Source: Cirrosporium novae-zelandiae
Lineage: Eukaryota
Reading direction: 5' to 3'
Assembly (NCBI GenBank): GCA_026023565.1
Contig: JAPETS010000050.1
Coordinates: 124,001 to 174,843, forward strand
Length of the DNA: 50,843 bases
A program made the translations under genes and the position numbers. Below the pieces are notes generated by a model. The model was not told the DNA's origin. It saw nothing but the letters and a program-made list of their open reading frames with translations, and ran no database searches. Each line of letters opens with the position of its first letter. Within the stretch, counting starts at the first letter, position 1. Shown in pieces: positions 1 to 50,843 of this stretch.

Positions 1-865
1 CCCTATTTCCCATCTTTTCTCTCCTTAACTTAAACACCTCTCCCCCCTCTCCTTTTTTTTTCTAATAAAAATAAAACCAATTCCGACAGTAACTGGTGCG
101 GATGGGAACACAAGGGTGCACGGGCAAAACCATTGTCATTGATTATTGGTATTAGCGGAGTTTGTTTAGGTAAAGGAGAGGAGAGGAGAGGAGGGGGAGA
201 AAAGAAGGCAAAAACCATGCTTCAATGAAGTTGGAATGAGAGAAAATGGGATAAGAGGATTTTTGATTGAATATGGGTATTTGGTATTTGTGTATAAAGC
301 TGCGGACACTCTCTACCTAGTCTACTGTACAATATATAATTACCGTTTCCGAATCCCCCCCAAAAAATATACCGACCAGTTTAGTCTAGTTAGACTTTGG
401 TAATTTAAACTCACAAAAAGCTAAGCCCCGTTGGGTTGGGAAGGGAAGGGGGGAACAAATCAAGTTTCGCTTAAACGCCGAAAAAAGCTCCCTCCGTCCC
501 ACGTTGAACGCGCCCTAAAGCCTAAACATTAAAGCTAAACCGTAAAATAACTGTGTGTGTGGCATAATATTCTCGAGAAATGGCATAAGAGAGAAAGTTG
601 GGTGGATCCCCCCCCCCTCCCCGGAATTGATAGGTTAGTTTTCCTTTTTCCTTAGAAATTGCTTTGTGAGAAAAAGAAAAAAAATAGTGCAAGCTTCTTG
701 GAAAAGCACGCGATTAATTCAAATCTCGTGTTCCATGGTTCGGAAAGATAGAAATGGGCCAAATGTAAAATGAAATGCCCCCCTGATGACGGCCCTGGCG
801 GCTTTGGTACGGAATCAATTTTTTTTTTATTTTTTTTTAATTCTTCGAAATGGTATCGGATAGGA

Positions 866-2298
866 TCATGACCCTCCTAGAAGGGGACCTTCACTCTTCT
901 CATCTTCTTCAAACAAGAAAGATTCTAGCTTCGCAGTCACCCTTCCGCACCAGGAATCGACATAGGTCGTCCAGGCCCACGCGCAGCAATACACAAGTAC
1001 GACCCAGATTGGTATACAGATGATGAATCTCCAAGGTCCTCCTTGAGGTAGATATGCGACAGGGACTTCTTCGCCCGCCTCGTTCGTTGTCATTTCCCAC
1101 GGTTGTCCCGAGACTCCATAGATCATCCAGACAAAAACAATACGAAGGAGTGTTCCATGTACAAGGTAGACAGCGAAGCTGTTCTTGCCTAGCCAAAGAA
1201 AGTATTTGGTGGACAGAAAATCCTTGGCAATGCTAGACATGAACACAGAGAGGATCATCAGGTTAACTCCAAGGCCAGTAAAGCGTTTCGGCATGGATGG
1301 TACGAGCTCGGGGAAAATGTAGTGGGATAGAGCTTCGAGTTGGCGGGACCATGTGGCCCATTCGGGAAAGTCTTGAGGGTAAGATGAGAGGTAGAGGCCA
1401 AGACCTAGGGGAACGATAGCTGCGATGTTGAGAGCAACGCGGTGCTTTGACATCCACTGCTGCGCGGCAAAGTGTTGAGACATGTCACAAAGGAACATGG
1501 CAAGCATTAACTGTACGCCAAATTCCCCTAAAGCACGATTAGCACGTACGAGAGTAGTCGAACTGGATATACTTACCACTGTCGGGATGTGTATTCTGCC
1601 AAAAGTACATGTACATGCCAGTATATACGGCCAAACGAGCATAATATTTCATGAACATTGTCGCAACAAGAACCACATATACTTCGAATGCGCTCTTTAA
1701 GAAATGGATCAAGGCCCACTGGTGGTCGTCATATGGCATCCATCCGGTAGTCCAAGTAGAGAGGAAAACCTTCCAAAGCTGTACAAGAGCTTCCCAGACG
1801 TTGGGAGCAGGTTCAGGGCTCGAATAGCGCATCCAGCCAGAGTCGCATCTGTTGGCTACGGTGTAAGCTCCAAACTGGCATAGCATCCATGATGTGATCA
1901 AAATAATCGTTGCAGGAATGATCAGTCGAGGTGGACGGCGGAAAGCACTTTTTGCTATTGAGGTAAAGGCTGCATATTTATTTCCAGCTCGCGCAAGCTT
2001 CAGGGGTTTCAGAGCGCAGACGAAACCGGTAAGGAAAGCAAAGATGGGAACGGCTATTCTTCCTTGCCATGGGATCCGTAGTACTGGCAATTGCAGAATC
2101 CGAGGCGGTTCATCTTGACCTGTGGAGGCGGCGAATAATTCATAGTCCCAACCCCTTGCAAGATGAGTGCAGAGAACAAGGACAGATGCAATACCTCTCA
2201 GGCCCTATGAACATATTTAGCATGATATAATAGGATATTTTGGAGGGTTGGTATACCTCGATCCATTGGATCTTGGGCTTGGGTTTGTTAAGTTCCAT
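866..2298 (-). CDS. Acyltransferase family 3 (OafA-like, multi-pass membrane) protein; 3 exons (2298-2257, 2204-1577, 1527-866)
   Basis: Removing GT..AG introns 2256-2205 and 1576-1528 (the latter with a CTAAT branch site) joins the ORF fragments into MELNKPKPKIQWIE|GLRGIASVLVLCTHLARG...GRIAVPIFAFLTG...RRPPRL...WLGKNSFAVYLVH. These are the hallmark motifs of Acyl_transf_3, with many hydrophobic segments. Confidence 0.85.
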
Positions 2299-2965
2299 AT
2301 TCTTGGAATGCAAACCACTGACTTGGGTTGAAACCCTCAAATAATGGCAGTACTACCAACGATAAAAGAGCGTATAGAGCAAGGATTTAGATAGAAAAGG
2401 CCGATAAGCCTGCAGAAAATGATCGAGAAAGCTAACAGAAAGCGAAGAAAGCAAAGTTGCACGAGGTCAAAGAGAGCAATGTATGCACCCATAGACATAT
2501 TCAACATTATATACTGCTTTGATGGAAAGAGTAACGGGAGACAGCCGATCGCAACATGATTTTATGAAAAGGATCATCGTTGTACAGGAATAATTCCTCA
2601 TGACCATTTCTCCTGGTACCCAGCTGCCAAGAGCCTTAGTAGGCCGAAGGGAGGAATACGAGGTCTCCAGTACTGGCGGGCTATATACTGACAATTGAAA
2701 AACGGAATAGGATATTTAAACCTACTCTCAGATAAATCATTCATTGGAGGTTGCGATTGGTCCAGGGTGGTTAGTGAGGTTGCTTGTGGCCTTTATGTCA
2801 AACATTCCCTGCCAGCACGTCATTTTTTTAAGCATTCACACTATATTCGATAAATCATTCTTCTCTTTTTCAATATCGCATCATCATTTCCCTCAATCAA
2901 GTCAGACCTGGCTGACTGCCAAGAGACTTGGCGGGATTCCACCGCCGCCCCTTTACATGTAGATG

Positions 2966-3031
2966 ATAAATTCAAGATAAATTCAAGATAAATCCAAAAT
3001 AAATACCAAGATAAATACCAAGATAAATACC
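2966..3031. repeat. Imperfect 11-12 bp tandem repeat (GATAAATTCAA / GATAAATACCAA)
   Basis: About 6 adjacent units are readable directly. Confidence 0.85.
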
Positions 3032-4583
3032 AGCAATTTTCAGCACCAATTTCCATTCAGATTTTGAACGAGGCTGTAGTTATTCAATAAAGGGAAAGGG
3101 GTAACGATATACTGTACACAGTGGACAGCCATTGAGGCACCTAGAGACATCAGAATGAACCCGTCAGGGTTGCTAAGAGATTTGCCATTCTATCGGCGTC
3201 TATCGATCGATTGCTGCGGGTACAGAAGGATTGAGGCTATAAGATCATAATCGGAGGCGAAATGAAGGTGGTTTATATCATCCTTTGTCCTCTGGATAGC
3301 AATGTAATACAAGCTTACCGATATGCTTCAGAACGTGGTTTCATTTATCCTCGTCGTGCCCTGACTTATGATGATCTTAATATGTACTGGGTCAGGGACT
3401 CAGGTAAGGGTGGCACTATGACACGGTAGGGTTATAGTGAGTGGGGTCTTGCTCCTTAGATCCCAATACTCGATCGTCTCTGACGAATACAGGTTAAAGA
3501 GGTTTTCTACCTCGGCCAATGTGCCATCACAAAAAGAATAATTACCGGTAATTCCAATTTCCTAGTAGATGTCCGATCTACACAGTGAAGGAATGGGTCA
3601 GGCCAAACAGACCGACCGGGTTTTGACGGCCTATTGTCTGGATTATTTTTGTTGTCAAGGTTTGTTAGGAGCTTGGGGGCATGAAGAATATCGGAGCTCG
3701 GGATTTTCAATTTTTGGGTTTCGCCTAGACCCAAAAAGGTATAATCCACTTGACCCGAATGCCCACCCGTTATCCCGTTGTATCCCGTTGTATCCCGTTG
3801 TACCCCTGAATTCCATCCTGGGGCCTCTATTAAGCACTGAGAGTTGGAGTCTAACTGGGAGTTGGTCTCTTTACCAAAAATCAGTTAACAATCACTCTTA
3901 GGCGCCAATTGTTGGGGGAACACAACTAAATTAAGTTAATCCCGTCCTCGGCCGAGCTTAACCCAAGAGTATGATGTCAATCGCAACGGGATCTCCTTGG
4001 GTCATTTTCAAGTCTCCCAAGTTTGGTATCCAATGAGAGAATATTTCTTCAGAACGCTCTCATAACGGTTATGAAAGCCCGCATTCAACCTAGAGAGAGC
4101 GCGAAAAGAGCAGGGATAGAGATCGTAGAAGCAGGTAGGCAGAGCATGAAGTCTGAACAATCAACAAGGCCATCCAAATCACTACATCACTTCCATGTAA
4201 CTGCTAGGCAGCTGTGAGATAGTCGATGGCGATTAATCCCAAACTCCAGCACTCACATAGCTAGGCAGCAGTATGCATCCCCCTCTTCCTCTCCGCATAT
4301 CGATGATCGAGAACTAAATCCGATCTATATCCGAGGTTTAAAAGCAAGAAAAAAAGTATACAGAAAATATTGTATGTGATTGGTTTATTGCGGGACATGT
4401 GTATCACAACATTGGTATGTCCGATCCGAGTGTCCGGGGTGATGGGATATAAAAATGAGGTGGGTGTAGCTGTCTAGAGATTCAAAAGCCAGTAAAGCAA
4501 TCTATTCCATGTACTCTAGCACAAAACCCCATCAATTGATAAAGATCTTTTCGAAAATCAACATTCCTAAGACGATTACCACC

Positions 4584-5318
4584 ATGTCAGTCCAAAACAT
4601 CTTCACGGGCTCCTACTACGAGAAAGACCCTCGCTGGTCCGCTGTGGATGGCTACACGATCTCCCACCTACATCCTCCTACCCGCCCCAATCATGCCCCT
4701 CTCGTGCATGCCCTCGAACACGCCCGCGATGAAGGTCTCCCAGATATCGCCACCCAACCTGTTATGGGCAAGTTCCTCGCACTCCAATGCCGTATTGGAC
4801 GTGTCAAACATGCGCTGGAGATAGGCACTTTGGGGGCTTATACCAGCATTTGGCTAGCCACGGAGAATCCTGAGATTAAGGTGACGAGCGTGGAGGTAGA
4901 TCCTAAGCATGCGAGAGTTGCGAGGGAGAATATCGAGGCTGCCGGAGTGGGAGATAGAGTTGAAGTTGTGGAGGGGTCAGGGCTGGATGTCCTACCTAGA
5001 CTTGCGAAAGAAATCAAGGAGGGGAAGAGAGAGAAGTTTGGGTTTGTGTATATCGATGCCGATAAGCAGAATAACTGGGCATATTTCGATATGGCAGTGG
5101 GAATGTGTGAGATTGGAGGTTCGATCTATGTAGATAACATGGTATTTATGGGGGCGGTGGTTGCAGAGGAGCATCAGGGGGATGAGAGGATCAAAGGGAT
5201 ACGAAAAGTTATTGAGAATGCAGGGAAGGATAAGAGGGTTAATGCTGTTATAATGCAGACGGTTTGCGAGAAGACTTATGATGGGGTCTTGATTGCTGTT
5301 GTCGTGAAGAATGAGTAG
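4584..5318 (+). CDS. SAM-dependent O-methyltransferase family 3 (CCoAOMT/MdmC-like)
   Basis: Intronless ORF with LEIGTLGAYTSIWLA (SAM motif I), FVYIDADKQN, YVDNM and terminal YDG motifs. The likely start is ACC-ATG at 4584. Confidence 0.9.
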   Translation: MSVQNIFTGSYYEKDPRWSAVDGYTISHLHPPTRPNHAPLVHALEHARDEGLPDIATQPVMGKFLALQCRIGRVKHALEIGTLGAYTSIWLATENPEIKVTSVEVDPKHARVARENIEAAGVGDRVEVVEGSGLDVLPRLAKEIKEGKREKFGFVYIDADKQNNWAYFDMAVGMCEIGGSIYVDNMVFMGAVVAEEHQGDERIKGIRKVIENAGKDKRVNAVIMQTVCEKTYDGVLIAVVVKNE

Positions 5319-5881
5319 ATAGGAACTGCTTGGACGCATTCAAAGATGGTTGATGGCTAAGGATAGCTAAGAATGGCAAGCAGAAGGACTCTTCATACAT
5401 CTATCCAATTGATTAATTTCCAACTTAAATTCCCTGTAAAGACCGTCCAAGGTCAACTATCTGAAGACAGCCACAGATCCGAGACCACTTTCCTAGTGCT
5501 ATAATAGACCCAAGTTAGCATAGGTCCGTTGAGCTATCAAAGGGTGACTGGGCTACTGAGTAATCCAGTATTGCATGTTATATTAAGCATGGTGCAGTGC
5601 GTAACTCAACAAGGTCTAAGAGAGCCAACCTACAGAGCCAACAACCATCCTGCCGCAAGAAATGATTTTGACTGCAAGGCTGCTTGCTTATGTCATATTT
5701 TTGGATCATTAGATTGTTCTCGCCGGCTGCTATAAGTTCAAATATATTCTCCTTCACCGAAATATACCCTAGTCTCATTAGGTTGCTAAGAGGAGGGCTC
5801 GCTGAAAATGTTAATGAGATTAGATAAGCGGCCGGCATTAGGGATAACGAAGATGGGACTACTGAGGGAAAGGAAAAGAAG

Positions 5882-6160
5882 AGGCCATACGGTTCGTTAA
5901 GTTATTATAAATTACCAAAGAGCCTCGAAGAGTATTGGTTTTTAATCTAATCAATACACCTCTCCCGAGGTTGAGATTTTTCGTATATATTAGTTCTAGA
6001 ACTACTATAGACTAGGTATTTATATAGTAGAATATTATAACGTAAACGATGACTAATTTAATAAGCCGTTCGCAGTTTTATAATATGATTGTTTATATTT
6101 AGGTTTGTATGGTTTAATCTTTGAGACAAATATATAGCTACCGGGAGAATCAACCAGGTA
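5882..6160 (-). pseudogene. Degenerate 5' fragment (~280 nt) of the 18S rRNA gene
   Basis: The reverse complement reads TACCTGGTTGATTCT...TTGTCTCAAAGATTAA...AAACTGCGAACGGCTTATTAAAT...TTCTAGAACTAATA...ATTAGATTAAAAACCAAT...CGTATGGCCT. This is colinear with the universal 18S 5' end but carries many C>T/G>A changes and is truncated. Confidence 0.93.
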
Positions 6161-6400
6161 GCTATCCTTATAAAAACCCTTACGAAGGAGGTCTGGAATA
6201 GCCACGAGAAAGGACACAGGCCTAGAAGAGGCTCAAAGCCCCCGAGAGCACCCACGTCAACGGCGGAGGGAACCGCCGCGGACCAAACGGCCTGTCGAGC
6301 AGCACCCCTACGCGCGCCATCCATTTGCCCCCACAGAGTTCCCCAGGGCTCGATCCGTCGCAGGGACACCTCGGGCACCCCCATCAGGGGTAACCCAAAT
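6161..6400 (-). other. Probable rDNA 5' external transcribed spacer remnant
   Basis: GC-rich stretch contiguous with, and immediately upstream of, the 18S start. The assignment rests on position only. Confidence 0.55.
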
Positions 6401-6718
6401 CCTTAATCATATTATAGTAGAGCGGGTTCACATGCTCAGTAGAAGGTAGAAGGGGGGCGCTGAACGCATGGGGTAAAAGGATTCTTAATTGAATAAACAC
6501 AAAGTCTAGTAAGGGAAATTATTTATTGAATAATTCTAAAGGAAATTTCATTGCATTCTCTAGAAAAGTTATGAGGGAGAGAAGAAAGCTGTTTTATACC
6601 AATACGGAACAAAGATACCCCCGGGTCACCGATGAAGTAGACCCTCGCTGAGAGCCTAGTCTATGTCGCTGCCTAGTTGAACAGGCAAGTAGGGTTGTCG
6701 CCCTACTCGATCACAATA

Positions 6719-7800
6719 TCAAAAACATATGCAGGGCTCGCAGAAACATTTCGCTGGTCTTTCTTCCTTGCGGTTGAAACATAGCCGTAGCCATCCGTCC
6801 GGGTGTAGAAAGACACAGGTCACGCGGTCGTTGGAGGGCCCGTGGCCAGAACAGGAGGACAAATCTCCGTTACCGTAGACGCTATACGATCTGTTCTCTA
6901 TCACTGTGGCGAAACGACCGTGTTGAATCCCGTTAATGCAGCCCAACTCCCCGGCCTCGTTTCTGAAGGTGCGCCCATTATTGCAGGCGTGGGAAAAAGG
7001 GGATTGGTCAGCCCGCCCGGTTCCCTCTAGCTGCCCTACCAGTTGCTGCCAGTTTGATTCGGTCGGCGTGCTGATGAAGCATAGTAATCTCACAATCCTG
7101 ATACCTACTAGTTTTTTCACCGTTTTCCCGTCTGGGCCGGCCTAAATCTGCATGATGTCATTGCTCGCCATCCAACATGATCCCGGGGGATCCTTTCACC
7201 CATTGCAGCGGCCACCACCTGCCCCAGGTTGTAGCACTTGTTGTACCAACAAGCCGAGCTTTTGTAGCGTTCGGGGGGATGGAGAGGGGCGCGCACAGTG
7301 TTTGCTTGGATTTCACCAAAGATGGGGGTGTGTAGGGTAGCATCGTACAGCTTTTGGAAACAGGCGAATGTTGTCTGGAAAACATAATTCGCGGTCCCGA
7401 TGAGGTCCTCGTGGTCTGGTATATCGGCAGGAAGGAATGGGTAGATGGGTAGGGGCCGCTGAGTATGTGGAATCCGTAAAGCTTGTATCGCTGGTGTGGC
7501 TGGTTGGTTAGGCATTTTTGGCATTACTGGCATCGTTGGTATTGTTGGTATCGCTGGAGGAGTGAACATAGCGGGTGAAGCTGGCGAGGCTGGAAGGCGC
7601 GAGTGTTTCTGTAGGTAAAAGGATCAGCAACCCCCTAGAATCATTGTATCGGCTGTAGCGGGCAAAACTTACCTGCAATTCTCCAAAGTAGGATTCCCGC
7701 CGCTTTTGTTGCTGCTACTAGCTGCGAGGCTTGGGACAGGACGGAGCGGAGAGCTCTAGCTTTGGTAATTGTAATGTCCATGAGCTAGGTGATCGTTTTC
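6719..7800 (-). pseudogene. RIP-damaged gene with C-terminal His-Me finger / His-Cys-box-like (homing-endonuclease zinc-loop) domain
   Basis: Canonical intron 7672-7609 (GTAAGT..GCTGAT..TACAG) joins QKRRESYFGELQ|KHSRLPASP in frame. The C-terminal frame has SCW...FSHACNN...GCINGIQH...ENRS(Y)SV(Y)GNG..CSGHG..CVF..CFCEPC. Stops lie at 7715-7720 (TAG TAG inside a CAG/CAA run), 7196-7198 and 7142-7144, and there is one frameshift. The 5' end is uncertain. Confidence 0.55.
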
Positions 7801-8473
7801 ATCGTTGATGGCGTCGGTACTTCACCCTCGACGAGGCAGTAGTGCAATTTGACGTGTAATAAAAATAACTTCAGTTTGTATTTGGAGCGTCGATATCCTG
7901 TAAAGCTAGTCTCTTCCCTATTGGCTTGTAGAAAGGCTGAAGGCTGTAGGAAAGTCTAGGAAAAATGAATAGACCCGAGCCCAATGAAAGAAAAACAAAG
8001 AGAGAGACCCGATCCCAAGGGAATGAGATTGAATAGAAGCATGATGAGAAAAAAGAAACAACAAGTAGACAAAGCCAGAGAATATAAGTACTTAGGAACA
8101 ATAGGAACAATGAAGGCTCCTGCCAGAATTGGATACTCCAATGAGCCAACTCGTTGAATGTAGTAGTAATTAGTACGCAATTTGGTTTATTCTGGGGGTG
8201 CTTTCCTCGAAGCTCTTGTTTCTGATCCTGTCGTTTTGATGCTATTGTTTTGTTCTTATTGTGCTGGAGCTCTTACTTCAAGTGTCGCTTATTCTATTTC
8301 ATTATGGCCTGAGGTTCTTTCGTTTTGTATTATGGCTCGTGGTGGCCTAAGGCTCTCCAATCAATCAATCATTATTGTAGTAGGGATGACGTCATTTACA
8401 ACCGAGTGCATCACATCCCCCTCCCCAACACACGACGTCTTACTATGCCACACAATTCACCTTGAGATCAGCT

Positions 8474-10630
8474 ATGATGAAAGAATCTCATGTCTGGAGA
8501 AGTAATCAATTATGCTCAACATGCCAAAATGTAAATTTCAAATCCCTTATCCATCCAGACGAACCGTTCGGCAAGACTCAAAGAACAGAGTGGAAGGTGG
8601 CAGATATCAAAAGCTCAGTCTTGTGTCCCTTTTGCAGGCTTTTGGTTCAATTATTTCGACAGGAACAACGGCCATCTCTAGATATGATAGAGTCAGGAAC
8701 TTGCTTCATGTATCCCGAATATTTTGGCTCGTATAGATACGCTCATAATCCGAGTGTTGAGTACCCTACTTACCATCTTTCGGTGGGTTTGTGGTCGGCC
8801 GATGGCGGAGAGAGTAATCCGCCGCTTCATCAGATATATGGTCTAGCCTATGATGATGATGATGATAATTATGATACCAAAAGCCCCTCTTTATTTCAAG
8901 GGAGATTGATGGGCCGGCAAATAGATATACAAATGCTCAAAACCTGGCTCTCAATTTGTACCAAAGAGCACTGTGCTACATGCCAACCTGATGTCGTACC
9001 TCGTGAAGTTGGATTAGCACTGAAAGTCATCGACGTGACCCGGTGCTGCATCATATTTGCGCCATCTAACTGTAGGTATCTAGCATTAAGCTATGTATGG
9101 AGGGATATTTCCCAGCTGGAACTAACAGAAGATACGCAGCATCGATTGATGGAAGATAATGGGCTATCGACTACTGAACAGCAGTCTCGACGAGTTCCTA
9201 AATCAATCTGGGATGCGATCGAGCTAACGCGACAACTTGGAGAGAGATATCTTTGGGTCGACGCCTTGTGCATAAAGCAGGACGATGAAGCGGATAAGCG
9301 CCTTCTGATCAACAATATGGACGTTATATATTCTAGTGCTATATTTACAATTGTGGCTGCTGCCGGCAAAGATGCAGACGCCGGTCTTCCCGGTTTGCAT
9401 CTAGACTCCTCCCGGCCTGTCCTGGATGCGATCGAAAACATTCAAGGTCTAAATCTTGGAATCGCACGCCGTCCATTTGTCGATTCCATCACCGAGTCAA
9501 CATGGGAAGAACGAGGCTGGACTTTTCAAGAAAAAATTCTTTCGAAACGATTGATGATATTCACAGACGAACAAGTCTTCTTCCACTGCAACGAAGCGAC
9601 ATGGTTTGAAGACACTATTCTTGAAAAACACGATCCGGACATACAGATCCAAACACCATGGTACGGCCATCGTGAATGGGTTAAGCCCAGATCCAACACC
9701 TCGAAATTCGACAAATACGGTGGTCTTCTGGATGGCTACTTGCACCGGGATCTCACCTACGAGTCCGACATCTTAAACGCTTTCCAAGGAATCCTAAACG
9801 CTCTCACCCCTCTCTTCGAAGGAGGTTTCTTCTGGGGCCTGCCCACTTGCCTATTCGACGCTGCGCTGCTCTGGCGAACCAGCCACAGCCTGAAGTCAAG
9901 ACGTCCCAACTTCCCCAGCTGGTCCTGGCTAGGTTGGAAGCAGTATTCTATAGGCTATTCAGAGCTCCTACACAAAAGTACCGCATCAGAGATTGACTGG
10001 TTTCAAGCATCATCATCCTGTGGCGATGGTGATGGTATAGACCAAATCATCCGTATTCCTAATTCCGAGAGCCTAAGATACGAGACCCGGAGACAGGGAT
10101 GCTCTAATAGCAACACATCGCCGGGGGAGGAAGAACTTTGCACCCAATGGAAGAAACGACATGATAGCAAAAAAATCTCCACAGCAGAAAATTACATCCA
10201 TACAACCATCCACCCACCTCCTTCCCACCTCCTATTCTTCTGGACCAGCAGCGCCATTCTCCCCGTAGACCACCTCAACCCCAAACCCACCAATAGCCCT
10301 AACTCTACCCCCCACAACCACACCTACTCAATTCTAGCCCCCCACCCCACCACCTCCACCAATATTGCAAAAATAACCCTCGACCCAAACTGGCGAGAAA
10401 CCCAACCCGACACTCTCGAATTTATCGTCATATCCCGAGATATCCGTCCAAACTACTTACAACGGAAAGAAAATCCTCCTCAGCAACGACAACAAAGGCT
10501 GAATATCATGCTCATCAAATACCAAACTGAGGGAATCGCATCCCGGGTCCAACTTCCCCAGGACTCGGTTTTAGAAGCTCAATGGAACGAGTTGCCTAAT
10601 CTGAAGTGGAAGTTTGTTGTTTTGGGGTGA
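8474..10630 (+). CDS. Heterokaryon incompatibility (HET domain, TOL-like) protein
   Basis: Intronless ~718 aa ORF with N-terminal CxxC pairs and HET motifs YLALSYVW, DAIELTRQLGERYLWVDALCIKQDD, MDVIYSSA, WEERGWTFQEKILSKR, DILNAFQG and FPSWSWLGW. Confidence 0.93.
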   Translation: MMKESHVWRSNQLCSTCQNVNFKSLIHPDEPFGKTQRTEWKVADIKSSVLCPFCRLLVQLFRQEQRPSLDMIESGTCFMYPEYFGSYRYAHNPSVEYPTYHLSVGLWSADGGESNPPLHQIYGLAYDDDDDNYDTKSPSLFQGRLMGRQIDIQMLKTWLSICTKEHCATCQPDVVPREVGLALKVIDVTRCCIIFAPSNCRYLALSYVWRDISQLELTEDTQHRLMEDNGLSTTEQQSRRVPKSIWDAIELTRQLGERYLWVDALCIKQDDEADKRLLINNMDVIYSSAIFTIVAAAGKDADAGLPGLHLDSSRPVLDAIENIQGLNLGIARRPFVDSITESTWEERGWTFQEKILSKRLMIFTDEQVFFHCNEATWFEDTILEKHDPDIQIQTPWYGHREWVKPRSNTSKFDKYGGLLDGYLHRDLTYESDILNAFQGILNALTPLFEGGFFWGLPTCLFDAALLWRTSHSLKSRRPNFPSWSWLGWKQYSIGYSELLHKSTASEIDWFQASSSCGDGDGIDQIIRIPNSESLRYETRRQGCSNSNTSPGEEELCTQWKKRHDSKKISTAENYIHTTIHPPPSHLLFFWTSSAILPVDHLNPKPTNSPNSTPHNHTYSILAPHPTTSTNIAKITLDPNWRETQPDTLEFIVISRDIRPNYLQRKENPPQQRQQRLNIMLIKYQTEGIASRVQLPQDSVLEAQWNELPNLKWKFVVLG

Positions 10631-10699
10631 AGAGGGAAGGGGGGTAGCCGCAGCAAGCACACATACACTCATAAAGCCATCTAAAGTAGTGGGGGTGAG

Positions 10700-10960
10700 A
10701 TAGCTCTAAAGGCGGGTTCGGAAGAAGAGGGAAAGAAGGAAAGCGAGTAGAGAGAGACTAGATTTAAGAGAGTGCTGTTTGTGAGGGTGTCTGGGAACCG
10801 GGAGGTGATGACTCCTTCGCGGGTGGAGATCGTGTGAGGGGAGAATGAAAAGGGGGGCGTCGTTTTCGGTCCAGCCAGTTAAGAGGCCGATGTTCTTTTG
10901 TGAAGCAGCCTTCGCGGAGGAGTTTCGATAATGCCGCGGGAGATAAACGTACTGGGAGAG
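10700..10960 (-). pseudogene. Internal fragment of a type-B carboxylesterase gene
   Basis: Across a frameshift it reads PAALSKLLREGCFTK/NIGLLTGWTENDAPLF, resembling the carboxylesterase 'P..l...G.f..v.ll.G.t..E/D...F' segment. No start or flanking exons are visible. Confidence 0.55.
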
Positions 10961-12335
10961 ATGGAGGTTACTTTTTTTTGGGTCCATTCTAGAACTAGTC
11001 AGACTTTGGTCTAGGAGGCCAAGCCAACGTTCAAGGAATGTTCTTTTACCTGCAGTCAGGAGCGATAGCTATTCTTATTTCGGATTTTGAGAAAAGGGGG
11101 GAAGAGCTTTTGGTCAACTAAACTCACTCACTCACTTCATCCCAACATAAGATACCCAGATATCTGTTCTCCACCGATCCAATACTTGAATCATACATCT
11201 ATCCACCAGTAATCCCCCCCCCCTGCCCCATAAATATAAATATAAATATACACAAAACACCGTCAACCGAGAAACGAGATATTGTGTTGTATATCCCCAG
11301 GGCCTCTCGCAATACTTGTATGCCAAGCCTCAACCAACCAACCAATCCTTCCAACCACGTTACTTACTTACTAATATTCCCAAACGCCACTCCGTCCCCC
11401 GGAATAGGACTTTGTAACGCGTGATGAGGGATAAACAACCCGCGCCACAGGAGGAGCTCCCGAAGCATCAAACTTCATAGACATAAGGTAGCTTCGGAGA
11501 CAATAGAGCACTGGAGTCTTGGCTCCCAAACCAGATAAATAAATAAATTATTCAAAAGAACTTGGGTTCCACAACTCCACAACTCCACAATAAGAAATAA
11601 ATAAAATTTCCTTTTTGTTGTTAGATTAACTAGACCACACCACACCACACCCGAACGGACGGACGGACGGACGAGGGAGGGGGGTCTATGACGTAACGTA
11701 ACTTGTCTATTTGTTGTTATAGATTGCACTAGGGGGTTTTTTGGGGGGGTGGGGATGAAGAAGAGAGGAAGGATGACAAGTGGAGGGGAGGAAAGGGGAT
11801 GTGCAAGTGAAGAGAAATGGAATGATGGATGGATGTGAAATAAACTCTTTTTTTTTTCTTTTTTTGGTTATGAGGAATAAGGGAATAGAAAATCTTAGTC
11901 TAACGAAGGGATGATAATAAGAAGAAGAAAAAGAGAGAGAGAGAGTTATATGAAAATCAGGGTTGAGGAAAAAGAAAAGAAGAAAGAATGAAAGAATGAA
12001 TTTTTATACAATACAAACACATAAAAACAAATGAGCATAGTTAACCTCGAACATAGTTAACCTCGAACATACATACGGTAACTCGTCTCATCTCATTACA
12101 CAAGTACAGTACAGTAAGCAAGCAAAGCAATCAAATTACCATAGTAGAGATATATAAATTGTAGCAAGAGAAAAAAAAAAACAGGTTGAAATTCTTTCCC
12201 AAGTTGCATATAATATCGGATTGGGTCGTGGAAAGGTAAGGAAGTAGCAATATCCGAAGAATTAAATTCATTCATATCCATCTATCTATCTACCCACTTA
12301 TCATGCATATAGGTAGGGCAGGGTAGAAAGGGAGC

Positions 12336-12369
<34 letters not shown>
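12336..12369. repeat. (GTT)n microsatellite
   Basis: About 11 units seen directly. Confidence 0.95.
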
Positions 12370-13333
12370 ATGTTATGTTATAGTTCCGAAAGGTATTGTT
12401 TCCACAGTACAGTACATAGTCCCCCTATCTTACTTCCTTTCCATTCCAATCTTCTTATCTTATCTTATAATTAGGCGGAAGAGGGGAGAGGAAGTCTTTA
12501 CATGGGGAGCAAAATGAAGTGGAAATGGGTCAGGGGGGGCCGAGTTCGAGTTCGAGTTCGAATTTCTAGTGGCTAGGGGATGGGATGGGATGGGATGGGA
12601 TATAGGCGGATGAACTTACCCGTTCGTGTAAATACAAATGAATACAAATGAATGTATATATCAATGTATAAGATATAGATATAGATATAGATATAAAATA
12701 CCCCATGCTAATATCTATGGTATAAGGTCGGCCTACCATTCCGACATTGATTCGTTTGATTGATAAAAAATTACCGAAATCCCGAGGTCGCCCGAGTTTT
12801 TTCGTTAGGTCGTCCGAGCTACAAAGAATCCCGAATCTCGAATCCCGGATCCCGGATCCCGGAACCTTTCCATCTCCATCTCCGTAATTCCGGATTCCGG
12901 CTTACATTTTTATCTATCAACGGCGGTCGGTGGTGACGGCTGTATATATATATACCTAAAGTATATGACATATGTGTAGAGGGCAGATGGAGGTATGTGA
13001 CTTAACTGACTGACTGACTGAATGGATGGATGAATAAATGGATATTAACCTGATTGGGGATCTATGTATGTATATATGTATGTATGTATGTATGCTAGTC
13101 TAGCCAAGTAAAAGAGAACGAACAGGTTGGATTTGGGATAGGATTTGAAGGATGGAGGATAGAAAAACTCGGAGATAGATGGGGATGGAGATGGAGATAG
13201 AGATGGAAGTGGTTAGGAGAGAGGAGGAAAAGAGGATGGATGGATGGATATTTATCTACACAACCACCAGCACCCCCATTCAATTGGAACTTTAAGTGTT
13301 AATTTGCTTTTCTAGCTTTTGACTCTTCGCAGG

Positions 13334-13471
13334 CTTCTTCTTCTTCTTCTTCTTCTTCTTCTTCTTCTTCTTCTTCTTTTTCTTGGGTTATAAGTTCTAA
13401 ATTGATTGGATTGGATTGGATTATGAGATGGTCGGTTCTAATTATCTAATTATCTAATTGATAAATAAACT

Positions 13472-13503
<32 letters not shown>

Positions 13504-13508
13504 AAGAA
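13334..13508. repeat. (CTT)n (13334-13378) and (GAA)n (13474-13508) microsatellites in inverted orientation
   Basis: Seen directly. Confidence 0.95.
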
Positions 13509-13713
13509 ATTTTCTAGTTCTATTTACTGTATTTCGATAAACTTAGATCCCCATTCCTTAGATTAGAACAAATAAAAAAGCTCATAATATATCCATCTCC
13601 TTTGTTTCATCGTCAGATTTTCATTCTTCCTTTTTCCTTTTTCTTTTCCTTTTATATACTCCCCATCCACCACCTTTTTCTATAACATATTATAATCTAT
13701 GTTTCAATCCAAC

Positions 13714-15300
13714 TTACTCCACTCTCTTCCCAACCCTAGGTAACAAAGCCACAAACGCCAACATTACCACGTACAACCCGATACAAATGGGATGCAACAC
13801 AAACGTCCCTGCACTCTGAGCAATCAGACCTGTCATAAACGGCCAGATCGCACCGCCGGAGCTTCCCATTGCCGAAACAAAGCTCAGGCTGCTCATCTGG
13901 ATGCTCCTTGGCAGGAGTTTCGAGAAGATGGCAGTGGAGGTGGGGGCGATGGGACCTAGGAGGTATCCGAGGAGGGCACAGGCAACGGCCTCGCCGATGA
14001 CGTTGGGAATGAGCCAGACAAGAAGCTGGAAGATGAGGGCACCGGCTGTGAGGGCACTGACAAAGTATTTTTCTCCGATGCGATGAGCCTGGTGGACAAG
14101 AGTAAAACGGCCCAGTGTGATGCCAGCCCAGAAGCCGGCGGAGACGTAGCCGACTTTTGAGGGATCGCCGTCGCGGTAGGTGATTAAATAGGAAATGACC
14201 CAGCCGGAGATGGCGACCTCGGCGCCTTGGTAGGCAAAGGTGAAAAGAGCACCGAGGATGGTGGTTCTGTTCTTGAGAGCGTTTTTTAGGATGCGCATTT
14301 TAGAGGGGTTCTCTTCCGACATCCGAGAGACCGTCTGCTGCAAGGCGCTAATGAGACGGGTTGGCAGGTCGGCAGCGTAGTTTTTAAAAGACCAGCCTGC
14401 GAGAAAAAAGTTGCCGATGGACAGGACGATGGTGATGAAATAGAATCGGGACCAGAGGATTCCGTGACTGACGAGGGCTGTCCCTATCAAGGGGCTTATG
14501 GTGGCACCGATGCCGTAGCTGCCATGGTAACCTGCAAGTGCGGTTGTGCTGTCGACAAGGTTGACGCAGAAAACATTGTTCAGTGCAAGCCCTGTCGCCA
14601 TGGCCAAACCCACGAAGAAGAAAGCAACGACAATAACCGGGAACGAAGGTGTGCAGACCATTGCAATATAGGCAAGCGAACGGATGCATTCAGCAGTCAT
14701 GAGAACCTTGCTACGACCGAAACGGCTGTCGAGAGCATGCACCATCGGCGCAGCAACAATGTAACCAAGGGCATTGGAAATGAAAACGAGAGATACAATC
14801 GCATAACCAATGTGGTAATATTCTTCCATGTAAGGAATCAGCGCTCCCGGAGCGCCATCATTCATTCCGTTTAAAAAGCATGTAACGCAGGCCGTGGCAT
14901 AGCGGAAGCGATTCATGTAGGGTTTCATAATGCTGTGTGCTATGTTTGCAGCCTCGCTTTCTTTTGGAGTGGGCGGTAGGCTCATCTCCAACTCATTGGG
15001 GGTTTTGGGGGTTATGGCACCAGCGGGGGTCTGTATACCAGTTGGACTCCATTTCCCCGAAGGAGTACCAGGAATAGAGTAAGGGTTGACATTAACATGG
15101 GACGTTTCACCCCAACTGTATTCTTCAAGTTCGGTGAGGCCAGGAGAGGAAGTCCCTAGGTTAGAAAATTGATCGCGTTTGAGAGCACTTTTTAGACTCC
15201 TTGGGAGCTCGACGGGAGAATCACGGTGACGAGGGGTATGATGATGCTCCTCCTTGTCGTTGACTTCCTCAATAAATCGAAGACCTCCTAGAGCGGACAT
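13714..15300 (-). CDS. MFS transporter, BSC6/fucose-permease-like
   Basis: Intronless 528 aa ORF with an S/P/T-rich N-terminal tail, then GMNDGAPGALIPYME, RFGR, YQGAEVAISGW, FWAGITLGR, GSSGGAIWPF and about 12 hydrophobic helices. Confidence 0.9.
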   Translation of the reverse strand: MSALGGLRFIEEVNDKEEHHHTPRHRDSPVELPRSLKSALKRDQFSNLGTSSPGLTELEEYSWGETSHVNVNPYSIPGTPSGKWSPTGIQTPAGAITPKTPNELEMSLPPTPKESEAANIAHSIMKPYMNRFRYATACVTCFLNGMNDGAPGALIPYMEEYYHIGYAIVSLVFISNALGYIVAAPMVHALDSRFGRSKVLMTAECIRSLAYIAMVCTPSFPVIVVAFFFVGLAMATGLALNNVFCVNLVDSTTALAGYHGSYGIGATISPLIGTALVSHGILWSRFYFITIVLSIGNFFLAGWSFKNYAADLPTRLISALQQTVSRMSEENPSKMRILKNALKNRTTILGALFTFAYQGAEVAISGWVISYLITYRDGDPSKVGYVSAGFWAGITLGRFTLVHQAHRIGEKYFVSALTAGALIFQLLVWLIPNVIGEAVACALLGYLLGPIAPTSTAIFSKLLPRSIQMSSLSFVSAMGSSGGAIWPFMTGLIAQSAGTFVLHPICIGLYVVMLAFVALLPRVGKRVE

Positions 15301-16824
15301 TTTGAATGTATGATGGCCACCAGTGGTGGTTGTGGGTAGAAGAGATTGATGAACACAAGTAAGAATGACGTGATTCAGCCAGTATCAAAGGGATGATATG
15401 GAATATAGAGCAAATATGGAACGGCTGGCGGATACATTCAGGATTGATAAGAATGCTTGATTGCAGATAAGCAACAGAAATGTGCAGCGAACAGAGAGAT
15501 TTTTATATGTCAGTGGGATCCAACATAGGCCAAAGCATGGAGAAAGTTCCAAGCGCAATGAGTAATTGGAATCCATCCAGGTCCAAAAAATAGTAATTAG
15601 CGTTACCCACAGTCCCCACAGACGGTGCTGTTGATTCTGAGAATCCGTGTCCTGGCCGTAGAGCATGGCACGACACGACGATTTGATTGTCACTGATGCA
15701 ATACTAAAAGTAATAATTCGGGCACTAGAAAAGTAGAAGAATGAGATAATGCCATTCGGATTTCCCATCATGAAGATACCGAGCTTCACGGTTCCCACGA
15801 ATGGTTACTAGCATCAGCAGCATTCCCGCCCGATTCGCATGATAGATTCAGCCAAAAGGGATCAAAGTGATAAAAAATTAAGACTAGATATATCAAACTT
15901 AAGAGATAAGGGAATAGCTCCCGTCAAGGGAACCCGGGAAAGATGTACTACAAGGAGCGGTATGCGGGATAGAATAAAGTGAGGTCAATGAGTGGTGAAG
16001 GGTGGCAATGATGAAAAGTTGAGAAAGTCTAAAGATGCAAGTTATTGCTGGCCGTATTGGTCGTATTGGCTGTATTGGCTGTATTGCCGCATTGGTTAAC
16101 AGGAGCCATTCCAGCCCTGTGCGTCGGCTATACCTCAGGCGTTGGTTTCAGTACCATCAAGCCCACCAAGCCCACCAAGCCCATCAAGGCCCCCGTGGGA
16201 GGGTGTGGTGGGGTTTGACCGAGGGCACTAATGGGTGATAATTTGATAAAGATAGGGTTTAGATCCAGGGGTCCGTTGAAAACTACGGGTCTAGTAAGGC
16301 CTTTAATCCTTGCCTAAAGCCCCAAAAGCCCCAAAAGCCCCCAAAAGCCCCAAAACCTATGAAACAACCCTCACAAATCCCACGAATAACCCGAACCACA
16401 AACAACCCCCCCCGTCGAACCTAAACATTTTTACGAGTTATCACCATTTCAAATAATTATTTTCTCACTCATCCATCTCCACGACCATTAATGACCCCAT
16501 TCCATTTTCTCTCTATAATCCCTTATCAATAACCTGACAACTTTTTACAACAAACCAAACCTGATTCTTCAACCTTTCAAACCAAATCCCACTCAACCCG
16601 TCCACCAAGACCTAAGCAGAAATTATATCCTCAGAAGAGTCTGACCGTTTACTGCTTGTCCGTACCATTTGTTGGCGCCGTCTTGTCCAAAAAAAAGAAA
16701 CAAAAAAAAACAGCACATTCCGGATCCAGTCACACCTAATCCCATCTTATCCATCGAATTTCCAGAAGAAAAAAATTTGTCTGGCAACAATCCTTCCCCA
16801 CAGTTCACTGTACCACCCTCCACA

Positions 16825-17312
16825 ATGGCAAAACCCAAGCGAGCACAGCTTTCCACCATCACCCTCACTTCCACTCCCCCGGACGAACTTGGTCCGAATC
16901 AATCTATCGCTCGTCTTGTCAAGGCTGCTGGGAATAATATCTATCATGTTTCTTTACCTGATGGAAAAGAGATGCTGGTTGAGATGCCTGCGAGATTTAG
17001 GAATACCATCTGGGTCAAACGTGGTGGTTATGTAATGGTAGACACCCAAGCCTTGGGAGATAGAGACAATAAACTGGGAGGGGAGATTATGAATATTGTG
17101 AGAGAAGAACGAGAATGGAAAAAACAACCTTACTGGTACTCCTACACTTCTGCATCCCATCTTAGAATCTACATGAACATGTTTACTAATTCAGATATTT
17201 GCGCTGCAGGCCCAAAGAATTCATGAAGAAGCCCTCATACCTACTAGAAGACAGTGACGAAGACGAAGACTCGGTCGTGGGGAAAATGCCTCCCGACCAA
17301 GACTCGGAATAA
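16825..17312 (+). CDS. EIF1AD-like S1/eIF1A-domain RNA-binding protein; 2 exons (16825-17135, 17210-17312)
   Basis: Motifs GNNIYHV..LVEMPARFRNTIWVKRGGYV. Intron 17136-17209 (GT..CTAAT..CAG) restores YW|PKEF and an acidic tail EDSDEDEDSVVGKMPP. Confidence 0.88.
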
Positions 17313-17419
17313 CCTCGTGATATTAACTGGTGCCTACTTTTCAACTGGCGATTCTAGATTCTCAAATACATCCAAAAATATCTTGGTGCCGGATTCAAGG
17401 ACCGTTCACCGACTCAGAA

Positions 17420-18961
17420 TCACTCGACATGTGAATCTTTTTTCTCTGTCACCGTCTGTGCTCCTGTACCTCGACCTGGCAAATAATCCATTCGCGTCCC
17501 CCACCACACCCCCATAACCTGCACCGCCAACATTCCTACCACAACCATTGAGCTGACTGGTGTGCTAGGATAAACATTCCAGGCCCATTCTTGAGCTGCC
17601 CATAACACGTATATTATGACCGGATGCCATCTTGCTCTCCACAGCAAGAAGGGTGTGAACCATGCAATGTATACATAAAATTGATAGTGCAAGCTCCGTG
17701 CACAGAGCATCCCTATTGCTGTTGATGATGCGATAGCCGTCAAGACAAAGGTTGGTGTTACCCGTCTTGCAATCTGGCGTCGCACAGACTCTTCTCGTGG
17801 TTGGTCCATGAGCATGGCTTTTATGAACCCCGGGAAGGCAAGGCCTGAAGGAGCAATCCACCTGGTAGACGCAAAGACCAATAAATATGCCGCATGCATT
17901 GAAAGTAGATATAATGAAAATTCTTTTGAGAGGAACAAATCTTCTCCCACAAACCTCCAATTAACCGTCCACTTGAACATGAACTGCCTCGTCAGTTCGA
18001 AGGCGCGAGATAGATATCCTTTAGCGTTTGTAGAAAGAAAAGGCAGAGCAATCAAAACCTATAGATCCATATACCATCAGTAAACACATCCACATTCCCG
18101 CCACCCCATCATCATCATCATCATCATCATCTTTTCTCCACATATGCTCACTCACCTGCAACTGCGCAATAATAACCCCCAACCTTATCGCTCTCTTAAC
18201 CCCAACATTCTGAACCAACACGAACCCGATCGCAGGCAACGGCAACAGCAAACTCATTTTGATACCCAAACCCCACGAGTACGCAAGACATCCCAAAGTA
18301 TAAAGCCGACGCTGGAAGAACAAGACCGCGAGGAGGAGAAAGAGAATCGCAAAGGAGTCGTTGAAGAGTCGGAGGAGAAAGATGCTGTGGAGGCGCTTGG
18401 AGAGAATAAGGAGTGGGAGGAGATAGGGAGGGGCCTAGGGAATAGGAATAGATAGTTAGCATATTGTATTTGACTTGAAGAAAAAGGGCAATCAGTCAAT
18501 CCCCTCCCTCTCCTCTCCTCTCGCCCACTAACCTTAGCACCCGCATAAACCCCCCCCACACACGCCACCACCCCCAAATAAGCCCCCCCAAAAACCCACT
18601 GCGCCCTCCTTATCCCCTCCTCCCCCATCCCCTCTCCCCCTCCCTCCCCAATCAACCACCTCAACCCCGCAAACAAATAAACATGCGCCGCCGGATACAC
18701 CAACGGTCCCGTATCCCCCCTTATCACCGTATAATCGCGTTCTCCGGCCCGGTACTGGGAGATCTGTTGCATGTAGGCGCGCCAATCGATTTCTGTGTAG
18801 GGGACTTTGAGGATTATTAGGAGGGTGAGGAGGGTGTCGAGAGCGAGGAGGGGGGGGAGGATGTATTTGGTGCGGGCGGGGTTTGTTAGGAGGTCGGTTG
18901 CGAGATTGAGGAGGCGGGGGAGGAGGAGGAGGGGACGGGGAGGGGCGGTCGTAGGAGGCAT
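17420..18961 (-). CDS. ALG3: Dol-P-Man:Man5GlcNAc2-PP-Dol alpha-1,3-mannosyltransferase; 3 exons (18961-18533, 18434-18156, 18058-17420)
   Basis: Motifs VPYTEIDWRAYMQQ, GDTGPLVYPAAH, SKRLHSIFLLRLFND, RQFMFKWTVNWRF, ARSLHYQFY and EWAWNVYPST. GT-AG introns lie at 18532-18435 and 18155-18059. Confidence 0.95.
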
Positions 18962-20470
18962 TTTGGTGGTTGTGGTTGTGGTTGTGGTTGTGACGGTTGT
19001 TGGTGGTAAAGGGTATACATCTCTTGGGTCTCTTGGGGCAGAGACGGGGATGTCTTAGTTGTGTGTCGTGGTTGTACAGTAGTTGTTAGTATATAAAAAA
19101 AAAAACCAATCTACCTATCCAAAAACATTCAAACATTCAAAATTACTGAAAACCAAATTCTGTACTTTCCCCACGTGCGTAAAAACCCTTTAATTACCGT
19201 ATTTTGTATTTTCTTTCCACCTTAATTCATTCATTCAATTAATTCAAACCGAATTAGATATCCATCCATCTATCCTCTTAAACAAAAACGCATCTAATTA
19301 TTTATTTATTTTATCTTATTTTATCCACTGCAATTGGTTCGAAGGATTGGTCTATTCGAAAAAGGAAAAAAAGAAAGACTCAATTGACCCACCTTGATTT
19401 ACGGGCGGGTGTGATAAGATAACTAATTATATAAGTGGTGTCTAGCTGGATAGAATAATAGTTGATTCGCATTCGAGACGCGTATGATAATAATAACTTA
19501 GGAGTGCCCCCCTGAGGTACGATGCAAAAGTTGAACGCTGCCTTGATATGTTAGGCATTCTTCTTCCTTGTAGGGAATTGCCCCGCGCCAAGCCAGCGTC
19601 TCGCAAGCGCGTAGATGTTGGACTTAGCATGCCCTAACACATCTACGACACGCCTTAGTGGGTTGACAACGACCACAAGACTCAACTTTCACCATCAATT
19701 TCGCCTTGTATACGAATAGCCCGCTCGCTCTCTTGCGGTGCCTCGTCTTTCATCTTCCATTCCTTCAGCCAGCTCGAAAGCAGCTCGGAAAGCATGGCTG
19801 CTCGGGTGCGGCATTTTCCATCTCCCTTCTCTGGCATCTCGATTGCAAATTTCATGTCGTTGCGACAATCATCTCTCTCTTTGCGCTCGAGATGAATGGC
19901 AGCCTTGGTCTTCGCAGAGAAAGCAAATGCCAGGGTCATATAATATCTTTCACTACTCTTGATGGAAGATTTTCTCAATTTTATAGATCGTCAATTTTAC
20001 CCCCCGTTTCCTTCCACTTCGCATCCGGCTGTGCCGCAACCTTGGCACAGACCTGAGATGTCGGTTCCCATTGAGATTCGGTTAATCTTTGTCGTTGAGG
20101 CTGGAGAGGAAGAGGAGCAGGCGTCCTCATGTCGTGTCTATTGACGTTTCTAGAAAGCGCTAGCATGATGGTTTAGTGAGACTAAAGGTTCGTGCCACTT
20201 TGGCTGATTGAGCCTGCCCAGCAAATCCGTAGATTGGAGTCCAGACTTTCCCTGGTTCCGTCTTTCACGCATTCAGATAGAATAAAAGGTAAAGGGATTC
20301 CCAGCACGATGCCGTGTCAGAGGGTGTGCGATGTTTGGTAACGAGGCCCCCGTCACGGGGAGCTGTGAGTGAGGAAGGTTGAAGTGAGTAAGCTTGTCAG
20401 GGCGAGTGGATGTTCGCTGGGCCTCATTGCTAGTTCAAAGCAGCCTGTTGCATTAGCGAGTATCTGCATA

Positions 20471-20977
20471 TCAAAAGCTGGAACTTTAGCGCTTTCCAAC
20501 GCGCATTCAGGCTACAGGTAATAATGCAGGATAATGGAACGGACGACGATCTCCAGATTTCAGCCATCTATTATATCAGCGAATATCTGAGCTTCGGTAG
20601 CCTGGGTTTCAAAGCTCACTGTATTAAAGTATTCGGGTTGAACTTTAATGAGCTTCAAGATTAAGATATTGATTAGATATCAATTTTCATGCAACTCTGC
20701 CTATCAATTTTCATGCAACTCTGCCTATCAAAAACTGGAACTTTAGTGCCCTCCAATGCGCATTCAGGCCCAGGTAGTGATATGGGATGATTAAACGGAC
20801 TGTGATCTCCAGATTTTGGCTACCTGTTGTATTAGAAAGCACCTGCGCTTCGGTAACAAGCATCTAAATTTCGGTAGCAAATATCTGAGCTTCGGTAACA
20901 AGCATCTAAACTTCCATAACAAACATCTGAATTTCGGTAGCAAGCTTCTGAGCTTCTGTAGTCCAGGTTTCAGGGCT
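20471..20977. repeat. Diverged direct duplication (20471-20616 / 20728-20977); second copy expanded by ~6 x 21-bp units (~20838-20960); 24-bp tandem pair at ~20678-20727
   Basis: Both copies share CTGGAACTTTAG..GCGCATTCAGG..CAGGTA..GATCTCCAGATTT..GCTTCGGTA..GGTTTCA. The 21-mer consensus is ~AAGCATCTGAGCTTCGGTAAC. Confidence 0.85.
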
Positions 20978-21260
20978 GACTGGTCTACTGTGGGCAATTC
21001 TCAGAAAGAAAAGTTGAACATGGCTCGCACTCATGAGGGTGATGGAGCGAATCCTCGAGCCAGTTTCAACTATAAGTATCCATCTTTCTCCGTTACCCTT
21101 TGCCCTCTCCCTCTTCCAAGCTGATTTGACCTCAAGGACATTCATGTCTGCGAATTCAACCTCCTCACTCTACTGTTGATATTACCCTTCTGAAATCCCA
21201 CTAGTCTGTTGCGCATTGGAGCGTACTCTTATTACCAAAGCCTTTCTTCCTCACTTCACG

Positions 21261-22734
21261 ATGAAAATTGTCACTCGGGAGCCTGACGGAAAGCTATCGG
21301 TTGGCAGTGTCTCCTTCACGGAAGGACAAAGTGCGCACACCGGATCAAGGGAGTTGCCAAAGACGAATGCTGGCAATCAGCTAACGCCAATCCTTGACGA
21401 GGATGACGATGGCACCTGGATCACTAATCTTGAAGATAGCGGCCACTCAAGCCCCGTTGAAGGCAAAAGGGATGTCAAATCCAATGGCTGAGTACCATGG
21501 GGGTACAGGCGGTTGAAGAAGCTCCTGGCTGATGCTAAAGGGTCAGCGTCTGAACAAGTCATGGAGTTCATAAAAAAAAGCACGTTCAAACCCTTGAATT
21601 TCAGCCTCGCAGTGCTAACCTGCCGCAGCATGGGCGGAACCAAGCTGATATTCGTGGTGGGACAATCTGGTACTGGAAAGACCACAATGCTTCAGGAGTT
21701 GACTGGGATGGACCTTAAAGTGGGGGTTAAAATCAACTCAGGTACGTACTGGCTTTAGTCTTATTGAACGTAATCATGAGGTGATTGACCATCGGATTTA
21801 ACCCATAGGCACTATGCAATACCAAGTCTGTCCAGCCATCATTCATGGAGAGCAATACCTCTTCGTCGATACGGCTGGGTTTGGCGCAGCCGATATGAAT
21901 GACATAGCCAATTTCGAGGACATCTGCAATTGCCTAGAAGCCCTTAGCCCCTTTGTCACTGTTGCGGGTGTGCTATTCGTCTATGGACATCCCAAAACTC
22001 GAATGTCAAAGGAAGATTTAAAGACGGTTCAGTGGATTGAGTGCTTCTGTGGTCCAGAGTTTTACCGCAACGTCACCATCGTCACCAGCCAGTGGGACGC
22101 CCTCAGTCTAGACGGGGTTGAAACTACATGGGAGAGCCTCGACAGCCTTTTGGCACACCACGATGTTGATCAGATCTTGAATCCACCAGATCCCTACTAC
22201 GGAGGATCCGTGTATCACCACGGCTTTCCTAGAGGTGAAGGTTCGGTTGATGCATATCCAACTATTCTTTCATTAAAACGAGCTAGCCCCCAGAGGGGAG
22301 ACGAACTCAAGGACCTCATTCGACGACGATATGCGGACTCTAAACCTGCAAAACTGCAGATTGTATGCGAGGTGGAGAGTGGAACCCCCAGACTTGAGAC
22401 TGAAGCAGCCAAGGCTTTGAAGGCCGACGTGATCTGCACCAAGATATGCATTCTGAATAGTCGCGTTGTTGTCTCGGTCGAAGGTAATTCACAACAACCG
22501 CCGATTTCTCCTGAAGCCCCGTCAACAGCACCCACGCAAGTAGAATCATGGTTTGAGAAGCTTTCCCCCTGGCTCGAAACTGCAAAGCAGGCCGCGGTCT
22601 GGTTCATGGAAGCTCGCTGGCAGGGGCATGAATCTAGCAATAGAAAGGATAGCAGTGCTGGGCCTGTCTGGTCCCTCTTGGGAACCTTTCAGGATTGGTG
22701 GTGGGGACCACCCAAGAAATCCAGGCCCCTCTGA
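21261..22734 (+). CDS. P-loop GTPase (G-domain; AIG1/MMR_HSR1-like fungal family); in-frame TGA at 21489-21491, so possibly a pseudogene or a gene starting at Met 21561
   Basis: G1 is VVGQSGTGKTT. Intron 21742-21808 (GTACGT..CATAG) gives INSG|TMQYQ (G2 Thr). G3 is LFVDTAGF and the G4-like motif is VTIVTSQWD. Confidence 0.8.
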
Positions 22735-24533
22735 CAAGTAAGTTGATCTGTTCGGTGAAGTGATATCTCTAATAGGGTATATAGCTCCATGTCGACTGTG
22801 AGATCGATAGCTCATGGCATCGTTTCCAGGAATTCCTTTAGCTTATCATTAACCCCCAAATCCCAAACCCTTTCCCTTCATTCATTTCAAGTTCTTAACA
22901 GTTCTTTATACATAGCACCGGCCCAGTCCAGTCACTACCTCTTTTCAAATAGTTTGGGAGAAAAGGCGACAGACTAGCAGATTGCTATATATTTGTTACG
23001 GGAGGCAATACCGGAAGAAATTACCCGTCACGATATGCGCAAGGTAGTGAGCGTATCATAATAGCAGCCCTCGTAGTAGTTAGTATCAGACTCCGAGTTC
23101 TTTGAAAATAAGGACTCATATAAATTCGAAGGACGCGTCCCATCAAAGAACTGAAAAGAACAGAATCTGCCTTCAAGAATGTTGGCATGGCTGTCATTAG
23201 GTACATGTACAGTACAGTAGTCTGGGGAAGTCAGTTTGAACCACCACCGCCTATTTTTATACAGATCCTTTTTGAAATATCAATATGAGTGACTTGGTTG
23301 GCTGTACTCACTTGAGAAACAAAGCATTTTCTAATGCAGAGTGAGTAAGTGGGTGCTTTTGATGTTTGTGCAAGTCGATATCATCACCCCTAGTGTTATC
23401 GACATGAGATTAATAATCCTTTTTCTAAAAAGCCCATTTCTCCATAACATCAAAACCCAACCAAGGCAAAGAACAACAACTTCAATTCTTTAAAGATATC
23501 TTCACGTGACGTGCCTAGAGTAAGATCCCTAGATAATAACGCCTAGACTATCTCCTTCCAACTAACCCCCCCCAAAAAAACTCAACAACCAGCGCAACCA
23601 CCTCAGAAAAAACTCCCATGACAAAAAACAAAGCTAGGCCGCATATAAACAACAATAACGTTTCTTTCATCATCATTCCTGCTAATTATCGAAAAAAAAC
23701 AACAGCAACCTTTGAAAGTTGCTCTCTGTAGGGCTGATGTAATGACCTCACACATACACAAGACTTGAAAAAAAAAGGATCCAATGAACCTACAACGGTG
23801 TATGAAACAAACGAATAGTCCGTCCGTCCTCGGCAATTGGCATAAAAAGGAATTTGAATTTTTTTTTTCTTGAATCGAAACTTGGTTATGTACTTTGTAT
23901 CCCCCCTCCCCCTCACGTGCCTCCCTCATATAAATTCAAAATTCAAAAAAAAATCACCCGATCAAAAAAAAGAAACTTAACCTGACTACTCCGACCTACC
24001 AAGTAGACTAGACAAAAAATAAATAAATACCTAATCAGGCTATAGTCTACACGGCGAAATCAAGGATAAAAAAAGGTTCATGAATATACACTTTTTGGTG
24101 TTTTGAAGTCGTTTCACGAAAAGGATTCCGGGGTGATCATAATCAGATAGGGGATAAGCTAGTTTGCAGGGCTGGATCGTGGTTGAAGTGGACGCTATTC
24201 AGGTGGCGCCCACGTGGGGGTTCTTGGGGTCAAGAAAAAAGGCACTTTTGGAGAGGTAGCTGTACTTTTACGGGGAGGTAGATACGGTTAGGATGATGAT
24301 TGGGTCGTTGGAGGAGACATGTAGGTGTTGGTGTTGGTGTCGTACAGAAGAGGCACATGGGTTAGGTGAATTGATATTTCAAGATAGCTACTTGTACAGT
24401 ACGTTAGGTTAGATATTGATTTACTTTAGGACGGGATAATTGGGTTGATATCAATTGTATAGATTTGACTTGCTATGGCGTGTATGTTTATAAAGTGCTA
24501 CTATCTGGATGTTTTACATGCAATGTAAGCATA

Positions 24534-25709
24534 TTACTGACTCCCCTGTTCTTCCCCATCCGTATCAACCTCGTCCTCTACTTGAACCCTCTTTCCACTC
24601 ACACCTTTCTCAACCTCAGAGACCAAGCTTTCCATAAATTCCTTGTCGGTTCCCACAAGCGTCACAGTATTTCTACTCTTCCCCCATCGGGGATAGCTAC
24701 CCACCTTGACACCCCTGGGCTCCGCTTTGTGCGACAATTCTGTTAGGAATGCGGCAATTGCGCTTTCGGCTTTTGGTGTGGATATGAGAATACGATAGAT
24801 CCCTGCACCAGTGGGATCGGCAAGACGGGGTGTTATGTTGGGTTTTAGACCATCAAGAAGTTGCCGAAACAGAGAGGGAACGCCGGGTAAAATATGTACA
24901 TTTCCATTGACTACACTGACTGGAACCCACATATTGTCATCGACGAAAGTAACTTGAGAGTCCCAGGACCGGGACTTGTCATAAGGAAGATAAACCATAC
25001 GGAGCTTTGCATCGAGGTCAGGTGAAGGCTTATCCCAAGAAAAATTTGGTTGAGAGCGATGAGGACGAGACAAGCGCTTCATGCGTTCAAACGAGGGCTC
25101 ATGGAGCTCAAGTTTGAGGTTAAAGGCCTTGGATATTGATTGATAGGTTATGTCATCGTGCCTATTAACATACGTTAGCCGGCTTCTACTCTGCTATGAA
25201 TGTTACTTTGATAAGGACAACGGCAATCTGGAGACATACGTAGGGCCAATGCCCCCACTAGTAACCACAAAGTCGTAGTTCTTACTCATACGTCTCGTGG
25301 TCTCGGCAATTTCTTCTTCATCGTCGGCAATCACTTCAATTCTTTTGAGATTTATTCCGAGAGCGAAACAGAATTTTGCAAAATAAGACGAGTTGGTGTC
25401 TACTGTCTTGTGTCGAGGCGCACAGCTTGGTTAGCTTTATATTCTTCTAGCTATTATTTGCAATAGTGAAAATTTGATCTAGATGCTTACCTTCCCTCCT
25501 AGAACTTCATCCCCAATAATAATACATCCAGCGGTCTGTATCAACTTCTTATTCCTCTCGTTCGGCGTAGTGGCCGTTGCAGCGATAGATGATGTCATGA
25601 TATTATTTGAGAGAACGGGTGGCTTCCCTACAGCAGCGGCGGAAGTGTGAGAGTAGTTGGGGAGTGGACGAGATAAATGTCGGACTAATTGATTCAATCG
25701 AGAAAACAT
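24534..25709 (-). CDS. Molybdopterin-binding (MoCF_biosynth/CinA-like) domain protein, FAD-hydrolase-like; 3 exons (25709-25491, 25406-25240, 25161-24534)
   Basis: Motifs [45 protein letters not shown] and VKVGSYPRW. The N-terminus resembles a mitochondrial presequence. Confidence 0.9.
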
Positions 25710-25985
25710 GAAGATTCTAGTTCCAAGAAGATGTTTTTAAAAAGTGTTTGCTGGAAATGACTGAATATAACGAGCAACTGATCTTCGCTGGCGGCTGCGG
25801 TTAGCCCCGCCACTTTCACAGATTGGGTTAGCGAGGGGCATAACGGGAAAGGCTGCAAGGCAGAAACAACCCCACTAGAGCAGGCGACGGTGAGGTTGCT
25901 GCGTTAACACATTTCCAAATAAGTCTCAATATTCTCCAACAAACAAATAAACCCTTTTGCGTCTTTAAAGCTTTTAGGTTTCACA

Positions 25986-26666
25986 ATGGTTGTCTCACCC
26001 AAGGTTCTGTATCTTGAAATCCCAAGCTAACTTCCCTTTAGTCCTCCGAATCACGACTCTATACCTTTTCACCGGAAACAAAAGACAAGCTTCGGAAATT
26101 TCGTCTGGGGACTTCGCGGGCCAAAACTCCCCAGGCTATGATATGTATGATTTGGTGTCATTTTTTGTCTCTGTCGTGCAGTGCTTCTATCCTCCATAGT
26201 CAAATGCAAATCATATGACCACCCAGGCAGAATCGCAAACGAATAACAAATGCTAAGGGGTAGCGATGAATGTCTAGATCAGATCGAAAAACACACACTT
26301 GAAATCCATCAAGCCGGTGATGAAGTCTATTCCTCAATGGCCGAGCTCGCCGATGAGTTGCCGGATCATTCTCCTCGATACATCTTGCTAAGCTATCCTC
26401 TCACTCTTGTATATTCCCTTCCACACCTGTTCACCAAGTAACCAAACTCTAATGGAAAACTAATGCATCCCAAGCCATCTGGCCGTCTTTCTGTTCCCTA
26501 CGTCCTCATTTATTATCTCCCCGTAACATGCAACAATGAGCTACGTATGCTGTATGCAGGTGCAAAGGAACTGATGCGGAATACCGCCGAGACTGGAAGA
26601 GTGATTGAAATAGATACAGCCGAGGACTTGGAGGAGATTGAAGCAAAATTGGGAGGCGAGTCGTGA
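25986..26666 (+). CDS. Glia maturation factor (ADF/cofilin-fold, Aim7-like); 4 exons (25986-25988, 26042-26144, 26278-26408, 26475-26666)
   Basis: Spliced product is M|SSESRLYTFSPETKDKLRKFRLGTSRAK..ELADELPDHSPRYILLSYPLTL|PSGRLSVPYVLIYYLP..RMLYAGAKELMRNTAE. Confidence 0.9.
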
Positions 26667-29600
26667 GGAATCTCCAATGAGATGGAAAGGTACATAGTTT
26701 GGAAGTACAAATAAAGATACCTCAAACTATAATGTGTTATCTAGTTATGAATGGACACAATAGGCTACCTTGTGAACCGTGGGTTAGTGATGCTGCAAAA
26801 CCATAAAGCTTTAAGAAGTTTGTTGAAACACTAGCACAACCCTTACGTCATTTATATGAAGATTGCAAATAGCTAGGTTATATCCCAGTCTTAGTCAGGC
26901 ATCTTTCAGTCACGGGTTGTTAACATGCGGGAGGAACTCTTGAAGGTTTGCAAGGTCTCGAATACAAGAACTTCCTTGGTAAAAGCTTGCACTTGCTTTT
27001 ATTGTCGGATTTGTAGATTGGTGCTCTACATTGGTTTCAAAAGTTCGTCCAATAGGTCCCAACAAAAGTCTCCAGCGAAAGTCCAGGTGAAAGTCCGCAG
27101 CAAAGGTGGTTGTCTTGGGTAACACTTGGTAATTTCCTTTAATTGGGCGTCGTAATGATAAACAACATGACAACTCTAGTAATCATATCGAGTAGCTGGT
27201 GCGATTGTAGGGAATAGATTCAAGCTCACACAGTTTCTGTTATCCTGTAATGTGGCTAGTTACCTAGGCAGTCAATCGGATGGAAGAACCGAGGAGAAAG
27301 ACTGTCAAACATGAAATTCATAGGTTAAGGGAGTTTAGAGAAATCATGGATTTATATAAGAGTTCAACTTTATACTGGCCATCTTGGGAATCCCGCTAAA
27401 TTTATATCATGGTTAGTTTGCTCTATTAAGAATGTACGAATAGGAGTTCAAGGTTCCAACCCGCGTCTCTTTATCAATGGGTATTATAAAGTTTGATAGG
27501 CCTTCTATGGAAAATCCAAGAGGGATCAGCCCGATGTATTCCATTTGTTGAACCGACACCCGAAGTGGTTTGGGGGAACTTCTCTCTACTAGCGATAAAA
27601 GAATAGTCCAAGTATAGGCTTCCTATAAACAGGTATGGAGGAAGTAGATTCTTTGATGGGCATACCTCTCTTCATTGCCAAGCCAGTCCGTGGGTGAAGA
27701 TATATGTAATTCATATGGTTTACTCTTCTCCCTGTAGTATAAGCAAGTACTCTTTGATTTGATATTCCCTTCAACAAGCTTCTCTCTATTTTGATATATA
27801 CAATACCCATGAGCGATCAAGACTCGGTCCAGTCTTTATAGATGAGTTGTGATGGCTCGTAACATTCGGGTGCAAGGCGAGGAATGGTCTAAAGCTGATC
27901 TTGTCTCGAACCTCAAATCGCAACCAGAGCAAACATTACTAGAGTTGGCACATCATCTTCGTGTAGGATTGTAAACAGGGTCTTCTCATGTTATCGATTG
28001 TGCTTCTCGAAAACGGTCATAGACTATGCCATTGGTAGTACGGTATCGAAACGGACAAGTTCGAGCATAACTTCTATGATATTGTTAGCATTCAATTGCA
28101 TTCAGGTTGTCTTCAAAAAAGAATTGAGTTCAGATGGCTGACAAAAGTTATGTATGTAAACAGAGACAGGTAGGGGTTAGTGAACAGTGACGACGGTTCA
28201 TGTTTCTCCGATGGTCAATATGGTGGCAATCATCTTTAGTTTAATTCAAAAGGTTCATCATATGAATCGTTTCGCGTCCCAGCTACCCTAGTCAAGTATC
28301 TATGTAACTAATTAAGAAAGAAAAAGAAAAAGAAAAAGGCTGGGCGAAAAAGTAACTAGGTGATGGAGTAATAATGGAAGGTTGGGGTCGAAGCTCACCA
28401 GAAGGATCTTCTTCAACCTCCTTTCTGTTGATTAGCGTCATTTGTTTTGACTAGCGACCATGTTGACCTTCCAGAAGGCCACCATTCGATACCAACTCAA
28501 ACTAATCAAAGACTAAGACCTGGCTGCCAGTCGCTGGGCTTCCAAGCTTTCTATCCGCTGATATCGCCTAAGAGAAAATCCCTGAAAAATCCAAACTTTT
28601 GGCTGGGAAGGGTCAGGAGAGACAATATTGCCAAGAGAGGGGAATCGAATATGATAAAGGGATGGAATGAAGATACATTAAAACCAATAAATTTTGATGA
28701 ATTAAAAACTTGCAAAAAGGCTGGTTAATTTAATCATAGGCATTATTATTATTCAGTATTGGGCATTCAGTCTCCACTACAATATATACTATGGAGAGAT
28801 TTAGATCACTTGATGGATATTGATTAATCATCCTCATACTTATCATGTAGGGTATAATGGTTTGTGCGCCCGCCTGAAAGGAGAGGGAAGGGGGAAGCGG
28901 GAGGCTTTGATGGTTTTTTGATAGAAGGGTAAAGCAGAACAAGAGGCTGGAAAGATGGAAAGGCTGGAAAGAAAGTTCTTTGTTTTTTGTTTCTAAGATA
29001 GGGAGGTCGCTAGAGAGAGAGAGATAGTCAGATAGATACCTAAATAGGTCGATCGATAGGTCGATCGATATCATTACTTGTTACTATGTAAATGTTTCTT
29101 TGTTTGTCACATCTTGTTTTGTTGTTGATGAGTGAAAAGGGAAGAGGAGAAAGTAATTACATGTCACGATACATGGGTTAGCGCTGTCTTCACCGACGGA
29201 TCCAAGGTATCACAGTGAAATAATATCAATAAATGAAATCGTTGATGGGTATTGGATAAGATACATGTCTTTCTCCGACAGGTTCAGTGTCAGTGCCCAT
29301 TTAGGCCATGGTTCCGCGGTAAAATGGTTCCCTAAATTCCCTAAGTGCATCAGTAGTCCAGTGGTAGCCCAGTGGTAGCCCAGTGGTAGCCCCGAAATCC
29401 ATGGAAATGAGCTTCTTGTAACTTTTAGTTCTTTGTATCGTGTACCTGAGGTACCTACAGCAACTTTTAGCTGCATCGTTCTGCAATCGTCAAGAAATCC
29501 TTGTGCCAATTCTGCCAATTCTGCCCAAATTCTGCTCATCGCTTGCATGGTCAGAGAAGTCGGTCGGTCTGTCATTCATTTTGTAACCCATCAATCATCA

Positions 29601-30355
29601 ATCCATCAATCCATCAATCCATCAACACCCATCAACCCATCAAATCGCCATTCTGCCCTGTCAATCCTTCCCTCTTTTACTATTCTCCTCCCATCCAGAA
29701 AATAAAATAAAAACAAAGCAAAAAAAACATATACTGGTAGTCACGAAAAGTAAGAATAATAGGTATACCTAGGTAAGTTTCAAACTCTTTGAGGTTTCTT
29801 TCTTTTCTGGTTATTCATTCCTCTCCACTTTCTCTGTGTCTCCAACTTCCTTTTTCTTCCCCCTCAAGGCAATCCCTGTCTCATATTTACACCACACCCT
29901 TACAGGCTTAAAAACCACCCTTGACAGGCCTTGACCAAGCCTTGAAAAAAGCTGCCCCGTGCACGCATTTGTGCATTTCTGCATTTGTGCATAACCGGCA
30001 CCTTACTGCAACCTCTTACACCCTTGCCAAACCAGCTACCGAACCCAACTTCTCCTTCACCTCACAAACACCTGCACCCATCATCCACGATTCCCAGGAA
30101 TGTCAACCTTCATCCTCTAAACGTTGTCGCAGATACGAGATCAAAGAATAGATCAATTGTTTCTACAGTTGACCTCGACTTGCCACCCATAACTCTCACC
30201 GACCATCCACTGACACGTCTACCACGTTTCCCGCGTGTTCTTTGGACGACATCCCTCAACCTGCGCCCTCGGAAGCGCTTGTCGCTAAATTCACCGATAG
30301 CTTGGGTCCGACTGGTGGCATTCTGATCGGACATCCCTTCATCTAATTGTTTGTC

Positions 30356-31152
30356 ATGGCTTCCAAGGTAATTTTTCGTTCCTGTCCATTTGACTTTTTG
30401 CTGATATCATTGCCATGCAGTTTCTTAGAGAATATAAGCTCGTGGTTGTTGGAGGAGGAGGTGTGGGTAAATCGTGTTTGACAATCCAGTTGATTCAGAG
30501 TCACTTTGTGGATGAATATGATCCGACAATTGAAGGTTTGTTCTGACCCAATTCAACCTCAAAAGGGGTGATTGACCCTTTTTAGACTCATACCGCAAGC
30601 AATGTGTCATTGATGATGAGGTTGCTCTTCTCGACGTGTTGGATACGGCTGGTCAAGAAGAATACTCTGCCATGAGAGAACAATATATGAGAACAGGCGA
30701 AGGATTTCTATTAGTCTACTCCATCACATCACGGCAGTCATTCGAAGAAATCTTGACCTTTCAACAACAAATACTGAGGGTCAAAGATAAGGACTATTTC
30801 CCTATCATTGTGGTTGGCAACAAATGTGATTTGGAAAGTGAACGAGAAGTTTCCAAGCAAGGTAAGGACTCAATGGCGAGGTTTTGTCGAGCTCTACTGA
30901 TTTATTTCTACAGAGGGAGAAGCTCTAGCACGACAATTCGGTTGCAAGTTCATTGAAACATCTGCCAAAGAGAGAAAGAATGTCGAAAATGCCTTCTACG
31001 AGATTGTACGTGAAATTCGACGATACAACAGAGAAATGTCTTCATATCCTTCCGGCGCTCCCGCGACTTCTGGTAATGGTCCAAAGAATCCTATTGGTAT
31101 GGATGATCCAGATAAGAACAGAGGATGCTGTGGTGGATGCGTTGTCATGTGA
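30356..31152 (+). CDS. ras1: Ras small GTPase (Ras1/RasA); 4 exons (30356-30367, 30421-30535, 30586-30861, 30914-31152)
   Basis: [22 protein letters not shown], effector loop [26 protein letters not shown], and C-terminal CC plus CAAX box CVVM. Confidence 0.97.
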
Positions 31153-32959
31153 GAGGTTGATATGGGGACGGAATCGAGACTCGAAGCAAGATACTGATAC
31201 CCATTTGCGGAGCTACGAAATCGATATACATCACACAACGACACATCGTACGAAGTTGAGGACCGCAAGCTTAGCTTTTTTTAGACATGGCTTATTGATG
31301 GAAACCCCGTCAGCATTTTGGTTGGATGGAGTTTTGTTCAAGATTTCTTATGGCTTGCGCCTTTGCCATCGCCGGATACATGGCATCATTTGTCAAGTTA
31401 TGGGGAACCAGAAGCATCTTGGTGGAGATTCAAATCATCCGCTTTCATGTTTTGTCGTGCATCTAAATTATATTAATTCCCTCCCCTTTCGGTGTCTATT
31501 TTGTGTGCGAGTGAGCTTAGCGGGGAAACAGAGGCAGGCGATTCAAAAACATTCAGAAATTATTTCCTATAAATGCCTGAATGCTTACCATCCTTTCACC
31601 AGCTGATGTCTATTCACATCCTCCTATTCAACTTGCCACAGCTGAAGGGCCTTGCCATTCATGTCCATTATTCATTTTATTTATTTTCATCATGTCCTCT
31701 ATTTCTTTTTTTACTACTATATCACCAATATCCCAGCTAGCTGGGCTCGGATACGAAAGACATCAAGGGATGGAAAGGGTTTAAACGGCCAAGGTTAGGG
31801 ATAAAGGGGGCGGAGGGGATGAGACGAGGGAGGGTTCCTAATTAAGAGCGAGCTCTCAAGCGGGCAAAGCCTCTTTATCTTCTTAATATGAAATGTGTGT
31901 CCATTATCAAGAAAAAAGGAGTTAACTTCTCTACTACTATCTATTCCATTGAAATACTCAAGGTCGCAATTGTTTTTTGTTTTTGTTTTTTTATTTGGTA
32001 TGCCTAGTCTCTTTTTATATAAATCTCCACAGGTCTAGGATCGTGGTCTTTTCTTTTTCGTTTACAGCTTTGGCATACCTATCTTATCCTACTTTACCTT
32101 ACCTACCCATCTACAATACCTTATTTTTTCCTTTTTTTTCCCTTTTCATCCATCTCCATATTCCATCGTACAAGACTAGCGCTGTGTGATTAGTGTCAAC
32201 TTTTTCTTTACATTTAACTGTTTATTTATTTAACTTATAAAAATATGGATGGCTGATAATATGATTTAAGTATATGTAATTTGGAATGAATATCTAAAAA
32301 AATAATTTGTTTTGACGTTTGGGATCGTCCAAGGGGGAGGGGGGGGAATACGTGTCGTATGGTTATTTCCTCGGTGGATGTGTGACTCAGTGGGTCAATG
32401 GTTCTTTTCTATAATGTAAAATTTACAAAGTCATAATCAAATCAGATCAAATCAATCAAGATTTAATGGTAGGTGCTTTTTATAATTTCCTTTTGTGGAT
32501 GTGATGGGTGAAGGGGGGTTTTAAAGGATTGAGAGACTAGGGATGGATTGGTGATAGTGGATGATATACAACATGGTTGGCTCGAATGATGGTGTAGTGA
32601 GTGTAGTGAGTGTAGTCAGTGTGGTCAGTAGCTTAAAACATACTTTACCTCGGTAATAAAACAAACACTACCCTAAGACAATTTCGTAAATACCAGGTTT
32701 ATAGTAGCTTACAAGCTTTCTATTTTCTTGATTCAACTTAATTCATTCACTACTCAGTTACCTTGATTTGATATACTTTATGCCATCAGTCTGAACTTAT
32801 GTTAACGCCTAAAGACTAATATTCAGCTTACTAAGCCCTCTGCCGATGTCGTCTCCGCTGGGCGCCCTTTCGCATCCACCATGAACCTATCAAATGCACT
32901 GTCCAAGTAAAATACATATTACCAAGTACCAAGGCACTCTCTTCGAAATTTCCAATGAT

Positions 32960-33803
32960 CTTCAAGAATAAGGGGTAAACCTTCCAGCTGAAGCAACACC
33001 AGAGTTGAAACCCATCAATAACGCCCGTGTGAGTTGGTTCCTCGTCCGAGAGTGACTATTAAGCTCCTCGAATGTATTTCCATACCATGGTACCGTTTTT
33101 TTTATCTGGGACAATCTCTACCTCAAATTCGGTCTTATCAAGCACCTACTAGAAGCGTCAACCATGCAATCCATAACCCAATATATCTCAATCCCAGTGC
33201 CAAGGGTATATTGCTTCTTCATACGCAGAGGATAGACATAAACTGTGACAGAAATAAATGGCGAAGGGTAAGGGATAGATGGGAAGCACGGAGCGCTGAG
33301 TCTAAAACAAAAATACCCTGACAACTCGGGACAATGGTGGATGAGATGCGAAGCAGGCGTCAAGGACAAGGCATATCCAATATCAATGGTGAACCCCTAT
33401 GGGACTGTCGGCTCCCGGGAACGTCGTTATACCATGGACCCATCAAGTGTGTACACGACTTCATCAACACCTCTGAGAAGGACTCGATGCCCATTCGGAT
33501 CATTTCCCTGAAATCAAGAGGCTTATAGCACCACCAGACAGACATTGACCACCCCCTATGTCCACGCATGGCGATATGGCGAGTTGGGTAGCTTAAATAT
33601 TCTTACCCACGGGAATGAGATTATAAAATTCTCAATTAAGAGAGTGCTGACCAGTATCCGACATATTAGGAGTACACTACCACAGGCCAGGTCAATCCAA
33701 GGAATTATTTCTTTAACGAGACTCAATCGATAAATTCCTAGACCCAACATCCAAGGAACAAGAAATGGAGATGATGCGTCAAGAATATTTCAGGGATGTT
33801 TGA
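32960..33803 (+). pseudogene. Aminoglycoside-phosphotransferase (APH/kinase-like) pseudogene
   Basis: Pieces spread over three frames: LKPINN..TIKLL; EASTMQSITQYISIPVPRVYC; RSAESKTKI; MVDEMRS..ISNINGEPLWDCRLPG..HGP; PPPMSTHGD..SLNIL; EYTT..QVNP; IDKFLDP..MRQEYFRDV*. The order matches fungal APH proteins. Many stops and frameshifts. Confidence 0.8.
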
Positions 33804-34785
33804 TTGTTGTATTTTGTGTTTGGTACTTGTACTTGTACCTGACTCTTCGAGTCGATCTAGCAGTCCCATACTAACCATAGGTGAGTAGCAGAGCCAGAGG
33901 CCGAAGTCCTCAGGATATCGTCCCTTTACCTTCCACCCAGCAAGTCCTATATCACCGCTTTCTTTGTACTATACGGTACCAAAGTTCCCTAACTTATTAA
34001 AATAATCCTCATACTTTTTTCCTTAGGCATACACCACCATCCATTACCACGCCTCGCACCTTATACCACTCAGTCCAGTCACACCAATACCAATAACCTT
34101 TCTATCTACCTCCAATACCTCCAATACCTCCAATACCTCCTCATTCACTATTTTACATGATATTCGCATACCTCAGCCGTACTCAATCAAAATTTCAATC
34201 GTAAAATCCAGCTATCAGCTTGGGGTCCGGTCCAGTAATATCTATATACCTACCTAATCGGTAATAATAATAAAGGTTCAGTCCCCATACAAAACTAATC
34301 TTAACTCCAAGCATCGAACAAGAACCAGAGTTATAGAAACGTTCTATTTCATCTTCCCTCCCTTTAACTTCCAACCCCCAACACCCGCCTCCTTCTCCTA
34401 CTGCTGCTACTGCTGCAGCTGCAGTGATAAAACAAACAAGCCATTAAACTAAGAAGCCAGAACTAGAATGGGTTTATTCTTTTCTTTGTAGCCTGCAGTT
34501 TTTTTTTTTCGTTGAGCATTGGCAAGTTAGTTATACCAACTTATCACACATCGGCACTTGGGTATACTTGTAAGCGAAAGTGAAAGTGAAGTTGAAATGA
34601 AAGTTCTTGCAAATATCGTTAAAAGGCAAAGCCCAACAACTTCTTATTTCTTACCTAACTACTAACTACGCCAAAAGAGAGCACGTGAGGATATCTAGAT
34701 ATCCGCTAATTACTTAAGGGAATACCCCCTCAATGTCAGGATATAGGATATATACATAACCCAACCCCCACCATACCCAACCTCC

Positions 34786-36486
34786 CTACATCCTAACCAA
34801 CAAAACCCCCTCCGCCACTCTCAACAAAACCCCAACCCTCCCCCCCTCCCCCACAACCACCCTCTCCATCCTCTCCACCCCAACCCTCTCCCCACTTTCC
34901 ATATCAAACCCAACCCCCGAAACACTAACTCCACTCTTCGCATTCGTTCCCGGCCCCTCCAACCTCACAACCCGAAGTTCCGTCCCGGGTGCCCAACCCG
35001 TGGATTGGATTTCTATGGTTTGGTTGGGACGGACGCCGGGCATTGAGGATGTGGAGTCTGTGCTTGAGAGGGTGGAGGGGTTGTGGAGACCGTGGGTGCT
35101 GTTCCAGATGCCCATGTTTAGGAAGACTAGTTTTTGTAATGTGGGTTCTGAGGAGGAGGAGGTGGCTTGACCTTCGTCGTCATTGTCGTTGGAATAGATA
35201 GCATACCCACTAAAATCCGAAGCATTCGCTCCTGGGATGGCAGCCACGCTAAGATTCCTCGCCCCATCAAGCACATGCGCGAGGAAATAATGCGAATAAA
35301 AATTTGCACGGATTCCCCTCATCAGGTTCTCGCCCTCGTAAGTATACGGCAGCGGGGTAAAAGCCGAATACTGGCTCTGAGCGCCTAGATGGAAATATAC
35401 TTTTTCGATCCCCAACGATGCAGCCATGAGGACGTAGTCCGTGGACCAGAGCGCTGCGCCGAAGGTGTCGCTGATTCCGGAGCGTCCGCTGCAGGAGACG
35501 GAGTTTGTTTCGCCGAGGACCAGGGGGGCGCCGCCGGTGGTGGTGGCGGCGGTGGCTTGGGGGATGTATTGGGAGAGGTTGGTCCAGAGGACGGAGTGGT
35601 TGGAGAGGAGGTCGAGGGACATGCGGTACCAGCGTTCGGTGTCGCATGTTGATTGGGGGTACAGGTGCATGGAGTAGCCCTTGATTACGTCCGGATCGAC
35701 GAGCCCCGCCGCGGTGAGATTCACGATGTCGAAATCATCAATCTCGTCCTGCTGGTCGGGAACCCAGGGCGGATCTGCAAACACGCCCGCCTGGAACTTC
35801 GGTGGCGAGTCCAAGGCCCCGTACCAATCGGACGCGAGGATCCGATCTGAGATGTTTCGCCACTGGACGATATACTCCGCCACGTCCCACCCAGCAGCAC
35901 GGTAGTCCTCACTGATGTAGTGATCGATTTCATTTCCGATTTCCAACAGCGTCAGCTGATTCCCGAGAACCTTGGCTGCAACTTCTGCCTCCGCGATCGC
36001 ATTGGCCCATCCATCATCAACATCACCCCCGAAATTCAACGTATACAAAAGCTTTGTTCCCTCCGGAAAATAATCCCCCCACATCCCATACCACCTTGCA
36101 CTCACATTTAGGCTCGTTGCGCTCGACGCATTCGGATACGCCACATACGTGGCACCATTGCCATCATTCAGATCCGGTTTAAACCAGGTATAGTCAGCGG
36201 AATTGCCTCCTATGCGGATGGGAGGCGGGACGCCGCCAATGGTGTCGCTAATTATGGTCAGAAGGGTGGAGGTTAGGTTGCTAGAGCAGTAGGCGGCGGC
36301 CCAGGTGGGCTCGATGGAGTAGCCGTAGGCGTCTGGGAGGAGCTTTTGGGGCGAGAGAAGCGATGCCGAGGGGAGAGAGACGCGGGTCGTGTGGCGGGTT
36401 GTATTTGTGTTTGTGATTGTGGCTGCTGCTGCTGCTGTCGCCACTGCTACCGTTGCTAGGGTCAATAATAGGATATTAGGGAACAT
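34786..36486 (-). CDS. Secreted glycoside hydrolase family 79 (beta-glucuronidase-like)
   Basis: Signal peptide, then IRIGGNSAD, acid/base EIGNE, MHLYP, nucleophile LGETNS, SDTFGAALWSTDY and YFHLG. Intronless. Confidence 0.88.
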   Translation of the reverse strand: MFPNILLLTLATVAVATAAAAATITNTNTTRHTTRVSLPSASLLSPQKLLPDAYGYSIEPTWAAAYCSSNLTSTLLTIISDTIGGVPPPIRIGGNSADYTWFKPDLNDGNGATYVAYPNASSATSLNVSARWYGMWGDYFPEGTKLLYTLNFGGDVDDGWANAIAEAEVAAKVLGNQLTLLEIGNEIDHYISEDYRAAGWDVAEYIVQWRNISDRILASDWYGALDSPPKFQAGVFADPPWVPDQQDEIDDFDIVNLTAAGLVDPDVIKGYSMHLYPQSTCDTERWYRMSLDLLSNHSVLWTNLSQYIPQATAATTTGGAPLVLGETNSVSCSGRSGISDTFGAALWSTDYVLMAASLGIEKVYFHLGAQSQYSAFTPLPYTYEGENLMRGIRANFYSHYFLAHVLDGARNLSVAAIPGANASDFSGYAIYSNDNDDEGQATSSSSEPTLQKLVFLNMGIWNSTHGLHNPSTLSSTDSTSSMPGVRPNQTIEIQSTGWAPGTELRVVRLEGPGTNAKSGVSVSGVGFDMESGERVGVERMERVVVGEGGRVGVLLRVAEGVLLVRM

Positions 36487-36760
36487 GATGATATGCCAAA
36501 GAAGAAGAAAAAAGAAAAAACAAGTTCTTATTTAGCTTTTTTTTCTTTTTTCTTTTTTTTTCCTCATTTCTTTTAAATCAAATTTATTTATCTAAGGTAG
36601 GTAGGATAATGGATTACCCTTGGGTTTTTCTATTTTCTATTTTCTATTTTCTTTTTTTTTTTTCCCCCACTACTCCCACATTTTTCTATAACCTCATTAT
36701 CCATGCATACATACATACATACATAACATCACCATTGATTTTACAAGGGTGTCTTGAGGT

Positions 36761-36800
36761 GTATGTATGTATGTATGTATGTATGTATGTATGTATGTAT
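36761..36800. repeat. (TATG)n microsatellite
   Basis: About 10 units seen directly. Confidence 0.95.
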
Positions 36801-37784
36801 GTGTGGGTTGATTATTTATTTCCCCTCCCCCACAACCTCTCCCACCATTCTCTCCCACCATTCTCTCCCGCATTCCCCCGCTTTTGATTTTTTAATTTCC
36901 CCGGATCGTCATCGTCACGATCAACAGATCTGAAATACCGGGGTCCGAATAATTTTCCTTCTCTTCCCCCCCCCCCTTTTATGCCAATTTCCTGTATTTG
37001 TTGTGTACCTGAATTATCTTAGATATTGCAAATCTTGATTCAAACCTATCCCAATCAATCACCTTTGGATAATCACCCAACCTTATCTTAATGTTCAATA
37101 TTACCGATGTTAATGCTGTTCTAAAAAACGGTACCACCCACCATATATACCCAAAATACTCCACACACCTCTCTCTACTCCCACATAGCCAATAGCCAAA
37201 TAGTCAGTTAGTCAGCTAGTTAGAGGAGTAACATGATATAAACATTTGTGCCTAGAAAAATCCAAAAAAAATCAACATCAAACTGATGGTATATTTTCTA
37301 GGGTTTTGTTTGTTTTTTTGTTTATGGATAATTAACCTACTTCTCTCCTGATCCCGGCATAGATAGGTAGATAGGTAGGTACAAATTTGCTACTCTGATG
37401 GAGTAGCTGGACTAACAGTGATGCGCTAGTAGTGATGAGGTGATAATCTGGGGTAGCACTTACCGTAGCTTACCGTAGTACCATAATGCTGTAATACTAG
37501 CAAAGTAACATGAAGTAGCATGGAGTAGCTACCATGAAGTAATCAAATAATCAAGTGATAATCTTAGCATCAAGATAATGCCCCCCCCTTTAGATTCTTG
37601 GCAAACTCCAACCAAAAATCTTGAATGTTCGAGCTCGCTGCAGTTTCGAATGGGGTACTGGGACTGCTGAAACCCCTTGCTGTGCTAAAGATCTGGGATA
37701 GCTCCGAAGAACGATAGGAGCTGGGCAGAAAGAAGGATAACTCTTTTTTTTTTTTTATAGTAGTAGTAGTAGTAGTAGTAGTAG

Positions 37785-38645
37785 CGGAAAGCGGTTCTGG
37801 TGATTGCTAGCCTGGCGGAGCTGGGAAGATGGTACAGTGGGACGGAGGGCTTTGCTGAAGGCGATGAGGAAAAATTTTAGGGTTGGTTTTGTGTGAGCTC
37901 TGTGTATACTTTCAGGTAGTCGTCGAATCGGGTGCGGGAATGTTTCGCATGTAGGATAGCTGGGGGATTGGCGAGCTGTTGGAGCAATTGAATTGCTCAT
38001 GCACGAATGTGGAGTGGATTTGTGTGTGGTCGTAAGATTGGAACGGGGTAACGACCGGTACGAAGTCGCTGGCGAAGCCTATGATGTTCACCTAATATTG
38101 GAGGGTGACTAAGAGATGGCCCTGGGCGTGTTGGACTCATTGCGCTAGATTCTCGAGAAGGGTGTAGTCTCGCCCGTGATGAACCCTCCACATATAAAAA
38201 TATACCCTAGGTCCAACTATCTCTACACTGTTGCTGGAGCCCAATACTCAAAGTCGAACAGTCCTCGCTTGTTAGGTCGTTGACGACAGATTCCCGGAAA
38301 ACTGTATCGTATACTGCGGATGTTGCCAAAATACTGTGGACGTGCCGCGGAGGATTTCGTCGTGTCGACAATTCTATTATAGGGGCTTCTCAACGCAACA
38401 AGTGGAAGCCACTTTAGCTCTTCTTGTCGGAGGCTCTGCAAATGGGACTCCCAGAAATTGCCGTACATCTGGATGTCCAATTGGCAATGCCATAAACTAC
38501 CTATGCAACTAGATCAGCAATCTGTGAATGAAAGAAGAAGGTGGTTTGATTACCACTCCCACCGCTGGTTCCAACGTTGAGTTTAACCGACAGATTGCGG
38601 ATGGTCTTACCACCAATGAGAAAAGGTCAAGACAAGAATGGCATT
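37785..38645 (-). pseudogene. Type-B carboxylesterase pseudogene with internal deletions
   Basis: Motifs in order across frameshifts: PDVRQFLGVPFAEPP..ELKWLP (~38460-38405), TSEDCSTLSI.WAP (~38270-38235), GGFITG (~38190), VQHAQGHLLVTLQY*VNIIGFA and QLSYMRNIPA. The GxSxG nucleophile region is not found. Confidence 0.8.
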
Positions 38646-39284
38646 GATCAAAATCATCCTTACTTGAGGTGGTGACAGAGAATCTCTCCAAGCTCGGCAA
38701 TTGTTCTTTCAAAGGGCCTCAGGGGCAATCGAGATGCATTGTATCTTGGGAAGTAGTCATAAAATGATACATCAAAAGACTTACTGCAATTCCATCAAAG
38801 TCCTCCATTCTTGCTTCTGGGCTGGCTTGAACTATGCTGCATTCTATTATTGTGCCATTATACCACATCTTGTTAGCCATGATATTATCAAAATTTAGTC
38901 TCAGAGTAAATATTAGCATGCACATGACTCGCGATAATTTACTGAGGCGACAAGGTACCCAGGTAATCATCCTGGAAGCCGCCAGTTCCGAAAGAATTCC
39001 CCGGATGATCCGTAAAATCGGTAACTTGATGAATCAAGCAAAATCTCCACTTTTATCCCACATTTTCTCCTTTGATTTATTTATGGGGCGGGGAAGCGTA
39101 TCGGGAATTTGTTGACCAGGGTAATTATCGAGTAGTGGCAGGAGTTAACGTGTCATGGTTCTTCGTTTCATGACAAGGGATCAGATGGTTCATGAAAAAT
39201 ATCCACTGCCGGTTTTCATTCGGGTATAACGACTTGTTCGTCATTGATGTTGAAATCTAATTAGTATGCAATAGTTAATGCATT

Positions 39285-40010
39285 CTAAAGAACCACGGCC
39301 ATGAAAAACCCATCGTAGCCCCTTTCTCCGACCATCTGCATCACCAAAGATTCAACCCGATCATCCTTCCCCGCCTCCTCAATCAATTTTCTAGCACCCT
39401 GTACATGACCGTCACCACGAGCCTCTGAATTTAACAGTTGTCCCCTCGCCAACATGTTGTCAACAATAATGCACGCCCCGGAACGACTCATCTTCACGGC
39501 CCAATCAAAATACGTATAATTATTAATCTTATCTGCATCAATAAACGTAAATCCAATTCGCTCAAGGCTCCCCTCCTCGATCTTCGCAAAAAGCTGCGGC
39601 AGCACCTCCACCCCAACACCCACATACACCGTTACCCGATCCGAAACTCCAGCTTCTTCGATATTTTTGCGCGCCACCTCCGCATGGTGAGCATCATATT
39701 CAATCGTAGAGACGCGGAGTCCGGGGTTTTGGGTTGCCAGCCAGACAGCGCTATAACCGCCTAGGGTGCCGACTTCAAGAGCATGTTTGGCCTGTGCGAG
39801 ACGGCATTGGAGAGCGAGAAACTTGCCGAAGATACGGCTAGAAAAGATAGGGGGAAGACCTCCTTGTTTGGAAGCTTCGAGGGTTTGGGTGAGAGCGGAG
39901 TTGTTGGGACGAGAGTGGGGGTGGAGATTTGAGAAGACGTATTCGTCAATGGCAGCCCAGGGCTGACCGTTGTCTTGGATGGTGTAGGAAGGTCTCCTTC
40001 GGTTAGACAT
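39285..40010 (-). CDS. SAM-dependent O-methyltransferase family 3 (paralogue of 4584-5318)
   Basis: Motifs LEVGTLGGYSAVWLA, FTFIDADKINN, IVDNM and GYDGF. Intronless, with ACA-ATG at 40010. Confidence 0.9.
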   Translation of the reverse strand: MSNRRRPSYTIQDNGQPWAAIDEYVFSNLHPHSRPNNSALTQTLEASKQGGLPPIFSSRIFGKFLALQCRLAQAKHALEVGTLGGYSAVWLATQNPGLRVSTIEYDAHHAEVARKNIEEAGVSDRVTVYVGVGVEVLPQLFAKIEEGSLERIGFTFIDADKINNYTYFDWAVKMSRSGACIIVDNMLARGQLLNSEARGDGHVQGARKLIEEAGKDDRVESLVMQMVGERGYDGFFMAVVL

Positions 40011-40856
40011 TGTGGATGAAGAAAAAAGTGAAAATCTATCAAGTGTTTCGTTACTGCGTGGTAAATAGTTCAATGATTCATTGTATAGAAGAAAAAGCAA
40101 AACCTCCTCCAGATATTTAAATTCTTGCAGATTATCTTATCAATCGTGACGTGCATGACAAAAAACAGTAACATTGCAGCAATTCATTACAGTGGGGAAG
40201 TGTGACGTAACAGTATGGCGCAGCCAGGTTGTAGCAAAATATTGGATATCTGCTCAAGTTAATGGATATTCCGATCCCTTTGGCTTAGAGTCGATTAATC
40301 GATCGATCTCTCCTACAGCTCAGGAGGTTATTTTGTTTTGTTTTTTTTGGTGCTCGTGTTCGTGTTCGTTTTTTGGAGAAGAGAGGTCGGTCCCTGTAGT
40401 CATGTGCATACTGTATGGTATGCAATAGTATGTATAACCAAAGGGAAAAGGAATAATTGATAATTTTCTTCTTTTGAGTCTTTGAAATTTGTAACTTGGG
40501 ACGTGTCTTTGACAAGGTGAGCTATCAAGTAATTACATGATTGAAGGAAGACAAAAAGAAACGATGGGATGTGCAGAGAGAAGGTGGCGGATTCGTTTAA
40601 TTGGTTTGTTTATTTTGTTTCATGTTTGCTTCCATTCCATTCATCTACTCCTACAGTAGACTAATACCAATTGTCTAATGAATTATTTTGATTAACTTTA
40701 TTATTGAACGAGATTTAAACAATTGGGCCAGCTAAATAAATCAAGATTTTTGAAGACTGTTATCATACATGTATATGCGGATCAATGTCAAATGCCCAGG
40801 GATCTCCTCTCTCGTTTTCGAGTTACGAGAAGAAAATGTATTTTCTAGCCTTCTTC

Positions 40857-42144
40857 TCAGGCGGCACGGGACCGATTGAACCCCCCAGCTTTCAACATGT
40901 TGGGTTCATCGTTGTGGAGAGCAGGATTCCTTTTCCTCGTCTTTGGTGGATTGCCGTATGGGGTTTCCAAGTATAATGGAGAATGAAGTGGTTTTGCGTT
41001 GTGTATTGGTGAGGTAGGTGATTCTTCTACCAGATGCGCGATATACATTTCATCTGCAGGTGGAAGGAGGGAAACGTAATGCTGACGGTTGTTGTAAAAC
41101 CCAATATGTATTTGCGGCCGCATGTAGTGCCTACTCAACTCTCTGGTACTGTTTCCATAATAGTCGGTATATTTCACATCCTCTGAAACCCAGGTGTGTA
41201 AAAATATCTCCACCTGAAAAGCATCAGCTACCACATGGAGAACGTCTGTATCACAATACGCTCCATTAGTGTTTAGCTGTTTCTCAAGGATAATATTATG
41301 ATCTGATCGGGGTGCATTCAACTTTTCGTAATCCTGTCGGCGCTTTCGAGCATGTGGGCTATTTTTGGGACCATACATAACATTATTCCAGAATTCAGAT
41401 GCAGGCCCTTTTACATCTTCCCAGGCATTCTCGTCGCCGTAATACCCTACTGCAAAGGCCCTGGACAGGCAGTTCCCGTCGCCTTTGACGTTCACTTGTT
41501 CGAATTCCCACTCTGGATGCCCTTGAATACCCGTAACAATTATCTGTTTCATTATATTGTAGGCTGCCTCTTTGGATTGAGCAATAGCATTTTCCTGTTC
41601 CTTTGTCATCTTCCATTCCGTCCCTTTTGCTGATTTCGCCTTCGATGATGCTCTCTTTGTTGAGCTCGCCTTCCACGGCCCTCGTCTTGCCGATTTTGAC
41701 TTTGAGGACTCTCTCCTTTCTGATAATGGCTCCATCGTTTCATACCTTATGAGCCTTGCAACGAGTTCTTCCGCAGTCCCAGCCGATATGAGTCCCCGGA
41801 ATGTGCACTAGTCTTGGATGATCTCTATGCTCATCGCTCTGAATCCCCCCATGCCATAATTTCGAAGGCTATCTCGCAGCTCATCTGCATCACCTCTAGA
41901 CACCATCAATTCGTATCGGGTACATTCTGCCTTAAGTTCGGCCATGGCCATCGAATCAAACTCGTCTTGCCCTTGAGTCCACCTCCAATTCATATTCGCA
42001 CGCTGCTTTACATTATCTTCTTTCAAAATATTACTTAGAGTTCTTTGCGTGCCCCTCGTACTGAGGTTACGACGGTAGCATCCAGCCTGAAGTTCAGGAA
42101 GAGAGACCTCACTAAAGTCATCTTCTACTGCTAAAACTCGGCAT
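40857..42144 (-). pseudogene. OTU-family cysteine protease with three N-terminal SAP/HeH-like repeats; interrupted by one TAG (41808-41810) and an apparent frameshift after the ATG; OTU part (41735-40857) is open
   Basis: OTU Cys box is VKGDGNCLSRAF, followed by VVADAFQVEIFLH and His box RQHYVSL. The upstream same-frame repeats are FSEVSLPELQAGCYRRNLSTRGTQRTL, FDSMAMAELKAECTRYELMVSRGDADELRDSL and FRAMSIEIIQD*CTFRGLISAGTAEELVARL. Confidence 0.7.
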
Positions 42145-43442
42145 GACGACGGTTGAAGAGCAAATGAACGTCTGGGTTTGGATTTGGTAGTTGCAAGCAG
42201 AATGGAATGGAATCAAGACAATGGGTCAAGAGCATCATGATTCCATAATCTAGACGGTAGTGTTGAATTCATATCTTTAAGTGAATGTTTCATTGTTGAC
42301 ATCTGACATGGACGTTTGCAACAATCGTTAGTCGGATTTAATGAGAATGGCCGCATTTGGTAATCACAGTGAATCTGAGGCGAAAGAGAGCCTGTAGATC
42401 TGCTCGGCCTCCTAAGAGATTATTCTTGCTGCCTGGCCCGCTCATGTCAAGAAATGAACTATTCCTTGTAGTAAATACTCGATGCTGAATAAGGTAACTG
42501 ATCCAGGACATGGATTCTATTCGCATTGTCAGCACATTGTTTTATTGTCATGATTGGTTTGAATAGCCTTCGATCCTGTACAATCAACAGTGATATGGTG
42601 ATGAGGAAATAAAGAGGCATAATGAAACCTTGGTTCATGAACGCCCAACTACCGATAGGGTCTGTAGAACAATAGATGTACCAAGTCCGAGGGGTTTGTG
42701 AGAGATTCTAATGCATCTCTAAGAATTAGTACAACCCAAAATGAAAGAAATAGAGTTACAGTGTCAATCATCGAGAAATGGGTCTCATGGCAACGGAATG
42801 ATAATCAGAATACAAATAAAAAGTTGGAAAAAATGATGTTTTCGCATGGAATATTAAATTCTCGTGGATATATCGCACTGCGTTGCATGGTAAAAGGTCA
42901 GTATAAAGTAATAACCTAAACATGATCGACATATTAAAACTGTTCAAGTAGTCTTTGATGGGTTTTCACTAGTTAGTATCGTCCGGGTGGCGACGGGGTT
43001 TAGATCGTCTCCACCATGCGGATCATTAGGTGTAAAAGTCTTTCAGTGAGGAGAAACCATAGAAGTTAGTACTCATCAAACACCTGTCAGCGATCCAAGT
43101 GGTGGGAGTACCGATGCGAGTGATAATGAACGATTTCATGTTGTGCAGATGGAAGGAGTGGTTTACATCCTATCCGGGGTGCATGAAACATTTACTGGTC
43201 ACGATGTGGTATTTCACGTGGTGACTGCTGATTTATGTTGTGTCTATGATGGTGTTTGCATAACATAGCTTGACTAGATTGGGGACTTGGAGCCTTGGAA
43301 CGAAGGTTGTCGAACCGTTCCGTTTGTTTCCTTTGGAGTTGTATTTCCTTGGTGGATGGATCCCTGAAGGAGCCGTAGGGCATGGACACCTTAGGCCACT
43401 AGAAAAAAAAAGAAAAAAGATTGGAAGCTGGAGGGAGCTCCA

Positions 43443-43500
43443 TTGACCTCTCTTGACCTCTCTTGACCTCTCTCGACCTCCCTCGACCTCTCTAGACCTC
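43443..43500. repeat. 10-bp tandem repeat (TTGACCTCTC), ~6 degenerate units
   Basis: Seen directly. Confidence 0.9.
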
Positions 43501-43905
43501 TGCCCTGTGGCATGACTGGGTACTTGCTCGTCCTAACCACGGATTCCATCACCGCCAATTCCTTTGAACGACTTGAACAGGTTGGAAGAGATCAATTTCC
43601 GAGAAGCTAGCTTTGTTGAGCAACTGGATTGATAGGAAAAGGACGGTGAAGCAGTAGATTGTGTGGATTGAATTATTATTATGGGGATCTCATCCCATGT
43701 CTTCTAGAATATCGAGTTTGTTATCTTAGTTGGCTCTGGACATATAACTCTAATCCTCCTAGCTGCATCCCACTGAGAAATTAACGAGACAGGACTAAAA
43801 GAACTAAAAGGACCGTCTTTTGGCGGAAGTGTGGGACCAAAGATTCCGGTTATTGGCGACCTATCAAAGAAAAGTCATGGAAGCCGTGGTCCCCCCATGG
43901 AACGT

Positions 43906-43997
43906 GGGACTGGGACTGGAGACTTGAAGACTGGGATTGGAACTGGGAATACTGGGAATACTGGGAATACTGGGAAAGACTGGGAAAGACTAGGAAT
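43906..43997. repeat. Degenerate ACTGGG(A/AATA/AAAG) tandem array
   Basis: Seen directly; unit length drifts from 6 to 10 bp. Confidence 0.85.
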
Positions 43998-46461
43998 AAA
44001 GGCCATCTAGGGTTTAATGCATCCCACGCGGCTACGGTAGAGGTCCTCTGGGTTAGATATTGTTGCTGTAGTGGGTTTCACAAGATCTATGCCAAGTTGC
44101 TAACTTGTCATTCCCACCTCCCCCCATCTCCCCATCAGATATGTGTTCTCATGTACTCATGTAACTTTTTCACAGTCTTGACTCCTCTTTGACATTATGA
44201 AGGCGGTGCCACTATCACAGTGAAATCGCTTAGCAAAAAAAAAAAAAAAAACCTCAATTATTGCCAGCTGTCTATTATTGCCACGTCGTCTGGTCCTTGA
44301 AGATTTATCTATAGTACTAAAACCTCACATGATCTGGCAGTAAAGATCAACTTTAGATCAACTATCTATGATGATGGCAGCCTCATTGAATCCACCTTAA
44401 GAGCTAAGGGACCAGAAAAACATCTGTTCAATTTCCTTTTGAGGTGAAAAAGGTCACAAAACTTGGTGACATGTTCGGCGTCAGCGAAATGTTTCCGAGG
44501 ACGATGTGTGGGTTCAAAGAGAGGTCAAAGCATGTTTCCTCGAAACCTTCCAGGCGCTGATGGTTTGGATGTCACGAAATGTGAACAAGAAAAGATCAGA
44601 CTGTGAATGAGTTCAACATCCCCGATTGGTGGCGCCGGATCCTACTACAGCTACTTGAGTTATTGTACTCTACTTTGAAAGTTGAAATTCTCAGTCAAAG
44701 AAGATTTCCCGAGTCACGAGTCACGAGGACCTGTGGCGAGGCAGATTGCGTTGCCCGATATGTAGGGCCGGGAAGTGGCGCGTCAGTGCCCAGGAAGCGT
44801 TTAATTTTGAACTGTCTTGCCTTGATAATCATTACGAGACACCTCTTTGAAGGTGGGATAATTCAGGATAGTTCAGGATAATTCAAAAGAACAAGGAAAA
44901 AAAAAGAAAAAATAGACTGAGGCTGAAATTGTGCCACATATTTCCCATATTTTTTTAACGTCTCGTGGCCCGTCATCCATCATCCATCATCCATCATCCA
45001 TCATCCATAATATTGGGGTATTATGTTTGGTTATGTTGAGGTTCGGAAGGATATGAAATGGGATGATTAATTATTGTCCAGGGTTGAGGGGTGTTAGTTA
45101 AGTGGAAGCTAACATGCGCACATCCTACTGGGGCCCCAGGGACCCCGGATTCCTGTGGCCGTGCTTCGTTTGGGAGCTTTTGACAGGCGAGAAAAGCTAT
45201 TCGGGGGTGTCAAAGTAGTCAAAATAGTCAAAAGTTAGTCAAAAGTATCCCCAAAAAGTCTCCGCACTCTGGCGGTATCCGATCCTTACCGACCCTCCGA
45301 GTTCCCGATTTCCTTTGTCTTTTTTTAATCAACGGTCAAGGGATAGTCAGGAGTCAAAGGGACTATCCAAGGCCTACGCAGGGCCGACTCAGGACACTTT
45401 GGACACTTTGGACACTTAACGGGACCGGTTTCTCGGTTCATGGCTGCCGGACTAGTAGGGGTTCATAATAAACTGCTAGACTCTTCTGATTTCTCTTTCT
45501 CAGACAAATACAAAATTATTCAATTTATTGTTTAGAAGCTTAATGTGATGTCAAGTCCACATGTTTTGATATTCCTGCTTCCCCCCGAACTTCATAGACT
45601 GCTCTCGAGCTGATCAAAAAGGAAAGGACTTGAATCTCTGCATTTGATATCGTCACAATCAGGTCACAACACGATCTCACCTCAACTAATCAGACTGAAA
45701 CCCCCCCCCCCCCAGTTTCTCTACTGTACACCTCTGGTTGTTGAAGAGAGACCTAGACAAAAAAGCAACAAAAAGTGTAAGTACCAAAATAACACACACT
45801 ACCGATGCACACCTGGGTCAGCAGGGATCACTGCGATGGATCTTTGCACTGGTGACTGCAGGTAGCTAAAGCTGCAAGTGTACATGTGCAAGTCCTATGT
45901 ACTATTCATCCTGTCCATACCCGTCCAAACTCCTCCTCGAACCATTGTGTATGGTAGATAACTGGTAGCGAAAGGCAACTTACTTTAGTAACTTATTGAT
46001 CTTGGCTAAAAAAAAAAAAAAGGATGTGGCACTGAACATGTCGGGCTCTGTCTCTCGCAGGGCCCAAAGAAGTCCAAGGACAGGTCAGGGTCGACAAACA
46101 CTGAACACTTCACCCATGGCTCTTCCAGGCTATCCGCCATCCACCCATCCACCCATCCCTAAGAGCTCCCTTGCATGATTCGATCTAGGGTGTTCAAGGG
46201 TGCTCAAGGGTGCTCAAGGGTGCTCAAGAGTAACCAAGGGTCCCCTCTTTTCATAAAAAGCAAAGCTTGAAGCTACAGTAGCTACTCCGCTATTTCTCAT
46301 TATCCTCTCCTATTCCTTCACCTACTCTTTAAGGCTCCACCAGGACCACTCAGCACCGCTACAGACCACTACAGACCACTGCAGACCACCTACGGAGTAC
46401 GCCATCTACCTCGATACCGACAGTACCTTGGAATATTTAACTGCATCTCCCTTCCATCATC

Positions 46462-48915
46462 ATGACTTCTGGCACATCCACACCTTATTTCCTCCAAGCT
46501 ACAGAAGGTACATCAACACCAAGTAGCTTCTTGTCCCTCGAAAAGGCCTCTCCCACTTCAAGTCTTATCGACGTCGAGCAATCCATTCAACAACTTTCAA
46601 CCGATTCGGCTGAACCTATTGTTGAAACCTTATCCACCCGCAGACCAAAGAAGAGCTTGAGACCTTACGTACACGCCATCATGGCTTTTGGATCTCAAGG
46701 ACGAAAGTTTCAGCGCCGACAATCCATCTACCGCCAACGCCGGTTGAGCGAGGTTGTCAGCAAGCATGAATGGGTTGGACCACCGCTAGATGTATGGATC
46801 CCTTTTTTCTTCTAAATTATCTAGGTGTTCTGCAAGCTGACCTGTCTGCTTTCTGTAGACCATCTTCGCCGGTATCTCCTCGGTCGCAACCGATTCATCC
46901 AATGCTGTTATAGCACTTGCTATCCGTGACACCACCTACCTTTTGGACTTTTCTGTCCGCCAATTCCAGCCCGAAGAAATAAAGAACAACAAGGTTATCG
47001 CAGATTTTGTTATTGCTGAATTGAAAAAATATGAGGAAGAACATTTAGAAAAGTTCCTTGGAATTGGATTGCCAAAGGAATTGGCAGCCACATGCCCAGA
47101 TCTTTGCTCTCGACTATGGAGTGAATTGGATATTGTGCCATTGATCCTCCGTGTTAAGAGGGATTCCGAGGATGTTCCCGAAGGGGAAGTTCCACATTAC
47201 TGGGATTCTAAGAGTGTTGATGAGCAAGCCGATTCTATGGCTAGAAAGTGCATCAGGTTAGTATTTCCCAAAGTATTATGATGAAAATTATTAACGGTCT
47301 TTAGATACTTTGGTCCTAGTCAGACTCCACTTTTGCAAGTTGGCTTCCGAGGCCATGTCCAGGTTGATGCAGGTTACCACGCCTATCTGGCCACTCTCAA
47401 GGACTTTGAGAAAACTGTGGGGGCCACAACCTGGAATGCCACGATGAAATATGTCAAAGATCTGAAAGAGCGCAATGTAAAGATTGCATTCTTCAGCGCA
47501 ACTCCACAGGGAGGCGGTGTAGCCCTGATGAGACATGCTCTCGTCCGGTTCGCTCGTATCCTTGGATTGAACATGAAATGGTATGTTGTCCTTTATATCA
47601 ATTGGACGTCGGCTAATTCAATTTTAGGTATGTGCCAAAACCAAAGCCAGGTGTCTTCCGTATCACCAAGAACAACCACAATATCCTTCAAGGTGTAGCC
47701 AAGGCAGATGAATTCCTCGCAGCTGACCAAAAGACACTTCTCACCAATTGGATTACCGAAAATGCCGAGCGATACTGGTTCTGCTCTGGTGGTCCATTGA
47801 CTCGCCCCGAAGAGGGCGGCGCGGACGTCATCATCATTGACGATCCTCAGATGCCAGGACTTATCCCAATGATCAAGGCACTCACTCCAGACAGGCCAGT
47901 CATCTACCGAAGCCACATTCAAGTACGAAGTGACTTGGTAGCAACTGCAGGATCTCCTCAGGCCGATGCATGGAACTACCTTTGGGAGAACATCAAGCTG
48001 GCCGATCTCTTCATCAGTCATCCTGTCCAGGCTTTTGTTCCTCACACTGTTCCTCCCAAGACAGTGGGATACCTTCCTGCTACAACCGATTGGCTTGATG
48101 GCTTGAACAAGGACATGAACGAATTTGACACCAGCTACTTTGGCCGTGTCTTTAACTCCACCTGCCTTCAAAGCGGAATGCCTACCCTTGAATACCCCGC
48201 AACAGAATACATCATTCAAGTCGCCCGTTTCGACCCAGCCAAGGGTATCCCCGATGTCCTCCGTTCCTATGCTACCTTCCATGAGCGCCTCATGAAGGAA
48301 GCTCCCAACGTGGCCGCTCCACAACTTCTTATCTGCGGTCACGGTTCCATTGATGATCCAGATGGTGCTATCGTCTATGACCAAACTCTTGATTACATCG
48401 AGCAATACCTCCCCCCTTATATCTCTCGAAAGATTGTAGTCATGCGTGTCGGTCCCTCTGATCAGGTCCTTAATGCTCTCATGTCCAAGGCCAAGATTGC
48501 ACTCCAGCTTTCTACCCGGGAGGGCTTTGAGATTAAGGTGTCAGAAGCTCTACACAAGGGCAAGCCCATCATCGCAACACTTGCAGGAGGTATTCCAATC
48601 CAAGTCCAACATGGCAAGAACGGTTTCCTTGTGGAGACTGGTGATACTGATGCTGTGGCTCAACATCTCTATGATCTCTGGACTGATGCGGATTTGTACG
48701 AACGTATGAGTAAATATGCCGCTGTTAGTGTCAGTGACGAAGTCAGCACTGTCGGCAATGCTCTTTCCTGGCTGTACTTGGCCTCAACTCTTTCCAAGGG
48801 TACCGTTCTCAAGCCCGATGGCAAGTGGATCAACGACATGGCTAGAGAGGAAGCCGCAGAGCCATACAAGCCCGGCGAGAACAAGCTCAAGAGGGCTGTG
48901 ACACCACCCAACTAA
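46462..48915 (+). CDS. Trehalose phosphorylase / trehalose synthase (CCG-9-like, GT4); 4 exons (46462-46791, 46859-47256, 47305-47580, 47628-48915)
   Basis: Motifs DEQADSMARKC, FFSATPQGGGVALMRHAL, W|YVPKPKPGVFRITKNNHNILQG, DDPQMP, IYRSHI, QVARFDPAKG and LQLSTREGFEIKVSEA. Three canonical introns. An alternative start exists at 46681. Confidence 0.93.
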
Positions 48916-50058
48916 ACAACAGCGTATCATGGAAATACATATAATTGTATGCCGCATGTTATTATTACGGGGGAGTAAGGGGTTCCGGAGTGAAGAAGAC
49001 TTTCGGGATTTTTGATCCGACACATAAAGTTGTTTGATCGGTAATTTCTCCTTTCACGCTTCCTTCCTCGTTCCAACTGGGTTTAAGCAGACTTTTCTTC
49101 TTCTCGTCGCTTTAGAACGGATTCCACATCGTTTTTCATGTGTCGGCTATGTCTGTGGGTTATTTTGCGTGTGATTTTTTCTTATTTCAAAAATCAACTC
49201 CGCATCTTACGTCATATCATGTTTTGATGGTGGGGGTAGGGGTGGGGGGTGATGGGTGGGAGGTGGAATTTACTCTTAACAACAGCTTAGAAACAGACAT
49301 TGGATGTTTTTCTTGTTGGTTTGTTTTGGTTTCTAAAAACCCATTTAACGTTTTTTTTTTTTGGTTTAGACATGTTTACTTTACGATAAAGACGTTTTTT
49401 TTTATATCTTAAACTTAAATGAATCAAGAAAAGAGAAGAGAGGAAAAGAGATAAATAAGATCTCCTATTCAATTTATCAAAGACAAGAGTTTTCCCAGTT
49501 GAAGAATATTCAAGGAACTAAATTAGTTGATATGAGAAAGGTAGAACATATAACAACATACATATATAAACCTGGCTGCGCCGTGAGCACCTAACACTGG
49601 TATTTTCTGCTCAAGCAATAGATAGTTCCCACGTTGACTTTTACTGTACCTTCTAACAGTAGTCATTTAATCCACCCTCTCTTCCATATCAACAATCCCA
49701 ATCTCCATTCTATTCTTCCCTTCCATCTTCACCTTTCTCACAAAAACAAAATAAATCCAACCAACCACCATCACCACCACCACCCAACATCTCACAATAT
49801 CCCCAAACCTAAATTTAAAGCCCATATCATCATCACACATTGTTTACAACGTAAAAGCCAAGGTTTAATATATATATATAACCCTAACCTTTCGAGTACC
49901 TAAATAATCTTTTTCAAAACAAAACAAAATAATATTATTCTATAGTCCTCTCATAATGTAATCCACGTTTTTCTTTTCTTTTCAAAAAAGGTTTTAGGGT
50001 AGGTAGATAGGTAGATAATAATAACAAGTAGTTAGATGTTTTATCTAATAATTCTATT

Positions 50059-50843
50059 CCCCCCCCCCCCCCCAGTCTCTCACAATTTAAGGCTATATAC
50101 ATCAACATCAGGGAGACTATAAATAAAGATAACGATAACGATAATGATACGCGTATATATACGTGTGCAATTACTATATATATATATATACCCCACCCGA
50201 CTATGCAAATGCAAATGCAAATGCAAATGCAACTACGCGGTCACTTATACATCACGACTGAGACTCTGCACATATGCACATGCACATGCACATACACATA
50301 CACATTTTTAACGATGATGATAAAAAATAAATACATGTAATAGATAGAGTACATATATACGAAAGTATTTCCCCTTTAATTTACTGTTACCTATTTATTT
50401 TATCTTTATTTCTATCATTATTCCACCATTTAACAGGAAAAAAAAAAAAAAAGGCCTTTCAATTTATTATTATTATTATTATTATGATTCAGAATAAAAC
50501 AATGAGATTTGAGATTGAAGAAATAAAAAATTATAAAATTAATGAATTGAATGTTCTAGAGGGTTTCTAGACTTCTGAGAAGGGATAGGGAGGAAGGGAA
50601 AGGGAAAAGGGGGGGGGATATATATATATATATCTGAATAGATTGGATTATATGAAGAGAATATAAATGGAGGAGGAATATGGGGAGAGGTTGTGTGTGT
50701 GTGTATGTGTGTGCGAAGTTGTACGAAGTTGTACGGATTAGGGGGCTTAGGGCTAGAGAGGAGAGAAAGAAGTAATAGAAGAAGAAGAAGAAAGACAAAA
50801 AAAGAAATAGGGGGGGGGGGGGGGGGGGGGAAGAAGATATAAC
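50059..50843. repeat. Low-complexity AT-rich region with poly-C, (ATGCAA)n, (TA)n, (ATT)n, poly-A and poly-G tracts
   Basis: Seen directly. Confidence 0.85.

Follow-up and report, generated by a model that had tools for sequence, protein, structure and literature searches.

Homing endonuclease genes (HEGs) of the His-Cys box class, including degenerate ones, have already been reported from fungal rDNA introns (PMC3699495, PMC9548176), and such genes are described as carrying small 5' spliceosomal introns (PMC9548176). Among these is I-BdoI, the 259-aa HEG of the S1199 group IE intron of Botryosphaeria, with its degenerate descendant Bdo.S1199-B (PMC3699495). In PMC5714182, the MH1 domain is described as a degraded homing endonuclease in which the catalytic His has been lost, and I-PpoI is placed in group 12, as PF05551. 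We examined a 50,843-nt stretch of the Cirrosporium novae-zelandiae genome (hereafter the window) carrying a pseudogene of a His-Cys-box-like nuclease family together with a mutated fragment of rDNA, which we read as probably being linked rDNA-derived debris, namely a decayed ectopic His-Cys-box HEG and an rDNA orphon. A preliminary description of this DNA had put it forward as a candidate for an undescribed system. That designation is not retained, since HEGs of the His-Cys box type, degenerate ones included, are already in print from fungal rDNA introns (PMC3699495, PMC9548176).

Compared with the rDNA-intron HEG class, the window copy is broken and lies outside any intron and outside rDNA. 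It shares with I-BdoI and Bdo.S1199-B an ascomycete host, comparable length, a pair of Cys/His zinc motifs and degeneration following fixation, but differs in being chromosomal and in having an ETS-18S fragment downstream in place of intron/exon flanks. In the family and in I-PpoI alike, the catalytic His, the zinc ligands (Cys/His) and the Asn that binds the metal occur in the same order and at almost the same spacing. I-PpoI is also the best structural lead, and relatives of the window gene are likewise found in rDNA; the family differs in comprising ~220 conserved residues versus 163, in a longer loop between the first two Cys, and in having no member at the Pfam cut-off of the I-PpoI class (PF05551). 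The rDNA fragment resembles the RIP-mutated rDNA orphons of filamentous ascomycetes in its GC-poor 18S sequence, its excess of C>T/G>A changes, its high TpA/ApT and its position outside the array, whereas it differs from them in spanning only ~0.7 kb, in its ETS-internal start and scrambled 18S end, and in being coupled to an rDNA-type nuclease pseudogene.

Table 1. Features of the pseudogene and the rDNA fragment (window coordinates).
Feature	Position	Strand	Basis or remark
His-Cys-box-like (I-PpoI-type) nuclease family pseudogene	6719..7781	minus	ATG at 7781, TGA at 6721-6719
Exon 1 (MDITITKARALRSV...WRIA)	7673..7781	minus	identical (100%) to public model P0001, 193 aa
Predicted 83-nt spliceosomal intron, GTAAGT...CAG, near gene 5' end	7590..7672	minus	excision yields P0001 protein
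C5 run, -1 frame slip, ...AAAMGERIP to PPGSCWM...	7185..7189	minus	family homology changes from frame -3 to -2
In-frame TAG stop (..DIMQI*AGPDGK..), frame -2	7142..7144	minus	frame -2 translation, tblastn family alignment
His-Cys box / His-Me finger core	6725..7000	minus	column conservation 93-100% in 80-84 relatives
TAC (Tyr) replacing Cys of 81/84 relatives (C89Y)	6875..6877	minus	likely lost zinc ligand
3' flank of pseudogene	6593..6702	minus	~90% repeat at end of other single-copy contig
Spacer, no detectable rDNA homology	6401..6718	minus	AT-rich ~6400 to 6640; no Rfam match at E<=1
5' external transcribed spacer (ETS), 3' end, ~240 bp	6161..6400	minus	130-nt high-depth contig match
18S rRNA gene positions 1-268, rich in C>T and G>A changes	5883..6160	minus	Rfam and L002 comparison
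Scrambled 18S continuation to ~model position 434, 45-nt insertion and deletions	5721..5882	minus	Rfam and pairwise alignment

The pseudogene (Table 1) occupies an intergenic, chromosomal site flanked by genes for an O-methyltransferase and a HET-domain protein, and the genes neighbouring it and the rDNA fragment are ordinary genes. A short dispersed repeat (5528-5611) lies in the same gene-poor gap. Terminal direct or inverted repeats framing 5300-8500 were not found, and no group I intron model matches the window (Rfam, E<=1), in agreement with the preliminary description, which had noted no group I intron context. That description had also proposed a spliced minus-strand gene, of which the TGA end and its position 558 bp ahead of the 18S start stand and the second intron (~7119-7070) does not: this 50-nt stretch reads KLVGIRIVRLLCFISTPTESNW, agreeing with the family pattern VRLLAFLxxPTxxNW, and is therefore conserved coding sequence, the frames being joined instead by the -1 frameshift at the C5 run. 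Consistent with this layout, tblastn with 11 family proteins placed homology in frame -3 from ~7500 to 7186 and then in frame -2 from 7186 to 6722.

With the frameshift, the TAG codon and the lost Cys, the gene's assignment as a pseudogene is borne out. The Cys was lost through a TGC>TAC change at 6877-6875, i.e. a TpG>TpA change of RIP type, and with the further lesions P98S and P120L this substitution falls at columns conserved at 75-96%. Reversion of TAC to TGC, as had been suggested, does restore the residue found in 81 of 84 relatives (a 96%-conserved column); the companion reversion of TAT to CAT finds no such backing, its column reading R29/H22/Q17/M7/Y2 among the 84. Codons of the putative catalytic His (H51) and metal-binding Asn (N83) are intact in the window copy. 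Dinucleotide indices of the C-terminal half of the gene (TpA/ApT 0.70; (CpA+TpG)/(ApC+GpT) 1.19) are similar to those of neighbouring genes and not RIP-like. Both the pseudogene and the rDNA fragment are non-functional now.

Searches with the C-terminal part of the pseudogene identified 87 homologues (E<=1e-3) among 1.84e9 representatives, corresponding to a fungal family without a name. Four long bacterial-type FG-GAP/TIG proteins among these matches (P0022, P0063, P0075, P0088) were dropped as spurious, and the three-domain P0002 was excluded from the family alignments. The family alignment comprised 83 rows. A homologue search with the N-terminal piece matched only the window's own public protein, a family search for longer relatives gave zero matches, a family profile search gave at least five matches among 8000 candidates, and comparison with a protein atlas gave a best score of 0.78 and no lead. 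The core of the window copy reads PFSH(51)xC(53)...C(68)xN(70)xxxH(74)...N(83)...(C89>Y)...C(97)S(98)GH(100)...C109...C121...C132...C139, and thus carries the conserved family pattern SHxC..CxNxxxH..N..C..CPGH..C. Across the family, H51, C53, C68, N70, H74, N83, C89, C97, H100 and C109 are 95-100% conserved, and C121 is near-invariant too. Judging from these columns, the Cys/His residues may form two zinc clusters, each 95-100% conserved: the Cys of CWM with C53, C68 and H74, and C89 with C97, H100 and C109. The C-terminal Cys/His/Asn spacing that had first drawn attention to the gene is therefore the conserved core of a real family, with 87 homologues at E<=1e-3.

Structural comparison gave weak leads to known nucleases and DNA-binding domains. 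A model of the intact family member P0004 (pLDDT 83), compared with 48,161 chains, matched the NFIC DNA-binding domain (Z 5.5), Smad4 MH1 (Z 5.0) and I-PpoI (Z 4.8), with the next match at Z 3.4, and an AF2 model of the window's 140-aa domain piece (pLDDT 88.5) matched five chains at Z>=2, with I-PpoI at the top (Z 3.3, residues 75-140) and the other four including I-HmuI, endonuclease I and McrA; all of these Z scores lie under the safe level of the structure-comparison tool (Z<8). I-PpoI was also the best Foldseek match, but at E 1.1. The modelled secondary structure comprises a strand (PFSH), a second strand and a helix bearing the Asn. Smad MH1 and NFI are thus the top structural matches across the 220-residue domain; unlike MH1, however, the family of the window gene retains the putative catalytic His (H51, 98%) and metal-binding Asn (N83, 96%; 83-84 relatives), which by residue conservation would make a nuclease likelier than a pure DNA binder.

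PF05551 was the sole Pfam family with multiple matching members (four of 83; best E 0.0012, all sub-threshold), and its cut-off of 27 bits was reached neither by any of the 83 aligned members nor by the L001 or L002 open reading frames introduced below, the best score being 19.5 bits. We read the scores below the gathering level as the sign of a distant branch, and not as grounds to exclude the family from the His-Cys box class. Pfam searches with three gene pieces of the window returned nothing at E<=1, phmmer of the C-terminal piece against PDB sequences returned only antibody chains at E 0.29-1, i.e. noise, and the family profile gave no match to PDB sequences at E<=10. The proposed His-Cys/His-Me nuclease identity is supported in that the motif, the fold and the sub-threshold PF05551 leads converge, and tempered in that each is weak by itself; the strongest evidence for it is context.

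This context is provided by metagenome relatives. A search with an alignment of nine close rows yielded 35 pattern matches and three relatives, of which L003 was left unused, its match covering just 30 residues, and L001 and L002 were the informative loci. In L002, an 18S gene (258 bits, model 5-450) is interrupted by a 1643-nt insertion that encodes an intact 366-aa family member in sense orientation to the 18S, and the ends of the insertion are textbook spliceosomal (GTACGT, then TGCTAAC, 16 nt, CAG). L001 encodes an intact family member of 286 codons; ~500 nt beyond the stop codon of this gene, the 18S primer E960F is matched exactly in antisense. A family gene thus lies within an 18S rDNA insertion at both metagenome loci (2/2), once sense and once antisense. 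No Rfam group I intron model matched either locus at E<=10, and blastn comparison of their non-coding flanks with the window gave short chance-level matches only. The L001 junction, following ...CACCAGGT, looks like the 18S region in which the I-BdoI intron lies.

The rDNA fragment was detected with the Rfam model SSU_rRNA_eukarya (model 43-434, E 2.7e-8) at a score of 39.2 bits; the gathering score is 50, and at that level the window contains no match. It is the sole rRNA match in the 50.8-kb window and lies within 320 bp of the pseudogene on the same strand. The preliminary description was right about a real ETS-18S fragment with an 18S start at 6160, and is amended in its extent: 18S likeness continues past 5882 to ~5721, and the ETS covers ~240 rather than 560 bp. 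A 130-nt contig at depth 8895 (single copy ~350) aligns to 6287-6390 with seven differences, and the distance from the 18S start to a box at 6316-6349 is 149 nt here versus 147 nt in contigs of another organism. Against the 18S exon of L002, used as a reference from another fungus, 209 of 266 positions match (78.6%); of the 57 differences, 34 are transitions in the RIP direction, 12 are transitions in the opposite direction and 11 are transversions. Changes affect 16/33 CpA/TpG sites versus 18/68 other C/G sites (Fisher p 0.043). With TpA/ApT at 1.29, (CpA+TpG)/(ApC+GpT) at 0.52 and GC at 31%, the 18S piece looks RIP-mutated in its excess of C>T/G>A changes, its CpA/TpG preference and both indices. 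No native rDNA contig matches 5721-5882 at >=80%, and the fragment crosses the L002 insertion site without a large insertion.

These values contrast with those of the gene's C-terminal half, so the "similar mutational damage" earlier ascribed to both parts finds no support, and the argument from equal RIP damage that they moved as one unit fails with it. With the 18S piece RIP-like and the gene not, the two parts may differ in age or history.

Comparison with contigs from the sequencing run also delimited what the fragment shares with the rDNA array of the same genome. The fragment is matched by this high-copy array, with high-depth native rDNA contigs covering only 5905-6409 and the native sequence departing from that of the window near 6390, where it has a loose end. 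No high-depth rDNA cover was observed over the 320-bp spacer, the pseudogene or its 5' flank; depth across 6401-6718 is near single copy (~350-440), and the 6612-6712 bin is raised where contigs overlap a 1913-nt contig. A close copy of the gene is absent from this genome's native rDNA array. In a weak test, the 26 native nt lying past the break had no further match in the window exceeding those of shuffled controls. Since native contigs stop at ~6390-6409 and the gene shows no extra depth, its proposed residence in the rDNA spacer is not upheld. A second copy of the gene does occur in this genome on a 3179-nt contig (~83% alike over 6995-7251), which has one extra base at 7189 and three extra bases at the TAG that give the read-through ..MQISKA...

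The 1913-nt contig (depth 364) shares 6593-6702 with the window at ~90%, with 11 other letters and five gap letters. Sequencing-run contigs break at 6678-6702 inside this repeat, so the assembly is what ties the gene to the rDNA. A 13,212-nt contig holds both 6593-6702 and the rDNA fragment, such that some copy of the gene's end is linked to the fragment regardless. In one contig a joint from 6434 to 6670 was seen, with just 26 letters on one side.

Under the reading of linked rDNA-derived debris, the ancestral gene would have encoded a zinc-stabilised His-Me finger (I-PpoI-type) homing endonuclease, from a family resident in nuclear 18S rDNA insertions. As long as the element worked, its enzyme would cleave rDNA copies that lack the insertion, at the site where it inserts, and repair would then copy the insertion, gene included, into the cleaved copy. 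Both pieces most likely came to the present site by one event or by linked events, possibly as broken rDNA/HEG DNA captured in double-strand-break repair, with later decay of the gene through the frameshift, stop codon and lost Cys; RIP of the 18S part is proposed to have followed from its duplicating the rDNA array. As relatives lie inside 18S insertions at 2/2 loci, a shared rDNA origin of pseudogene and fragment is likely. Against this, rDNA residence is established for two relatives only, the order gene, spacer, ETS, 18S is unlike the remains of an intron-borne HEG, and native ETS homology ends at ~6390-6400, 320 bp short of the gene.

One rival account is chance, in which a decayed copy of the nuclease gene and a piece of rDNA entered the same gene-poor gap in separate insertions. 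Such a history would agree with the lack of terminal repeats or target-site duplications around the pair, the differing mutational profiles, the 320 bp of unrelated sequence between the parts and the dispersed repeat just beside them; yet the only rRNA match in 50.8 kb lies no more than 320 bp from this gene and on its strand, and the rDNA residence of its relatives at both loci makes the adjacency probably more than coincidence, leaving chance a rather unlikely account. We regard as less likely still an account in which the gene once resided, free-standing, in the rDNA spacer immediately upstream of the ETS, and in which this locus is an orphon copy of that arrangement: the gene and ETS-18S are close and co-oriented, and the ETS part retains ~93% likeness to the native array, but the native high-depth contig diverges and ends loosely at ~6390, no high-depth cover extends over the gene or its 5' flank, and the native 26 nt past the break are without recurrence in the window above shuffled controls, weak as that test is.

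A misjoin in the MAG contig, by which the repeat at 6593-6702 brought together one locus with the nuclease gene and another with rDNA, would account for run contigs ending and starting at 6678-6702 and for the second contig sharing that repeat at ~90%, and the only sequencing run with the stretch may be the assembly's own source. We nonetheless consider an artefact very improbable, given that the repeat carried by the 13,212-nt contig with the rDNA fragment is the 3' flank of the gene family, 17 nt past the stop codon, and that the fragment is mutated, unlike native array sequence. Least credible of all is a living gene, in which the frameshift would be a sequencing error in the homopolymer and the TAG would be bypassed by readthrough or removed by splicing; the C5 run and the intact catalytic His and Asn codons would suit it, but several independent lesions (frameshift, TAG, C89Y, P98S, P120L) speak against it, as does the supposed 50-nt intron, which is conserved coding sequence.

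The debris reading, as the better account, speaks to the ways in which genes of this kind, and pieces of rDNA, leave the array and die, through a decayed copy found outside rDNA together with an rDNA fragment. More broadly, the family adds a sizeable fungal branch of the His-Cys box class that was missed by Pfam. From the spliceosomal-ended insertion of L002 and from members on large, non-rDNA-looking contigs (Lipomyces, 80-217 kb; Venturia, 2.57 Mb; one JGI contig, 83 kb), it could be speculated, with considerable reserve, that the family includes His-Cys box nuclease genes untied to group I introns, and that the window preserves a fossil of one such gene leaving rDNA with ETS-18S sequence. 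If true, this would imply nuclease-driven transport of rDNA, and perhaps of spliceosomal-type introns, to new sites. L002 itself provides a lead to a nuclease gene in a spliceosomal-type rDNA intron, which bears on the spread of rDNA spliceosomal introns. Two 18S sites can be named for comparison with the native unit, one between GGATAGTG and GCCTACC, and the other at the end of ...CACCAGGT.

The N-terminal open reading frame of the nuclease-like gene was found to be a 100% match to P0001, a public 193-aa hypothetical protein from Cirrosporium novae-zelandiae (Xylobotryomycetes, an ascomycete). In tblastn searches with 11 members of the gene's family, the matches run in frame -3 as far as ~7186-7198 and continue in frame -2 between ~7186 and 6722, with the switch sitting in a C5 run (7189-7185) and a TAG codon (7144-7142) inside frame -2. 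The deposited P0001 model is a frameshift artefact: it stays in frame -3, which is wrong from ~7186, until that frame stops at 7117, and includes none of the nuclease core. What a preliminary description had read as a second intron is instead conserved coding sequence (VRLLAFLxxPTxxNW in the family alignment). One of its two proposed RIP reversions, TAC>TGC, is borne out by the alignment, the window having Y where 81/84 relatives have C, whereas TAT>CAT falls in a column that is not conserved (R29/H22/Q17/M7/Y2 of 84). At two further well-conserved columns the window has S in place of P (93%) and L in place of P (75%); two of the three changes are of the CpA>TpA type. A second copy of the gene, on a single-copy 3179-nt contig and ~83% alike over 6995-7251, lacks the TAG and has an extra base at 7189; given another extra base near 7199 in its sequence, which was rebuilt from listed differences with two substitutions unlisted, this copy is probably broken too.

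Searches among 1.84e9 representatives with the C-terminal open reading frame returned 87 matches at E<=1e-3, 30 of these at <=1e-10; four long bacterial repeat proteins were dropped from the family. The remaining members (~100-580 aa, the matching part being C-terminal in full-length ones) come from Lipomyces, Annulohypoxylon, Mycoblastus and Venturia where the source is named, and many more are metagenomic. The family is multi-copy in Lipomyces, in which P0002 (552 aa), P0008 (346 aa) and P0097 (670 aa), encoded on contigs of 80-217 kb, possess two or three tandem domain copies, reflecting either tandem genes that were fused in annotation or genuine multi-domain proteins.

The order of conserved residues (a His at a strand end, Cys..Cys..His, an Asn in the next helix, then Cys..Cys..His..Cys) is that expected for a His-Cys box enzyme, and the residues correspond one by one to I-PpoI numbering. 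PF05551 (zf-His_Me_endon) was the only Pfam family matched by more than one member (4/83; best E 0.0012 and 19.5 bits, the cut-off being 27), and no family member reached a Pfam cut-off. When an intact member was modelled with AF2 (pLDDT 83) and compared with 48,161 chains, the top three were NFIC's DNA-binding domain (Z 5.5, 125 aligned residues), Smad4 MH1 (Z 5.0) and I-PpoI (Z 4.8, 114 aligned residues), the fourth reaching only Z 3.4; Foldseek ranked I-PpoI first, but without significance (E 1.1). NFI has the MH1 fold. For the 140-aa piece from the window itself, modelled at pLDDT 88.5, just five chains scored Z>=2: I-PpoI residues 75-140 came first (Z 3.3), and the four behind it included I-HmuI, endonuclease I and McrA. 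One paper regards MH1 as a degraded homing endonuclease and places I-PpoI in His-Me finger group 12 (PMC5714182). The proposed His-Cys/His-Me nuclease assignment is thus one on which motif order, fold leads and PF05551 agree, each of them weak by itself.

Scanning metagenome contigs with a 9-row alignment identified three loci, of which L003 was set aside as a 30-residue match only. In one of the other two, L002 (2083 nt), an 18S gene scoring 258 bits (model 5-450) is split between ...GGATAGTG and GCCTACC... by a 1643-nt insertion (329-1971); an intact 366-aa family member lies within this insertion (ORF 709-1809), in the rRNA sense orientation. L001 (1885 nt) encodes a 286-codon family member (478-1338); ~500 nt beyond the ORF stop, the opposite strand contains the site of the 18S primer E960F without mismatch (18S segment 1839-1885). 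Both informative relatives therefore reside in rDNA, L002 in sense and L001 in antisense orientation; both arrangements are on record for His-Cys homing endonuclease genes (PMC9548176, PMC3699495). In a FastTree phylogeny of 96 rows, drawn without support values, each of the two major clades contains one of L001 and L002, and the window copy splits off close to the base of the L002 clade; its identity to the two ORFs is 40% and 39% over about 150 residues. No ATG was found for the L001 ORF, and a GTAAGT lies just upstream at 468. The junction in L001, ...CACCAGGT followed by TAACGGG..., with GCCTGG downstream, looks like group I P1 pairing near the S1199 site.

L002 is a more surprising lead than the window copy. 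Its insertion shows canonical spliceosomal signals, with GTACGT at the 5' end and, at the 3' end, TGCTAAC and a further 16 nt that close with CAG. No group I intron model matched L002, and no junction placement yields both the 5' U and the 3' terminal G required of a group I intron; the insertion therefore looks like an rDNA intron of spliceosomal type that bears a gene for a homing endonuclease. Spliceosomal rDNA introns of short length have been reported (PMC8527467, PMC11889510); in the open-access literature we found no description of one bearing a nuclease gene.

Coordinates of features in the window
Feature	Position	Strand	Remarks
O-methyltransferase gene	4470-5315		one side of the gene-rDNA pair
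84-bp element	5528-5611		just past the decayed 18S tail
18S fragment	6160 to ~5721	minus	canonical 5' end at 6160
5'ETS	~6400-6161	minus	
5'ETS box	6316-6349		~30 nt
Repeat	6678-6702		
Nuclease-like pseudogene	7781-6719	minus	
Deposited P0001 model	7117-7781	minus	
HET-domain gene	8390-10630	opposite to pseudogene	directly upstream of pseudogene; 746-codon open frame, HET E 3e-33
Hairpin	13341-13509		
Hairpin	36703-36792		

The sole Rfam rRNA match within the window, to SSU_rRNA_eukarya at 6118-5721 (39.2 bits, E 2.7e-8, model 43-434), does not reach the gathering score of 50, and the window has no rRNA match at that level. Taking the L002 18S exon as reference, 18S positions 1-268 (6156-5883) are 78.6% identical (209/266), with 34 differences in the C>T/G>A direction, 12 transitions the other way and 11 transversions; similarity continues past 5883 to the fragment's end with a 45-nt insertion and deletions. 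Changed sites comprise 16/33 CpA/TpG against 18/68 other C/G (Fisher p 0.043), and with TpA/ApT of 1.29, (CpA+TpG)/(ApC+GpT) of 0.52 and GC of 31% the fragment is RIP-like. By composition the gene is not (indices 0.70 and 1.19; HET gene 0.63 and 1.31), contrary to the similar damage previously supposed for both parts.

Depth was taken from contigs of the only sequencing run containing the stretch, possibly the assembly's own source. Contigs at ~20-50x single-copy depth cover 5905-6409, one of them (130 nt, depth 8895 vs ~350) matches 6287-6390 with 7 differences before departing from the window, and the conserved box lies 149 nt from the 18S start, compared with 147 nt in another organism's contigs. 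The segment preceding the 18S is therefore genuine 5'ETS, ~93% like the native array. Contigs of very high depth from two other organisms in the same study contain a near-identical box, which presumably serves as a conserved element for pre-rRNA processing or U3 binding. The 84-bp element, also on ~13 other contigs of the run (depth ~5,700 vs 350), is a candidate MITE, SINE or solo-LTR piece.

The site of the pair is ordinary chromosome outside the rDNA array, its other neighbours being MFS, eIF1A and ALG3 genes (HET denotes the heterokaryon incompatibility domain). Here the ETS has the gene upstream of it, and no insertion interrupts the 18S fragment where it crosses the L002 insertion site. 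A gene resident in the rDNA spacer, as previously suggested, is unsupported, since no close copy of the gene occurs in run contigs of the native array, the native ETS departs from the window at ~6390, and the next 26 nt of native ETS do not recur in the window. Homology to rDNA stops ~320 bp short of the gene, and the assembly link between them passes through the 6678-6702 repeat; even so, the contig bearing the rDNA also includes the 3' flank of the gene family, which ties the end of some gene copy to the rDNA piece. Chance pairing is unlikely, because the window's only rDNA fragment lies this close to, and on the same strand as, a pseudogene of an 18S-rDNA-dwelling family. We consider a common rDNA origin of gene and fragment moderately probable; under such an origin, rDNA-derived fragments may have been captured at a chromosomal break. 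Given that fungal genes for His-Cys box homing endonucleases, and their decay, are known, the pair represents a variant rather than the undescribed system first proposed; what is new is a copy at an ectopic chromosomal site, coupled to an rDNA orphon, in a family branch missed by Pfam.

Elsewhere in the window, two long, nearly perfect hairpins match plant and animal miRNA precursor models on both strands (E 4e-6 to 1e-2), well under gathering score, and are probably inverted-repeat elements, not miRNAs.
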